Shown here in pieces: positions 1 through 64,000 of a DNA stretch of 64,000 bases. Origin of the DNA: Rhodothermales bacterium. Lineage in GTDB: Bacteria; Bacteroidota; Rhodothermia; Rhodothermales; Bin80. The position numbers and the translations under genes are program-made. The notes below the pieces were generated by a model that made no database searches, had not been told where the DNA came from, and saw only the letters and a list, made by a program, of their open reading frames with translations. The DNA lies in the NCBI GenBank assembly GCA_965203305.1, contig OZ241874.1:3697687-3761686 (forward strand). The letters run 5' to 3'. Every line of letters begins with the position of its first letter. Position 1 is the first letter of the stretch.

Positions 1-525
1 GCATATTATACAGGCAGAACGGAGGGGCTTGACGATGATCATATTGTCCGGCTTGTGGAGATGTTTCGTGATACTCCCGTGGAGGAAGGGTTTCGGAAGC
101 AAGATCTTGTGGCAGAGCTAGGCGAACCTGGGTTTGAGCAGGCGGTCTGTAAGGGCGTCCTTTATTATAGCAACCCCTTGTACACCCTTCCTATTCCGTC
201 CCTGTATGATTACCTGACAGAAAGAGCCTTGCGAATTCGAGAGGCCACATTGCGCTACGAGCGGGTCAAGAAACAGAGACAGGCAAGTCGCCACCTTACA
301 AGAGATGTTTCCGGGCAACAGCCGGAGTCGAAAGATCAATCTGAGGCGGAGGGTTCCCAAAAGGAAGCGGGAAACCATACTCCAGACAGTCCCTCCCCCG
401 AAAAAGAGGAGGGAAAAGAACCCACGATACTCAAATCGGAAGAAGGCAATCCTCGTCAGGAACCTCCACCGGGCAGAGATTCTTCCAACAGTGATCGGGA
501 CACAGACATGGGAATGGAGAGATAG
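1..525 (+). CDS. C-terminal part of an ORC/Cdc6-like (AAA_16-type) P-loop ATPase paralog; the 5' end lies outside the window
   Basis: Frame 1 is open from base 1 (AYYTGRTEGLDDDHIVRLVEMFRD...). It aligns collinearly with the C-terminal third of the 464-aa ATPase at 18761..20155 (EYYEARTKGLKDDHVLRLEEMFRS...). The last 85 aa are 75/85 identical by hand alignment. TAG stop at 523-525. Confidence 0.65.
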   Translation, partial: AYYTGRTEGLDDDHIVRLVEMFRDTPVEEGFRKQDLVAELGEPGFEQAVCKGVLYYSNPLYTLPIPSLYDYLTERALRIREATLRYERVKKQRQASRHLTRDVSGQQPESKDQSEAEGSQKEAGNHTPDSPSPEKEEGKEPTILKSEEGNPRQEPPPGRDSSNSDRDTDMGMER

Positions 526-558
526 CCTCTCTTGCGGATTTTGCTGGATAAATCCCAA
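271..558. repeat. Left copy of a ~290-bp inverted repeat (ATPase 3' coding tail plus 28-nt hairpin motif at 531-558)
   Basis: The block from aaacagagacaggcaagtcgccacc (271) through cttgcggattttgctggataaatcccaa (531-558) recurs as a reverse complement at 18714-19015. There are few substitutions and one ~12-nt indel after the stop codon. Confidence 0.8.
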
Positions 559-857
559 TTCTTTCCGGTAGATCAACTGCATTCTGCATTCGGACTGTAT
601 GATGCCTCCAACCTGGAAGCCAAAAATCACAGTTGCAATATAAGCCGTTGTCTATGTCAGGATATCAGGATCCATAAACAGATTCATGTGGTGAAACCTG
701 GACGCTTGTCTTAGTGCATCGTGAAACCCTCTGGTTCCCATAAAATCCGTATTCGCCAGCCTCCTGAAATGCTGTGAGGAGGATCGCATACCCGCCAGTA
801 TCTGCCTGCATACATCATAACCGGAATTCAGAGATATTTTGGCGGAAAGCTCACAAG

Positions 858-1634
858 TCAACTTGATTCAAGGATCATGCCGTCATAGCCGAATCGCATG
901 TTCGCAGGAAGCTGGGCACTCTCCCGCCTGTGAAGTACCTGGTGTGCCATGTGTGTGAATACAGTCTGTTTGGCCCCAATCCTGCGAGCAGTCCCTATGG
1001 ATTCAGCAATAGAAAAATGCCGGGGATGCCTCTTCGGGCGAAGTGCATCCAGCACCAGCAGATCCAGTTCTTCCAGTTTGTCATACTCGGTCTCGGGAAT
1101 ATGGCTCACATCGGTCAGATACGCAAAATTCCCCAGCCTGTATCCGTTCAGGGGCATGCTTCCATGCAGCAGCTCAATCGGGATTACATGGACCCGTCCA
1201 GAATCTCCATACCGGCTCTGGATCTCAAATGGAGCCTCAGCAGCCATCAAATCCAGCACTCCCGGATAAGCTCTGGACGTACCAAAGATGTAGGGGAAGA
1301 TTCTCTCCAGAGCATCCATGCCCTCCCTGTGAGCAAAACATGGAATGGGGGCCTTGCAGTCGAAAAAGTACGGCCGCATATCATCCAGCCCCATCACATG
1401 GTCATAATGATGATGAGTCCACAGGACCGCATCCACACGCCGAATCCGGGCTCGCAGCATCTGCTCCCGAAAGTCCGGCCCCGTATCAATGACAATGCTG
1501 AGGCTTCCCGCCTGCACATGGCAGGCTGTACGCAACCGCTGATCTCTCGGGTCCGTGGAATGACAGGTCTCGCAATCGCACCCGATCATGGGAACCCCCA
1601 CAGACGTACCCGTACCCAGTAATGTGATGCGCAT
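858..1634 (-). CDS. MBL-fold metallo-hydrolase (PhnP-like)
   Basis: 258-aa ORF with N-terminus MRITLLGTGTSVGVP. It carries the HxHxDH metal motif (WTHHHYDHVMGLDD). Confidence 0.75.
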   Translation of the reverse strand: MRITLLGTGTSVGVPMIGCDCETCHSTDPRDQRLRTACHVQAGSLSIVIDTGPDFREQMLRARIRRVDAVLWTHHHYDHVMGLDDMRPYFFDCKAPIPCFAHREGMDALERIFPYIFGTSRAYPGVLDLMAAEAPFEIQSRYGDSGRVHVIPIELLHGSMPLNGYRLGNFAYLTDVSHIPETEYDKLEELDLLVLDALRPKRHPRHFSIAESIGTARRIGAKQTVFTHMAHQVLHRRESAQLPANMRFGYDGMILESS

Positions 1635-1640
1635 GCATTT

Positions 1641-1910
1641 TCACTCGGCTGAGTACTGTCGGATAATGGATTCCACACGCTTGCGGACATCCTTTCGCAT
1701 GGAAATCTCCTGCAGCTGCACCTCCTTCAGTATACGTGCCAGAACCCCTAGATGCACCTCCGTGGGATGATGCCGGTTCAGAATAATCAGTTTGCTGCCC
1801 TCCAGTATACAGGATCCCCCCTGAAACAGTCCCTTGTCCCACCGAACCGTATACCCGGATTTTTTGGCTACATCCTCCATGGTGTGCAGAATGGAAGTGT
1901 CTTTTGCCAT
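1641..1910 (-). CDS. Hypothetical small protein (89 aa)
   Basis: The ORF fills the gap between two same-strand genes exactly (6-bp and 2-bp spacers). No recognisable motif. Confidence 0.4.
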   Translation of the reverse strand: MAKDTSILHTMEDVAKKSGYTVRWDKGLFQGGSCILEGSKLIILNRHHPTEVHLGVLARILKEVQLQEISMRKDVRKRVESIIRQYSAE

Positions 1911-1912
1911 GC

Positions 1913-2614
1913 TCAGAACCAGATTCCTGCGGACATGGTGTGTACCGTGCCGGCATGATCGTAGAGTTCATCCACCGCCTCGGAAAAAACTCTGGAGCCG
2001 TTCACATTCCAGAGCTGGTAGCGAAAGGAATACCCGACTGTGAGTCCGAGACTGGAGAGAATCCTGGCAATGCCAAGGCACACCTCTGCATCTGCGGCCC
2101 AGGAAAATCCTGCGGCATCCGCAACCTGACTGGTAGTGATCCCGGCGAGCGGCATGACCCGCAGTTCCAGCTCCATGCGGCGATTCAGATTGTGCATCAG
2201 GCTTCCCCCTGCTCCGAGCATAATTGCACTTGCTCGGAAAGGAATGACATCATCACTTCCTGCCGTGAGCCTGCGCCATGCAACCAGAAAACCTATGGGC
2301 ATGGCAATAACTGTTTTCGCACGCTGGCTCTTCGCAAAAGCGGGCAGAATCCAGCCCATTGCAGATAGATCCAGCAGCGTCCTGTCCCCCTCAGGACGGG
2401 CAAAGAGTCCAGCCGCACGAACCTGCGGACCAGCATAGGAAAGTCCAACCCCGATTCCCTTGTACTCGAATGGCATCCCTGCCCCTGCCGAACCTGCATA
2501 CGCATGATCAATTCTCCCCACACTGAATGCCACAGCATGCCTGTTCCGCTGAATAAAATCTCCCTGCGCCACTGCCACATCCATGCTGACCAGCATCAGA
2601 GCAGGGAGTGACAT
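1913..2614 (-). CDS. Putative outer-membrane beta-barrel-like protein
   Basis: I trimmed the start to ATG 2614 (MSLPALMLVSMDVAVAQ, signal-peptide-like) to remove the overlap with the upstream gene. The sequence has alternating Gly/aromatic-rich segments and a C-terminal ...SAGIWF ending in Phe. Confidence 0.4.
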   Translation of the reverse strand: MSLPALMLVSMDVAVAQGDFIQRNRHAVAFSVGRIDHAYAGSAGAGMPFEYKGIGVGLSYAGPQVRAAGLFARPEGDRTLLDLSAMGWILPAFAKSQRAKTVIAMPIGFLVAWRRLTAGSDDVIPFRASAIMLGAGGSLMHNLNRRMELELRVMPLAGITTSQVADAAGFSWAADAEVCLGIARILSSLGLTVGYSFRYQLWNVNGSRVFSEAVDELYDHAGTVHTMSAGIWF

Positions 2615-2633
2615 GAAAATCCTGCACAGGTTC

Positions 2634-4391
2634 CTAGTCATCCGTTGCCGCATCCTCTTGTCGGCGGGGTGCTCGCTTCCGGGATGCCTGACCATTATTG
2701 CTGCGACGCGGACTGGACTGTTTCCGGGAATCTTCGGACTGGGTACGCTGCTTCGGAGCAGAAGGGGGCTTTTTGGATGGAGCCTGCCGGGACTTTGCCT
2801 TGTTGATGCGGACCATCCGGGGACTCAAGTCCGTAATGTCATGCTCACTCACAGCATCCAGAAACCGGAACTCGTCCGTGGACATGGTTTTCGTTCCGAC
2901 AACCGTAATATGATGCTTGTACTGACGCTGCCATTTTGATTTCAGAGTGCGACCCCAGCGGCCCTTTTCTATCCATGCGGCCGTAAACGGATGAACCCGC
3001 AGATGCAGGCTCCCGCCATCATGCTTGTCCAGCCACTGCGTGATTTTCTTTTCAAGAAACTCCGGGTCCGGAGGGGGAATGCGGTTTATCCGGGATTTTT
3101 TCGCCAGCTGGTGTGTGGAGGTAACACTGACTCGCTTGCGCTCGCGTGAAATCTGGACGATCCCGAGCTCGCTCATCGGAAGATTGTCGGTCTGCACCCG
3201 GTCCGTGCCAAGGGCTTTTGCGAGAGCTTCATCCACTTTTTTTCGATTCTCCCCCTGCCGCAGATCAATAAAATCAATCACGATCAGCCCGCTTAAATCA
3301 CGCAACCGAATTTGCCGGGCAATCACCTCCACCGCCTCAAGGTTGACCTGAAGTGCCAGCGACTCTGCATTCTGCCTTGTGCGGGTTCGCCCGGAATTCA
3401 CATCAATCACATGCATGGCTTCGGTTGCCTCAATGATCAGAGACCCGCCAGAGGGCAGACTGACCTGTGTATCAAACACCTCATTAATCTGGTCCTGGAT
3501 TCCCGCAACAGCAAAAACAGACTCGCGGCCCTTGTGCTGCTTCACGGCCTGAATCATGTGCGGAGCAACCGCAAGAATGTATCCGCGGATAGCCCGATAC
3601 ATGCGGTAGTTGTCTACCAGAATGCGGGAAAAATCGTCAGAAAACAAATCCCGAATAATGGACGAGGCAAGATTCACATCCTCATGCAGCTTTACGGGCG
3701 GCTGGGGATTCCCCTGCAGGGATTTTTCCACCTTCTCCCAGCGATCCATCAAAAACTGCAAGTCTGTTTCCAGTGACTGCCCGTCTCTGCCTTCGGCAAC
3801 CGTGCGGGCGATAAGACCAAATCCGGAAGGCCGGATTTTCTTGATGATTGTACGCAGGCGCTGCCGCTCCGCTCTGCTTGCGATTCTTCTTGAGACGGCT
3901 CCATAGTCTGCCAGGGGGATCAATACAAGAAAGCGGCCAGCCAGCGAGATATCTGTGGAGAGCCGGGGGCTCTTGCTGTGGTAGGGTTCCTTGGTGATCG
4001 TGACCAGAATCTTCTGTCTGGATTTCAGGAGGTTCGAATCGCCCCATCGGCGACGGGAGGAGTCCTGCTGCGAAGATGGCTTCTCCTGCTTTGATGCCCA
4101 TGCCTCCATGACTTTGGATACACGCGGGGTGTTCTCATTTACAAACGCAAGCTGCTGCTCCAGATTGGAGGCGAGGTCGGAGAAATGCAAAAATCCATGC
4201 TGCCCTTCCCCGATATCCACGAATGCAGCCCGAAGGCCTGACCGGAATGCTTCAATGCGCCCCAGAAAGATGTCTCCTACGGTTCGCTCGTTCTCTGGAC
4301 TTTCAATGTAAAACTCGGCCAGCTTTCCCTCTTCAACGATGGCAATCCTCGTCTCCTTGGGAGTGGTATTAATAATAATTTCTTTTGACAT
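2634..4391 (-). CDS. rng: Rne/Rng-family ribonuclease (RNase E/G) with a basic C-terminal tail
   Basis: MSKEIIINTTPKETRIAIVEEGKL start and an S1-like segment (GDIFLGRIEAFRSGLRAAFVDIGEGQHGFLH). Catalytic-core segment HVIDVNSGR. I trimmed the start from the track ORF to ATG 4391. Arg/Lys/Ser/Pro-rich tail. Confidence 0.85.
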   Translation of the reverse strand: MSKEIIINTTPKETRIAIVEEGKLAEFYIESPENERTVGDIFLGRIEAFRSGLRAAFVDIGEGQHGFLHFSDLASNLEQQLAFVNENTPRVSKVMEAWASKQEKPSSQQDSSRRRWGDSNLLKSRQKILVTITKEPYHSKSPRLSTDISLAGRFLVLIPLADYGAVSRRIASRAERQRLRTIIKKIRPSGFGLIARTVAEGRDGQSLETDLQFLMDRWEKVEKSLQGNPQPPVKLHEDVNLASSIIRDLFSDDFSRILVDNYRMYRAIRGYILAVAPHMIQAVKQHKGRESVFAVAGIQDQINEVFDTQVSLPSGGSLIIEATEAMHVIDVNSGRTRTRQNAESLALQVNLEAVEVIARQIRLRDLSGLIVIDFIDLRQGENRKKVDEALAKALGTDRVQTDNLPMSELGIVQISRERKRVSVTSTHQLAKKSRINRIPPPDPEFLEKKITQWLDKHDGGSLHLRVHPFTAAWIEKGRWGRTLKSKWQRQYKHHITVVGTKTMSTDEFRFLDAVSEHDITDLSPRMVRINKAKSRQAPSKKPPSAPKQRTQSEDSRKQSSPRRSNNGQASRKRAPRRQEDAATDD

Positions 4392-4929
4392 GGGTGTAAC
4401 TTGAACGCGCCTCATGCGGACCCATTGATACGAATTCCGCTGTTCTTGCCTGTGAAGCAAGGTCTGGCTGGATTGCCGAGGGAATCATCGTATGCCGGAC
4501 ATCAACTTCGTGCCACATAAGGGCCCGCCTTCAACCTTGATGTAATCAGATTTGGAGTATTGTGGGAGCCTGACATACCCTTCTCCCCGAAAGAGGATTT
4601 CTGCTGCGTACAGGCGTGGCACTATTGAGCCACATTCAAAACGCTTCAGAGGGTTTCTGTTGCTGACAGCCAATACTGTCCGCTGCCCGGGCAAACGGGA
4701 GCATGCCATGCCTCTGTTTCACTAATATACAAAACGCAGAGGGCTTTTGTTCACATCAAGAGGCTGCCCGCTCATTAACAAGAGTTTCTGTCCTGTCATG
4801 TTCACCGGAAGAACGAAGTGATTTTTGCAGTTTATTAAATCTGCTAGCCCAAATCAGGCACATCACAAGGGTTGTCACGTTAAACGGGGAAATTAACTGG
4901 CCAGCTCTTCTCTGCTGCAATCATTTAGA

Positions 4930-6093
4930 ATGAATCCGTCAAATATTGCACCGACCGGCCAGGATCGTCTTGTAAAGGGACTTGAAGGGGTAATTGCACT
5001 GAACTCGTCTATCTGTTACATTGACGGGGGGAAAGGAACCCTGGTGTACCGGGGATACGCAATTGAAGACCTGGCGGCAAACAGCAACTTCGCGGATGTA
5101 GCCCATCTTCTCTGGCACGGACACCTCCCCGCCGAACACGAGCGGCTGGACGAACAGCTTGCCAGCCTCCGCACCGTACCGGAAGCGGTTCTGAAACTGC
5201 TTGGGGAACTGCCGTCCAGCTTTGATCCGATGGCGGCACTGCGCACCGGCATTTCTCTGCTCTCGCATTACGATCCCGAAGCCAACAACAACTCTCGCGA
5301 AGCCAACTACCAGAAGGCTCTCCGTCTGACGGCACAGATTCCTGTTCTGGTGGCAGCTCTGGCGCGACACCGTTATGGCAGGCCTCCCGTCGCTCCGCGA
5401 ACGGCAGGCAATACGGCGGAGAATTTTCTGTACATGCTCACTGGGGAAGAGCCGGGTTCTCGCGCTGCGGAGGCCCTGGATGCATCCCTGGTTCTGCATG
5501 CAGAACACGGCCTCAACGCTTCCACCTTTGCAGCACGTGTCATTGGAGCTACGCTCAGTGACATGTACTCTGCCATTACTGGTGGAATCGCAGCACTCAA
5601 GGGTGCTCTGCACGGGGGGGCAAATACGCGCGTCATGCTGATGCTCCTGGAGCTTCGCCAGAGCGGGGAAGATCCTGCAGAGTTTGTCCGAAGGAAACTT
5701 GCCGCAAAAGAACGCATTATGGGGTTTGGACACCGCGTCTACAAGACGCTGGATCCACGAGCAGATGTTTTGCGCCGAATGCTCATTGAACTGGAACGGG
5801 AGCGGGGAGGCACATACTGGGTGGATCTGTGCTCTTCGCTGAGCCGAACCATGAACGAAGAGAAAGGCATTCGTGCCAATGTAGATTTTTACAGCGGGCC
5901 CATCTATCACCTTCTGGGAATTGAGCCGGATTTTTACACAACCCTCTTTGTAATGGGGCGCATCACCGGGTGGACAGCACATCTCCTGGAACAGTGGGAA
6001 GATAATCGTCTGATTCGCCCCCGGGCAGCATATATGGGACCGATGGGACTCAAGCTCAACGATGCCGCCTCGGCAGACGCGTCATTATCCTGA
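4930..6093 (+). CDS. gltA: Citrate synthase (short, ~380-aa type)
   Basis: GFGHRVYK signature, LHGGAN and HAEHGLNAST motifs. 387 aa. Confidence 0.9.
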   Translation: MNPSNIAPTGQDRLVKGLEGVIALNSSICYIDGGKGTLVYRGYAIEDLAANSNFADVAHLLWHGHLPAEHERLDEQLASLRTVPEAVLKLLGELPSSFDPMAALRTGISLLSHYDPEANNNSREANYQKALRLTAQIPVLVAALARHRYGRPPVAPRTAGNTAENFLYMLTGEEPGSRAAEALDASLVLHAEHGLNASTFAARVIGATLSDMYSAITGGIAALKGALHGGANTRVMLMLLELRQSGEDPAEFVRRKLAAKERIMGFGHRVYKTLDPRADVLRRMLIELERERGGTYWVDLCSSLSRTMNEEKGIRANVDFYSGPIYHLLGIEPDFYTTLFVMGRITGWTAHLLEQWEDNRLIRPRAAYMGPMGLKLNDAASADASLS

Positions 6094-6146
6094 GAACACA
6101 AGGGCACCTGACTGGTATACAGCTCACCTGAGGATTCCTGCTCGCA

Positions 6147-6836
6147 ATGAAGATAATGACTGCCCTTCTGTCTCCGGTTGGCCGCAAGGTTCTGACCGGA
6201 GTTACGGGAATCGGTCTGGTGGCATTTGTGATTGCACACATGATCGGGAACCTGACCTATCTCTCTCCCAATCCCGATACGTACAATGAATACGCCTACA
6301 AGCTGTTGAGTCTGGGGGGGATTTTTTACACGATTGAGATTCTGCTGGCACTCTGCTTTCTTCTGCATGCCGTTGTCGGAATCTCCATTCAGGTGCGGCG
6401 GCGCAAATCACGTCCGGTTGGATACAAGATGTACAAGAGTGCCGGCAAGCCCAGCAAGTCCGGGTACAGTGCCCGCTCCATGATCCTGACCGGGATCATC
6501 CTTCTCGGATTCCTGATCCTGCATCTGAACTCATTCAAGTACGGACCCGGGATAAACGAGGGATACACAGCCTCCCTTGAGGGAATCGGGGAGGTGCGGG
6601 ACTTGCGTCGCCTGATGACTGAAAAATTCCAGGAGCCTCTCTATGCATTCGGATACCCGGCTGTCATGATCCTCCTTGGAATGCATATGCGACATGGCGT
6701 ATGGAGTGCCCTGCAATCTCTCGGGACGATGAGCCGCAGGCTTTCTCCCTACATCTACGCGATTGCCGCTGTATTGGGATTCCTGGTGGCTACGGGATTC
6801 CTGTTTGTTCCACTGTATATCTACTTCGGGGGATAG
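6147..6836 (+). CDS. sdhC: Succinate dehydrogenase / fumarate reductase cytochrome b subunit (b558 type)
   Basis: 229-aa polytopic membrane ORF with conserved His in the predicted helices. It sits directly upstream of the flavoprotein and Fe-S subunits (stop abuts the sdhA start). Confidence 0.8.
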   Translation: MKIMTALLSPVGRKVLTGVTGIGLVAFVIAHMIGNLTYLSPNPDTYNEYAYKLLSLGGIFYTIEILLALCFLLHAVVGISIQVRRRKSRPVGYKMYKSAGKPSKSGYSARSMILTGIILLGFLILHLNSFKYGPGINEGYTASLEGIGEVRDLRRLMTEKFQEPLYAFGYPAVMILLGMHMRHGVWSALQSLGTMSRRLSPYIYAIAAVLGFLVATGFLFVPLYIYFGG

Positions 6837-8789
6837 ATGTGCATGATTACAACTCCGCCAGAATCATCACACAGTCCCCAGCTGGACTCCAGGGTGCCAT
6901 CCGGTCACCTTCAGGAGAAGTGGGATATTTACAAGAATGCCGTCTCCCTAGTGAGTCCGGCCAACAAGCGTTCTCACCATGTTCTCGTTGTGGGATCTGG
7001 ACTGGCTGGTGCCTCTGCCACTGCCACGCTTGCCGGGCTGGGCTACAATGTGACCTGCTTCTGTATTCAGGACTCTGCTAGAAGGGCCCACTCAATTGCA
7101 GCACAGGGCGGAATCAATGCGGCAAAGAACTATCCAAATGACGGAGACACCGTCTGGCGACTCTTCTATGATACCATAAAAGGAGGAGATTATCGCTCAA
7201 GAGAGGCAAATGTCTACCGGCTTGCTCAGGTGTCCAACAATATTATTGACCAGGCGGTAGCCCAGGGGGTTCCTTTCGCCCGCGAGTATGGAGGAGTCCT
7301 CTCCAATCGTTCCTTTGGCGGTGCACAGGTTTCGCGCACCTTCTATGCAAGGGGCCAGACAGGACAACAACTCCTGCTCGGGGCCTACCAGGCACTCAGC
7401 CATCAGATTGCTGCAGGGCGTGTAAAAATGCTGCCTCGCAGAGAGATGGTTGATCTGGTTGTAACCAATGACCGTGCCAGCGGAGTCATCATACGGAACC
7501 TGATTACCGGCGAACTGGAGCGGTATGCAGGCGATGCTGTCCTGCTCTGCACCGGAGGGTATGGCAATGTGTACTATCTGTCCACGAATGCCAAAAATTC
7601 CAACGTGACCGCAGCGTGGCGCTGCCACAGGCGGGGAGCATTTTTCGCCAATCCGTGCTATACCCAGATTCATCCAACATGTATCCCGGTTTCGGGGGAC
7701 TATCAGTCCAAGCTCACACTGATGAGCGAAAGCCTGCGGAATGACGGCCGGGTATGGGTTCCAAAAGATCCGAAAGACACCCGTGCACCGGAACTGATCC
7801 CGGAGGATGCACGGGATTACTATCTGGAACGACGCTATCCCAGCTTTGGCAACCTCGTCCCCAGAGATGTGGCCTCACGGGCCTCAAAGAAAGAATGTGA
7901 TGCCGGCCGGGGCGTTGGGGAGACACGGCTTGCTGTCTATCTTGATTTTCGGGATTCCATTCAGCGTCTGGGGGAGCAGACGATCCGGGAACGCTATGGA
8001 AATCTCTTCGAGATGTACGAGCGCATCACCGGCGATAATCCATACAGGACCCCCATGCGGATCTACCCGGCAGTACACTACACAATGGGCGGGCTGTGGG
8101 TAGATTACGAGCTTCAGAGCACAGTGCCAGGACTGTTCGTGCTTGGAGAGGCAAACTTTAGCGATCACGGGGCCAACCGGCTGGGGGCGAGTGCACTGAT
8201 GCAGGGACTGGCGGATGGATACTTTGTAATCCCGTACACGCTTGGAGCCTATCTGGCAGGGACCAGTCAGTCGGAACAGGTTCCTGAAACACACGACAGT
8301 TTTGCTGCTGTAGAAGAGGAAGCCGGAGCAAGGATTGACCGAATGCTCACGAACAGGGGAAACAAGTCGCCAACCCAGTTTCACCGTGAGCTGGGCCGTC
8401 TGGTCTGGGACCACATCGGAATGGCACGAAATCGTAGCGGACTGGAATCCTCTCTCCGTGCCATTGAAAATCTAAAAGAAGAATTCTGGGAACGCGTCCG
8501 CGTACCGGGATCCGCCAGCAGATACAACAAGAACCTGGAATTTGCCGGACGTGTCGCTGATTTTATTGAGCTGGGTGCTCTGATGGCGCGAGATGCGCTC
8601 TGGCGGGAAGAATCCTGCGGGGGACATTTTCGTGAAGAGTATCAGACTCCCGAAGGAGAAGCAGCACGGAATGACGAGAAGTTTGCAAATGTCGCGGCAT
8701 GGGAGTATAACGGAAGCGGGGATCCCGTACTGCATCGTGAAGAGCTTGCCTTTGAAAATGTGGAGCCATCCAAACGCAGCTATAAATAG
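6837..8789 (+). CDS. sdhA: Succinate dehydrogenase / fumarate reductase flavoprotein subunit
   Basis: FAD-binding [11 protein letters not shown] and the [12 protein letters not shown] covalent-FAD histidine segment. 650 aa. Confidence 0.9.
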
Positions 8790-8793
8790 TGCC

Positions 8794-9537
8794 ATGATCA
8801 TTCACCTGCGCATCTGGAGACAGGAGGGACCGGACTCCAAAGGAAAACTTGTAGACTATACGGTCGCGGAAGCGAGCCCGCACATGTCGTTCCTTGAGCT
8901 TCTGGATGTGCTCAACGAACAGCTTCTGGCAAATGGAGAGGAGCCTGTGGAGTTTGACAGCGACTGCCGTGAGGGAATTTGCGGCTCCTGTGGTCTGATG
9001 GTGGCCGGCATTGCACACGGACCCCAAAAACGTACCGCAGTCTGCCAGCTCCATATGCGGAGTTTCAGGGACGGGGACACGATTACGGTGGAGCCTTTCC
9101 GGGCACGGGCATTTCCGGTAATTCGGGATCTGGTTGTGGATCGGAGCGCATTTGACCGCATCATTGCGGCGCACGGGTATGTTTCCGTCACCACCGGATC
9201 CGCACCGGACGCAAATGCCATTCCCATTCCAAAGGATGAGGCAGACGAAGCGATGGACTATGCAGCCTGTATTGGTTGTGGTGCCTGTGTTGCGGCATGT
9301 CCGAATGGCAGTGCATCGCTCTTTACGGCGGCAAAGATTGCACACCTTGGTCTGCTCCCGCAGGGACAGGTTGAAGCATCAGAGCGCGTCATGGCCATGG
9401 TAGACCAGATGGATTCGGAAGGGTTTGGGGACTGTTCCAATTATGCCGAATGTGAGGCTGTCTGTCCAAAGGGAATTTCCGTAGCAGGGATTGCCCGTAT
9501 GCGGCGAGCGTACATGAAGGGGTTTCTTTCCGGGTAG
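8794..9537 (+). CDS. sdhB: Succinate dehydrogenase / fumarate reductase iron-sulfur subunit
   Basis: I trimmed the start to ATG 8794 ([10 protein letters not shown]). Cys clusters [22 protein letters not shown] and [12 protein letters not shown]. Confidence 0.9.
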
Positions 9538-9582
9538 CTACTTCTCTCTCCCCGCATTCATTCACTATCTCTCCGAGGCAGC

Positions 9583-10839
9583 TTGCCAATCGTCGTCCAC
9601 CTCTTAATACTATTCATCTCGATTTATGTCATCATAAAATCGAGTGATGTTCTCTTGGGTACTGCCATCGGGATAGGGCGCAGGGCCCGCTTGAATGACT
9701 ACTTTGTCGGCAGTTTCCTGATCGGAATCGGAACCTCTCTGCCTGAGCTCTTTACCTCTGTTGCCGCAGTGTATTCAGGCTCCCCAGCGCTGGTAGTTCC
9801 GACGGTGTTCGGGACTGTGACTGCCAATCTCGGGGCAGGATTTGGGCTAGGGGTTCTGGTCCTGTTCTTTTTTGTACGGGCGGAAGACAACCGATGGTAT
9901 TTCTTTAGCCGATCCCATGCGCTTTCTCCGGGGTATCTGGATTTTAGCCAGATTAGTAAGGTCACTGTCATTCTTGCTGCTCTTTCGGTCGTACTGACCC
10001 TGCTACTCTGTCTTGACGGGAAGTTTGATCGCCCTGATGCCTTGCTGTTTGCCATGCTTTATGCAGGCTTCATGGGCTGGGAATTCTATCGAAGTCGGAA
10101 CCAGGATGAACATGTAGCCTCTCCCCCCAAGCGAAAAGTTGATCCCAAGAAATCTCCGCGAATCCTGCAAAACAGAGCCATCCTGGAGATCGGCATTTCG
10201 GCTATTGCGCTTCTTTCTCTTCTATTTCCTGATGTATGGCAAGAATTGCGTGATATCGCAGCGAGAGATATTGCCTTCGGGTGCTTCATCGTCGGGCTGA
10301 TTTTATTATTCATATTTCAGATATGGGATTATCACCCGGAGCTGACACGCAAGGGAGGGCCAGAGAATACGAATGTGTCCAAGTTACACCCCTCCATTGC
10401 CATTCCCCTGCTGGGTTTCATCATTGCGGTCTTGTACTTTAGCGGTGTAACCGTCGTAGGATCTCTTGAGAAACTCTCAGAGGACCTGGGAATCAATTCA
10501 GGGATTCTTGCCGCCAGTGCACTGGCACTTGGCACCTCTCTTCCTGACATTGTCGTTGCCCTCAATGTTGTGCGACGCGGCCGACATGAACTCCTGGTCG
10601 GGCATATCTTTCAGTCAAATATCTTTGATGCGTTTCTGATCATGGCTGTTTGCGGACTGATTACCCGGCGGCTTCCGGTTGCAACAACGGGTTCGGCCAT
10701 GATTTCAATTATTGCGTCTGTGATTCTGACCCTCCCACTCCTTTGGATACTGCGCTCGCGAAAATTAACGGCTCTGGGAGGACTGGGGCTGTTTGCCGGT
10801 CTTCTGGCATTTCTGTTCCTTCTTTATTTTATGGAGTAG
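9583..10839 (+). CDS. Ca2+/cation antiporter family (CaCA, YrbG-like) membrane protein
   Basis: Two alpha-repeat signatures (GIGTSLPELF and LGTSLPDIVVAL). Polytopic. TTG start at 9583. Confidence 0.8.
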   Translation: MPIVVHLLILFISIYVIIKSSDVLLGTAIGIGRRARLNDYFVGSFLIGIGTSLPELFTSVAAVYSGSPALVVPTVFGTVTANLGAGFGLGVLVLFFFVRAEDNRWYFFSRSHALSPGYLDFSQISKVTVILAALSVVLTLLLCLDGKFDRPDALLFAMLYAGFMGWEFYRSRNQDEHVASPPKRKVDPKKSPRILQNRAILEIGISAIALLSLLFPDVWQELRDIAARDIAFGCFIVGLILLFIFQIWDYHPELTRKGGPENTNVSKLHPSIAIPLLGFIIAVLYFSGVTVVGSLEKLSEDLGINSGILAASALALGTSLPDIVVALNVVRRGRHELLVGHIFQSNIFDAFLIMAVCGLITRRLPVATTGSAMISIIASVILTLPLLWILRSRKLTALGGLGLFAGLLAFLFLLYFME

Positions 10840-10937
10840 ACGTATAGCCCTGCCTGTCCGAAAAATTGATGGCGCGATCCACAGAACATCCCGAAACCAG
10901 ATTGTGATCCTTTCAAGAGTCCTGATTCGGACTGTCC

Positions 10938-11540
10938 ATGGATATGCCTGTGATACTCACTGCCCTTGTCAGCCGTATGGAGAAGATCACGGACTTCTTC
11001 GGAAAGCTGACATGGTACTGTATCCTCCTGATGGTCATCACAGGAGCCTATAATGCGATTGTGCGCTCCCTCTCTGGCTGGGCACACATTGATCCAGAAA
11101 GTGCCAGTTCATCGGAGAAAGTTCTCCATTGGATCGGAGAAATAGCCAGGCAGGGAAGCTCCAACACATTTATTGAGCTCCAGTGGTATCTCTTCAGCGT
11201 CGTTTTTCTCCTGGGAGCAGCATATGCACTGAAAACGGATGCACATGTACGGGTGGACATCTTTTACAACCGTACCTCCTCGGCCACAAAATCATGGATC
11301 AACATCACTGGCACCCTGATCTTCCTCCTTCCGTTTTGCGGACTGATGCTCTGGTCTGCTTTGCCTGTTGTTGTGGACTCATGGGCACGACTGGAAGGCT
11401 CGCCTGATCCGGGAGGCCTGCCCCGCTACCCTCTGCTGACGATTGTGCCACTGGCATTTATCGTGCTGATGGCACAGGGGCTGGCGATTGCGGCTCGCGA
11501 GGCACTTCACCTTTTTGATTCCAGACATGCCGGGACTTGA
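10938..11540 (+). CDS. TRAP transporter small permease (DctQ-type)
   Basis: 200-aa, 4-TM-like ORF. It overlaps the start of the large permease by 14 bp. Confidence 0.75.
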   Translation: MDMPVILTALVSRMEKITDFFGKLTWYCILLMVITGAYNAIVRSLSGWAHIDPESASSSEKVLHWIGEIARQGSSNTFIELQWYLFSVVFLLGAAYALKTDAHVRVDIFYNRTSSATKSWINITGTLIFLLPFCGLMLWSALPVVVDSWARLEGSPDPGGLPRYPLLTIVPLAFIVLMAQGLAIAAREALHLFDSRHAGT

Positions 11541-12876
11541 GTGGCTGGCACCGCTCATGTTTGCGGTGGCTCTGATTCTGATCTTCTCAGGCTACCCGGT
11601 AGCCTTTTCCCTTGGAGGAGCTTCTCTCATTTTTGCCTTTATTGGCATCAGTACCGGCTATTTTGACTGGCATCTGATGCTTGCATTGCCGGACCGCCTG
11701 TTCGGCATCATGTCAAATTACACGCTTCTGGCAGTCCCGTTTTTTATTTTCATGGGGACCATGCTGGAGAAGAGCAACCTTGCACGGGACCTGCTCCATA
11801 CCATCGGGCTTCTTTTTGGCCCTGTTCGGGGAGGGCTGGCAATCGCTGTCATTCTTGTGGGCGTACTCCTTGCAGCAGCAACAGGAATTGTTGGTGCAAG
11901 CGTCGTGGCCATGGGGATGATCTCTCTCCCCATAATGCTCAAGAATGGATATTCCAAGGAACTGTCTGCCGGCGTGATCACAGCAACCGGAACACTGGGA
12001 CAGATCATCCCGCCTAGCGTCGTTCTGGTTGTACTTGCCGATCAACTGGGAGTATCTGTCGGTGACCTCTTCATTGGTGCACTGGTTCCTGGCATTCTCC
12101 TTGCTGTCCTGTATGGCTTGTACACGGCTGGAATTGCCATCTTCCAGCCATCTGCAGCCCCCGCCATTCCCCAGACAGTGCGGGATCATGAACATGGAGA
12201 GTTGCTGCGCAAAGTCTTTCTGGTCATGCTTCCCCCTCTCCTGCTCATTCTTGTCGTTCTGGGAAGCATTTTTGTCGGGATTGCTACCCCTACCGAATCA
12301 GGTGCACTGGGAGCCGTTGGAGCAATCGGACTGGCAGCACTGAACAGGCGGCTGAACAAAAAGGCTTTATTGCGAACCATGGAAGAAACCGCCAAACTCA
12401 CGGCCATGGTCATGATGCTCCTGATCGCCTCTACTGCATTTGCACTGGTCTTCCGGGGGCTGGATGGCGGGATCTGGATTGAAGACCTGCTGATCAATCT
12501 TCCCGGAGGAGTGATTGGTTTCCTGATTCTTGCAAACCTCGCCATCTTCATTCTGGGGTTCTTTATTGACTTCTTTGAGATTGCATTCATTATTATCCCC
12601 CTCATGGTCCTTCCCGCAGCCCACCTGCTAAGTCCGATGCTCGGGGTACCGGAAAGTACCGCACTGGTCTGGTTTGGCGTAATGGTCGGGATGAACCTTC
12701 AGACCTCTTTCCTGACCCCGCCGTTCGGGTTTGCTCTCTTTTATCTCCGGGGCGTGGCTCCACCGAAGCTGAAAACTGAATCCATCTATCGCGGCACAAT
12801 CCCTTTTATTGCGATCCAGGTGATCGGACTGATTCTGCTGATCCTGGTACCAGACCTAGTTCTCTGGGCACTCTAG
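11527..12876 (+). CDS. TRAP transporter large permease (DctM-type)
   Basis: I trimmed the start to ATG 11527 (MPGLEWLAPLMF). Long polytopic protein typical of the DctM family. Confidence 0.85.
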   Translation: MPGLEWLAPLMFAVALILIFSGYPVAFSLGGASLIFAFIGISTGYFDWHLMLALPDRLFGIMSNYTLLAVPFFIFMGTMLEKSNLARDLLHTIGLLFGPVRGGLAIAVILVGVLLAAATGIVGASVVAMGMISLPIMLKNGYSKELSAGVITATGTLGQIIPPSVVLVVLADQLGVSVGDLFIGALVPGILLAVLYGLYTAGIAIFQPSAAPAIPQTVRDHEHGELLRKVFLVMLPPLLLILVVLGSIFVGIATPTESGALGAVGAIGLAALNRRLNKKALLRTMEETAKLTAMVMMLLIASTAFALVFRGLDGGIWIEDLLINLPGGVIGFLILANLAIFILGFFIDFFEIAFIIIPLMVLPAAHLLSPMLGVPESTALVWFGVMVGMNLQTSFLTPPFGFALFYLRGVAPPKLKTESIYRGTIPFIAIQVIGLILLILVPDLVLWAL

Positions 12877-13997
12877 CCTGCTTGGGAACCGGGATTTATG
12901 CGTGCATTCATGTACGAGAGCATCTCGTGTTCTGCGGTGTGGATCCACGCATCTGAATCACGCCGCCATGCCAGAAAAGAATCATGTACGCGAGCAAATT
13001 CGGGATCACTGCGTTTCTCCTGCAAAAGATCCTGCGCGGCCGTGTACGCTGCATCCATGACATCCCGTGGAAACGGACGCAGTTCAATATCAGAATCCAG
13101 AATCCTCTGAAATGCCGGCGGGTTGAGGGCATCATACCTCGCGAGCATATACTGGTTGGCTTCGGCCATTGCCACCTCAAGGGCTGCCTGATATGCAGAT
13201 GGAAGCCCCTGCATGGCATCCCTGTTCACAAAGAAGGACAGGTTCGCCGATGGCTCCCACCACCCGGGGTAATAGTAGTAACTGGCAATCTGATTAAATC
13301 CAAGCTTCTCGTCATCATAGGGACCGATCCATTCCGCTGCATCAATCGCCCCCCGCTCCAGGGAAGTATAGATTTCTCCGCCGGGAATCTGCTGTACCGT
13401 GACCCCCAGCTGATCCATGACTCCGCCTCCAAGGCCCGGAATGCGCATGGAAAGTCCGTTCAGGTCTATCACACTGTTGATTTCCCGGTTGAACCATCCT
13501 CCCATCTGCGTGCCTGTATTTCCTCCGGGATAGTTGAGGACACCATAGTCTGCGAACAGTTCCCGCAATACTGACTGTCCGCCTCCCTCATAGACCCAGC
13601 TGTTGAACTGACGTGCGGTCAGTCCAAAAGGAACGGTCGTATCAAATGCAAATGCCTGATTCTTTCCGATGTAATAATATCCAGCCGAGTGCCCCATTTG
13701 GACCGTACCCTTTTGCACGGAGTCCAGGACTTCAAATGCCGGAACGATCTCTCCGGCCGGATAGACGCGGATGGTAAATCTGCCGTCTGTCAATTGGCGG
13801 ACACGATTGCTCATCACCTCGGCTGCTCCGTAAATCGTATCCAGAGAGCGGGCAAAGCTTGATACAAGTTGCCATCGGAGTGTCGGGTTGCCTGTCTGGA
13901 CAGCGGGAGAATCGGTATTCCGAGTGCTGCATCCGGCAAGAACAGTTCCTGCCGCGGCACCCAGAGTAGCTGATCGGATAAATTTTCTGCGTTTCAT
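12873..13997 (-). CDS. TRAP transporter substrate-binding protein (DctP family) with Tat/lipoprotein-like signal
   Basis: MKRRKFIRSATLGAAAGTVLAGCS signal. 374 aa. Convergent with the permease genes. Confidence 0.8.
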   Translation of the reverse strand: MKRRKFIRSATLGAAAGTVLAGCSTRNTDSPAVQTGNPTLRWQLVSSFARSLDTIYGAAEVMSNRVRQLTDGRFTIRVYPAGEIVPAFEVLDSVQKGTVQMGHSAGYYYIGKNQAFAFDTTVPFGLTARQFNSWVYEGGGQSVLRELFADYGVLNYPGGNTGTQMGGWFNREINSVIDLNGLSMRIPGLGGGVMDQLGVTVQQIPGGEIYTSLERGAIDAAEWIGPYDDEKLGFNQIASYYYYPGWWEPSANLSFFVNRDAMQGLPSAYQAALEVAMAEANQYMLARYDALNPPAFQRILDSDIELRPFPRDVMDAAYTAAQDLLQEKRSDPEFARVHDSFLAWRRDSDAWIHTAEHEMLSYMNARINPGSQAG

Positions 13998-14005
13998 TCC
14001 AAGGG

Positions 14006-14713
14006 TTATCCTCGTGGGCGAAGAGGCCGCATGACGACCTCGGAAATCAAATAATTGTCTGGTGACTGCAGTACATGAATCACCGTGCTTGCAACATCTT
14101 GTACCTGCATGGGATTCGGCGCGCCCGAAGAGCCTGCAACCTGCCCAAATTCGGTGGCAACGCTTCCTGGACAGACACAGGTAACCTTGATTCCGTCACC
14201 CCGCAACTCTTTCATGGTTGCCTCACTGAATCCTCGCAGTCCGAATTTCGTTGCGTTGTATGCACTCAGGTTCGCATTGCCAACCAGACCTGCAACAGAT
14301 GCGATATGAACAATATGACCTCCAAATCCTGCCTGCTTGTTCTGTGCTTTCATCAGCGGGACCACCGCACGAGTACACAGATACACTCCCGTCAAATTTG
14401 TATCTATCTGTATGTCCCAGTCCTCTTTCGTCTGGTCATCAATCCGGGCGAACCGTCCAAGTCCGGCATTATTGATCAGGATATCCACACGATCCAGGCT
14501 GGAAAACGCATCCCTGACTGAGGCTGAATCAGTTACATCACACGCAACCGGCTGAAATCCCGAGCCTAGTTCAGACTCCAGTGCTTTCAGGCGATTCAGT
14601 CTCCGTGCAAGTCCATAGACTCTGCTGCCATGCTCCACCAGATGACGAGAGAATTCGCTCCCAAGCCCGCTACTGGCCCCGGTGACGACAGCAACTTTGT
14701 TGCGTAAATTCAT
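14006..14713 (-). CDS. SDR-family oxidoreductase
   Basis: I trimmed the start to ATG 14713 (MNLRNKVAVVTGASSGLGSEF, which contains TGxxxGxG). NNAG motif and the YxxxK active site (SAYNATK). Confidence 0.85.
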   Translation of the reverse strand: MNLRNKVAVVTGASSGLGSEFSRHLVEHGSRVYGLARRLNRLKALESELGSGFQPVACDVTDSASVRDAFSSLDRVDILINNAGLGRFARIDDQTKEDWDIQIDTNLTGVYLCTRAVVPLMKAQNKQAGFGGHIVHIASVAGLVGNANLSAYNATKFGLRGFSEATMKELRGDGIKVTCVCPGSVATEFGQVAGSSGAPNPMQVQDVASTVIHVLQSPDNYLISEVVMRPLRPRG

Positions 14714-14773
14714 GTGAGCTCTGTCTGGAACTGATTTCTTGAACTCTAGCTCTGTATACCTGTTCGCTCTTGA

Positions 14774-15970
14774 ATGGACAGCACATCCCTGAGAACAGAT
14801 TTTGCCCGGCATCTTGCTTGGACAAGTGATCATCCCCTTGGCTTTGAAGTGGAGCGAGCGGAGGGATCACTTCTCTTTTTGACGGGCGGAAAGCGTCTCA
14901 TTGACTTCATCAGCGGAATTGCGGTCTCATCCGTGGGACATCGGCATCCAAGTGTTCTGCATGCAATTCGTACGCAGCTTGACCGGCACCTGCATGTCAT
15001 GGTCTATGGAGAATTTATTCAGGCACCGCAGGTGCAGTTTTGCAGGCACCTGACAGATGTCCTGCCAGCTTCGCTTGACTGCGTCTATCTTACGATGTCA
15101 GGAACCGAAGCGAATGAGGGTTCGCTCAAACTGGCCAAGAAATACACCAGGCGCAGTCACATGATCGCCTTTGAGCGATCTTATCATGGAGATACTCATG
15201 GATCTCTGAGCGTCACGGGAAGGCGTATTTATCAGGATTCCTTTCGTCCACTCTTGCCAGACATAACCTTTTTGCCGTTTGGAGATTTTGAGGCACTGGA
15301 TGCCATTGATGATCGGGTGGCATGTGTAATTGCGGAGCCCATTCAGGGAGAGGGAGGAATGCGTGTCCCTCCTGCGGGATGGTTTCGGGCCTTGCGCTCC
15401 CGGTGTACTTCCACGGGAAGTCTCCTGATTCTGGATGAGATCCAGACTGGCTTTGGACGAACCGGTCATCTGTTTGCCTTTGAGCATGAAGGGATTACTC
15501 CCGATATCCTCACCCTTGCCAAGGCGATGGGAGGCGGGATGCCGCTCGGCGCATTTGTGTCCAGTACCGAAAAAATGAAAGCCCTGCGAGATGATCCACC
15601 ATTAAGCCATGTCACAACGTTTGGCGGTCATCCTGTATCCTGTGCTGCGGCAGACGCGGCATTGCAGGTCATCCTGGACGAAGATCTGGCAGAGCGGGCA
15701 GTCTGGATAGGAGAACGAGTCCGATCAAAACTCAAGCACGCAGCGATAAAGGATTTGCGCGGGCGAGGGGCCATGCTGGGCATGGATCTGCCAAGTACAT
15801 CAACTGCCGAACAGGTTGTGAAAACCTGCCTTGATCATGGAGTTCTTCTGGGATGGACGCTTCACTCGGGGACCGTGATCCGAATCGCCCCTCCACTCAA
15901 TATTCCCGAGGACATTCTGGATGAAGCGATAGAAGTGATCGTAAAGGCATTGGATTATCTCACCGAATAG
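14774..15970 (+). CDS. Class-III PLP-dependent aminotransferase (acetylornithine/GABA aminotransferase family)
   Basis: AEPIQGEGG, LILDEIQTGFGRTG and the TLAKAMGGG PLP-lysine segment. Confidence 0.85.
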   Translation: MDSTSLRTDFARHLAWTSDHPLGFEVERAEGSLLFLTGGKRLIDFISGIAVSSVGHRHPSVLHAIRTQLDRHLHVMVYGEFIQAPQVQFCRHLTDVLPASLDCVYLTMSGTEANEGSLKLAKKYTRRSHMIAFERSYHGDTHGSLSVTGRRIYQDSFRPLLPDITFLPFGDFEALDAIDDRVACVIAEPIQGEGGMRVPPAGWFRALRSRCTSTGSLLILDEIQTGFGRTGHLFAFEHEGITPDILTLAKAMGGGMPLGAFVSSTEKMKALRDDPPLSHVTTFGGHPVSCAAADAALQVILDEDLAERAVWIGERVRSKLKHAAIKDLRGRGAMLGMDLPSTSTAEQVVKTCLDHGVLLGWTLHSGTVIRIAPPLNIPEDILDEAIEVIVKALDYLTE

Positions 15971-15984
15971 CACAGATGTGTGCT
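15969..15984. terminator. Short hairpin between convergent stop codons (possible bidirectional terminator)
   Basis: agcaca-gatg-tgtgct (6-bp stem, 4-nt loop) occupies the 15-bp spacer between the aminotransferase TAG and the DUF5131 TGA. There is no T-tract, so the call is weak. Confidence 0.25.
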
Positions 15985-15985
15985 G

Positions 15986-16696
15986 TCAATGTGCAGGCAT
16001 CTGATCCCATGTCCGGCCATCCAGTATGCGCCCCGTCCGCTTCTTGAATACGCCGCCCCACTGCTTGAAAAAGAATGGCACCTGTTCCAGCACACAGATA
16101 TCCCGGATTTCCCTCACCCATTCTTTTTCCATTGGCCTGGCACCCGGCCCAGACTCTCCTCCCACAATAACCCAGTCAACCCCTCGCACTGGAATGTCTG
16201 GAAGTGGTGCAAGTAGCGGCTCGAGTGACAGGAATTTGGTCTGTGCATTCGTCTGTTTGAGTTCTTCCAGACGGAACTGCCACCGCGGAGATTCAATACT
16301 GGTTCCAAGCCAGATATTCGGACTCCAGTTCAGGCTTTCTTCCACCTCGAGAACGCGACTCGGCCTCTTGGTCAGCACCTGAAATGTATGTTGTGATGCC
16401 TGATTCATCGTCCTGAAAACGGCCTGAATAAACGACTCGTCAACTTCTTCATGAAAGAGGTCCGACATGGAATTGACGAACACCAGGCGTGGCTTGCGCC
16501 ATGTGAGAGGGTCTCCCAGTGTCTGCGGATGCATGGTGACCGCAAATCCGTTGTGGTACTTCTCTACCCCCATAGCTTGCAACCTGCCAGACATGCGCTC
16601 TGCATAGCAGAATTTGCATCCGTGACTGATCTTGGTGCATCCGGTAACCGGATTCCAGGTCGTTTCTGTCCACTCAATACCTGATCGTGTTGACAT
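15986..16696 (-). CDS. Phage Gp37/Gp68-family protein (DUF5131)
   Basis: N-terminus SGIEWTETTWNPVTGCTKISHGCKFCYAE contains C-x7-C-x2-C. Also VLTKRP, SLEPLL and WVIVGGESGPGARP segments. It lies 2 bp downstream of the TcmP-like ORF, the known partner arrangement. Confidence 0.8.
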   Translation of the reverse strand: MSTRSGIEWTETTWNPVTGCTKISHGCKFCYAERMSGRLQAMGVEKYHNGFAVTMHPQTLGDPLTWRKPRLVFVNSMSDLFHEEVDESFIQAVFRTMNQASQHTFQVLTKRPSRVLEVEESLNWSPNIWLGTSIESPRWQFRLEELKQTNAQTKFLSLEPLLAPLPDIPVRGVDWVIVGGESGPGARPMEKEWVREIRDICVLEQVPFFFKQWGGVFKKRTGRILDGRTWDQMPAH

Positions 16697-16698
16697 GT

Positions 16699-17562
16699 CT
16701 ACAACCCATTAACTGGATCAAGAAGATGCTCGGCAATTCGCTTTGCAACCCCAATGGCAGCCGGCGCGTCACTGCCCACGCAAAATATAAGATCGTACAA
16801 AGGTGAGTTCCTCGAATTTCTGAGTGTCTTGGACTGATCAAGAAACCGTTCGGCAAACAATTCCCTGAGTCTGCCCTTGTAGATGCCAATCAGATTGTTT
16901 ACGCCGGATACTCGCTCAAACCGATGCTCCCCAGTAAAAAGTTGAGGAATCTCCTGATACAGGTTTTTCCAACTGTCATTACCATAAATCCTCGTCAATG
17001 TCTGAGCGAACTTTGGGGAGATATCCTCTGGGGTCCTATTCATGGGCAGCATTCGGGCAACCGTGGATGCAGGAAAAAGAATCTAGGTATCAAGTGCTTT
17101 ATACTCGGCAATTATCTTCAGAGTACTCCAGTCAACTTGTGCCCCGAATGGATCAAGGAAAAGCACTCCTCTACTGTTCCGCCAATCTCTCCTCAAGGTC
17201 TGGAGAGATTCATTTGCATCAGCTCTCTTCACAGTGATTCTCCTGCCAGGCTTCTCTGTACACAGTCTCTTCAATTTTGAACATCTCTCCTCATCTTGCT
17301 CAATGAAGATCAACTCGTCAAAGTGCTTATCTTTAATGTCCAGAGCTATCCTGGCAGATCCATCAATGAATTTAATTTGGTCAGGATCCTGATTTTTCAA
17401 CTCAACCATACCAGTGCCGGCAAAGGCATCAATATACAGGAGCTCAAACGGTTTATCCTTGAGAGCAGTTGTATATGCATTGAGGTAATTTCTGAGAATC
17501 TCAAGCTTTTCTCGAGTCCAGTTTCCACCGAATGAGGCTTTACTTTTGCTGGCCATAGTCAA
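16699..17562 (-). pseudogene. tcmP: Three-Cys-motif partner protein TcmP, interrupted by a single in-frame TAG (17083-17085)
   Basis: The track ORFs 17083..17562 and 16699..17052 are in the same frame. Translation across the junction reads ...AEYKALDT*ILFPASTVARMLPMNRT. The N-terminus GNWTREKLEILRNYLNAYTTAL, LYIDAFAGTG and LFLDPFG fit the TcmP family. Confidence 0.7.
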
Positions 17563-17639
17563 TAGTCAATTCTCTAAGGGGAACTACACAGAAGGCATGG
17601 TGCTATGTCAGTAACTGACTACACGAATGAAGAATAGAC

Positions 17640-18545
17640 TTATCCTGCTCTGTCAGCATATCGTATCCCGGTTGCAAGAACACATGCCAGATTCACAGGA
17701 ACAGCATTTCCGATCTGCTTCTCCACGCTTGTATTTCGGTTGTCTGCTTTCCAGTCCCATTCCTTGGGAAAAGTCTGTATCCGACTTCTCTCAAATGATG
17801 TGAGTGCTCTTACCGTGGACGGAGGAGCACTATCCAGACGATTGCCTTGATAACCCGGGGGCACAGGGCGATTGACTCCCCGAATTGTGGGAGATGGCTC
17901 GTATACTGAGAAGACAGATCTGCGCGAATAATTTCTGGGATGCCGATAGTAAAAATCTATTTCAATATCTCTCCCGAAATACTCCTTTACGGTCAGACTT
18001 TTTTCGGAGATGTTCTTTTTGACAAACTGAGCAAACCTAGCCGCTACATTCTTTCTGAGGGATCCAAAAGCAAAAAAACGCTTTCTTGACTGCGGAACCC
18101 CATAGTGACATGCATCCAGTATAATCTCGGCAATTTCGTACCCGCTTGCAATCAGGATCTCTTTTGTTTCTGTGTAGGCTCCGCTCCGACGAACTTGAGG
18201 AACATTTTCCATCAGAAAAAACTGGGGAGTACATTTTGTAACGATCTCGCCAAAAGCATTGGTCAGATTTGCCCGATATCCCTCAACTCTTTTGCCAGCA
18301 CTGGAAAAGTCTTGGCAGGGAGGACCTCCCGCTATAATGTCAGGACAAAGAGAGACTATTTGGAAGGTAGCTGTGTCCGTATCTGCAAGATCAATCTGCG
18401 CGACATGATCTGACAAGTTCCTCCGATATGTGTTAATGGCATCCCGCCAATTATCAAATGCTCCAACTACATCAATTCCCCCATCTATAAATCCTGCACT
18501 GAGCCCTCCCGCACCACAAAATAAATCTACTGCTGAAAGTGCCAT
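17640..18545 (-). CDS. dcm: DNA (cytosine-5)-methyltransferase
   Basis: Motif I DLFCGAGG, motif IV GGPPCQDFS, motif VI MENV, motif VIII QSRKR and motif X GNAVPV. Confidence 0.9.
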   Translation of the reverse strand: MALSAVDLFCGAGGLSAGFIDGGIDVVGAFDNWRDAINTYRRNLSDHVAQIDLADTDTATFQIVSLCPDIIAGGPPCQDFSSAGKRVEGYRANLTNAFGEIVTKCTPQFFLMENVPQVRRSGAYTETKEILIASGYEIAEIILDACHYGVPQSRKRFFAFGSLRKNVAARFAQFVKKNISEKSLTVKEYFGRDIEIDFYYRHPRNYSRRSVFSVYEPSPTIRGVNRPVPPGYQGNRLDSAPPSTVRALTSFERSRIQTFPKEWDWKADNRNTSVEKQIGNAVPVNLACVLATGIRYADRAG

Positions 18546-18713
18546 GATAAGGGGTGTACCCTGTAGTTATGGGCTACCTGTCCAGGAATTTATGCCATTT
18601 CCAGCGAATAGCAAATTCGCTAACCGCATGGAAAATGATACCATCAAGTTTTATGATATATGTTATATACTCTCTTTGTGATAAAGTTGCAACATATCGT
18701 ATGCCCAAAATAA

Positions 18714-19015
18714 ATGGGAATTATCCAGTAAAATCCGCAAGGCGGGAAAATGGAGAGAGGTTATCTCTCCATCCCCATGTCTGTATCCCGATCACTGTTG
18801 GAAGGGTCTCTGCCCGGTGGAGGTTCCTGACCAGAATTGTCTTTCTCCGATTTGCGGATCGTGGGTTCTTTTCCCTCCTCTTTTTCAGGAGAGGGACTGT
18901 CTGGAATATGGTTTCCCGCTTCCTTTTGGGGACCCTCCGCCTCAGACTGGTCTTTTGACTCCGGCTGTTGCCCGGAAACATCTCTGGTAGGGTGGCGACT
19001 TGCCTGTCTCTGTTT
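18714..19015. repeat. Right copy of the ~290-bp inverted repeat (reverse complement of 271-558); the 28-nt motif lies at 18714-18741
   Basis: The reverse complement of 18714-18741 is cttgcggattttactggataattcccat, 25/28 identical to 531-558. The coding tail matches copy 1 as described there. Confidence 0.8.
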
Positions 19016-20155
19016 CCCGATCTCTTCATCGCGCAATCTGGCCTCCCGAATCCGACCGGCTTTTTCTGTCAGGTAGTCATACAGGGAGGGGATGGGGATT
19101 GTGTAGGAGTCCTTGTAGCGGTGGAGAACGCCTTTCGACACCGCCTTCTCAAACCCTGCTTTCCCCAGGTACCGTATAATGCCCGCCTCGCTGAGTCCCT
19201 TTCTCGCTCGAGGGCTGCGGAACATCTCCTCCAGACGGAGAACATGATCATCTTTCAGCCCTTTCGTCCGGGCTTCATAGTATTCCAGGCGTTCTTCCCG
19301 CCCAGTCTCAATGACGATACGCAGCAACTCCGGGGTCATCCTCCCACCGTTTTCCTTAAGTATCTGTCCGGCATTCCGGGCATAGGAATCAACATGTCTG
19401 GGCCACAGATACGTTTCTTGGGTGATGGCATCAATCCACGCGGTGGTGTCTCCCTTTGCCTTCCCTGCCCCAAGCCAGTCATCTATCACGGCTCTTTCTT
19501 CTTCCTTTTTCAGGGGTTGCATGTCAAACCTGCATCGTGCAGCCAACCGGGATATCCCCAGTGATCTGAATGCCTCATCGGTCATCCCCAGTCCACCAGC
19601 GAGGAGTATCACGGGCTTCCCCAACTCTCCATTGTGAATCTCCGTCAGAAGATCGCTGACCTCGTCTTTGTACGGTCCATTGATATTTTTGCTTTCTCCC
19701 ATACGCTGGGCCTCGTCCAGAATCAAGAGGAGCGGGTCCTTTATTTTCTGGATCAGGCTCTTGGGGGTGACCTTCGGGGTGGCTTTTTTTGTCGTTCGTG
19801 ATAGCCCCCCTTCGAGGGATGCCCCAAAGTATTCCACTTTCCCGCCACCCCCGGTGGTTTTTTCTGTGGTGATCTCTTTCTTCTTCATCCCCAGACACTC
19901 CGCCATCGAGTCTGGATCCCACAAGGCCGTGACGACAAGTTTTCGGACCTCCCACTTCTCTCTCTTTGCCTTCTTCCAGCATTCGGCCAGCAGGGCCGAC
20001 TTGCCGATCCCCGGCGGCCCTTGCACAAGGAAGATGGTCCCTTCGTTATTTTTTTTGTCGTCCCGCAGCCTGTTCTCAAAGCTGTCCAGTATGGGGGTGC
20101 GCCCGTGGAAGTAGGGGGTGGCTCCACGGTCTGTGGATTTTCGAAGCGGGTCCAT
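18761..20155 (-). CDS. ORC/Cdc6-like (AAA_16-type, STAND-related) P-loop ATPase with a Pro/Glu/Ser-rich C-terminal tail
   Basis: FHGRTPILDSFENRL followed by Walker A (GPPGIGKS) and Walker B (LLLILDEAQ). The C-terminal part is helical and wHTH-like. The low-complexity tail is shared with the paralog at 1..525. Confidence 0.75.
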   Translation of the reverse strand: MDPLRKSTDRGATPYFHGRTPILDSFENRLRDDKKNNEGTIFLVQGPPGIGKSALLAECWKKAKREKWEVRKLVVTALWDPDSMAECLGMKKKEITTEKTTGGGGKVEYFGASLEGGLSRTTKKATPKVTPKSLIQKIKDPLLLILDEAQRMGESKNINGPYKDEVSDLLTEIHNGELGKPVILLAGGLGMTDEAFRSLGISRLAARCRFDMQPLKKEEERAVIDDWLGAGKAKGDTTAWIDAITQETYLWPRHVDSYARNAGQILKENGGRMTPELLRIVIETGREERLEYYEARTKGLKDDHVLRLEEMFRSPRARKGLSEAGIIRYLGKAGFEKAVSKGVLHRYKDSYTIPIPSLYDYLTEKAGRIREARLRDEEIGKQRQASRHPTRDVSGQQPESKDQSEAEGPQKEAGNHIPDSPSPEKEEGKEPTIRKSEKDNSGQEPPPGRDPSNSDRDTDMGMER

Positions 20156-20214
20156 GGTTCCTGCCGTAACTGGTCAAAAAAAGACTACCCTTCGGAGCAC
20201 AGTCTGTTCCCGCA

Positions 20215-20242
20215 CTTGCGGATTTTGCGGGATAAATCCCAA
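20215..20242. repeat. Third copy of the 28-nt hairpin motif, upstream of the ATPase and inverted relative to copy 2
   Basis: cttgcggattttgcgggataaatcccaa is 27/28 identical to 531-558. The preceding ttcccgc is also shared with copy 2. Confidence 0.8.
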
Positions 20243-20249
20243 ATAAATA

Positions 20250-22118
20250 GTGTCTGTCCGAAAACACGGGATATATGGGTTTGCGCTGGTTCCTGTGCGC
20301 ATTTTTGGGGATATTTCTTTTCTAAAGAAGTCCACTTTTTGGGGGATATGATCGTATAAGCCCTGAAACCCGTTCATCTTTTTCCTTTTGCTGAGATGAG
20401 AAAAGTCATTGAACCTCAACTTGAGATTGGATGGAAGCCTCTGGAAGAGATCACGCTGCCCCTTCACAATCGGGATGATTTCTATCTGTGCATGACGGCC
20501 ATTTTGCATCTTTACCATGATGTTTTGCTGCGTGCGCGTCTGTTTTCCCGGTTGGCGGAGATTTTTCCTGCGGGGGTTCGGACGGATCGGGGGCGTCCGG
20601 GGATGTTTGCATGGCGCATCTTCGTGCTGGGGGTGCTGAAGCAGGTTCTTCGGTGCGACTATCAGAGACTGGCCATGCTGGCCACGGAAGTGCAGGTTTT
20701 GCGACAGATTCTGTTCCATTCCGAATTTGACGATACGGTCTACTGTCCGCAGACCTTGCAGGACAATCTTTCTCTTCTGACCTCCGAGATTCTGGCAGAA
20801 TTCATTCAAATGGTGGCAGAGTGCGGACAGAAGGTGGCGGGAAAGCAGGAGGGGGAGGTGTTGCAGGGGCGGTGCGATTCCAAGGTGTGCAAGACCAATG
20901 TGGAGTTTCCCTCTGATCTGCGCCTTCTTCGGGATTCTGTCTGCGGGGGACTTCGGGAATGTGCCAAAACCGCGGATGCGCTGGATGTACCGGGCTGGCA
21001 GCAGATACAGCATCTGATGAAGACGGTAGAGAAGGCCCACAAGCCGGTATGTATCGCCAGGAAATACAAATCCCGTCCGGGCAAGGTTCGCTATTTCTTG
21101 CGTCTGTGTCGGAAGCGGGGCAGAAAAGTAGTGGACTTTCTGCGGAACCTGCATGACAGGAAAACAGAGCTGGAGCGGAAACAGGCAACGGGTTCGCTCA
21201 CCAAGGCGGAAGAGAAGATGCTGAACACCGTGCTCCGTGCGATGCAGCGAATCTATTCTTTTCTGGGGTATATGGCGGTATTGCACGATCAGGTGCGTCG
21301 TCGGGTCTTGCATGGAGAGAAGATTCCGCATCGTGAGAAGATATTTTCGATCACCAAGCCGTTTACCCGCTGGATCGTGAAAGGGAAAGAAGGGGTGCTG
21401 TGCGAGTTGGGGGTTCCGGTGGCGATTATAGAAGATCAGTACCCGTTTATTCTGGGGCATGAGATTCTGTGGACGGGGACGGACAAGGATGTGGCGGTCT
21501 CGCTCACGGGGAGCGTGCAGGAGCAGTTTCCTTCCCTGCGTGAATGTTCGTATGATCGGGGTTTTTACAGTCCGGAGGTTCGGGAGAAGTTGGATGAGAT
21601 GCTGGATGTGAATGCGATGCCGAAGAAAGGGAGGATGACGAAGGAAGAGCAGGAGCGGCAAAGCGATCCTGCCTTCCAGCGCGCAAGGAAACGCCATCCG
21701 GGCGTGGAATCCGCGCTGAACAACCTGGATCATCGGGGCTGGAATCTGGTGCGGGAAACAAGCCGGGAAGGCTTTGCCCGAGTCGTAGCGACCGCTATTC
21801 TGGCCGCCAATGTCCACCGACTGGGGAGGCTGCTCCGGGAACAGGAGATCATCAAGAAAGCGAAACGACGACGAAAGCTCGCCGCATAGGCGTGCATCCC
21901 CCCTTTCTTGCGGATTGACGAGGTGCCAAATTCAGGTGAATGCCAGAGGTACGTCCGATTCCTGCGAAGGAGGCACAAATGTACACCAATTCCCCCAAAA
22001 TCCGCCCTCAAAACGGGAAGAATCTCCCCACTCCAGTCCATTTTGCGTCCAATATGACAGGAGATCTGCCCCGCCCCTGTTGCCAGTTCCCGAAAATCGG
22101 CAATTTTCGGATGGACAC
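20250..22118 (+). mobile_element. Insertion sequence, ISNCY-family-like, 1869 bp, single transposase ORF
   Basis: Terminal inverted repeats GTGTCTGTCCGAAAA (20250-20264) and TTTTCGGATGGACAC (22104-22118) match at 13/15. They are flanked by the direct repeat TAAATA (20244-20249 and 22119-22124). Confidence 0.75.
20396..21889 (+). CDS. DDE transposase (ISNCY-family-like)
   Basis: N-terminus MRKVIEPQLEIGW...RGRPGMFAWRIFVLGVLKQVLRCDYQRLAMLA resembles ISNCY-type transposases as I recall them. Candidate catalytic segments are CDSKVCKTNVEFPSD, SYDRGFYS and HPGVESALNNL. Confidence 0.75.
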   Translation: MRKVIEPQLEIGWKPLEEITLPLHNRDDFYLCMTAILHLYHDVLLRARLFSRLAEIFPAGVRTDRGRPGMFAWRIFVLGVLKQVLRCDYQRLAMLATEVQVLRQILFHSEFDDTVYCPQTLQDNLSLLTSEILAEFIQMVAECGQKVAGKQEGEVLQGRCDSKVCKTNVEFPSDLRLLRDSVCGGLRECAKTADALDVPGWQQIQHLMKTVEKAHKPVCIARKYKSRPGKVRYFLRLCRKRGRKVVDFLRNLHDRKTELERKQATGSLTKAEEKMLNTVLRAMQRIYSFLGYMAVLHDQVRRRVLHGEKIPHREKIFSITKPFTRWIVKGKEGVLCELGVPVAIIEDQYPFILGHEILWTGTDKDVAVSLTGSVQEQFPSLRECSYDRGFYSPEVREKLDEMLDVNAMPKKGRMTKEEQERQSDPAFQRARKRHPGVESALNNLDHRGWNLVRETSREGFARVVATAILAANVHRLGRLLREQEIIKKAKRRRKLAA

Positions 22119-22363
22119 TAAATAGTGTCTCCAAAGGAAGTATAGAGGTGGTCAGGTACGATCCGTGGATCCCGAATACGGCAGAATGTGCTGATTTCTG
22201 GACCAATTGGTGCAGGCAGAAGTCATGTGGACTGCACTTTAGCCCACCAGCTTCATCCAGAGGATATTTGAAGCGTCTGTTACCAGCATCAGCAACTCCC
22301 GGACCTGCATGCGAAGATCATGCCCACGCTTTTAGATCCCATCGTTAGCAGAGTTGCTGGCCG

Positions 22364-22858
22364 TCAGGAAGATTCGTATACGACATTTACCTCAGTCCAG
22401 CTTGACTGATCCTCCTTCATGTATCGATTTACGATCTCTGATACCTCTGCAGGAATTTCAGCAGTGACCTCTCTGTCTGGTATCCTGTTCAGAATTTCCT
22501 GCACCCATGTACGCTGCAGAAGCTCATCCGTAATGTGCTGTGCGATGTACGGATACTCCCTCAAGAGTTCTTTTTCACTAATCGTGCCAAAGTCAATCTT
22601 GATCCGCGTGATGCGATCATGGGTGAGCCTCGCCCGAAAGGTCGCCCTCATCTTATAGGACCGCAGGATCGTCAGAATTGTCCTCGTCGAAATGGCAAGC
22701 ACAACTACCTGCATGTCCAAGTCAGGCAGAGTTATAGATACGTCCCTGAGATCGTCCCGATAGAACATGTGCCTGGCGGCATCCATGAACGGGGAAAAGT
22801 CGTCATATGGGCTGGCTATGGCTAGGGCATCCTTGCCTAAGCGATCTTTTTCTGGCAT
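22364..22858 (-). CDS. Hypothetical protein (164 aa)
   Basis: Clean ORF with ordinary composition. Same strand as the ATPase cassette and separated from it by the IS. No motif recognised. Confidence 0.4.
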   Translation of the reverse strand: MPEKDRLGKDALAIASPYDDFSPFMDAARHMFYRDDLRDVSITLPDLDMQVVVLAISTRTILTILRSYKMRATFRARLTHDRITRIKIDFGTISEKELLREYPYIAQHITDELLQRTWVQEILNRIPDREVTAEIPAEVSEIVNRYMKEDQSSWTEVNVVYESS

Positions 22859-22955
22859 CCGCTTTGGAGTGTCTTTGAGAATAGGTTCCTTCTACAAATA
22901 TAGTAGAAACAGTCTGAAATCTGGCAGTTCCTGCAGGTCTTGAATTCGCTGGTTG

Positions 22956-23948
22956 CTACCCTCCGCCTAACGCGCCCGTCTGGGCTGCGGCTGCGCTCCT
23001 CGTCATATCTCCCTGCACAATCTCTGTAATCTCATACGGATAGCTGTTCTTCATGCGACCCCGCAAAATGAGATCTCCCAGAAATCCCGTGCACATGAAC
23101 TGCACCCCAACCATGATGAGCAGTACTCCCAGCAGGAGGGACGGACGGTCTCCAACCGGATTGTTATAGAAAATCTTGTCCATCGTAATCCACAGGCTGA
23201 TCACAAAACCGCCCAGAAATGCCAAAAGCCCCATGGACCCAAAAAAATGCATGGGCCTGGATCCAAAACGGGTCAGAAAACTCACCGTCAGCAAATCCAG
23301 ACACCCCCGAATATAGCGCTCAATCCCGAACTTGGATCTGCCATACTGCCGCTCCCGATGGTTCACCCGACACTCCCCAATACGGGTAAATCCCTCCCAT
23401 TTCGCAAGCAGCGGAAGATAACGGTGCATCTCCCCATAAATCCTGACAGATTTGACTACCTCAAGCCGATAAGCCTTCAAGCCACAATTAAAATCGTGCA
23501 GCGCAATGCCGGACACGATCCGTGTAACCAGGTTGAAAAAACGGCTGGGAAAAGTCTTGGTCCAAGGATCTTTGCGAACCTGTTTCCAGCCACTCACCAG
23601 ATCCCGTCCCTCATCAATGGCCGCCACAAGAGACGGAATCTCTCGGGGATCATCCTGCAGATCCGCATCCATCGTAATCACAACACGGGCATCCACATGC
23701 GCAAACCCCGCCGCCAGTGCTGCGCTCTTGCCATAATTGCGCCGGAATCGAATCCCCCTGAATCGCATGTCTGCCTCGCACCGGCGAAGGATTCCCGCCC
23801 AGGAATCGTCCTGTGAACCGTCGTCAATGAACCATACTTCAAAGTCTAGTTCGGCCTCCCTGCAACTGTCTCGTATCTCATCCGCAAGGATGGCAATAGA
23901 GGCCTCCTCCTCAAAGACCGGAACAACGATGCCGACAGCCGGGCGCAT
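22956..23948 (-). CDS. Family-2 glycosyltransferase (polyprenyl-phosphate sugar transferase, DPM1/ArnC/GtrB-like) with C-terminal TM helices
   Basis: VVPVFEEE, IDDGSQDDS and the TMDADLQDDP DxD segment. Two C-terminal hydrophobic helices. Confidence 0.85.
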   Translation of the reverse strand: MRPAVGIVVPVFEEEASIAILADEIRDSCREAELDFEVWFIDDGSQDDSWAGILRRCEADMRFRGIRFRRNYGKSAALAAGFAHVDARVVITMDADLQDDPREIPSLVAAIDEGRDLVSGWKQVRKDPWTKTFPSRFFNLVTRIVSGIALHDFNCGLKAYRLEVVKSVRIYGEMHRYLPLLAKWEGFTRIGECRVNHRERQYGRSKFGIERYIRGCLDLLTVSFLTRFGSRPMHFFGSMGLLAFLGGFVISLWITMDKIFYNNPVGDRPSLLLGVLLIMVGVQFMCTGFLGDLILRGRMKNSYPYEITEIVQGDMTRSAAAAQTGALGGG

Positions 23949-23954
23949 GAGCCG

Positions 23955-26012
<2,058 letters not shown>

Positions 26013-26186
26013 TCAAGACTCTGTATCAAAACCGCCTTTCAGGCACATGAATCTCCTGTGTTGTACTACAGAACCTGCATCTGCAACCTGCAAAATTCCT
26101 CAATTGCTCACTGAGGCTATACCAACCATTCAGCACCGGAATAGTTCCTGCAGATGATGGCGGCAGAGGAGGGGAATCCCCTGCAG

Positions 26187-27533
26187 TTATGTCCCTGAGA
26201 GCATCTCCAGTCCTTTATGCGGTGCCAGAAAGCGTTCCAGCTCTCCTGACTGATCACGCGTAATGCGGAAGTGTACACGAAGAGCATCCTCCCGGACGGG
26301 TGTTCCATTCCTTTGGACCTGGACCAGTTCCTGGTCAACAACCTCCCCCAGCCGCTGCACCGCTGCAAGTGTGCGCCCGTCCGTTACTGGAATGAGTACA
26401 GAGCCTTCTATTTGTGCCCCCCGAACCATCTGCTCCAGTTGACTCTTCAGCGTATTCAGTCCGATTCCGCGGAGTGCCGCAATCTGGACCGCATCGGGAT
26501 ACTCGAGCCGCAGTGCAGACAGGGTTTCGGCAGGAGATGCAAGAGCATCAATCTTGTTCAGAACCAGCAGAGTGGGAATTTCCAGTGCACCAATTTCATG
26601 CAGTGTCTGGCGAACCACCGTCATCTGGTCTTCAAAGTGCGGATGCGCGGCACTCACCACATGAAGCAATACATCGCTTTGACGGACTTCATCCAGAGTG
26701 CTCTTGAAGCTTTCAATCAGCTTGTGCGGCAGTTTCCGAATAAACCCGACTGTATCCGACAGAAGTACTGTGGTCGCTGACGAGAGAGTGCACTGCCTCG
26801 TGGTGGCATCCAGCGTTGCAAAGAGCCGATCCTCTGCCAGCACCCCGCCCTGGGCCAGAGCATTCATGAGTGTGGATTTTCCTGCATTGGTATATCCGAC
26901 CAGTGCAACCCGGCAGTATCTGGCTCTGCGCCGCCGCTGTGTGGTACGCTGCCGATCTATCCGCTGCAAACGCTCCCGAAGCGTGGACATGCGCTGGCTG
27001 ATGAGCCTGCGGTCTGTCTCAATCTGGGTCTCCCCCGGTCCACGTGTGCCAATCCCTCCCTGCTGCCTGGAAAGGTGCGTCCACTGTCTGGTCAGCCGCG
27101 TACGCAGATAGTCCAGCTGTGCCAGCTCCACCTGGGTCTTCGCCACGGCAGTCTGCGCCCGCCTGGCAAAAATGTCCAGAATCAGCTGCGGACGGTCAAT
27201 GAGTTTGCACCCGAGAGATCGCTCCAGATTGCGGATCTGGTTTGGACTCAGTTCATCATCAAACAGAACCGTGTCAATTTTTCCTGCTTGCACAGCCTCC
27301 GCAATCTCCTGAACTTTCCCGGAGCCGATGTAGGTTGCCGGATTGGGACTCTGTAAAGCCTGGGTAATCCGGCCGGATACGGATGCGCCTGCCGTTTCTG
27401 CCAGCTGCTCCAGTTCGTCAAGGGAATCCTGCCTGCTGCCTTTCGTATGGACAGTCCCGACGAGAAGGATGGTTTCCTTCTCAGGCTCGCCAGTGATGTG
27501 CAACTTCCGACTCATGTTCAGCGGGCTCTCCAC
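26187..27533 (-). CDS. hflX: GTPase HflX
   Basis: HflX N-domain (LSPNQIRNLERSLGCKLIDRPQLILDIFARRAQT). GTPase motifs G1 GYTNAGKST, G3 DTVGF and G4 NKID. Confidence 0.9.
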   Translation of the reverse strand: MESPLNMSRKLHITGEPEKETILLVGTVHTKGSRQDSLDELEQLAETAGASVSGRITQALQSPNPATYIGSGKVQEIAEAVQAGKIDTVLFDDELSPNQIRNLERSLGCKLIDRPQLILDIFARRAQTAVAKTQVELAQLDYLRTRLTRQWTHLSRQQGGIGTRGPGETQIETDRRLISQRMSTLRERLQRIDRQRTTQRRRRARYCRVALVGYTNAGKSTLMNALAQGGVLAEDRLFATLDATTRQCTLSSATTVLLSDTVGFIRKLPHKLIESFKSTLDEVRQSDVLLHVVSAAHPHFEDQMTVVRQTLHEIGALEIPTLLVLNKIDALASPAETLSALRLEYPDAVQIAALRGIGLNTLKSQLEQMVRGAQIEGSVLIPVTDGRTLAAVQRLGEVVDQELVQVQRNGTPVREDALRVHFRITRDQSGELERFLAPHKGLEMLSGT

Positions 27534-29548
27534 CGTGCAGCCAGCAGCATCTCGGCAGCCAGCAGCAGAAGCCCCAAGACAAGAAAATGCCGCCAGAGCT
27601 CCAGCCCTGTCCGTGCCTGCCGCATCATGGCAGAAATCTCTCTATGGGAATTCACCTCCATGACTTCAACAGGTGTGCCCAGATCTTCTGCCAGCCTGTC
27701 TGCAGCCTCCTTTCGATAAAGATAGGACAGGCGGGATTCATCTGGATCAAGATCAACCGTGACCAGCCTTGCAGGCATATTGTCCACAAGCACCCTGGCC
27801 ACTCCCGGCAAATCTGACTCGAATTCAATCAGACTCGCGCCAAAGATCTGACGGCTGGCCGGAATCTGTGTCGTGCCATCCGGCATTTCCAGGGTAATCT
27901 GTCCCTGTGTTGCCGGAATCCTGACCGTGCCTTCCTGTCCGACCAGAAACTGCTCTCCCTGTATGGATCCTCCCGCAGAGAGGTACTGCACTGCACGGTA
28001 CATCAGGGGAACAAACAGGCCCCGAACCGGCAGATCGCTCCATGCTGCCTCTGGAGCAACCGCCATGAAGAGTATCCGGCCACGATCATGCTGAATCTCC
28101 TGCAAGAGTGGCGTGCCCCCCGAAAGCGTGATCACTGTCTGTTCCGCTCCGGTTCCCGGTACATATCGTGCAGAACGATAAATGCGCACATCCTCAAGCC
28201 TTTGCACACGCTCCGAAGCTGTAAAAACCCCTTCAAACATCGGGTGCTCAAAGTCTGCCGAAAGGACAGAAGTTTCGGATTCCTGGATGCTGGCCTTTCC
28301 CGCATCAAACGCCGACAGGAGGGCATTTACGGGATTCATGTCCATACCAGGAAAAATCTGCAGTCCGCCCCCATTCTGGACATACTGCTCAAGCTTCACC
28401 ACCTCGCCGCTACTGAGCTCGTCCGGTCCGACGAAAAAGATTGCAGAATACGGGCTGAATGGCGTAGCTGCCAGTTCATGTTGCGGAATTTGGGTTGTAC
28501 GCAGGCCACTGGATTCATTTTCGAGAGAGAGGGCCAGTTCTACATGCATGGTCTGTGCAGCAGTCCCGTGAATCAGAAGGATGTCTCTGCGCTCCGGCAC
28601 ATGAAACGAAAAGTGTCGCTGATTGTCCTCCTCCAGCCCGTCATCTTCTGTCATCACATATCCTGCAATCCATCCCCTGTTCTGCGGCGTTCCCTGGAGC
28701 CGTACACGAGCCGGCACATCCGGCTCAAGAGCGACACTCGCCTGTGCCATCCGTCTGTCTTCCAGATACAAACTCACTGCATAGTCCTCAATAGAAGTTT
28801 CACCATGATTGATCACGGTTGCCTCAACAGTGGCAGGAGTTCCCGGCTGCATGATCTGGCTTGTGACGCGCACATCTGCAATGCCCACATTCGGCCTCGT
28901 TTCTGCCGTTCCTACAGGAACCAGTACCACGCGTACTGCCTCGTCCAGTCCTGTCCGCACAGAATCGCTCCATGTTGCTTGCTGAAGATCTCCCAGATAG
29001 TATACAACCTTGCCTGGATGAGTGCCTTCCCGGACAATAAGCTCTGTTGCCTGGCGTATAACCGAAGCGGCAGACTGTGTCCTGTATGTCAGATTCAGGT
29101 CTTCCATTCTGTGTGCGGGTGCAAGACTGTTTTCATGCAGAATAAAGACCTCATCCCCCGGATCAGTGGACTCCATGATTGACTGCGCAACTGATTTTGC
29201 CTGGGAGAATCGCGTTCCTTCTGCATCTCTCTGCATCATGGACAGAGAAGCATCCAGTACCAGCACTATGGAAACACTTGTGCGCCCCAGAAACTGTGCA
29301 GCTGAAGATCCGACCAGGGTTGGGCGGGCAAAAACAAAAATCAGTGCACACAGTGCCAGTGTTCTCAGAAGCAGAAGCAGCCAGTTGCGTATACGAACCC
29401 GCTGCATGGTCGTGCGCTGCAGGGACTGCAAAAGAGCAAGTGAACTGTAATCCAGTCTCTTCGGCCGGCGAAAGTTGAACAGATGAACGAGCAGGGGAAG
29501 GGCCGCTGCAACCAGTCCGATCAGGACAAGCGGGTTTACAAAAATCAT
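27518..29548 (-). CDS. BatA-like protein with N-terminal double-transmembrane anchor, a vWA-like region and a C-terminal TM helix
   Basis: MIFVNPLVLIGLVAAALPLLVHLFNFRRPKRLDYSSLALL is the typical aerotolerance-type BatA N-terminus. It is followed by IVLVLDASLSM (vWA MIDAS-like). Confidence 0.65.
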   Translation of the reverse strand: MIFVNPLVLIGLVAAALPLLVHLFNFRRPKRLDYSSLALLQSLQRTTMQRVRIRNWLLLLLRTLALCALIFVFARPTLVGSSAAQFLGRTSVSIVLVLDASLSMMQRDAEGTRFSQAKSVAQSIMESTDPGDEVFILHENSLAPAHRMEDLNLTYRTQSAASVIRQATELIVREGTHPGKVVYYLGDLQQATWSDSVRTGLDEAVRVVLVPVGTAETRPNVGIADVRVTSQIMQPGTPATVEATVINHGETSIEDYAVSLYLEDRRMAQASVALEPDVPARVRLQGTPQNRGWIAGYVMTEDDGLEEDNQRHFSFHVPERRDILLIHGTAAQTMHVELALSLENESSGLRTTQIPQHELAATPFSPYSAIFFVGPDELSSGEVVKLEQYVQNGGGLQIFPGMDMNPVNALLSAFDAGKASIQESETSVLSADFEHPMFEGVFTASERVQRLEDVRIYRSARYVPGTGAEQTVITLSGGTPLLQEIQHDRGRILFMAVAPEAAWSDLPVRGLFVPLMYRAVQYLSAGGSIQGEQFLVGQEGTVRIPATQGQITLEMPDGTTQIPASRQIFGASLIEFESDLPGVARVLVDNMPARLVTVDLDPDESRLSYLYRKEAADRLAEDLGTPVEVMEVNSHREISAMMRQARTGLELWRHFLVLGLLLLAAEMLLAARWRAR

Positions 29549-29658
29549 GTGTTGGAAGAGAACGCTGTACAGCGTTGCGTTGCTACAGAAATACGGTCTG
29601 CCGGTTCCGAGAGCAAGTTCGCCCTCTGTGCGTAAAAGCGTCTTTATTTTTCTGCCTC

Positions 29659-32517
29659 ATGTCACATCCCAGCCCTCGTGATTACATCAGCGTTCGGGGA
29701 GCGCGTCAGCATAACCTGAAAAACTTTGATCTGGTCCTTCCCAAACGCAACCTGGTAGTTGTGACGGGTCCGTCCGGTTCTGGAAAATCAAGCCTGGCCT
29801 TTGACACCATCTTTGCGGAGGGACAGCGGCGGTATATGGAGAGTCTGAGCTCGTATGCCCGCCAGTTCCTGGAACGCATGGACAAGCCCGATGTGGACAT
29901 GATCACGGGGCTTGCCCCGGCAATTTCGATTGAACAGCGCGTACTGTCCAAAAACCCGCGATCCACGGTAGCCACCCAGACCGAAATCTATGATCATCTG
30001 CGTCTGCTGTATGCCCAGATCGGCAAAATTATATCTCCCATCAGCGGGAAGGAGGTCACGAGAGATACCCCCCGTTCCATTGCGGATACCCTGCAATCCA
30101 GCCTTCCAGACGGAACCAGATTCTTTCTGACGTTTCCTGTACTGCAGCCTGAATCCGGGGCGTGGACGCTCGAGATCCTTATGCACAGAGGATATACTCG
30201 TCTCCTGTTTGTTTTGGACGGAAAACTGCATCTGGTTGACCTGACCGAAGCGGAGGAGTATGAGCTTGAGGATACGGTTAGATCCCTCCCGGGAGATTTG
30301 CGCTCTGCTATGGTGCTGCTGGACCGTCTCGCGGTCAGAAAAGATGATGAAAAGACAACCGGCAGGATTGCGGATTCCGTGGAAACAGCGTACCGGGAAG
30401 GAGACGGGAACTGCTCCATCCTCATTCCCTCTGCTGCTTCCAGAGATGATCTTGAATCCAGACTGGATTTCAGCTGGTGGCTGGAGCGCGACGGAATGGA
30501 GTTCATGGCACCTCAACCAAAGCTTTTTTCGTTCAGCAGCCCCATCGGTGCCTGCAAGTCCTGCAATGGATATGGCCGGTCCAAGGGACTGGACCGGGAG
30601 CTGGTCATCCCCGCCCCCGAACTGTCCCTCTCCAAAGGAGCAATCAAGCCCTTTGAGGGAGACAGCTGGTCAACATTCAAGGAAAAAATGCTTGCCTGTG
30701 CACGGAGCCACAATATCAATACGGAGGTCCCCTATAAAAGTCTGTCCAAAGCGGAAAAGCACATCCTGTGGCACGGTACCGGAGACTATAAGGGAATATT
30801 TGGCTTCTTTGAGTATCTGAAAGAGAATATTACCCGCTCTGGATATCGCTTTTACAATGCACGGTTTATGGGCTTCGGGGTTTGTATCAAATGTAACGGG
30901 GCCCGCCTTCGCCCGGAAGCCCTGTATGTCAAGATTGGCGGCAAACATATCGGGAAGATTTCGGAGATGACCATTCAGGAAGCCGAGGATTTTTTTGACA
31001 GCCTCGTGCTCACCGAATATGAACAGGAAGCAGCCGGAATCCTGATTCAGGAAATTCGCAAGCGGTTGCGCTTTCTGATTGATGTTGGTCTTGAATATAT
31101 CAATCTGGGCCGGCTTTCAGAGACACTCAGCGGCGGAGAGAGCCAGCGAATCCGTCTTGCCACGGCCCTGGGAAGTGCTCTGGTCGGAGCACTCTATGTG
31201 CTTGACGAGCCCACGATTGGACTGCATCCGCGGGACACATTGCGGCTTGTGGAGATTCTTAAAAAGATGCGTGACCTTGGCAATACAGTTATCGTTGTTG
31301 AGCATGATCCAGATGTAATCCGCAATGCAGATCACATTGTTGATCTGGGCCCTGAGTCAGGTATCCGGGGCGGAGAGTTAACATTTGAGGGGCCCATTGA
31401 CCAGCTGCTCCAGGACAGGTCTTCCCGGACCGGCTCCTATCTGAGCGGACATACCACCATCCCGGTCCCGAAAAAACGGCGCAGGCCGGACTGGAAACGT
31501 TCCATTGACATCTATGGCGCAGCCATTCACAACCTGAACAGTCTGAATGTTCGGTTTCCCATGGGATTGATCACTTGCGTGAGCGGAGTGAGTGGATCAG
31601 GAAAATCAACTCTGGTCAAGGAGGTTTTGTATCAGGGGCTCAAGAACCGGCTGGACCCCGAAGCCCAGACTTTTTCTGATACCCCCCCCTACCAGTCTCT
31701 GAACATGCACAGAAGCATTGACAATGTTCGGATCGTTGACCAGTCCCCCATCGGCCGATCCTCTCGGTCAAACCCGGTGACCTATGTGAATGCATTTGAT
31801 GCAATCCGCCTTCTCTTTGCCCGAACAGACCAGGCAAAAATGTATGAATACCAGCCGGGGTTCTTTTCTTTCAATATCCCGGGGGGACGCTGTGAAGAAT
31901 GCAGTGGCGAAGGAGTCATCAAGGTGGAAATGCAGTTTCTGGCCGATCTCTATCTCCCCTGTGACGAGTGTAACGGGACCCGGTACAAGGAAGAGATACT
32001 GCAGGTTTTGTACAAGGGAAAAAATATCCACGATGTGCTGAATCTGTCTGTGGACGAGGCACTGGAGTTTTTCAGCGACCAGCCGCGCCTGTGCCATCTG
32101 CTTGCCCCACTGAAGACCATAGGACTCGGATACCTAAAGCTGGGACAGCCTTCCCCGACACTGTCCGGCGGGGAGGCGCAGCGAATCAAGCTGGCTGGCT
32201 GCCTTGCTCAGCCTCCAAGCTATCATGTCGTCTACATCTTTGACGAACCGACAACTGGCCTGCATTTTGTGGATGTGGAAAAGCTCATTGACGCATTCAA
32301 TCAACTGGTGGAAGCAGAGCATACGGTCATCATCATAGAGCACAACCTGGACACCCTCAAGTGTGCGGACCATATCATTGATCTGGGGCCGGAGGGAGGA
32401 GAACATGGGGGGCGTATTGTAGCCTCCGGGACTCCAGAAGAAATTGCCCAGGTCCCGGAAAGCCATACAGGCCGTTTCCTGGCCTCCTTGCTGGCACTGG
32501 AAAAGAACGCCGCCTGA
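29659..32517 (+). CDS. uvrA: Excinuclease ABC subunit A
   Basis: I trimmed the start to ATG 29659 (MSHPSPRDYISVRGARQHNLKN). Two ABC modules (GPSGSGKSS and GVSGSGKST), LSGGE signatures and CxxC zinc modules. Confidence 0.95.
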   Translation: MSHPSPRDYISVRGARQHNLKNFDLVLPKRNLVVVTGPSGSGKSSLAFDTIFAEGQRRYMESLSSYARQFLERMDKPDVDMITGLAPAISIEQRVLSKNPRSTVATQTEIYDHLRLLYAQIGKIISPISGKEVTRDTPRSIADTLQSSLPDGTRFFLTFPVLQPESGAWTLEILMHRGYTRLLFVLDGKLHLVDLTEAEEYELEDTVRSLPGDLRSAMVLLDRLAVRKDDEKTTGRIADSVETAYREGDGNCSILIPSAASRDDLESRLDFSWWLERDGMEFMAPQPKLFSFSSPIGACKSCNGYGRSKGLDRELVIPAPELSLSKGAIKPFEGDSWSTFKEKMLACARSHNINTEVPYKSLSKAEKHILWHGTGDYKGIFGFFEYLKENITRSGYRFYNARFMGFGVCIKCNGARLRPEALYVKIGGKHIGKISEMTIQEAEDFFDSLVLTEYEQEAAGILIQEIRKRLRFLIDVGLEYINLGRLSETLSGGESQRIRLATALGSALVGALYVLDEPTIGLHPRDTLRLVEILKKMRDLGNTVIVVEHDPDVIRNADHIVDLGPESGIRGGELTFEGPIDQLLQDRSSRTGSYLSGHTTIPVPKKRRRPDWKRSIDIYGAAIHNLNSLNVRFPMGLITCVSGVSGSGKSTLVKEVLYQGLKNRLDPEAQTFSDTPPYQSLNMHRSIDNVRIVDQSPIGRSSRSNPVTYVNAFDAIRLLFARTDQAKMYEYQPGFFSFNIPGGRCEECSGEGVIKVEMQFLADLYLPCDECNGTRYKEEILQVLYKGKNIHDVLNLSVDEALEFFSDQPRLCHLLAPLKTIGLGYLKLGQPSPTLSGGEAQRIKLAGCLAQPPSYHVVYIFDEPTTGLHFVDVEKLIDAFNQLVEAEHTVIIIEHNLDTLKCADHIIDLGPEGGEHGGRIVASGTPEEIAQVPESHTGRFLASLLALEKNAA

Positions 32518-32599
32518 GCACCTGTTCTGTTACTTTCCTGTTTCTGGCTGCGCCATCCCTTGAACGGTTCCCGATTTTTTTTCGCTCACTTGCCTTCTC

Positions 32600-33868
32600 T
32601 TGTGCATGTCGCCCTTTACTGATGTGCCGATGCACGCTCCGGTTGCTGGCCGGCGGATTGCACTATTCGCGGGGGCTTACAATCACATTTCGGACGGAGT
32701 TGCGCTCACGCTGAACCGGCTGGTTCGCTATCTGGAACATCGTGGAGCGAGGGTGCTCATTTTTGCCCCGACCACAAGCAGGCCTCCTGCTCTTGAGCAT
32801 GCCGGTACGCTGATCTCTGTGCCGTCCGTGCCATTTCCGGGCCGCAGTGACTATCGCCTGACGGTTGGACTCTCTAGAAAATGCTGGTCGCGTCTGGGGG
32901 CATTCGAGCCAGACATCGTGCACATTGCGACCCCGGACTATGCCGGAGCACAGGCACTGCGATGGGCAAAATCCCGGAATATTCCCGCAGTCTCTTCCTA
33001 TCATACGCACTTTGCATCTTACCTGAAGTATTTTGCGTCCTACAATCCGCTCTATCGTGCAGATATTCTTGAGAATACTGCCTGGCGGTACGGACGCTGG
33101 TTTTACAGCCAGGTCAAGCACATCTATGTTCCTTCCCCCAGCATTGCGGAAACATTGCGTTCCCAGGGGATTGCGGATGGTCTCAAAATCTGGGCCCGCG
33201 GAGTAGATTCAAAACGATTTTCTTCTGGACATCGCAGTCAAACATGGCGTTCATCATACGGATTTGCCAAAGAGGATGTGGTGATTGCCTATGTGGGGCG
33301 GCTGGTCTGGGAAAAGAACCTTTCTGTTCTTGCGGAGGTGCTTGAGAGGCTGAATGCACTCGGCATTGCGCATAAAAGCCTGGTGGTTGGGGATGGCCCG
33401 GCACGGGATGCACTGCGTGAGCGACTCCCGAATACCGTGTTCACGGGTCCTCTGCACGGGGATGAACTTGCCACAGCCTATGCATCCAGTGACATCTTTC
33501 TGTTTCCCAGCGAAACGGAGACCTTTGGCAATGTAACCCTGGAGGCAATGGCATCAGGGCTTCCTTCTGTATGCGCCAATGCAGGGGGCAGTGATCTTCT
33601 CGTACTTGATGGCAAGACGGGCTATCTGGCACCGCCGCAGGATTCTTCCGCGTTCCTTGCACATGTACGCAGACTTATTACAGACTCCTCTCTGAGAGAG
33701 AATCTGGGAAAAGCAGCCCGCAAGCGGGCAGCATCCTTTGAGTGGAACAATATCATGGGACATCTGGCCGGGTACTATCAGGAGATCTGGGAGCACTATC
33801 CAGCGCATCATGGCAGCGGGCTCGCCTCTGCCGGCTCTAATCTGCGCATTCAGAAGGCCGTTGCGTAG
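32600..33868 (+). CDS. Family-4 (GT-B) glycosyltransferase
   Basis: C-terminal GT1/GT4 catalytic segment SETETFGNVTLEAMASGLP. The start is uncertain (the internal Met MHAPVAG is also possible). Confidence 0.75.
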   Translation: MCMSPFTDVPMHAPVAGRRIALFAGAYNHISDGVALTLNRLVRYLEHRGARVLIFAPTTSRPPALEHAGTLISVPSVPFPGRSDYRLTVGLSRKCWSRLGAFEPDIVHIATPDYAGAQALRWAKSRNIPAVSSYHTHFASYLKYFASYNPLYRADILENTAWRYGRWFYSQVKHIYVPSPSIAETLRSQGIADGLKIWARGVDSKRFSSGHRSQTWRSSYGFAKEDVVIAYVGRLVWEKNLSVLAEVLERLNALGIAHKSLVVGDGPARDALRERLPNTVFTGPLHGDELATAYASSDIFLFPSETETFGNVTLEAMASGLPSVCANAGGSDLLVLDGKTGYLAPPQDSSAFLAHVRRLITDSSLRENLGKAARKRAASFEWNNIMGHLAGYYQEIWEHYPAHHGSGLASAGSNLRIQKAVA

Positions 33869-33870
33869 CT

Positions 33871-34950
33871 GTGCGCCTGCTGTTTGTTTCCCACTCGTTC
33901 CCTCCCGAGAATCATCCTCTCGAAAGTATTGGGGGCATGCAGCGCGTGGCCGTGGAGCTTGCGGATGCACTGGCCAAAAGAAATGATCTGTGCTATCAGC
34001 AGCTGATCCTGCGCAGCTCCTGGAAGTGGCATCACATTCAGTGTGCCCCCTGGCTGGCGGCAACAGCGATGCGCCTGCACAGAATGGCTGCGAACAAAGA
34101 AATGGATGTCGTGCTGTTCTCGTCAATGGTTACGGGAGCACTGGCCACACTGATCCGTAGCACATGCACGGACGCAAACATCAAACTGGCCGCGATTGCA
34201 CATGGCCGCGATGTAACGCTTCCCGGAATGTACCAGACCCTGCAAGTTCGCCGCACATTGAATGCTCTGGACCGTGTTCTGCCCGTCAGTCGGGCTACCG
34301 GGAAAGAATGTGCCAAACGGGGGATGCCTCCATCCCGCATTCAGGTAATTCCGAATGGGGTGATGATTTCAAGGTACACGCTTGGGTCCGGCAGTCGGGA
34401 CAGTGGTTTGCAGCTGCTCAGCGTTGGTCGCCTGGTCAAACGGAAGGGGTTTGCCTGGTTTGTGGATCAGGTCATGCCCAGACTCCCTTCCAATGTCCAT
34501 TATCGTATTGCAGGCACAGGACCAGAGAATGACGCAATTCAGAGGGCGGTGGCCTCGCGCGGGCTTGCGGGGCGTGTACACCTGCTAGGCCGCTGCTCTG
34601 ATGAGCATCTCACGAAACTCTACAGCGAGTCTGATCTTCTAATTATGCCGAATTTGCCTGTTGGGGGAGATATGGAAGGCTTCGGGGTCGTCATGCTGGA
34701 AGCTGGCGTATCGGGAACCCCGGCGATTGCCGCAGATCTGGAAGGCATTCGGGATGTGATTACAGATGGAATCAATGGAAGACTCGTGCGGAGCGGGGAT
34801 GCTGCAAAATTCAGGGAAGCGATTCTGAATTACCCCACAACCCCGGAAGTACGCGAACAAGCACACAAGCATACAGTCCAGAAATTCAGCTGGACAAGCG
34901 TTGCCGAACTCTATGCCAGCCATCTTCATGATCTACAAACCCATGGGTAG
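33871..34950 (+). CDS. Family-4 (GT-B) glycosyltransferase
   Basis: GTG start. MRLLFVSHSFPPE N-terminus and the MEGFGVVMLEAGVSGTP segment. Confidence 0.75.
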   Translation: MRLLFVSHSFPPENHPLESIGGMQRVAVELADALAKRNDLCYQQLILRSSWKWHHIQCAPWLAATAMRLHRMAANKEMDVVLFSSMVTGALATLIRSTCTDANIKLAAIAHGRDVTLPGMYQTLQVRRTLNALDRVLPVSRATGKECAKRGMPPSRIQVIPNGVMISRYTLGSGSRDSGLQLLSVGRLVKRKGFAWFVDQVMPRLPSNVHYRIAGTGPENDAIQRAVASRGLAGRVHLLGRCSDEHLTKLYSESDLLIMPNLPVGGDMEGFGVVMLEAGVSGTPAIAADLEGIRDVITDGINGRLVRSGDAAKFREAILNYPTTPEVREQAHKHTVQKFSWTSVAELYASHLHDLQTHG

Positions 34951-35130
34951 CACTGTTACCGATTGACACTGTCATGTCTCCCTGATCTGTCCCCTGCATA
35001 CGCCTGAGGCATGATGTAGCAACTCCCTGTACGAAGTATGGGCACAGTCACACAGCCTGATCAATGAACTCTGAGACACAGTACGGAGCATATTCCGCCC
35101 GGGTCTCCACTGCGAAATGACGAGTGTGTG

Positions 35131-35718
35131 CTAGGGGCAAGAGACCGTAACAAGTATTTTGCCCCCGTATTCCCCCTCTCGTGCCCCTTCTGGAATAAAT
35201 ACATCCCCTCCAAACTGAAAATGTCTGGACCCGGTGTCCCCCTCTTCCCGGGTAAATCGAAAATCTCTTTCGAACAGAGTAAATGGCCCACCCGATTCTT
35301 TGGAATAGGCCCACCGCAGACGAAATCTGAGATCGCTGCCGTCTGTATCTGATTTTCCATTGCTGTCAGACTCAACAAACCCAACATTGATCAAAATGTA
35401 CCCCGCATTGAGTGAGGACAGGGACAGTTTGCCAATCATTGGATTGCCTTCAGGGGCGAGCTCGTTATCGTCATCATCCACATACGAGTATTTCCCATTG
35501 TTAGGAACAGGATCCCACTTCGCCGTTCTCGTCCCCTCCCCCAATCCTGGCACTTGCACTGTACCGTAATCCAGGTCCTGTACTCCGCCCAAGGTACATT
35601 CGGGATCCACACGAACGAGTTTTATCCTCACGGGAACAATCCTGGAGTCGCTGCCACTTTGTGCAACAACTTTGGCAGCCAAGAGCACGACAAGTAGCGC
35701 AAAGCACAGAACTTTCAT
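35131..35718 (-). CDS. Secreted DUF4402 / spore-coat-U-like protein
   Basis: Signal peptide MKVLCFALLVVLLAAKVVAQ. C-terminal GEYGGKILVTVSCP resembles the G-x-Y-x-G...V-x-V end of DUF4402-type pilin-like proteins. The family assignment is from memory only. Confidence 0.45.
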   Translation of the reverse strand: MKVLCFALLVVLLAAKVVAQSGSDSRIVPVRIKLVRVDPECTLGGVQDLDYGTVQVPGLGEGTRTAKWDPVPNNGKYSYVDDDDNELAPEGNPMIGKLSLSSLNAGYILINVGFVESDSNGKSDTDGSDLRFRLRWAYSKESGGPFTLFERDFRFTREEGDTGSRHFQFGGDVFIPEGAREGEYGGKILVTVSCP

Positions 35719-35936
35719 CCTGGGATTTCCCTCGGAGACACGAATATCCGGGATTTGCCGGGACGGGCTGACTTCAGAATAGTCTCCACCTCTGCTTTAT
35801 CCCTCCCCGATTTCGCGTCGCCATAGCCTCGGCCAACTCCGCCTGAATATGTAACGGGAACGAAGGAGCTTCCCATACCCCTGCGCTGAACTCTTGCAAC
35901 TTGTCCTTGAAGCCAGATCAGGTCAGTCGGGATGGA

Positions 35937-37151
35937 CTAAAAGACCATCTCGGCACACTCGCTCACGGACATTGCCAGGTCTTCCTGGCCTGTCTGGGCA
36001 TACGCCTGAAACAGAGCTGCACAAATCTCCTGCACAGAGCGTCCCTCTTCCATCTCTGCGAGATTTCTGGCCTCTTCAAGTGGGAGAATTGAGTCCCAAT
36101 ACAGCCCCCTGCGTTCTTCTATAAGCAAATCAATCTCATCCTGAATAAATTGCTCTTCCTCTTCTGAGAGATCATCTCTCCGTGCACGCATGTCGTCATC
36201 TAGGGCAGAAATCTGAGCCTGCACCAAGTTCGCTTTATTGATGTAGGCTGCCCCCCAATTATAAAAGGCATCTGTGTACTCTGGATCAAGCTGTACCGCC
36301 ATCTCCAGTTGCTCTATAGCCTCATCATACTGTTCATTTTGCAGGAGAAGGGAGCCATAGTTGTATCTGTAAATTTTGTTTTTCGGGTAATTCTGAACTG
36401 ACTCTGCGTACTTTTCAAGCGCACGATCATTTTGCCCTGTTTGCCCATACGCATTCAGCAGAAAATCCTGCAATTCCGAACTGTCGGGATATATCCGGCT
36501 GGCCTCTTCCAGAACGGGTATGGCATCCTGTACCTGACCAGGCGTGGTGAGATAAATTCGGGACAGGTAACTGTACACCTCATAATCGGGTCCACCATAC
36601 TCTATGGCCAATTTCAGAGGCTTGATGGCATCCTGGGTATCCCCCGCTCCAATCAGGGCATACGCCCAGTTCATGTACGCTCCTGCCGAATCTGGAGATA
36701 CAATCGAACTTGCCTGAAAATACCTGGCCGAATTCCGAAAGTGCTCCGCCTGCAGGCTGTCATCATCAGTCACAGACTGAGCATTGCCAAATTCTTCAAT
36801 GCCCTGATAAAATGTCTGCCTATAAAAGATCTGCATCCGGTTGTTCACCTGCTCCCCTTCCCTGGGACGAAGCTCCACCACCCTGTTATATGCCTCCACC
36901 ATTTCCTGTACATGCATCAAATATCCCTCCGCCAGGCTCTGTGAAGCCTGTGAATCATGGATGCGGGCCAAGAGATCCCAGGTCTTGTGGTCATCAGGCT
37001 TTTTTGCCAGCAACTCCTGTGCGAGAGTCATTGCTTCCTCATATTCTCCTCGGTCAAGTGCACGATTTGCCTTGCGGAGTTGTGCCTGACTCTGAGGAAC
37101 TACAGCCTGTACGGAAAAGACGAGTGCAATAATTAAAAGAGCCTGTTTCAT
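35937..37151 (-). CDS. Secreted TPR-repeat protein
   Basis: I trimmed the start to ATG 37151 (MKQALLIIALVFSVQAVVPQSQA). Repeated A/Y/L-rich 34-aa-type helical repeats (e.g. YDEAIEQLEMAVQLDPEYTDAFYNWGAAY). Confidence 0.7.
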   Translation of the reverse strand: MKQALLIIALVFSVQAVVPQSQAQLRKANRALDRGEYEEAMTLAQELLAKKPDDHKTWDLLARIHDSQASQSLAEGYLMHVQEMVEAYNRVVELRPREGEQVNNRMQIFYRQTFYQGIEEFGNAQSVTDDDSLQAEHFRNSARYFQASSIVSPDSAGAYMNWAYALIGAGDTQDAIKPLKLAIEYGGPDYEVYSYLSRIYLTTPGQVQDAIPVLEEASRIYPDSSELQDFLLNAYGQTGQNDRALEKYAESVQNYPKNKIYRYNYGSLLLQNEQYDEAIEQLEMAVQLDPEYTDAFYNWGAAYINKANLVQAQISALDDDMRARRDDLSEEEEQFIQDEIDLLIEERRGLYWDSILPLEEARNLAEMEEGRSVQEICAALFQAYAQTGQEDLAMSVSECAEMVF

Positions 37152-37638
37152 GGTACTCGGAATAATGTTGTACAACGCCTGAATTTTACACGCAGGATAC
37201 TGGCTGCTGGAATTTTATGAGTGTGGGTTCAACCCGTCTGAAACGCGAACATCATGTACACATTTTTTTTCTGGACGAAAGTTATGTTGCACTGTGCCGT
37301 GAAAACGCATGCGTCAAAAAAACAGACAACCGCTGGGGCCAACTGAATCCGCCAGTTTTATGCTCCCCCGAAAAGCAAATATACAAATCCAAGAGTTTTA
37401 GGTTCTGTCCTGACAGTTACGGATCAAGGTCTGAAACTGGGCATTTGTAAAGAGAGGGGCTTGGAAGCATGAAGAGGCACTGGCGAAATTCTCACATATC
37501 CGCTGTATCGTACACTGCAAGCATTCGCAAAACAATCACCGGCACCGAGCATCTGGACACTCAGAGATACAAGGTCGTTAGCCTTACGCTGTATAAAGTT
37601 ACATGAACCAGAGTTGTGGTAGTTGAAACTCCCATCTA

Positions 37639-39801
37639 TCATTCCGCACCCCAAGCATACAGATTCCTTGTCAGCAAGGTCGCGGGAAAAACGAGTGGAC
37701 AGCCGTGGTAACGCAGAAGTGCACCTGCCGTTTGCAATGTCCATCCGGTATGCGTCAACCCATCCAGCAGAAGCACGGGCTCGGAGACGGGATCAATAAC
37801 CTTGAACTCTTCCGCCACATTCATCGCTCTCTGGATAGCGTTGCGGCGCGTTCTCTGTGGTTTCGCAGTTCCGTTCCGCCCAATCGCTTCCACTAGACGC
37901 AGTCCCAGCAGAGATGCCACTTTCTCTGCCAGATGGGGCACATGTCGGGTTCCTGAATGAGGAGGAACAAATGTAACATATTTAACCCCATACTCTCGAA
38001 CTTGATCATGCAAGGCATGCACAAAACCCTGAATCACAACATCGGGAAAATACAAGGCTGACTTCCTCGCGTTCCATATATCATCTCCTTGTCCTCCATC
38101 AAAGGCCTGCCGGAAGGCAAGACCTGTTTCCAGCATATATCCCGTTGGGATAGTGAGAAGGTTGTGTATCGGGTGAGAAGATATCTCGTTGTATGGCCAC
38201 CTCTTTTTGGCGGGAATTCGAAAGGTTCGCTTTTCCATAAATACCTCTGCCTCACGGATTAAATCTCTTTGAGGCTCTGGTACCGAAGCCCCCAAGCATA
38301 TCTGACACCTGCCGCAGGGCCTAGCATGTGGATCGTCCAGTGCTCGTTGTAGAAACTCCATGAGACAGTCCGTGTGCCTCATGTATTCTTGCATCTGCAC
38401 ACGATCTCTCTGTCGGGCATTCTTGATGCGGGCAATTCGTTCTGGTGGTATCTTGAAGTCAAGGATATCTGCCTGAGCATACCATTTCCAATCCCTCTCT
38501 TGTGTAACGGGAGCAGGAGATTCCAGCGAGGCCAGTTTCAGTATTTTCTTCACCAAGTCTTGGGGTAGATTGACCTGGGCTAGAATATCCTTGAGGCGTA
38601 GCCCATCTTCGGCATCATCCAGCAACTCCATCACAGCATCAATTTCGGACTGGTCAGGAAAAGCATTGTCCATGAAAAAGTCAGTGATCTGTTCATCTTC
38701 CTCCCCGCGTAATAAAATCCCGTGGGCATCATCCAGTCTCCTGCCAGCCCGACCGACCTGCTGGTAATAATGGACTACGGAGGGTGGCCTCTGGAAGTGA
38801 AGGACAAAGGAGAGATCCGGCTTGTCAAACCCCATCCCCAGTGCCACTGTAGATACCAATACATCAAGATTGTTATTTTGCAGGGCCGTTTCCAGTTCAA
38901 TTTTGCGATCCTCCTTTCCGTAATAAGCAGCTGCATTTAATCCCTTGTGCACTAGCCAGTCTGCGACCAGGGAAACATCCTTGTGAGTCAGAGCATAGAT
39001 GATCCCACTGCCTTGAATCAGCCCTTGTATAATGGCTTGATATATCCAGCCCAGTCTCTCCGCAGAGCCTGGCATATCGGGAATTCGATAGAGTAGTAGG
39101 CTTTTGCGAACCAGATTGCCTCGATGAATTTGAATGTCGCGCCCCAACTGCTCCCGCACATCCCCGACAACCCTGTCGTTTGCGGTAGCGGTAGTTGCCA
39201 CAATAGCAGAATTACGTGGAATGCGCTCTTGAATCCGTCGGATGCGCTGAAAGTCAGGGCGAAAGTCATGCCCCCAGTCAGACAAGCAGTGCGCTTCATC
39301 TATGATCAGCATTCCAATTGCATGTTTTGCAAGCACAGGAAGCGTCTCATATTCAAAATCAACCGTGGCCAAACGTTCTGGCGTAACCATTAGTATGTCT
39401 ACCCGATTTTTCGTAATCTGTGCGTGTAGCTCATTCAAGTTTTTGGCCACATCTCCCGAAAGCATCACCGCATTCAGTCCCACTGTCTTTGCCGCTTCAC
39501 ATTGATTACGCATAAGTGCTAGGAGCGGAGAAACCATCAAAGAAAGTCCCTTTCCTCTGCTCCGCAGTATCTTAGTGGCAATCATATACACCATGGTCTT
39601 CCCCCACCCCGTCGCTTGTACCACCAAGACTCTGTTCTCATTAATCAACTCCTGAATGCTCTCCCATTGACCATTACGAAATTGAGCATTGGGATCGTCA
39701 ACTGCGTCCCGCAAATACTGAAGTGCGATTTCTTTGAGGCTGGATGGGCGATTTTCCATGATAACTGTCACATCAGTATTTCTTGGACTTTCGACACTCA
39801 C
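37639..39801 (-). CDS. RecQ-family DNA helicase fused to a C-terminal ComF/phosphoribosyltransferase-like domain
   Basis: Walker A ATGWGKT. IIDEAHCLSDWGHDFRPDF (the RecQ DEAH box). YYQQVGRAGR. Zn-binding CLMEFL...CGRCQIC. The C-terminal ~170 aa contain a PRTase-type loop, VLLLDGLTHTGWT. Confidence 0.8.
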   Translation of the reverse strand: MSVESPRNTDVTVIMENRPSSLKEIALQYLRDAVDDPNAQFRNGQWESIQELINENRVLVVQATGWGKTMVYMIATKILRSRGKGLSLMVSPLLALMRNQCEAAKTVGLNAVMLSGDVAKNLNELHAQITKNRVDILMVTPERLATVDFEYETLPVLAKHAIGMLIIDEAHCLSDWGHDFRPDFQRIRRIQERIPRNSAIVATTATANDRVVGDVREQLGRDIQIHRGNLVRKSLLLYRIPDMPGSAERLGWIYQAIIQGLIQGSGIIYALTHKDVSLVADWLVHKGLNAAAYYGKEDRKIELETALQNNNLDVLVSTVALGMGFDKPDLSFVLHFQRPPSVVHYYQQVGRAGRRLDDAHGILLRGEEDEQITDFFMDNAFPDQSEIDAVMELLDDAEDGLRLKDILAQVNLPQDLVKKILKLASLESPAPVTQERDWKWYAQADILDFKIPPERIARIKNARQRDRVQMQEYMRHTDCLMEFLQRALDDPHARPCGRCQICLGASVPEPQRDLIREAEVFMEKRTFRIPAKKRWPYNEISSHPIHNLLTIPTGYMLETGLAFRQAFDGGQGDDIWNARKSALYFPDVVIQGFVHALHDQVREYGVKYVTFVPPHSGTRHVPHLAEKVASLLGLRLVEAIGRNGTAKPQRTRRNAIQRAMNVAEEFKVIDPVSEPVLLLDGLTHTGWTLQTAGALLRYHGCPLVFPATLLTRNLYAWGAE

Positions 39802-39890
39802 CAGTAGGCATGGTGCTAGTTGGGGTTGCTTTTCACTTGACTAAAACTGCGGATAGTCAGGGGGTGATCCCTTTCTAACACTAATACCGC

Positions 39891-42392
39891 TTATTTCAGC
39901 ATCCCCCGATTTTCCTGTACCTGAATCAGAGCAGGCAGGAAGAGCAGCGCAGCCAGAAGCGTCGCCCCAATGCCGGTAACCGCCAGCCCTCCCACCGTGT
40001 TCAGTCCAGGGTGGAAACTCAACAGGAGTCCTCCAAACCCGACCATGGTCGTCACCGCCCCCATGGTCACATGCTCTCCAGTGGTGCGCAGAATACGCCA
40101 GAGAGCACCCGCTCCCTCCTCCCGGTAACGGTGCACCAGATGAGCCCCTGCATCGTTTCCAATCCCGATGATCGCAGGAATCACGAGAAGGTTGTAAAAA
40201 TTGAGCCGCACGCCAAATACCTGCATCAGCAAAATCATCCAGAAAATTCCGATCACAAGAGGGAGCATCGCCAGAAGTGCCCACCGAAATTTCCCGAAAT
40301 TAATCCACATCAGGAGCGTCACGATAACCAGTGTCGCCAAAACCATGTACGGACTCTCCCGCTGCATGAGCCGCAAAACATCGGCAGCCACAATGGAGGC
40401 AGATCCCGCATGATATATATTTCCATCTTCGGTCGTAATGCCGGAGACATCTGCAGCAAATGCCATGGACTTGCGCCCGTCTGAGAGTCCGACTGCCGGC
40501 AGGATGATGATATACCCGCCCAGTTCCCCTGACTTGGACATGAACCGCCTGCTGAGAAGCTCCGGCACATCCGCAATCTGTATGGGGACTCTTGTCTGCG
40601 CAGCCCTCCGAACCCGGTCCAGGTCTGTATTTCCCGCAAACACGGGATCGGACAACAAGGAATCCCGAATGTGGGCAATCCGTGCAATCTTCTCGACCTG
40701 CCTCTCCGAGGCCAGCGGAAAACGATCCTGAAGCGTTTCCACACCCCGGATTGTCGTCCGAAAACTGTCCGTACCTACTATATGCAGTACCGTGTCCTGC
40801 GCAATCCTGGCCCGCAAGGCCTCCGCTACCGCAGGAGTTTCTGCCGGGTCATTGACCACAATGTAGGCAGGATTTCTGCGATTGAAGTCGCTGTGTGCCC
40901 TCGCTACTTTCGAGTTCACGGCAATCCAGTCCTCGTATTCCGGTTCCAGAACCGAAAACCTGTACTCAAATTCCACCCGCGGGGCCATCAGCAGGGCGAT
41001 GACCGTAACGGCAATACATCCGACCAGAAGTCCGCGGGCTCCCGCCAGAGGTCCATGCACAAATGACTTTGCTGTCTGACTCCGCTCAAAATGCAGCAGC
41101 TTCCATCGCTCGCACAGGACCAGAAGTGCCGGCAGAACATGGAGCATCAAAAGAAGCGCAATCAGCACACCAGTCCCCGCCAGAAACCCGAACTCGCTAA
41201 ACCCCTTGAAGTCCGCTCCCATGAGTACATATAGTGCGGCGGCGGTCGTGAATGCTCCCACGGCAATCGCCTGCCCGGTACTCATGAATGTCTTCTCCGC
41301 CGCAGCCTCCACATTCCGCCCGTTTCCGCGTTCTTCCATGTAGCGGGCATAAAAGTGTATTCCGTAGTCTATTCCCAGACCAAAGAGAACCAGCCCCAGG
41401 GTTGAACTGAACAGATTCAGTGTCTCATAGACCAGAAAACCAATCGCTGCCGTCCAGATCAGGCTCATCAGGAGAGGAATTCCAATCAGCAGTGCAGTAA
41501 CCGGTGCACGAGCAAGTTCAGACCAGACGGCCCGTCTGCCCCGAAGCTGTACCGCTTTCGCAAAGAAGTACCCCATCAAGACCAGAAGCACCGCCAATGC
41601 TCCCGCACCAAAGGATCCCCTCACATCATCCGTAATTGTCCGTACCTCAGTGCGATGCCTCCACAGCCGGCCGGCGAGATAGGTTTCCATCTCCGCCTGA
41701 TAGGATTTGGGATCCGCATCCTGTATGACACGCTCCAGTGCACCGTAGATTTCCTCAATGTACCCCACATCCGAGGATGAGCCTGCCACAAAGAAACGGG
41801 CAACCAAAATCGTGCTGTCCGCACTAACCAGATACTCCGGCCCTATAATCTGGTCAAAGATCTCTTCCAGAGATTCCACATCCGGGTCATCTTCCAGCTC
41901 CTCTTCATCATCCAGACTGAAAAAGAACGGATTTGCGGCGAGCTTCGCGTCGGTAATCTCATCTTCCAGCCATGTTTGCAGTGTATTCAGCTCCTCTTCC
42001 GTCGCAAAATACAGACCATTGTCCGCCATGAATTCCGTATCCCTTCTCAGTTCCGCTCGCACAAAGAGAGGCTCATTCGTTGCAGAGTCGCGGAGTGCCA
42101 TCGCACGCGGAACCAGAGCCTCGGCAAACGCAAGATTCGCCGCAAAGGAGGGACTTTCCATGGCGAGATCCACAGAAACCTCCCCCGCCCCTATCGTCTC
42201 TTTGATCTTTTCCAGAGACTGAACGCTCGGGTATGACCGGGGAATCAGGCTGGCAAAATCCGGGTCAATCTTGAGCCGCCCTGCGAGCAGAACAGCTCCC
42301 AGAGAGATCAGAAAAGCAATCCCCAGAACCAGACCCGGATGCCGGACAACAAAGCGGATCCAGCCCTGCAACCGGCTAAACAGCAGTGTCAT
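39891..42392 (-). CDS. MMPL/RND-superfamily transporter (HpnN-like lipid exporter type)
   Basis: 833 aa with two blocks of ~6 TM helices, each preceded by a large loop. The N-terminus IRFVVRHPGLVLGIAFLISLGAVLLAGRLKIDPDFASLIP is typical of MMPL proteins. Confidence 0.8.
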   Translation of the reverse strand: MTLLFSRLQGWIRFVVRHPGLVLGIAFLISLGAVLLAGRLKIDPDFASLIPRSYPSVQSLEKIKETIGAGEVSVDLAMESPSFAANLAFAEALVPRAMALRDSATNEPLFVRAELRRDTEFMADNGLYFATEEELNTLQTWLEDEITDAKLAANPFFFSLDDEEELEDDPDVESLEEIFDQIIGPEYLVSADSTILVARFFVAGSSSDVGYIEEIYGALERVIQDADPKSYQAEMETYLAGRLWRHRTEVRTITDDVRGSFGAGALAVLLVLMGYFFAKAVQLRGRRAVWSELARAPVTALLIGIPLLMSLIWTAAIGFLVYETLNLFSSTLGLVLFGLGIDYGIHFYARYMEERGNGRNVEAAAEKTFMSTGQAIAVGAFTTAAALYVLMGADFKGFSEFGFLAGTGVLIALLLMLHVLPALLVLCERWKLLHFERSQTAKSFVHGPLAGARGLLVGCIAVTVIALLMAPRVEFEYRFSVLEPEYEDWIAVNSKVARAHSDFNRRNPAYIVVNDPAETPAVAEALRARIAQDTVLHIVGTDSFRTTIRGVETLQDRFPLASERQVEKIARIAHIRDSLLSDPVFAGNTDLDRVRRAAQTRVPIQIADVPELLSRRFMSKSGELGGYIIILPAVGLSDGRKSMAFAADVSGITTEDGNIYHAGSASIVAADVLRLMQRESPYMVLATLVIVTLLMWINFGKFRWALLAMLPLVIGIFWMILLMQVFGVRLNFYNLLVIPAIIGIGNDAGAHLVHRYREEGAGALWRILRTTGEHVTMGAVTTMVGFGGLLLSFHPGLNTVGGLAVTGIGATLLAALLFLPALIQVQENRGMLK

Positions 42393-43111
42393 TCTTCCGT
42401 GATGACCACGATGTCGTCAAAGTATACATCGGCCTCCGTATTCGTATTGTCACTGTCATTCCAGATTACAATGTAAAGCGGATCCCCTGCCGGCGGTTTT
42501 CCGAACAGCCGCACATAGTCCTGAAGCACATTTCGTTCCACTTCAATCCACTCCCCTGTGATCTCGGCAGCAGTAGAGACAACAAGCACATGGAGCTTCC
42601 CGTAGCGCGACTGCGTCTCCCTGGGCAATGTGCTGCTGTATGTATACTTTATTGTACACGGTCGCCCGAGCCAGTCATTGCATCCGAAGGCAACATACAG
42701 GGCAGCCCCTGTATCATTCTGCTTCCTTTTATCTTCTCTTGCCCCGACGGGAAGCCTGTCTGCCCTCCATCGCCAGCGCAGGCGGGGGAAGTAATCCAGA
42801 TCCCAGTCCAGCCCGTCTCCTCGCGGCAACGCAATCTGTACGGACTCCCCCTGTGTATATGCACGCAGAACCTTTCCGCTCTCCTCTGCCACAATGTTCA
42901 CAAAATCGTTGGATTTGGCATGATCCGGTGGCAGGGGACGCATGCTCTTTGATCTTCGGTCAGGAATTTTCCACAGGAAGGGAAGATCATCTGCATTGTA
43001 CGCCTCAAAATCCTCAATCACCCGCAAATGCTGTGCTAGCGCATCCGGGACACAGGACCCTGAAAGAAGAAGGAAGGAGAGAAAACAGATCACTCGCATG
43101 CCTGTACTCAT
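42389..43111 (-). CDS. Secreted DUF3047-family protein
   Basis: Signal peptide. The RLRWRWRADRLPVGAREDKRKQNDTGAALYVAF segment matches the DUF3047 pattern as I recall it. It has 4-bp overlaps with both neighbours. Confidence 0.65.
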   Translation of the reverse strand: MSTGMRVICFLSFLLLSGSCVPDALAQHLRVIEDFEAYNADDLPFLWKIPDRRSKSMRPLPPDHAKSNDFVNIVAEESGKVLRAYTQGESVQIALPRGDGLDWDLDYFPRLRWRWRADRLPVGAREDKRKQNDTGAALYVAFGCNDWLGRPCTIKYTYSSTLPRETQSRYGKLHVLVVSTAAEITGEWIEVERNVLQDYVRLFGKPPAGDPLYIVIWNDSDNTNTEADVYFDDIVVITEE

Positions 43112-44085
43112 GAAGATGCAGATTCTGATGTCGCGTTCAGTGCGGATTTGGTCACTGATTTCGGGTCTTCCCCGTTCTCTGGCATGCGGACGGAAAGTGT
43201 TACGAAGAAGATCAGGTTGATCAGCCGGTTTACCAGTGCCACGGCACCAAACAGCGCAGCAATGTCGGCTTCGGACACCTCCATCGCTCCTGCCATGCCT
43301 ACAGCTACGGCCATGGTCAGCAAATCATGATTCGGAATGAATGGAATCCGGACAATAATCACAGAGATTGCAGCATACGTAAACCATACCTTCAATGGAA
43401 CCTCTGGCATGGCCAGATGCCACAGACAAATCTCCAGCGTATGCCACAGAAGCAGACGCATGACATGAAGTCCGAAAATAATGCGTGTGACTTTCCATGA
43501 CATGGAAAAAAGATGACGACGCCACTTGAAAATGAGAACAATCAGGATCAGCGTGATCGCCACCCCACCAATTATGGCAATCATGTGTGTGTCTGGGATC
43601 AGATTCCGTATGTTGACCTTGCCCTCCAGCGCGAAAAACGGAAGAAGGAGTATGGCTATGGATGTTGAGGCAGCCGCAGAAACAATGTTCATGTCGCGAA
43701 CACACTCCAGCAGAGACCGACTTGACTGGGCGACATGATCCTGTGCCCAGGAAAAGATGTACACCTCCCCCGAGTATCCCAGAACGTCCTTGTTCAGAAT
43801 TCGCTTCTTGATAAATGCACGAAACGCAGGGCCCGGCCGAAAATCCCACACGACCCGGTACGCCAGAAACTGACAGACCGGCAGCAGAAAGTACAGAAGC
43901 ACCAGAAGGGCATAAAAACCGGGATTCCGGGGCAAACCCAAAAACACATCACGGAACTGTACCTCCCGCAACTGCCACACCAGAAACAGAATAATGCTGA
44001 TCGTGAAAACTGCCCGTGCCACACGCAGGATACGCCTGCCCTGCTGCGTAGTCCTCAACTGAACCAGACGCTCGCGTATCCCCAT
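43108..44085 (-). CDS. Polytopic membrane protein, flippase-like / LPG-synthase-TM (UPF0104)-like
   Basis: 325 aa with ~8 hydrophobic helices. First gene of the MMPL operon. The family assignment is tentative. Confidence 0.45.
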   Translation of the reverse strand: MGIRERLVQLRTTQQGRRILRVARAVFTISIILFLVWQLREVQFRDVFLGLPRNPGFYALLVLLYFLLPVCQFLAYRVVWDFRPGPAFRAFIKKRILNKDVLGYSGEVYIFSWAQDHVAQSSRSLLECVRDMNIVSAAASTSIAILLLPFFALEGKVNIRNLIPDTHMIAIIGGVAITLILIVLIFKWRRHLFSMSWKVTRIIFGLHVMRLLLWHTLEICLWHLAMPEVPLKVWFTYAAISVIIVRIPFIPNHDLLTMAVAVGMAGAMEVSEADIAALFGAVALVNRLINLIFFVTLSVRMPENGEDPKSVTKSALNATSESASS

Positions 44086-44174
44086 GAATCAGTATTTTGA
44101 CCTTCTGGAGGCTTTGCGAGTATGAAGGGCCATTCCGTATCTTTGGTGATTCCGTACTGTCATTACATCCGTAG

Positions 44175-44603
44175 ATGAGCCAGCAAAACTCCGGTCATAC
44201 CTTTGATTCCCTGAACATAGGAGATACATTTGACTTCCATCGCTACCTCAGCGAGGATGATGTTCTGACATTTGCCCAGGTGACCGGAGATGACAATCCC
44301 CTTCATGTGGATTCCGAATATGCCAGACAAACCAGATTTGGAGACCGCATCGTCCATGGTGTACTGCTTCTGGGGCTCATTTCCAAGGTTCTTGGGCGCG
44401 ACTTTCCCGGCCCCGGGAGTGTGGCTGTTTCCATTTCGTGCCGCTTTCTGCGTCCCGTACGCGTAAACTCGGAAGTGCGGGTTTCGGTCAAGATCACGGA
44501 AAAGTTCAAAAAACGGCGTCATGTAAAGGCAGAGACAAATGTGTTCAACGATGCCAACAAAATGGTGCTGGCCGGAGAAGCAACCATCATTCCTCCATCG
44601 TAG
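44175..44603 (+). CDS. MaoC-like (R)-specific enoyl-CoA hydratase / hot-dog fold dehydratase
   Basis: FAQVTGDDNPLHVD...GDRIVHGVLL motif. 142 aa. Confidence 0.8.
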   Translation: MSQQNSGHTFDSLNIGDTFDFHRYLSEDDVLTFAQVTGDDNPLHVDSEYARQTRFGDRIVHGVLLLGLISKVLGRDFPGPGSVAVSISCRFLRPVRVNSEVRVSVKITEKFKKRRHVKAETNVFNDANKMVLAGEATIIPPS

Positions 44604-45732
44604 CTGCAACAACCTCTCCATCGTGAATCTGTACACACTGGTTGGGGGCTCCCCACTCCGCAATTCGGGGGCGCAACTGCTCAGAATCGGCAGCGGTCAG
44701 GAGGCTCTGCCCCGTAGAGGAGTCTCGCAGCCAGTCCAGAATGACCTCTGTCCGCCTCGGATCCAGGGAATCAAACACATCATCAAGAAGGAGAATGGGT
44801 TTTTCCTCCAGACGGGAATCCAGATACTGATACTGGGCCAGCTTTAGTGCGATGGCAAATGACCTGTGCTGGCCGGTGGAGGCAAATCGCCGAACTTCCT
44901 GTCCGTCCAGCTTGAAAACCAGTTCATCCCGATGCGGTCCTGTGGTAGTCCGTCCCAGTTCCATGTCACGACTGGTTGCATTCTCAAGAGCGGACAGAAG
45001 GGCGGCTTCTGCCTCTTCCGCCGAGACGTGGCTCTTTTTGGGAACGGATGCCTGGTACCGAATCACGGGCTCTTCAATGGCTTCTCCCAGTCGTTTCCAT
45101 GCGCGTCTCAGTTCTTCGCCGAATTTCTCCAGAAAATCCGAACGACGGGCAATGATTCGCCCTCCAAAACGGGCCAGCACGGCATTCAGGGGGGCGACCA
45201 TTCTCTCGTCTGCAGGGCGGCCCCGGTGAGTGGAAAGATATTCGTTCCGCTGCCGCAGAGCGCGCCGATATTCAATGAGATCTTCCAGGTGAGCAGGCCG
45301 GGCCTGGCTGAGCATGCTGTTCAGGAATTTTCGCCGCTCTTCCGGTCCTCCATAGGTTAAACTCTGATCTCCCGGTGCAAAAACAACCACAGGAACAACC
45401 CCGACAATATCCGCCAGTCGTTCCAGAGGGGATCCGTTCTGAAACATTCGCTTCCCTTCGCGGGCAGCAAATGCGATCCGTATGGTCACCTCGCGCCGCA
45501 GTGTCCCCTCAAATTTTCCTTCAATCTCAAAAAAATCTTTGCCCCGCTGAAGGACATAACGTTCCACATTGGTCAGAAAGCTCTTGGAAAGGCAGAGATA
45601 GTGAACCGCTTCCAGAATATTGGTTTTTCCCGCCCCGTTTGATCCGTACAGCAGGTTGATCCCCGGTGTCAGTGCCAGGGCAGAGCTGGCATGCGCCCGT
45701 GTGTTTCGCAGATGAAGTGAGCGCAGGATCAT
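44587..45732 (-). CDS. recF: DNA replication and repair protein RecF
   Basis: I trimmed the start to ATG 45732 (MILRSLHLRN). Walker A GSNGAGKTN, Walker B LLLDDVFDSLD and signature region STGQHRS. Confidence 0.9.
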   Translation of the reverse strand: MILRSLHLRNTRAHASSALALTPGINLLYGSNGAGKTNILEAVHYLCLSKSFLTNVERYVLQRGKDFFEIEGKFEGTLRREVTIRIAFAAREGKRMFQNGSPLERLADIVGVVPVVVFAPGDQSLTYGGPEERRKFLNSMLSQARPAHLEDLIEYRRALRQRNEYLSTHRGRPADERMVAPLNAVLARFGGRIIARRSDFLEKFGEELRRAWKRLGEAIEEPVIRYQASVPKKSHVSAEEAEAALLSALENATSRDMELGRTTTGPHRDELVFKLDGQEVRRFASTGQHRSFAIALKLAQYQYLDSRLEEKPILLLDDVFDSLDPRRTEVILDWLRDSSTGQSLLTAADSEQLRPRIAEWGAPNQCVQIHDGEVVAATMEE

Positions 45733-45843
45733 GGAAGAGAGGAGAGGACAGCCCATGCGTACGCAAGGTTCCCGTATTCGTTCGCAAGGCGGTTCATTTG
45801 TGCAAGTAAAGCGTATACCTGCGCTGTTCATTCATCACTGTCC

Positions 45844-46758
45844 ATGCCTGCGCCTCCACCACTGTTTACCGAGCTTCAGAATCTGGTCACGGAACAGCGG
45901 AATCCGAACTCACTGAACATTGATCACGCTTCGGTAGAAGAGATCCTCACAATTATCAATACGGAAGATCAACGGGTCCCTCATGCCGTGAAACAGGAGC
46001 TCCCATACATTGCAGAGGCTGTGGATATTGTGACAGACGCACTCCGTGGCGGCGGCCGTCTGTTTTATGTCGGAGCAGGAACCAGCGGACGACTCGGAAT
46101 CCTGGATGCGTCGGAATGTCCGCCCACATTCGGATCTTCCCCCGAAGATATTCAGGGGATTATTGCCGGCGGGAAAGCAGCGGTTTTCCGTGCACAGGAA
46201 GGGGCGGAGGATATCGCCTCGGACGGGGCAGATGCGCTTGTCAATGCTGGTGTATGTGCACAGGATGTAGTCTGCGGCATCGCGGCGAGCAGGCGCACCC
46301 CTTTTGTGGTTGGGGCTATTGCCAAAGCCCGTGAGATCGGATGCAAAACGCTGTTCGTTACCTGCAACCCCCGTTCTGCCTTTGATCTGGAGGTGAATGT
46401 GGCGATCTGTGTCGTGGTAGGGCCGGAAGTGATCATGGGATCCACACGCATGAAAAGCGGAACGGCCCAGAAGCTGGTGCTCAACATGATCACTACTGCC
46501 TCCATGATTCGGCTAGGCAAAGTGTACCAGAATATGATGGTGGACCTGCAAATGACTGCCGAAAAGCTGACCCAGCGATCCCGCCGAACCGTAATGACAG
46601 TTACCGGACTGGGGTATGACGAGGCAACCAGAGCACTGGAAGCCGCCGACGGACATGTCAAAACTGCACTGGTTATGATCCTTGGAGGGGTTTCAAAGCA
46701 GGAAGCCCTGACCCGGCTGGAACATTCCGGCGGATTTGTGCGTGGTGCACTGGAGTAG
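45844..46758 (+). CDS. murQ: N-acetylmuramic acid 6-phosphate etherase
   Basis: SIS domain GAGTSGRLGILDASECPPTFG, GSTRMKSGTAQK and MVDLQ. Confidence 0.9.
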   Translation: MPAPPPLFTELQNLVTEQRNPNSLNIDHASVEEILTIINTEDQRVPHAVKQELPYIAEAVDIVTDALRGGGRLFYVGAGTSGRLGILDASECPPTFGSSPEDIQGIIAGGKAAVFRAQEGAEDIASDGADALVNAGVCAQDVVCGIAASRRTPFVVGAIAKAREIGCKTLFVTCNPRSAFDLEVNVAICVVVGPEVIMGSTRMKSGTAQKLVLNMITTASMIRLGKVYQNMMVDLQMTAEKLTQRSRRTVMTVTGLGYDEATRALEAADGHVKTALVMILGGVSKQEALTRLEHSGGFVRGALE

Positions 46759-46810
46759 CAGGGCCTGTTTGAATCGGAAGTGTTTCACATGAAACATCTG
46801 ACTGTGCGCT

Positions 46811-49800
46811 TTGGATTTGCCTGAAATTTCGTTGCGAAAACTGTCCTCCGGCCTGTGCCAGGCCCCTTCCTTCCAGGCGTTTTATGCCTGGTGCAAAGAG
46901 ACGCGGGGAACAAAAGAGTGCCTTCTGCAGGATACACCCGGCTCGCTGGTGGCGTTCCTGCTTCAGCGTGCCTGGGAGAGCGGCCGCTCTCTGGTCTGCG
47001 TTCTTCCGGATCTGGAGGATGCCCGCCTGCTGCATGGCGATCTGACAGAACTGGGACTTCCCAGCCTGCTCTATCCACCGTTCGGATCTTCCCCCTATGA
47101 TGACGAACAGGTGGAAGACACAGTACCCATGGTTCGCCGGCATGACATTCTTCAGCAACTGGATGCCAGTGCGCAAGCTCTTGTCGTTACGGGACTGCAG
47201 GCTGTCCTGGAACGAATGCCTGCCCCGGAAAAAACGCTGGCAGAATCTGTTACGGTACGCACACAGGAGCGCATTTCGCCAGAAAAGCTCATTGACCTGC
47301 TTGCGAAAAAGGGATTTGTTCGTGTCCCCTTTGTTCAGGAGGCAGGAGAACTGGCATGGCGGGGAGGAATTGTGGATGTATTTCCGTTTTCTGGCGGGCT
47401 TCCCCTGCGCCTTGAATTTTTTGGCAATGAACTGGAGTCCATCAGAGAATTTGATGCGGTGAGCCAGCGGTCCGTCAGCCGACTGGAAACGGCACGGCTG
47501 GTCCCTCAGCCAGCCCATGTCTCCCGAGAGATGCCCTGGATCTCCCTGCTGGAACACATTGCCGACGACTCTCTCCTGGTTCTTTTTGAAGAGCCCCGAA
47601 TGAAAGAGAAGGCGCAATCCATATGGGAAGAAATTCAGGAGAAGTATGGTGCGAAGGTTCAGTCCGGGCATGAGTGTCCCTCTCCAGAGTCCAGATACCT
47701 TTCTCCCGAGATGCTTTCCCGCATGTGTTCATCAAGAGCGAGAGTGCATATGCACGCCTCGCTTTCTCGTCCCGTTGAGACCATTGAAGTGGGCGGCCGC
47801 CCCCAGCCCCCATTTGGCGGAGAAATGGATGTGGTCCGATCTGACCTGGCCGAACCCGGACGGCAGCACACATACATCATTTGTGACAGCCCGGGACAAC
47901 AAAAACGTGTCAAGTCCCTGCTGGAAGAGGTCAGGGATACTGGCAGGGTGACGTTCCTCGTTGCCTCGCTCCACCGCGGATTTTCCCTGCCATCTACAGG
48001 TCTGGCAGTATATACTGATCACGAAATCTTTGGGAGATACTTTCGACCACGGCGGACCCGAAAAATTGCCCGGACCGGTGGAATCCGCCTGCAGGAACTC
48101 CAGAACCTGAAACCCGGAGACTTTGTGGTGCACAAGGAATATGGAATTGGCAAGTTTGCAGGATTCAGAACGATCCAGGTCAAAGGACGTGACCAGGAAT
48201 CGGTTCGGCTCATCTATGCCAATGACGATGTTCTGTTTGTCAATGTGAATGCGCTCCACAAGCTGAGCAAGTATGCCGGCAAGGACGGCCAGGTCCCTTC
48301 CCTTACCCGGCTGGGTACAGGACAGTGGGAACGCGCAAAGAGTCGGGCAAAGGGTCGCATCAAGGACATTGCACGAAGCCTGATCAGCCTCTATGCACAG
48401 CGCAAATCCTCCGAGGGACATGCGTTTGCACCGGATTCGGTCTGGCAGCAAGAGCTTGAGGCTTCCTTCCCGTGGCAGGATACCCCGGATCAATATGAAG
48501 CGGCGGAGGCGGTCAAGCGTGATATGGAATCTCCGGCTCCCATGGACCGGCTGGTGTGCGGAGATGTAGGTTTCGGAAAAACCGAGGTGGCGGTTCGCGC
48601 CGCGTTCAAGGCGGTTCAGGATGGCAGGCAGGTTGCCATCTTGGTGCCAACCACCGTACTGGCCCAGCAGCACTATCTCACCTTTCGCAAACGCCTGGAG
48701 CACTTCCCCGTGCGTGTTGAGATGATTTCCCGGCGTGTTACTGGTGCCGATGTTCGCAACCTGCTCTCCGAAGTGAAGCAGGGAAAGGTAGACATTCTGG
48801 TCGGTACACAGCGTCTGGTTTCCAGGGATGTTTCCTTCCAGAATCTGGGACTTCTGATTGTGGACGAGGAGCAGCGATTCGGGGTCAGGATCAAGGAGAA
48901 GCTGCGCAAATTGCGTGTCAATGTGGATACGCTGACTCTGACAGCTACCCCCATTCCCCGTACGCTGCAATTTTCGCTTATCGGTGCCCGAGATCTTTCC
49001 ATCATCGGCACTCCTCCCCCGAACCGACAGCCCATTCATACCCAGATCCATTCTTCGGACTGGACCCTCATACGTGATGCCATCCTGCATGAGGTGAACC
49101 GGGGAGGACAGATTTTCTTTATTCACAATCGGATCGCCTCTATTGAAGACCTGCACACCCGTCTGCAGGACCTTGTGCCCGGGGTTCGCCTGCGCATCGG
49201 TCATGGACAGATGCCTCCCGCAGAACTGGAGCGAGTTATGACCGATTTTGTCAGTCACAAGTTTGACGTTCTGCTGTGTACTTCCATTGTAGAAAATGGA
49301 CTTGACATTGCCAATGCGAACACGATCATCATTGACCGGGCCCACCTGTTTGGCCTGGCCGAAATCCACCAGCTGCGCGGGCGAGTGGGACGCAGCGACC
49401 GCAAGGCGTTCTGTTACCTGCTGGTCCCCTCCATTCATGCCCTGAGCCGGGATGCCCGCCAGCGGTTGCAGGCTGTGGAACAGTTCAGCGACCTCGGGAG
49501 CGGATTCCATATTGCCATGCGAGACCTGGATATCCGGGGCGCAGGAAATATTCTTGGCGGGGAGCAGAGCGGATTTATTGCGGACCTTGGACTAGGTACG
49601 TATTACCAGATGCTGGATGAGGCTGTTCGCGAATTAAGAAAGGAAGAATTTTCCGAGATTTTCAAGGATGTTGAACTGCCCCGGACCGAGGATACCACGG
49701 TTGATCTTGAAGTGAACGCCTCTTTGCCCAAAGCCTATGTAACCAGTGATCTTGAACGCCTGTCGCTGTATCGCCGAATTGGGGAAGCTGCAGATCATCC

Positions 49801-50194
49801 TGCCCTGGACGAACTGGAGGAGGAGCTTCACGACCGTTTTGGTCCACTCCCTGCACCGGCATGCCAGCTGTTCCTCGGAGCACGGATGCGGCTTCTGGCG
49901 CAGTCACTGCGACTGCCGCGAATCACATTTCGGAATCAGCGTCTGTTTCTGCGACTCCCGGACCATGATGCAGATCAGCAGTTCTATGCAGAACTGTTTG
50001 ATCCATTCCTGCAGGCACTGGACGAATTTCCGCACTCGTATGTACTGAAGGAATCGAAGGCAGGAAAGATGCGTGCGATCGTGCAGGGGGTTCCGACCGT
50101 AGAGGCCGCGCATTCCCTTCTTTGCCAGCTACATGCTAGCCTGACTTTACCTGAACCGCAATGCGAATCGTTGCCGGAACCGGCAGAAGTGTGA
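46811..50194 (+). CDS. mfd: Transcription-repair coupling factor
   Basis: CarD-like GDFVVHKEYGIGKF. Helicase motifs GDVGFGKTEVA and DEEQRFG. TRG-type RGRVGRS. TTG start at 46811. 1127 aa. Confidence 0.95.
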   Translation: MDLPEISLRKLSSGLCQAPSFQAFYAWCKETRGTKECLLQDTPGSLVAFLLQRAWESGRSLVCVLPDLEDARLLHGDLTELGLPSLLYPPFGSSPYDDEQVEDTVPMVRRHDILQQLDASAQALVVTGLQAVLERMPAPEKTLAESVTVRTQERISPEKLIDLLAKKGFVRVPFVQEAGELAWRGGIVDVFPFSGGLPLRLEFFGNELESIREFDAVSQRSVSRLETARLVPQPAHVSREMPWISLLEHIADDSLLVLFEEPRMKEKAQSIWEEIQEKYGAKVQSGHECPSPESRYLSPEMLSRMCSSRARVHMHASLSRPVETIEVGGRPQPPFGGEMDVVRSDLAEPGRQHTYIICDSPGQQKRVKSLLEEVRDTGRVTFLVASLHRGFSLPSTGLAVYTDHEIFGRYFRPRRTRKIARTGGIRLQELQNLKPGDFVVHKEYGIGKFAGFRTIQVKGRDQESVRLIYANDDVLFVNVNALHKLSKYAGKDGQVPSLTRLGTGQWERAKSRAKGRIKDIARSLISLYAQRKSSEGHAFAPDSVWQQELEASFPWQDTPDQYEAAEAVKRDMESPAPMDRLVCGDVGFGKTEVAVRAAFKAVQDGRQVAILVPTTVLAQQHYLTFRKRLEHFPVRVEMISRRVTGADVRNLLSEVKQGKVDILVGTQRLVSRDVSFQNLGLLIVDEEQRFGVRIKEKLRKLRVNVDTLTLTATPIPRTLQFSLIGARDLSIIGTPPPNRQPIHTQIHSSDWTLIRDAILHEVNRGGQIFFIHNRIASIEDLHTRLQDLVPGVRLRIGHGQMPPAELERVMTDFVSHKFDVLLCTSIVENGLDIANANTIIIDRAHLFGLAEIHQLRGRVGRSDRKAFCYLLVPSIHALSRDARQRLQAVEQFSDLGSGFHIAMRDLDIRGAGNILGGEQSGFIADLGLGTYYQMLDEAVRELRKEEFSEIFKDVELPRTEDTTVDLEVNASLPKAYVTSDLERLSLYRRIGEAADHPALDELEEELHDRFGPLPAPACQLFLGARMRLLAQSLRLPRITFRNQRLFLRLPDHDADQQFYAELFDPFLQALDEFPHSYVLKESKAGKMRAIVQGVPTVEAAHSLLCQLHASLTLPEPQCESLPEPAEV

Positions 50195-50726
50195 TTTTGA
50201 CCATCGGATGGGCTGTTTCCAGTGCTTTCTGTTCTGCTCTCAGATCACCGCCTTTCAGGCAATAGAGTGCACCTTTCGGAGTGGCGACGCGCGTGTGCCA
50301 CTCCCAGAGGGTGCATAAGGGGGCTGTTCCCCTTGACACGCTGTACTGGATCGGGAACGAAAACTTTTCTGCCCGGCCATGCCAGGGGGAGAGATTCGGC
50401 AGATCCAGCTCTCTCTTGAACGCCCTGACAGCCAGAATCTTCTTCTGAACCGCATCTACAGCATGGATCTTTACCTCCGGGAACATGATGGCGAGAGGAA
50501 TCGCGGGGAGTCCTCCTCCGGTACCCCAGTCTGCCAGCACGGATCCTGCCGGAAACTGGCACCTTGCAAGTGCCAGACACTCCTGAATATGCTCCATGAA
50601 CCCTTCTGGTGTGGTGCGCCGTGAAAGCAGATTGACCTGCTGATTGTATTTCTGCAGCAGCTCGGCATATGTGCGAAGCTTTTTTCGCTGCCAGGGTTCT
50701 GTGTCAACATGTTTCACGTGAAACAT
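50136..50726 (-). CDS. rsmG: 16S rRNA (guanine527-N7)-methyltransferase
   Basis: LADWGTGGGLPAIPLAI SAM-binding segment. 196 aa. Located directly downstream of mnmG. Confidence 0.85.
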   Translation of the reverse strand: MFHVKHVDTEPWQRKKLRTYAELLQKYNQQVNLLSRRTTPEGFMEHIQECLALARCQFPAGSVLADWGTGGGLPAIPLAIMFPEVKIHAVDAVQKKILAVRAFKRELDLPNLSPWHGRAEKFSFPIQYSVSRGTAPLCTLWEWHTRVATPKGALYCLKGGDLRAEQKALETAHPMVKITLLPVPATIRIAVQVKSG

Positions 50727-50744
50727 TGTATCCTCCTGGATATC

Positions 50745-52616
50745 TTACCGCTCCAGAAGAACGGTTAACACGGCAATATCTGCGGGACTTACGCCACTGA
50801 TGCGGGAGGCCTGTCCAATGGTTTCTGGCTGAATTTTGTCCAGCTTCTCGCGGGCCTCCATGGTGATATTTTTGACTTCCGAAAATTTGAAGCCCCGAGG
50901 AATCGCGCGGTTTTCCATGGCTAGCATCCGTTTTGCCTCTTCCTCCTGCCGGGCGACATAGCCGGCATATTTTATGGAGATTTCCGCCAGATGTCCGGCC
51001 GATTCCATTCCAGGGGCGGGAGTCACAATCTGGTCCATGACTCCTGCAGCTTCAAGGAGATCCTCAAGAGTAACTTCCGGGCGCCGCACGATCTGAACGG
51101 CTTTCACGGGCTCGCTAATCGGGGCGGTTCCTACTTCCTGGAGGTATGGATTACAGGCACTCGGGGAAAGGGCATGTTCTGACAGTTTGGCAATGGTTGC
51201 CTGCACGGCTTCCTGCCTCTCCTGCATTCGCGTATAGCGTTCCCTGGATACCAGTCCGAGCCGGTTCCCCAGAGGTGTGAGTCGCTGATCTGCATTGTCC
51301 TGCCGGAGGAGCATCCGGTGTTCTGCCCTAGAGGTAAACATGCGATAGGGTTCTTCGGTCCCCTTCGCAATCAAATCGTCAATCAGAACGCCGATGTATG
51401 CTTCGGACCGACGCAGAATGACGGGAGCTTCCCCTGCCTGCCTGCGAACTGCATTGATGCCGGCCATTAGCCCCTGTGCACCTGCTTCCTCATAGCCGGT
51501 TGTTCCGTTAATCTGCCCCGCAAAAAAGAGCCCGCCTACATTCTTGGTTTCCAGTGAATAATGAAGCTGGTGCGGCGGGAAGTAATCGTATTCTATGGCA
51601 TACCCCGGACGCAGCATATGGACCTGCTCCAGTCCGGGCACCAGACGCAACGCTTCTTCCTGTACCGTTTCTGGCAGGCTTGTTGAAAATCCGTTTACAT
51701 ACACCTCTGTTGTTCTTCGGCCTTCTGGCTCCAGAAACAGCTGATGGCGTTCTTTTGACGCAAATCTGTCAATCTTGTCTTCTATGGAAGGACAGTACCT
51801 CGGGCCCGTTCCCTTAATTCGTCCGGCGAACATGGGACTCTGTTCAAACCCCTGCCGCAATGCTGCATGCACCTCCGGGCTGGTCCAGGTCAAGTGACAG
51901 CTGAGTTGGTCCTCGGTCAGTGTATCCGTCATAAACGAGAAGGGCATGGGATGCTCATCTCCCGGCTGCTCCGTGACGGCGGCGTAGTTGATGGTTCGTC
52001 CATCAACTCGTGGAGGTGTCCCCGTTTTCAGCCGGCCGCTTTCAAAGCCGAGCTCATGCAACTGTGCCGTCAGTCCCGTGCTCTGACGCTCGCCCATGCG
52101 CCCCCCGCCAAACTGCTGTTCTCCGACATGAATCCGTCCATTCATGAATGTGCCATTTGTAAGAATAACCGCCGGTGCATGGAAAATCCGTCCCAGCCGA
52201 GTATGCACGCCGCGAATTTCCCCCTTTTCTATTTCGAGAGCCGTGACCATGTCGGCCCGCATGTAGAGTCCCGGGGTTGCTTCCAGGGCCTCCCGAACAA
52301 ATGTTGCATACTCAATCCGGTCTGACTGCGCCCTTGGCCCCCACACTGCTGGTCCCTTGCGACGGTTCAGCATTCTGAACTGTATTCCTGCAGCATCCGC
52401 TGCGGATCCCATGATCCCGCCCAGTGCATCAATCTCCCGAACAATATGCCCCTTGCCAATTCCTCCGATTGCCGGATTGCATGACATCCGGCCAATTGCT
52501 TCCAGGCTCATGGTGATCAGAAGCGTCTTGGCCCCCATACGAGCCGCCGCGGCGGCGGCTTCTGTCCCCGCATGTCCGCCACCTACTACAATTACATCAA
52601 ATCTGGAAAATATCAT
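50745..52616 (-). CDS. mnmG: tRNA uridine 5-carboxymethylaminomethyl modification enzyme MnmG (GidA)
   Basis: FDVIVVGGGHAGTEAA FAD motif. 623 aa with typical GidA core segments. Confidence 0.95.
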   Translation of the reverse strand: MIFSRFDVIVVGGGHAGTEAAAAAARMGAKTLLITMSLEAIGRMSCNPAIGGIGKGHIVREIDALGGIMGSAADAAGIQFRMLNRRKGPAVWGPRAQSDRIEYATFVREALEATPGLYMRADMVTALEIEKGEIRGVHTRLGRIFHAPAVILTNGTFMNGRIHVGEQQFGGGRMGERQSTGLTAQLHELGFESGRLKTGTPPRVDGRTINYAAVTEQPGDEHPMPFSFMTDTLTEDQLSCHLTWTSPEVHAALRQGFEQSPMFAGRIKGTGPRYCPSIEDKIDRFASKERHQLFLEPEGRRTTEVYVNGFSTSLPETVQEEALRLVPGLEQVHMLRPGYAIEYDYFPPHQLHYSLETKNVGGLFFAGQINGTTGYEEAGAQGLMAGINAVRRQAGEAPVILRRSEAYIGVLIDDLIAKGTEEPYRMFTSRAEHRMLLRQDNADQRLTPLGNRLGLVSRERYTRMQERQEAVQATIAKLSEHALSPSACNPYLQEVGTAPISEPVKAVQIVRRPEVTLEDLLEAAGVMDQIVTPAPGMESAGHLAEISIKYAGYVARQEEEAKRMLAMENRAIPRGFKFSEVKNITMEAREKLDKIQPETIGQASRISGVSPADIAVLTVLLER

Positions 52617-52619
52617 CTG

Positions 52620-53966
52620 CTACTTGCCAATGCAAAACCTTGAAAAGATTGCCCCTAGGACCGTTTCGTTGGTAATCACACCGGTAATCATCCCCAGTTC
52701 TCTGGCAGCAGCATGCAAATCCAGCGAGAAGATATCTGGCGGCTGATTGCTGCGCAGTGCCTCCCCTGCATCGGACAGAAATTGATATGCTTTCTTTAGA
52801 TGAGATACGTGTCTTTCATTGATTACTGTTCTGGATACATCTGAATTTCCATATGATTCTGCGGTCTGCTCCAGTAATCTGGATATCAGGGATTCTACCG
52901 CTTTCGGACCGTTTTTTGCGCTCAGGCAGAGTCCCTTATGGTTCCCCTCTGCGACCAAATCTGCCTTGTTGCCTACGATGATCACGGGTATCTTTTCAAT
53001 TCTGTTCAAAGCATCCTGATCCTCTTCTGTCAATCCGCGGGCAAGATCATAGACATAGACCACAATGTCGGCTCTCTGGATCATGCTGCGGGCGCGCTGC
53101 ACGCCTTCCTGCTCGATGGAGTTTGTGCTCTGCCGTAATCCTGCAGTATCCATAAAGCGAAACCGTAACCCTCCAAATTCGGCATCCACTTCCAGAATAT
53201 CCCTGGTCGTTCCCGGCTGTGCGCTTACGATTGCCCGATCACGGCCGGAAAGACTGTTGAGCAGGGTAGATTTGCCGGCATTGGGGAGGCCAGCAATCAC
53301 AACCCGAACGCCTTCACGCACAGCAGTACCAAGCCTTGTGGTCTGAAGCAGATCATGCAGCTGCACCTGTGCGCTCTCAATGAGGGTTTTCAGTGTGGTT
53401 CGGTCTGCAAATTCAACATCCTCATCGGTAAAGTCAATTTCGAGTTCAGCCAGTGCGCACAATTCAAGAATGGCCGTCCGCATTTTTTCGAGCCCCTCCG
53501 AATACTCTCCCTCATAGGCGGCGAGCGAGACCCGGTGTGCCCGCTCACTGGAGGCGTGGATCAAGTCCGCAACAGCTTCCGCCTGCGCCAGGTCCATTTT
53601 TCCCGACAGGAATGCCCGCTGGGTGAACTCTCCTGGCTGTGCCAGTCGTGCTCCCCTCTCCACCAGACTTCGCAGCACCCGTGCTGCGACATACCCCCCT
53701 CCATGGCAGGTAATCTCCACTACATCCTCGCCTGTTGCCGTTCGGGGTTCCTGGAATACGGTGGCAACAACCTGATCAATCTTTGCCCCGTCAGAATCGG
53801 TCCATGTGCCCACATGCGCCGTATGGGAGTCTGCTTCTTCCAGGTTTCGCCCGGAAAAGCAGGCAGATGCAATCTGGCGGGCCTGGGGTCCGGAAATGCG
53901 AACAATGGACAGCGCCGCAAGCCCCGGTGCGGTCGCAATCGCCGCAATCGTATCCTGGGCGAGCAT
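52620..53966 (-). CDS. mnmE: tRNA modification GTPase MnmE (TrmE)
   Basis: GLPNAGKSTLLN G1 motif, DTAGLR and NKADL. C-terminal FCIGK. Confidence 0.95.
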   Translation of the reverse strand: MLAQDTIAAIATAPGLAALSIVRISGPQARQIASACFSGRNLEEADSHTAHVGTWTDSDGAKIDQVVATVFQEPRTATGEDVVEITCHGGGYVAARVLRSLVERGARLAQPGEFTQRAFLSGKMDLAQAEAVADLIHASSERAHRVSLAAYEGEYSEGLEKMRTAILELCALAELEIDFTDEDVEFADRTTLKTLIESAQVQLHDLLQTTRLGTAVREGVRVVIAGLPNAGKSTLLNSLSGRDRAIVSAQPGTTRDILEVDAEFGGLRFRFMDTAGLRQSTNSIEQEGVQRARSMIQRADIVVYVYDLARGLTEEDQDALNRIEKIPVIIVGNKADLVAEGNHKGLCLSAKNGPKAVESLISRLLEQTAESYGNSDVSRTVINERHVSHLKKAYQFLSDAGEALRSNQPPDIFSLDLHAAARELGMITGVITNETVLGAIFSRFCIGK

Positions 53967-53972
53967 GGCGGG

Positions 53973-55745
53973 TTACCTGCGACCTTTATTGCCTGTGTGT
54001 TTCTTCCTTATCACTCCTTTTGCCGGCTTGACTCCGGCTGGCTTTTTCACCGCTTTCTTTTCTTCACCAGCTTTCTTCTTCATGGACTTGTTAATGAACT
54101 GCTGCTGAACGGCAGAAAAGACATTGTAACAGAAATAATACAGACTCAGCCCTGACGGCAGCCGGTTGAAAATCACGAAAATCATGGCTGGCATCATGTA
54201 CATGAATATCTTTGCCTGCGGGCCGGAGGCGGGGGTTGCCTGCAAACGCATCTGTACAATCATGGACAAGCCCATGAGAATCGTAAAGCCGGCAACGAAG
54301 TCTCCATAAAATGGAATTTCAAACGGCAGATTCAAAATGATATCTGGAGCCGAAAGGTCGGGAGCCCAGAGAAACCCCTGCTGCCGAATTTCGATGGACT
54401 GTTGCAAAAACTGCCACAGGGCAATGATAATCGGATATTGCAACAGCATCGGCAAACAGGCTCCCAATGGATTCGTACCTGACTCGCGATACATCTTGAT
54501 GGTGGCTTCCTGCTGCTTCTGCGGATTGTCTGCATACTTTTCCTTGATCTCCTGCATTTTGGGCTGAAGTTCCCGCATCTTGGCCATGCTCTTGTAGGAA
54601 CTGAGTGTCAGCGGGAGCAGGACGATCTTGATCAGCAGACAGAAGAGAATAATCACCAGACCATAATTGTCAATCACGCTGCTCAGGAAACCAAATGTTG
54701 GAATAAACACAGCAATGGCAAGGGGGCGAGTCATCCATTCAAAGGCATCCCAGCCATAGTCTACCATGCCGTACACTCCGTCATAGCGGCGGATCTGGCG
54801 ATATTCCAAGGGGCCGAGATAAAGCCGATAGGTATCCGGGGACCCGTCCGGTGCCCCTACAAACATGCTGGCCCTGAAATCAACCTGCACTTCCGGGTCG
54901 TCTGCCTCTCCGATTCGTTCGCCAAAAAGCTCTGCCTCTCTTGCCGGATCATCCGCCAGGATCACGGCACCAAAGTATTTGTTTTTGACTCCCACCCAGG
55001 ATATGTTGCCCCGCAGTGTACGGTCTGTCACTTCATCTCCCTGAAGGGTAATTCCATCTACATCATTCCCGCTCCTCGCATATGCCCCGACCTTGCTGAC
55101 TTCTTCTTTTCGGTAGTCCACATCTTCACTAAACGGGACGGCCCCGTTCCAGACCATTTCATATCCCTCTGCGGTCTGGAACCCTGCTGCATTGATATGG
55201 GCAACCTCCAGTTTGATTTCATAATCGCCTGGGACAAAGGTGTAGGTCATTCTCAACCTTCCACTGCCAATCACAGCTTCAAATTCCACAATGGCAGGAT
55301 CTTGTGTTGCCTCTACCATGTCCGTGGGATTGCGCTGCACGAACGGAATGGATCGCGTGTCTATGTTTCTGGCACCGGGCGACTGAAACCCAAGACTAAT
55401 GGCTCCTGGACTGGTAGTGTCAATCAGTTGAACCTGACTTACCTGATCATACCTGAAATAGTCTTTCAGCTCAAACCCTGTCAGGGTTGCCCCCTTGTCT
55501 GAAAGCCGTGCGGTGTACAGGTCTGTTTCTACGACAATCTCCCGAGCGGGGCGCACAGGAGGCTCATCGGAAACTTCAGCTACTGAAGCAGGGGGAGCAG
55601 TGGTGTCTGGTGTTGCCTGCTGCTCGGTTGCCGGTTCCGTAATCTCTTCCGCCGACTCCTGAACCGGCGGGGAGGGCATCATCATCACCCACACGACCAT
55701 GATGGCCGTGATCAAGACGACTGCAACAATCGTATTGCGGTCCAC
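53973..55745 (-). CDS. yidC: Membrane protein insertase YidC
   Basis: N-terminal TM helix, a large periplasmic domain, and the conserved core (LLPLTLSSYKSMAKMRELQPKMQEIKEKY...GTNPLGACLPMLLQ). Confidence 0.9.
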   Translation of the reverse strand: MDRNTIVAVVLITAIMVVWVMMMPSPPVQESAEEITEPATEQQATPDTTAPPASVAEVSDEPPVRPAREIVVETDLYTARLSDKGATLTGFELKDYFRYDQVSQVQLIDTTSPGAISLGFQSPGARNIDTRSIPFVQRNPTDMVEATQDPAIVEFEAVIGSGRLRMTYTFVPGDYEIKLEVAHINAAGFQTAEGYEMVWNGAVPFSEDVDYRKEEVSKVGAYARSGNDVDGITLQGDEVTDRTLRGNISWVGVKNKYFGAVILADDPAREAELFGERIGEADDPEVQVDFRASMFVGAPDGSPDTYRLYLGPLEYRQIRRYDGVYGMVDYGWDAFEWMTRPLAIAVFIPTFGFLSSVIDNYGLVIILFCLLIKIVLLPLTLSSYKSMAKMRELQPKMQEIKEKYADNPQKQQEATIKMYRESGTNPLGACLPMLLQYPIIIALWQFLQQSIEIRQQGFLWAPDLSAPDIILNLPFEIPFYGDFVAGFTILMGLSMIVQMRLQATPASGPQAKIFMYMMPAMIFVIFNRLPSGLSLYYFCYNVFSAVQQQFINKSMKKKAGEEKKAVKKPAGVKPAKGVIRKKHTGNKGRR

Positions 55746-55748
55746 GTG

Positions 55749-56159
55749 TTACTCCTCTTTTGTTACTGTTTGACGAAGAAGACGCATCGCCTGAACGAGG
55801 TCTGTACGAAGTCCTTCGGTACGGTCTGGGCCGCGAGCCACCACCATGAGTGTCAGTGTCTGTGCTTCTGGAATCGTCTGAAGCGGGAGAATATGCTGAT
55901 GTGTGCGGCAGATTTCGCGCATTTGGCGACGGATTCGATTCCGCTGTACGGCATTCCTGCATCGGCCGGGTGTAAATCCAGCCTGGACAGGGGTATCTGT
56001 TCCTGTACTGTTGCGTGGTACGAAGCGGTACAGGATTCGGATGCTTCCTGCTGCCACCGATCTGGTTTCGGGATTGGACCGCTCAAACAGCGGACGGATC
56101 AACCGCCGACGCTTCAGCCGCATTGTACGCGGGAACCGCTGCTCCGCAACTGCCGTCAT
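55749..56159 (-). CDS. rnpA: Ribonuclease P protein component
   Basis: 136-aa basic protein with an RNR-type motif (AVQRNRIRRQMRE). It lies between rpmH and yidC. Confidence 0.85.
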   Translation of the reverse strand: MTAVAEQRFPRTMRLKRRRLIRPLFERSNPETRSVAAGSIRILYRFVPRNSTGTDTPVQAGFTPGRCRNAVQRNRIRRQMREICRTHQHILPLQTIPEAQTLTLMVVARGPDRTEGLRTDLVQAMRLLRQTVTKEE

Positions 56160-56162
56160 CAG

Positions 56163-56318
56163 CTATTTGCCAATGTAGCGATCACTGACTGACAGGCTCT
56201 TCCGTCCCTTGCGTCGCCGTCTCGACAGTACATTGCGACCGTCCTTGTCGGCCATTCTTGAGCGAAACCCGTGTTTGTTGCGACGCTTCCTGCGGCTGGG
56301 CTGGTAAGTGCGTTTCAT
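56163..56318 (-). CDS. rpmH: 50S ribosomal protein L34
   Basis: Not in the ORF track because it is under 60 aa. My translation is [51 protein letters not shown] (51 aa), which is the classic L34 sequence. Confidence 0.9.
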
Positions 56319-56456
56319 GATAAAAAGTATGCTGTGTCGTACTGAATAAATGAAGTCAAGTCTGATGTATTCTGGATGATCCAGACTGCCTTCTGTGCGT
56401 TCAATGGCTTTAAGCTCGATCTTTTACGCACCATACAGGTATTTTGCTTCCTTTTT

Positions 56457-56529
56457 GCGGGAATAGCTCAATCGGTAGAGCGTCAGCTTCCCAAGCTGAA
56501 GGTCGCGGGTTCGATTCCCGTTTCCCGCT
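56457..56529 (+). tRNA. tRNA-Gly (anticodon CCC)
   Basis: Hand-folded cloverleaf. Acceptor GCGGGAA/TTCCCGC, D arm GCTC..GAGC, anticodon stem TCAGC/GCTGA with loop TTCCCAA, T arm GCGGG-TTCGATT-CCCGT. No encoded CCA. Confidence 0.85.
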
Positions 56530-56533
56530 CACC

Positions 56534-56608
56534 GGGCGGTTAGCTCAGTTGGTTCAGAGCGCCTGCCTTACAAGCAGGAGGCCGGGGGTTCGAATCCCTC
56601 ATCGCCCA
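56534..56608 (+). tRNA. tRNA-Val (anticodon UAC)
   Basis: Hand-folded cloverleaf. Acceptor GGGCGGT/ATCGCCC, anticodon stem CCTGC/GCAGG with loop CTTACAA, T arm GGGGG-TTCGAAT-CCCTC. It lies 4 nt after tRNA-Gly. Confidence 0.85.
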
Positions 56609-56919
56609 CATTCCCTGCTCTTCGTTGGACCAAACTGGATCTCTCGTTCTCCTGTCAGGAGTATTCCAAGTTCAACCGGCACAGAAGTTCCCATTCTCTG
56701 ACGAACAGATTGAGCAGATTTTCTACAGCAGTCTGCTGTGGTTAAGCCATCCGGTATGACAGGGTAGACAAGGAACTTCTCGGTTGACACGTCGGACTGA
56801 ACAACGGGGAACCAGCAAACTGCCAAGCCGGGGTACGAAGAATGTACTCCCTGCATCTATTCGAACGTGCCATGCCACATAGACACACCAAATACCGGGG
56901 AGTGTGCGTCCCCTGCACA

Positions 56920-57903
56920 TCACAGGCAGCTAAACATTAATCGCAAGTTACGCTTGTATATTCCGGGTTCAAGATCCTGGAAACCAGATGCCTCAACGGT
57001 GACGGTGACCGGGGTTCTGTCACTGGAGGCAGGCGTGCAATCCCAAGTGTACCCTGTCCCGCTCTTGCTTTTTTCCAGCCTGCCCTCAAAGGATTGTCCG
57101 GTACCCGTATCAAAGGGTTTGAAGTCAACCTTAAAACTGGGATTCCCTCGCTGATCCCCGGGTGGTCCAAGATCTCTGATTTCCCACCGAAATTCTTTGA
57201 CTGCACCTTTCCCGGGCCGGGTGCATAACCAGGCATCAAAGGTTATGTCATATGTCACTGGATGCACGGAATTTTTAAGGACTCCATCCTCGCTGAACTT
57301 AAATTCGCTGGGGATCCCATCTCTTGTAAAGCCTATCCTGCAATCATCCTGCATCTCATGGAGGGTATACGTGACAGGAATATCCAGCTCCCAGCGATTT
57401 CCATGAGTGGTAACCGTGAGCGGAATGATGCCGGTGTAGGTACCGGGAACCGCATGGTCAATGCCCTCCGCAGTGCCTCCAATGGCCCACTCCATACGCT
57501 CCTCCGGCCGTTTGAGTACTGTTGTGCACTGCACCCCGGGTGGGCTGGCACTTCGCTTCTTCCGCTCCTCATTGTCTACCATACAATGTGCAAAGGGGAG
57601 CCACCAGATATCCCTGCCCGGTCCGCGCAAACGAATCATCGCAGGCATCTGCGTAACATACCGCTTTCCCAGCACTGGCTGTTGAGGAGAGTTCCACCAC
57701 ACCCGCCCGCACGAGTTTCCCATATCTTCGGGAGCACAGACCTCTGAAGTTTCGGGTGCATAAAGTTTGTATTCGGGAAAATCATTCGGATGATGCTCCA
57801 CCCGGACCCCCGCCCCCAGAAACAGAGGTGTATCCTTGGGCTCCTGGGCCCTTGCCCCAGACAAGACACCAATAAGTGCGATGGACAGCAGAGGGAATCG
57901 CAT
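56920..57903 (-). CDS. Secreted hypothetical protein with two DUF4402-like C-terminal-type segments
   Basis: I trimmed the start to ATG 57903 (MRFPLLSIALIGVLSGARAQ). Internal VPGTYTGIIPLTVTTH and terminal EPGIYKRNLRLMFSCL resemble the C-termini of the ORFs at 35131 and 58434. Confidence 0.45.
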   Translation of the reverse strand: MRFPLLSIALIGVLSGARAQEPKDTPLFLGAGVRVEHHPNDFPEYKLYAPETSEVCAPEDMGNSCGRVWWNSPQQPVLGKRYVTQMPAMIRLRGPGRDIWWLPFAHCMVDNEERKKRSASPPGVQCTTVLKRPEERMEWAIGGTAEGIDHAVPGTYTGIIPLTVTTHGNRWELDIPVTYTLHEMQDDCRIGFTRDGIPSEFKFSEDGVLKNSVHPVTYDITFDAWLCTRPGKGAVKEFRWEIRDLGPPGDQRGNPSFKVDFKPFDTGTGQSFEGRLEKSKSGTGYTWDCTPASSDRTPVTVTVEASGFQDLEPGIYKRNLRLMFSCL

Positions 57904-58433
57904 GGAACATACAGTTGTGATTATCAAGCACGAGATGTATTTCGGGAATATCAGGGCTACATTCGCTTGAGGGAGGAGTGCAATAATTTGTGTCTGCCCG
58001 AAACCTGTCTATTCCGTTGTCCATCCAGGCAAATTTGTATCCAGGATTTGTGCCTTTCCAATTTTCCAGATCTGCGACGGGGAAATGCATCTCTGCTGGA
58101 AATGAGAGACATTTGCTGTGGAATTTCTTTCTCCTCCCGGTGGTTGGTCTGCGTCTTCGTTGCCGTGTTTTCCTGTCTTCCTCCACCGCATGCATACAAT
58201 CTGCTTGCAGGCGGACACAATTTCCAGATCAAGGCCTGCATCAATGGAAGGGCACAGCACAGGACTTTCGGACAGATACCAGGACATTCCGTGCGGAATA
58301 AATGCATGTCCATCCCGTTCACCTGCCTGAAATCAAACTGAGGTGATACAATAAACCCTGGCAACATGAGCGGAATCATTTCTGCCTGGACTGCCAGACT
58401 ACTCGTTTGCCACATCAAGCACCATTGGATATT

Positions 58434-59048
58434 CTAACTGCAGAGGAGCATGAATGATATAGTGCCGGTATACTCGCCGAGCGGAGACTCTGAGGTGATC
58501 CCGGAGATCGTCCCGCCGAACCAGTATGTCGCCCTATACTCCCCGCCCGCAGGGAAAATGCCCTGCGAATAAAATGGCTCGCCTTCAAGTGGAGTAGGGA
58601 AACCATCCAAGGAAAGAGAGAAGAATTGGTTAGACCATTGGCTCTCATAGTTTATCGTCTCTTCTGGGTTATCCTCGTGCTTTAGTGCGTCTGACCATCC
58701 CCTTGAAAATAAATTGCACTGTCGGCAATCACCGGAGGCGACAACAACGAATTCTCCACGCTGAGGAGGATCTGCCGAATCAAGGGTCACACCAGTAACA
58801 TCTTTGGTGCTCCCTCTACGGGCGCTAAGCGTCATGGTCCCGGACAAGCCTAGTTTCGGCTTGTACAGGCCTCCGAAGGATAAATCGCTTACTGCTCTAA
58901 TCTCGTAGCTACAGGCACTTGTCTTTCCAATTTCAAGCACGGCCGTGATATCGCATATCTTACCATCATCATAACAGTTGTTTATGCTTTGCCCGGCCGC
59001 GACCTCGGAAACCCTCATCAGGACGAGAAGAACTGTCAGCATGCGCAT
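58434..59048 (-). CDS. Secreted DUF4402 / spore-coat-U-like protein
   Basis: I trimmed the start to ATG 59048 (MRMLTVLLVLMRVSEVAAG). C-terminal PLGEYTGTISFMLLCS. Confidence 0.45.
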   Translation of the reverse strand: MRMLTVLLVLMRVSEVAAGQSINNCYDDGKICDITAVLEIGKTSACSYEIRAVSDLSFGGLYKPKLGLSGTMTLSARRGSTKDVTGVTLDSADPPQRGEFVVVASGDCRQCNLFSRGWSDALKHEDNPEETINYESQWSNQFFSLSLDGFPTPLEGEPFYSQGIFPAGGEYRATYWFGGTISGITSESPLGEYTGTISFMLLCS

Positions 59049-59561
59049 AGCCTTTCCCTCGCTTTGCTGTTCTCCATCCACACTCCGATGCATTTACCGG
59101 CATCTCTGGAGTGTTTTAGCCGAATCCGGCAGTTCACTGCGTATACCTTCATTCCAGAGGTGCATCTGTACTGGAATGTCAAGAACGCACTGTCCTGCAT
59201 CAGAAAGAGAGTCAATCTGCAACCACCACGGAGGTGAGGCTGAATATCATCTCTGTCGCAGCAGCACAGCATCTTGTCCACACAATCCGTAGCGAATCCG
59301 CTACAGCTCATGTGCGCAGACAGGGGCACCAGAGAAAAAAATCTGTCCGGGTAAACTGCTTCTGCCATCGGGTTCAAGATCAGCAGGTGAGCTCGTACCC
59401 GGTCGCGGTGATGTCCACCAGGTGGGTGGAACCTAAAAAATAGGGGGGGACTCTTCACCATTTATAGAAGGCAAAAATCGGGCAATATAAGAGAGGTTGG
59501 CCGTCATAGGTTCTGATCTTTCGGCGTGTGGTTCTGTGTGTGTTTTGGGGAAGATTTCTGG

Positions 59562-60884
59562 CTACGCCTGCGCACCTCTGCTTATTCTTTCGGGATCAAA
59601 CAGGGTTCCATTTCGGAGCATGGCACATACGACTCCGAGGAGGCGATCTCCCACGGTTCGCAGCGCGCGTCCATGGGAGTGTCCTCGTGCCCGCAGGGCC
59701 CTGTACTTGGCTTTGGAGATGGGGTCATGCTGCATGGCCACCATGGCCCAGTGGTAGATTGCATTATTGAGGCGCTTGTGCATTGCCAGTCGTCGGACGA
59801 CGGTCCGGGCTTTTCCAGATCGTCTGGTAACGGGAGCCACCCCGCACAGACATCGCAAGGCCCTATAGTCCTGTTTGCTGATCAGTTCGCCGGCTTCCGA
59901 GAGCAGGGTTGCCAAGACCGTAGTTCCAATCCCGGGCATGGATCGGAGAATCGCAATGATGCTGTGTCGGTATTCGGACTCTGTGGCTGTTTCTTCGCTT
60001 CTGGATTCATCTGTGCCCCTCTCCCCTGCCACGGGGCATTCCTCTTCCGGGGCGGGCTGTGTGGCGGCATCCATCTCATCCAGGAGAGCTTCTGTTTCAC
60101 GCTTTGCCTCGCGAAGCTGTTCGTTCACCACATGCAGCAGCGCACACAGGCGCCGGATATTCCGGACGGACGCATCCAGAACACCGGGAGCGACATAGAC
60201 GGACGGGCTTCGTAAAATCTGCAGGACCTGCTCCGGGGTCAGTCGACGGATGCGATGCTTTTTCATCAATGTGGCGACTGTTTTGAGCCGTACCCGCTTC
60301 GCCCGCTCTGGGGTGGGGATGAGTTTCCAGAGTTCCAGCAGCCACAGGGTGTAGAGCATTCCGCCCAGTTCCAGGAATTGGGGGAAGTACTCATGGAGTC
60401 GCTGTCGGATCTGATTGGTGAGTTTGGTTCTCTGCTCGGTCAGATCCTCTGTCATGCGGGAGCATTCGCGCAGAGCAACCTGCTTGGCAGGCAGAGGGGA
60501 GAGCATTCGGAAGCAGTGCGGGTCGGTTCGGATGGCACTGGCGAGGACGCGTGCGTCCCGGCGGTCATCCTTGGCTCCTGCGGGGGAGAACCGGTCCCGA
60601 AAGCGATCCGACTGTTTGGGATTGATGGCGCCGACCTGGAAGCCCCGATTCAGCAGCGTGTCCACCACGGCACCGTGTGGACGCTCAATAGCAACAGCAA
60701 TCTGGGCCGAGATACAGCTGACGCAAGCAAGAAGCCAAGTGATCATATCACGCAACCCTTCCCCGGAGTGGGCAAAGGCTTTCTCTCCAAGAACGGTGCC
60801 CTCGGAGTCAAGAACGCAGACCTGATGGGAGGAATCCCCCCAGTCAATGCCTGCAAAGGCAGTGCAGTTTACTTCAGGATTCAT
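59562..60884 (-). CDS. IS110-family DEDD transposase/recombinase
   Basis: N-terminal FAGIDWGDSSHQVCVLD, AIERPHG and AKDDRRDA (DEDD residues). C-terminal MPGIGTTVLATLLSEAG and APVTRRSGK (Transposase_20-type domain). Confidence 0.85.
   Translation of the reverse strand: MNPEVNCTAFAGIDWGDSSHQVCVLDSEGTVLGEKAFAHSGEGLRDMITWLLACVSCISAQIAVAIERPHGAVVDTLLNRGFQVGAINPKQSDRFRDRFSPAGAKDDRRDARVLASAIRTDPHCFRMLSPLPAKQVALRECSRMTEDLTEQRTKLTNQIRQRLHEYFPQFLELGGMLYTLWLLELWKLIPTPERAKRVRLKTVATLMKKHRIRRLTPEQVLQILRSPSVYVAPGVLDASVRNIRRLCALLHVVNEQLREAKRETEALLDEMDAATQPAPEEECPVAGERGTDESRSEETATESEYRHSIIAILRSMPGIGTTVLATLLSEAGELISKQDYRALRCLCGVAPVTRRSGKARTVVRRLAMHKRLNNAIYHWAMVAMQHDPISKAKYRALRARGHSHGRALRTVGDRLLGVVCAMLRNGTLFDPERISRGAQA
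59562..60884 (-). mobile_element. IS110-family insertion sequence (minimal extent only, equal to the recombinase ORF; true ends not determinable from this window)
   Basis: IS110-family elements lack classical terminal inverted repeats. 468 bp (59094-59561) and about 1 kb (60885-61922) of flanking DNA have no convincing ORF, and part of this must belong to the element. Confidence 0.5.
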
Positions 60885-61922
60885 CGTATATTTGTTCTGA
60901 AGGTGAAAAAGAATGCGGATCAGCGGTGACCGTCATCTGCCCCTATATGGGTGCTCAAATGGCACATACTCTTCACAGGATGTCGGTCACAGCAACTCTC
61001 CGGGGTACATCTCCCCCCCGGGCATTCAAGATGCTGGGGGCTACTAGTTACTCCCGGGGAGTTAATCCGCTGTGAGAAAGTGAAACGTACGGAAGTTATG
61101 GATACCGATCCAACCGCCCCTTCCAACGCCAACAAAACAGCAGCATTCGCCGGACTCTCCTGCCCCCTGCATCCACACCTGGAAACTACCCCATTTAGTA
61201 GTTCATAAAAGATATAGGGGGTAAATTCATCAGACACATCTGCTTGCCCTAAAGCCTCTGCCCCGCAACAGGAAAGACAGACAGGGGCATATCTCCTGAA
61301 CTCATTGTGGAATTTTAAGGGATCGCAGGAAGAGAGGCAATGATTCTTGTCATCGTGCTCTATGCAAGTCCACCATTACTATTATGTGGTGATATGATGA
61401 CTGGGTGCCATTACGGGGTTTCCGTGCTTATTTTGGACAAGATAAGGTTTTCAACGAAATTGCGTTTTCCTTCTGCTGGATTTCGTCCATACCCCTAGAA
61501 ATGGCAAATCCCATCCGGCTCGGCGGCATGGAGTCCTTTATATCTGTATCAAGATATGGAAGATAAGCCTCTAATTCCGATCACATCTCGCCAAGGAGGG
61601 ATTTTCACTCTATCAAATGGCAGGAAAGACCGACAAATACAAGCGATGTTTACGGGGGGCTGACCATACCCCACAATCTCCTTCAAAGAATTCACCTGAC
61701 TAGAGCAGATACAGGGACCCATTTTCCCGAACATCCCGTTCCAGTGCCCCTGTGCAAGAAGATCTGGACCATCAAAGTCGGATCAAAGTGAAAATAGGAG
61801 AACTGCATCCGCTTGTACCACTTGAAATGGCAATTCGCAGCAAAGTGTGTCCCAGAGAGAAGTGGGAGTCATGCAGACCTGGAAAACTGCACTGGAGCCC
61901 GGGATGAATTGTTGCTTCGGGT

Positions 61923-62447
61923 TTATCGTGCATCGCAGGCTTCCTCGTTGACTCGGAGATACTCGGTCAGAAATCTGTCCATATGCTCGGAGATGGAACC
62001 CAGAATAAACTGACTGCCTCCTTGTCCATAGCTTCCGGAATTCCATGTCTTTGCTGTATAATATTCGTCTACTCGAGGGTTGTATAACCATTGCGTGAAG
62101 TAGATGTCTACAGCGTAAGGGAGACTCCCCCCTCGATCCAGGTCCAGTACGCCAACATTCACGTACAGAACATAGAAGGGATACTCGCTATCCGAAGTAT
62201 ACAGACGGGCACTCCGAAGCCTTGATTCAACTGCCCGAGTGATTGCACCTCTGGTCAATCCAATCTGGCCTGCACCCGGGGGAAGATCCTCAACAACTAA
62301 CCCCATCCTGGCGCATCCCGTAAATAATTGAAACCTAGCCACTCGTTCTTCAACCATATACTCTGCCCGCTGCGCTACCACATCTGCTGTGCTTAGTATA
62401 GCCAGCATTGCACTAAGAATGAGCTTTCTGGCTTGTGTCATTTCCAA
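61923..62447 (-). CDS. Hypothetical secreted protein (174 aa)
   Basis: Signal-like N-terminus (KLILSAMLAILSTADVVAQ) and ordinary composition. No motif recognised. Confidence 0.4.
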   Translation of the reverse strand: MEMTQARKLILSAMLAILSTADVVAQRAEYMVEERVARFQLFTGCARMGLVVEDLPPGAGQIGLTRGAITRAVESRLRSARLYTSDSEYPFYVLYVNVGVLDLDRGGSLPYAVDIYFTQWLYNPRVDEYYTAKTWNSGSYGQGGSQFILGSISEHMDRFLTEYLRVNEEACDAR

Positions 62448-62661
62448 CGAGATGAGTACTCAGGGCAATTTATGGAAATCACGCTGAAACTTCCGGCAGT
62501 AAAAAGGATCTGCAGTGTACCAGGGGCATGAAGTACCGAGATGCCCTCTGGGGAGGCCGGATGCACAGACATCATGTCATTGCCAGTGTCTGGAGTGATT
62601 TTTCCTGAATTGAGTCTGGTAATCACCTTTGGCGACAGACGGTTGGCGCATTGCTTTCTTT

Positions 62662-64000
62662 TCATTCTGCAAATTCCACATCACGAAGGGTGTCAACGAT
62701 CTTGTTTGTATTCATGCTTACCTTGATCACTTTGGCCAGCAACCGAAGCGGATAGGCCGGATCCTTCATCATTTCAATGGCAAACTGGTTGGCATCGTTG
62801 ACGATTTGACTGTCCCTGTCGGTTTTCATGCGTTGCCGCTCCATGACCCATGCAATAGCAGATTTGCCATTGACCATATAATCATAGGCTTCAACGGGGA
62901 TATCCTGTACTATGATATGATCGTTGTATTTGATGCGGGACTGATCCTTGTTTCTTGCCTTTCCGGGATGTTGCATGTTTCGGTTTCCCACCCGGAACCA
63001 GTCCTCTGGCGGTATCCCGTCCTCTGGCTCCCAGCTCCCTTTTTCAAAGCCGATGGGATACTCGTTGGCTTCTTCGTAGCCAACATGTAATTCCCCGAGT
63101 TCACGCCCGGCTTCAACCAGCATCCAGAACTGTGCTGCATCTTTTGAGAATGGGATCCTAGGTAGCTCCTTGCGCAGGTTGGCCGCATATTTTGTCCGAT
63201 AGGAGGGGACATGCAGAACACCATAGATGTAGTAGAACAGGTCCTCTGCAACGAGTTTTTGCCCAATTTTTTCTTGGAAGACCTGCAGCGAATCATCTGT
63301 GACTGCACTTTCTTTCACGTATCCGTGAGCATCTGTCTCATACTTATCAGCGAAAATGGCAGAATCTCCCTCTCCTTTACGATACAACCACCGGGGGAAA
63401 CACTGACCTGCGCTAATACAGCCAACATCAGGAATTTCTCGAACCATCAGGCATGAGAATGCATCTGTTGCTCCCTTCCCTGTCACGCAGATCAGCAAAT
63501 TCTCGGCATCTGCATGCGGAAAGATCTGGGGCATCTGATAGACCATTTCGTTCAGTTGCCGACTATAGTAAAGCTTTGCTGGAGTGAAGGGCCTGTATTG
63601 GGAAGTGGTGATTCGCCCCTCCTCCATATTCAACTCTTTGTTCCTCCTCAGGTCGTTCTTCAAGGCTCTTGTCCAACTGATTTTCGTTGGATCGTTATCC
63701 ACCAATCGTGTAACTTCGGCCGGAGTCAAGTTGCTCCCCGTTGTGTTCCCCTGTATAATCCGCTCCCGTTCCGCATGGTAGAACCGGATCATCCGACGGA
63801 TATTCTCCCGCAGGGCAATCTCCGAATAGTTGTAGCACCATGCGTCCCGATTCGTCTTTACTCCACCTGAATAGTTCTGGAAGATCACCTCTGCATTCCG
63901 ATTCCTCTTGTCTCCCAGTGCCATGAATCTTTCAAAGCCGGCATCCCGCTGGTTCAGCCAGTCGTAATCATCATTGGGGATAATGTCTTCCCAGTCAACC
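62662..64000 (-). CDS. C-terminal part of a type ISP / type IIG-like fused restriction-modification enzyme (target-recognition region); the N-terminus lies outside the window
   Basis: The frame is open to base 64000 (VDWEDIIPNDDYDWLNQRDAGFERFMALGDKRN...). The segments IFQNYSGGVKTNRDAWCYNYS and LFYYIYGVLHVPSYRTKYAANLRKELPRIPF are characteristic of the type ISP C-terminal domain as I recall it. Confidence 0.7.
   Translation of the reverse strand, partial: VDWEDIIPNDDYDWLNQRDAGFERFMALGDKRNRNAEVIFQNYSGGVKTNRDAWCYNYSEIALRENIRRMIRFYHAERERIIQGNTTGSNLTPAEVTRLVDNDPTKISWTRALKNDLRRNKELNMEEGRITTSQYRPFTPAKLYYSRQLNEMVYQMPQIFPHADAENLLICVTGKGATDAFSCLMVREIPDVGCISAGQCFPRWLYRKGEGDSAIFADKYETDAHGYVKESAVTDDSLQVFQEKIGQKLVAEDLFYYIYGVLHVPSYRTKYAANLRKELPRIPFSKDAAQFWMLVEAGRELGELHVGYEEANEYPIGFEKGSWEPEDGIPPEDWFRVGNRNMQHPGKARNKDQSRIKYNDHIIVQDIPVEAYDYMVNGKSAIAWVMERQRMKTDRDSQIVNDANQFAIEMMKDPAYPLRLLAKVIKVSMNTNKIVDTLRDVEFAE

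Follow-up and report, generated by a model that had tools for sequence, protein, structure and literature searches.

The four minus-strand genes found head to tail at positions 15,986 to 20,155 of the window (the whole 64,000-nucleotide stretch analysed, from a Rhodothermales bacterium) very likely represent a mosaic, in which a TcmP-DUF5131 pair, an orphan Dcm methylase and an ATPase cassette were acquired separately, and not one four-gene system. A four-gene system is disfavoured because the four genes are three unrelated pieces side by side. The only conserved unit of the block is TcmP-DUF5131. The site would be an insertion-prone stretch running from an argD-like aminotransferase to the gyrB neighbourhood. 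It would have received a self-contained, horizontally mobile PDC-M41 pair (inactivated by a TGG→TAG change in TcmP), an M.HindV-like orphan methylase without an endonuclease, and a 1.5-kb ATPase cassette that transposed into TTTATT upstream of Dcm. An ISNCY element would have inserted last, 2 bp past the cassette inverted repeat and overlapping the cassette target-site duplication.

Table 1. Features of the block and its surroundings (window positions)
Feature	Position	Strand	Basis or remark
DUF5131 (phage Gp37/Gp68 family; PADLOC PDC-M41B), intact, 236 aa	15986..16696	-	PF07505 3e-97; PDC-M41B 7e-115; phrog_2045
TcmP (three-Cys-motif partner protein; PDC-M41A), apparent pseudogene	16699..17562	-	TIGR04474 171 bits vs 53-bit cut-off; PDC-M41A 3e-71
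TAG in place of the invariant Trp160 codon (TGG) of TcmP	17083..17085	-	W160 invariant in 20 and in 56 homologues
Dcm, complete C5-cytosine DNA methyltransferase, M.HindV-like, 301 aa, apparent orphan	17640..18545	-	PF00145 4e-55; PADLOC MTase_II 9e-110
Palindrome AGCGAAT-N5-ATTCGCT, probable "hairpin motif"	18603..18621		58-76 nt upstream of Dcm start
Target-site duplication TTTATT (minus-strand reading), 3' side	18709..18714		partner at 20242-20247
3' terminal inverted repeat, 27 nt	18715..18741		0 chance matches expected
Putative transposable cassette, 1,527 bp, ATPase as only gene	18715..20241	-	homology to L001 and repeat ends
AAA_16 / ORC-Cdc6-like P-loop ATPase, 464 aa, low-complexity C-terminal tail	18761..20155	-	weak AAA_16 and AAA_22 matches
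5' terminal inverted repeat, 27 nt, TGGGATTTATCCCGCAAAATCCGCAAG on minus strand	20215..20241		0 chance matches expected
Target-site duplication TTTATT, 5' side	20242..20247		partner at 18709-18714
ISNCY-family IS; transposase ORF 20396-21889	20255..22119	+	NF033593; terminal inverted repeats
Second ATPase cassette copy, cut by window start	3..557	+	same 3' repeat at 531-557; among housekeeping genes

The first-pass annotation of this block was partly confirmed as an observation and partly supported in its interpretation. The order and strand of the four ORFs, the spacers of 215 and 2 bp, and the 15 bp between the end of the aminotransferase and the DUF5131 stop codon were all described correctly, as was the IS capping the block (ISNCY transposase, NF033593 334 bits against a 325-bit cut-off). 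The ISNCY target duplication is 11 bp long (TAAATAGTGTC, at 20244-20254 and 22120-22130), and the site is empty in the sister genome L002. The Dcm-TcmP spacer is 83 bp and not 77 bp, because the probable TcmP start is the ATG at 17556, the start called in contig L083. The block was also described as AT-rich. This is true of TcmP (GC 0.451), Dcm (0.462) and the spacer (0.373), but DUF5131 (0.529) and the ATPase cassette (0.545) have the GC of the flanks (0.53-0.54). The hairpin motif reported in the 215-bp spacer is probably a palindrome with a 7-bp stem, but the spacer's predicted fold is unremarkable (z = -1.4). The ATPase cassette's 3' inverted repeat also falls in this spacer.

The TcmP-DUF5131 pair

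At least 523 TcmP loci were detected and 80 of them were used for neighbourhood counts. In all 80 TcmP is directly followed by DUF5131, in 79 on the same strand. Homologous pairs were drawn from more than 10 phyla, and at the locus of the closest TcmP homologue (67% identity) the pair stands by itself. The earlier assignment of DUF5131 to PF07505 was upheld. Its cysteine motif, previously given as C-x7-C-x2-C, is C20-x6-C27-x2-C30, and comparison of homologues finds it invariant together with GGESG (179-183) and C201. DUF5131 is 72-86% identical to its homologues (100% to P0241) and its conservation is far above that of TcmP. The pair had been presented as conserved and lacking an assigned function. 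It is indeed tightly conserved and a candidate only, but PADLOC already catalogues it (PDC-M41 / PDC-M30) as a candidate phage-defence system. Such PDC systems are "guilt-by-embedding" predictions (PMC10855318). As PDC-M41 is a prediction only, membership carries no information on mechanism.

Genes found around the pair are, among others, type III Mod/Res, GmrSD, type ISP, Mrr, TIR, AAA_15/21 and toxin-antitoxin genes. The neighbourhood is enriched in defence genes, and many immediate neighbours are housekeeping genes. An N6/N4 methylase (type III Mod or Mrr-fused) lies beside the pair on the same strand in 19 of the 80 loci, which makes a tie of the pair to DNA modification or restriction plausible. 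To this extent the proposed link with DNA modification stands, but Dcm and the ATPase fall outside the conserved unit. Type III Mod is directly upstream of TcmP and co-directional in 9/80 loci (fragments counted), and in 8 loci the pair sits between Mod and Res with gaps down to 0-9 bp. In most methylase-linked loci a nuclease (Res or a methylase-fused Mrr domain) is recognisable, and there is no sign that the pair or the ATPase stands in for one. On a Nostoc plasmid, a BREX system adjoins a TcmP + radical-SAM pair. In temperate Gordonia phages the pair belongs to the lysogeny module and adjoins the immunity repressor, where prophage-encoded defence genes are typically found. In S. meliloti, Hna neighbours the pair (PMC12445080).

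The locus appears to be decaying. In the window, TcmP is apparently broken by a single in-frame TAG, which the first reading had already recorded. Contig L083 is the same as the window in 8,428 of 8,429 bases and the sole difference is TGG at the W160 codon; the TAG could be an assembly error instead of a real allele. In the sister genome L002 there is a T5→T6 frameshift as well as IS insertions at and within Dcm, and in L125 only the last 37 residues of TcmP remain. TcmP was lost three separate times, with DUF5131 still intact and 86-100% identical.

These losses favour an alternative in which the pair is derived from phages or plasmids and serves nucleic-acid modification or DNA metabolism instead of defence, for example as self-protective anti-restriction. 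The essential enzyme would then be DUF5131, with TcmP as a dispensable accessory, and their presence in defence islands would reflect shared insertion hotspots. DUF5131 is found in 181 phage records and TcmP in only 5, and in lytic modules DUF5131 adjoins an ASCE ATPase, an HNH endonuclease and a DNA methyltransferase. The stronger conservation of DUF5131 and the many housekeeping neighbours agree with this reading. It is nevertheless rather unlikely, given the strict adjacency of the pair in every one of the 80 cellular loci, its place beside the Gordonia repressor, the enrichment of defence genes around it, and its selection by the PADLOC embedding screen (PMC10855318).

TcmP is probably a class I SAM-dependent methyltransferase-fold protein. 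The model of the 67% homologue has this fold, and TcmP keeps motif I (DAFAGTG) and motif III (DAN). Its motif IV reads DPF, a variant of the DPP(Y/F) typical of nucleic-acid amino-methyltransferases, and its profile weakly matches RsmD-like and RlmJ proteins. DUF5131 might be a radical-SAM-like enzyme. RadicalSAM.org lists it as a radical-SAM subgroup in megacluster 5, with spore photoproduct lyase (SPL; PMC9477430), and TIGR04471 matches at 3e-19. Fold matches to LipA, BlsE, NifB and SPL are weak (Foldseek E 5e-3 or worse), PF04055 has no match in DUF5131, the motif is Cx6Cx2C as against the radical-SAM CX3CX2C, and in the model the Cys loop is placed with pLDDT <50. The invariant Cx6CxFC triad, with a partial TIM-barrel fold, would suit an Fe-S cluster. 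Translationally coupled, TcmP and DUF5131 would act jointly on a nucleic-acid base or nucleotide in phage-host conflict, with Dcm and the ATPase outside their machine. The pair may therefore be viewed as a putative SAM/radical-SAM-like nucleic-acid-modifying conflict module.

The Dcm methylase

Dcm is complete, as claimed: the PF00145 match covers nearly the whole model and FCGAGG, PPCQ, ENV, QSRKR and GNAVP are all present in the translation. Over 97% of its length it shares 50% identity with M.HindV-type methylases. The closest relatives adjoin a HindVP-like endonuclease, and no homologue of this enzyme was found in the window. Dcm appears to be an orphan type II C5-methylase independent of the pair, whose partner endonuclease may have been lost.

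Alternatively, Dcm-TcmP-DUF5131 could be a three-gene, modification-linked variant in which the upstream methylase feeds the pair or is read by it, the ATPase being the sole intruder. Dcm lies about 80 bp upstream of the pair on the same strand, and all three genomes available for the lineage retain the trio. These belong to one lineage and count as one observation, because they are 97-100% identical. Since Mod upstream of TcmP recurs elsewhere, it is conceivable that Dcm and the pair are functionally linked in this lineage, with the 19 methylase-linked loci and the 8 Mod-pair-Res loci as a parallel. Dcm and TcmP are both AT-rich, but TcmP GC is ~10 points under the flanks in 75/80 loci. Low GC is a trait of the whole TcmP family, so it is no evidence of co-acquisition with Dcm. 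The variant is improbable, as a C5-methylase was found within 8 kb of TcmP-DUF5131 in 0/80 loci even at E <= 5, and TcmP, DUF5131 and the ATPase are absent near all 23 Dcm relatives, the nearest of which belong to ordinary HindV-type restriction-modification systems. Dcm and TcmP were also inactivated independently of each other.

The ATPase cassette

The ATPase appears to be the passenger of an independently mobile, multi-copy cassette. Homology to L001 (97.8%) spans window positions 18716-20240 only and ends within one base of the repeat ends (18715 and 20241). Every copy is flanked by a 6-bp duplication of its own, which reads TTTATT in the window and L002, GAAAAT in L001, and ATATTT in L121. 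The duplication of the L085 cassette is less exact (about CTAAT), and its repeat ends conserve 24/27 and 21/27 bases vs 60% interior identity. The ATPase homologue P0001 (97% identical), from a sister genome, lies at a different locus without Dcm, TcmP or DUF5131. A transposase-bearing element with matching inverted repeats was not found in the sequences examined. The family, expanded in this lineage, has only 748 representative clusters among 1.84 billion proteins, and dozens of paralogues at 40-97% identity occur inside single 3.67- and 3.83-Mb genomes.

Both motifs reported for the ATPase, GPPGIGKS and LLLILDEAQ, are in the 464-aa ORF, but its ORC/Cdc6-like label is tentative. The AAA_16 score (30.2 bits) is under the 32.6 cut-off, and the match of the family profile to Cdc6 in the PDB (E = 3e-4) is confined to the P-loop segment. 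Matches to IstB and TnsC are weak, P-loop-level and no better than those to Cdc6/ORC.

About 3 of 7 independent Rhodothermales loci have ATPase paralogues within 8 kb of the pair, somewhat above the copy-density expectation; distance and orientation are not conserved. L125 has three paralogues less than 8 kb from DUF5131, in a different arrangement. That all four genes form one self/non-self system, with the ATPase and the pair in the place of a restriction nuclease, is scarcely credible: these nearby paralogues and the side-by-side, same-strand placement of the genes in the window and in L002 speak for it, but the ATPase apparently moves among many unrelated sites on its own cassette (a 97.8%-identical copy is at one of them) and has no PADLOC match outside the P-loop, methylase-linked pairs usually have a recognisable nuclease alongside, and the four genes co-occur nowhere else among the loci examined (80 pair loci, 23 Dcm relatives).

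Comparison with known systems

Both window genes of the pair strongly match PDC-M41/PDC-M30, in which gene A is TcmP-like and gene B is DUF5131 (the TIGR04474 + PF07505 pair). In the window the two genes lie side by side in the same orientation, 2 bp apart; unlike in PDC-M41, gene A has a premature stop. In the window, much as in the Mod-TcmP-DUF5131-Res loci (L012, L014, L021, L033, L080), a methylase, TcmP and DUF5131 follow one another on one strand. The window differs from these type III Mod-Res operons and from the Mrr fusions in that its methylase is of the unrelated C5 class and is accompanied by neither Res nor Mrr. Dcm itself resembles M.HindV/HindVP type II restriction-modification (HindV recognises GRCGYC) in its 50% identity and in all C5-methylase motifs; the relatives have an endonuclease directly adjacent, which the window lacks.

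Methyltransferases and radical SAM enzymes combine in base-modification routes such as Trm5 + TYW1 (wybutosine) and RlmN/Cfr, and spore photoproduct lyase is a radical SAM enzyme that acts on DNA. The pair is similar to the two-enzyme routes in the methyltransferase fold of TcmP with its SAM-binding motifs, and in the Cys triad, partial TIM barrel and radical-SAM listing of DUF5131. It is unlike them in that the DUF5131 cysteine spacing is non-canonical, PF04055 does not match, and the structural similarity is marginal.

Among the transposon helper ATPases (IstB, TnsC, MuB), the window ATPase is similar to IstB and TnsC at the level of the P-loop only. Its cassette resembles mobile insertion cassettes (e.g. 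MIC231 of Bacillus cereus) and similar inverted-repeat elements, which are non-autonomous, hold passenger genes and are mobilised in trans. The likeness lies in terminal repeats, duplications, many unrelated sites and no recognisable transposase. Unlike mobile insertion cassettes, the ATPase cassette always carries a passenger of one family, down to 45% protein identity.

The block and its methylase

The four-gene 'modification/defence module' that the first-pass annotation saw in this block is an accident of adjacency. The four head-to-tail minus-strand ORFs are present as it described them (listed in the table below), and their appearance as one system is due to the meeting, in one lineage, of a transposon, a gene pair already catalogued as a candidate and a methylase that is an orphan. 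The argD-like aminotransferase gene that it noted does end 15 bp from the block, in convergent orientation, and the insertion sequence (IS) capping the other side proved to carry an ISNCY transposase. Neither an Rfam family nor a tRNA was found between 12 and 26 kb of the window.

Features of the block, of its surroundings and of the compared loci
Feature	Locus	Position	Strand	Remarks
DUF5131	window	15986-16696	-	236 aa; PF07505 at 3e-97
TcmP	window	16699-17562	-	TIGR04474; in-frame TAG 17083-17085
C5-methylase Dcm	window	17640-18545	-	301 aa; PF00145
Palindrome	window	18603-18621		AGCGAAT-N5-ATTCGCT; perfect 7-bp stem, 58-76 nt 5' of Dcm start
ATPase	window	18761-20155	-	464 aa; Walker A GPPGIGKS, Walker B LLLILDEAQ
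ATPase C-terminal tail	window	18761-19030		about 90 codons
Cassette copy	window	18709-20247		including target duplications
Cassette copy	window	3-557		cut by window start
Cassette copy	L001	9915-11441		copy elsewhere
Cassette copy	L121	2916-4436		73% paralogue
Cassette copy	L085	3906-5340		45% paralogue
Cassette repeats	L122	2902-2928, 4440-4466		diverged paralogue
Cassette repeats	L123	565-591, 2851-2877, 4350-4376		same subfamily as L122
ISNCY element	window	20255-22119		11-bp target duplication TAAATAGTGTC (whole span 20244-22130)
164-aa ORF	window	22364-22858	-	between IS and glycosyltransferase; 98.8% conserved in sister genome
TcmP frameshift	L002	about 10490		sister genome
TcmP remnant	L125	7882-7992		third Rhodothermales genome; last 37 residues
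AAA_16 paralogues	L125	1-226, 12269-13501, 15317-16516		three genes
Mod, pair, Res	L012, L014, L021, L028, L033, L052, L063, L080			type III-like order
Pair, then N6/N4 methylase	L034, L037, L039, L059, L072			Mrr_cat fusion confirmed in L034 and L059
TcmP with PF04055 protein	L092	4823-6885		Nostoc sp. C052 plasmid
TcmP-like gene	L091	4977-5963		Gordonia phage BaxterFox gp42
TcmP-like gene and DUF5131	L120	3992-5844		Gordonia phage Angelique gp42 and gp43

The proposed co-occurrence of the four genes failed a gene-neighbourhood check. In a scan covering one genome per species at least 523 TcmP relatives were detected, and the best 80 were examined. No C5-methylase gene lay within 8 kb of any of these 80 pairs, even at E <= 5, and an ATPase paralogue was near the pair in three, all from Rhodothermales and about 7 kb off. 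Conversely, within 6 kb of 23 Dcm relatives on metagenome contigs there was no gene for TcmP, DUF5131 or the ATPase; a HindVP-like gene lies just upstream of the four closest relatives, and others are tandem methylases. The TcmP-DUF5131 pair is the only conserved unit of the block; it adds a new member, broken in this copy, to a candidate pair that had been catalogued before. For the four-gene finding as originally written the result is deflationary.

Dcm is, as had been claimed, a complete C5-methylase: the PF00145 match (4e-55) covers model positions 2-320 of 324, and all conserved motifs are legible in the translation. Its best annotated relatives are M.HindV-type methylases of small E. coli plasmids (50% identity over 97% of the length). 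These adjoin a HindVP endonuclease gene, whereas the window Dcm does not: the earlier observation that no endonuclease stands next to it holds, and no HindVP homologue was found anywhere in the window. TcmP flanks Dcm on one side, and 169 bp followed by the ATPase cassette on the other. The target duplication of the cassette is intact, so the cassette was inserted without deletion, and no trace of an endonuclease is left in the original intergenic DNA (roughly 410 bp). No Dcm relatives were found among viral contigs. Dcm is a type II methylase of the usual kind whose partner endonuclease is missing. The palindrome upstream of it, statistically unremarkable, could be an operator.

The block had also been described as AT-rich. 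This applies to TcmP (GC 0.451), Dcm (0.462) and the spacer upstream of Dcm (0.373), but the GC of DUF5131 is 0.529 and that of the ATPase region 0.545, as in the flanks. Low GC was rejected as a sign of joint arrival of Dcm and TcmP: in 75 of the 80 pair loci TcmP is poorer in GC than its flanks, whatever the neighbours, with a mean GC 10 points lower (DUF5131, 3.5 points lower) and about 7 points under that of its own partner DUF5131. Low GC of TcmP and DUF5131 is a signature of the mobile module, and this family-wide property explains the AT-rich patch of the window without co-acquisition with Dcm.

Conservation and decay of the TcmP-DUF5131 pair

The 80 best TcmP relatives, with a TcmP identity of 49-65%, span Rhodothermales, Poribacteria, Nitrospirales, Dehalococcoidia, Acidobacteriota, Latescibacterota, Binatia, Proteobacteria and other groups. 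DUF5131 directly follows TcmP in all 80, on the same strand in 79. At the locus with the closest TcmP (67% identity) the pair stands alone, beside toxin-antitoxin genes. Homologues of the pair are spread over more than 10 phyla, and identities to the homologues are 72-86% for DUF5131 versus 49-69% for TcmP. The pair is cleanly defined as an autonomous AT-rich two-gene module moving between phyla, the DUF5131 half of which is unusually conserved.

TcmP matches TIGR04474 at 171 bits (cut-off 53) and the PADLOC model for PDC-M41A, PDLC04635, at 3.2e-71 over residues 7-282. DUF5131, on the same strand after a 2-bp gap, matches the PDC-M41B model PDLC04639 at 7e-115 and additionally PDC-M30B. The pair had been presented as having no assigned function. 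A literature search indeed returned no functional study of TcmP or DUF5131, the mentions being confined to annotations, a RadicalSAM.org table and PADLOC usage, but the pair is already catalogued as the PADLOC candidate PDC-M41. PDC systems are 'guilt-by-embedding' predictions and are candidates only (PMC10855318).

In the window the two genes of PDC-M41 are not both intact, the in-frame TAG replacing the invariant W160 of TcmP. An 8.4-kb low-coverage contig from another sample (L083) equals window 11286-19714 at 8,428 of 8,429 bases; the sole difference is TGG versus TAG at the W160 codon, and its TcmP is intact at 285 aa. Either these are natural knock-out and wild-type alleles, or one of the two sequences was misassembled. 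As a natural pair, the intact and nonsense alleles, one base apart in 8.4 kb, are worth keeping and would give methylome or phage-challenge work a control that already exists.

Loss of TcmP happened more than once. In the 97%-identical sister genome TcmP suffered a T5→T6 frameshift (+1) 7 nt downstream of the TAG site, and Dcm has an IS at its start and a 2.3-kb IS66-containing insertion inside. In the third Rhodothermales genome the DUF5131 is 86% identical and TcmP is reduced to a C-terminal stub. TcmP was thus inactivated in three separate ways in related Rhodothermales, with the adjacent DUF5131 intact at 86-100% identity. Among phage records, 181 have DUF5131 and five have TcmP; most phage DUF5131 genes lack the partner. 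Together, these losses and counts indicate that DUF5131 appears to be retained without TcmP, an observation worth keeping. The locus in the window is decaying.

The ATPase cassette as a transposable element

The 97% homologue of the ATPase lies at a locus without Dcm, TcmP and DUF5131. At the DNA level that locus is homologous to the window over 18716-20240 and nowhere else (97.8% over 1,527 bp). The stretch is bounded by 27-nt inverted repeats, TGGGATTTATCCCGCAAAATCCGCAAG, with three matches in the window versus none expected by chance. The repeat consensus, GGGAWTTATCYNGYAAAATCCGCA, has no match in JGI metagenome contigs. The cassette has 27-nt terminal inverted repeats and AT-rich target duplications. 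The duplications are of 6 bp: TTTATT in the window and in the syntenic sister genome, GAAAAT at L001, and ATATTT at L121, with the 73% paralogue; at L085, with the 45% paralogue, the duplication is less exact, about CTAAT. The interior DNA of the L085 cassette is 60% identical, while its ends retain 24 and 21 of 27 bases; the ends are better kept than the interior and are therefore under selection of their own. The second copy in the window lies amid genes for RNase E/G, citrate synthase and succinate dehydrogenase. By three criteria, namely terminal inverted repeats, target duplication and copies at non-homologous sites, the cassette is a transposable element.

At L122 and L123, loci with diverged ATPase paralogues of one subfamily, the upstream repeat is direct rather than inverted relative to the downstream one. 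In L123 a further remnant, about 354 bp long and lacking an ATPase, lies between repeats and is interrupted by a DDE_Tnp_1 IS of 1,959 bp. This IS, which occurs near the cassettes in L001, the sister genome and L123, was rejected as the mobiliser, its boundaries being off the cassette repeats.

The ISNCY element was rejected as well, as its ends (TGTCCGAAAA...) bear no relation to the repeats of the cassette. Its transposase matches NF033593 at 334.2 bits (cut-off 325) and it has terminal inverted repeats. The insertion point is 2 bp past the cassette inverted repeat and overlaps the target duplication of the cassette; in the sister genome the site is empty. The 164-aa ORF beyond it was considered as an endonuclease or Vsr remnant and set aside: searches of Pfam, NCBIfam, PADLOC and PHROGs gave no match to it, and it is unrelated to the 164-aa ORF of L085.

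The earlier designation of the ATPase as ORC/Cdc6-like holds for its Walker A and B segments, which are conserved in 35 aligned paralogues (invariant P48, G49, G51, K52, D147, E148, A149 and Q150). Beyond these the likeness is weak: AAA_16 scores 30.2 bits, under the cut-off of 32.6, and the Cdc6 match of the family profile (2.9e-4) is confined to the P-loop at profile positions 15-64. The family is globally small, with 748 representative clusters in 1.84 billion proteins, and strongly expanded in these genomes, where a protein search detected dozens of paralogues of 40-97% identity, many within single genomes of 3.67 and 3.83 Mb. The cassette may explain such expansions of 'ATP-binding protein' paralogues. 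The C-terminal tail of the window ATPase is of low complexity, rich in Glu, Lys, Pro and Ser, and ends in ...DRDTDMGMER; a terminal G-x-E-R is common to many paralogues, even those in which the tail is missing or different. In the third Rhodothermales genome three AAA_16 paralogues lie within 8 kb of the DUF5131 gene, with 39-54% identity to the window ATPase and without inverted repeats. The same stretch contains TnpB/Cas12f-like, ISAZ013 and integrase genes. The ATPase family accumulates in variable regions such as this one.

The sole ORF of the cassette is the ATPase, without a transposase match in Pfam, NCBIfam or PHROGs. The cassette might be an autonomous, previously undescribed type of bacterial transposable element, in which the ATPase would be no passenger of an unseen transposase: mobility would require, or be catalysed by, the protein itself or some unrecognised domain of its conserved C-terminal half; we regard this as improbable. 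A multi-copy cassette carrying an ATPase alone, with clear hallmarks of transposition and no transposase found in it, is worth keeping as a by-product.

The pair as putative enzymes and in restriction contexts

The IDAFAGTG and LFLDPFG segments of TcmP had been read as methyltransferase motifs, and this reading was upheld. The structure modelled was that of the 67%-identical homologue P0121 (pLDDT 79); it has 85 PDB matches at E <= 1e-3, and those listed are nearly all methyltransferases. DAFAGTG, DAN and LFLDPF are invariant in the family. TcmP is accordingly predicted to have the Rossmann-like fold of class I SAM-dependent methyltransferases, with the GxG of motif I and an acidic motif II. 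Profile matches to the PDB are weak (RsmD-like 2fhp, E = 0.008; RlmJ, 0.28). TcmP was not filed in the RlmJ family because motif I alone aligns with E. coli RlmJ (hhalign probability 37%); the TcmP motif is DPF, not DPPF.

In DUF5131 the cysteines C20, C27 and C30 (Cx6CxFC), GGESG and C201 are invariant. The C-x7-C-x2-C reported from the first pass was miscounted, the spacing being Cx6Cx2C; the canonical CX3CX2C is absent, and no PF04055 match was found at E <= 0.01. RadicalSAM.org places DUF5131 as a radical-SAM subgroup in a megacluster shared with spore photoproduct lyase (PMC9477430). The match to TIGR04471 (2.6e-19) is under the cut-off, and no PDB entry matches by sequence. The predicted structure suggests an alpha/beta barrel-like fold (pLDDT 72, Cys loop <50), whose best matches are marginal: LipA at 5.6e-3, then BlsE, NifB and SPL, among generic TIM barrels. 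From these assignments, the weaker of which is that of DUF5131, we infer that the two proteins would form a two-enzyme, SAM-consuming module that would act on a nucleic-acid base or a nucleotide and would be used in phage-host conflict.

In temperate Gordonia phages the lysogeny module has a TcmP-like 'methyltransferase' gene right after the immunity repressor (BaxterFox gp42), a site typical of prophage-encoded defence genes. Angelique and PantheRoc, also Gordonia phages, have DUF5131 next to the TcmP-like gene. On a Nostoc sp. C052 plasmid TcmP is divergent with a canonical PF04055 radical SAM protein, not DUF5131, and BREX-1 adjoins. In S. meliloti the TcmP locus adjoins the Hna defence gene, and expression of both shifts together in a nolR+ strain (PMC12445080).

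At the 80 best loci the immediate neighbours of the pair are heterogeneous and many are metabolic. Defence genes are enriched near it: N6_N4 methylases, ResIII, GmrSD, type ISP, Mrr, TIR and AAA_15/21. In 19 of the 80 loci, from several phyla, the pair is co-directional with type III-like or N6/N4 methylase genes; by a rough estimate, chance alone would give about one in 80. Eight of the 19 have the order Mod (type III methylase), TcmP, DUF5131, Res (nuclease), with gaps down to 0-9 bp. In Dehalococcoidia the pair is directly upstream of an N6/N4 methylase fused to an Mrr nuclease domain. At three further loci a fragment of Mod is all that is left of it, directly upstream of TcmP.

These neighbourhoods make a link between the pair and DNA modification and restriction credible. 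The link to modification that had been drawn for the whole block therefore survives in part, for the pair, but with methylases of other classes and usually with a recognisable nuclease nearby. Less radical than an autonomous cassette is the alternative that the pair may be a radical-SAM-based add-on to varied DNA methylases, adding or reading a second DNA mark; its partners would be type III Mod, the Mrr-fused enzymes and, here, Dcm. The recurrence of the pair inside restriction-modification operons of type III or Mrr type is worth keeping.
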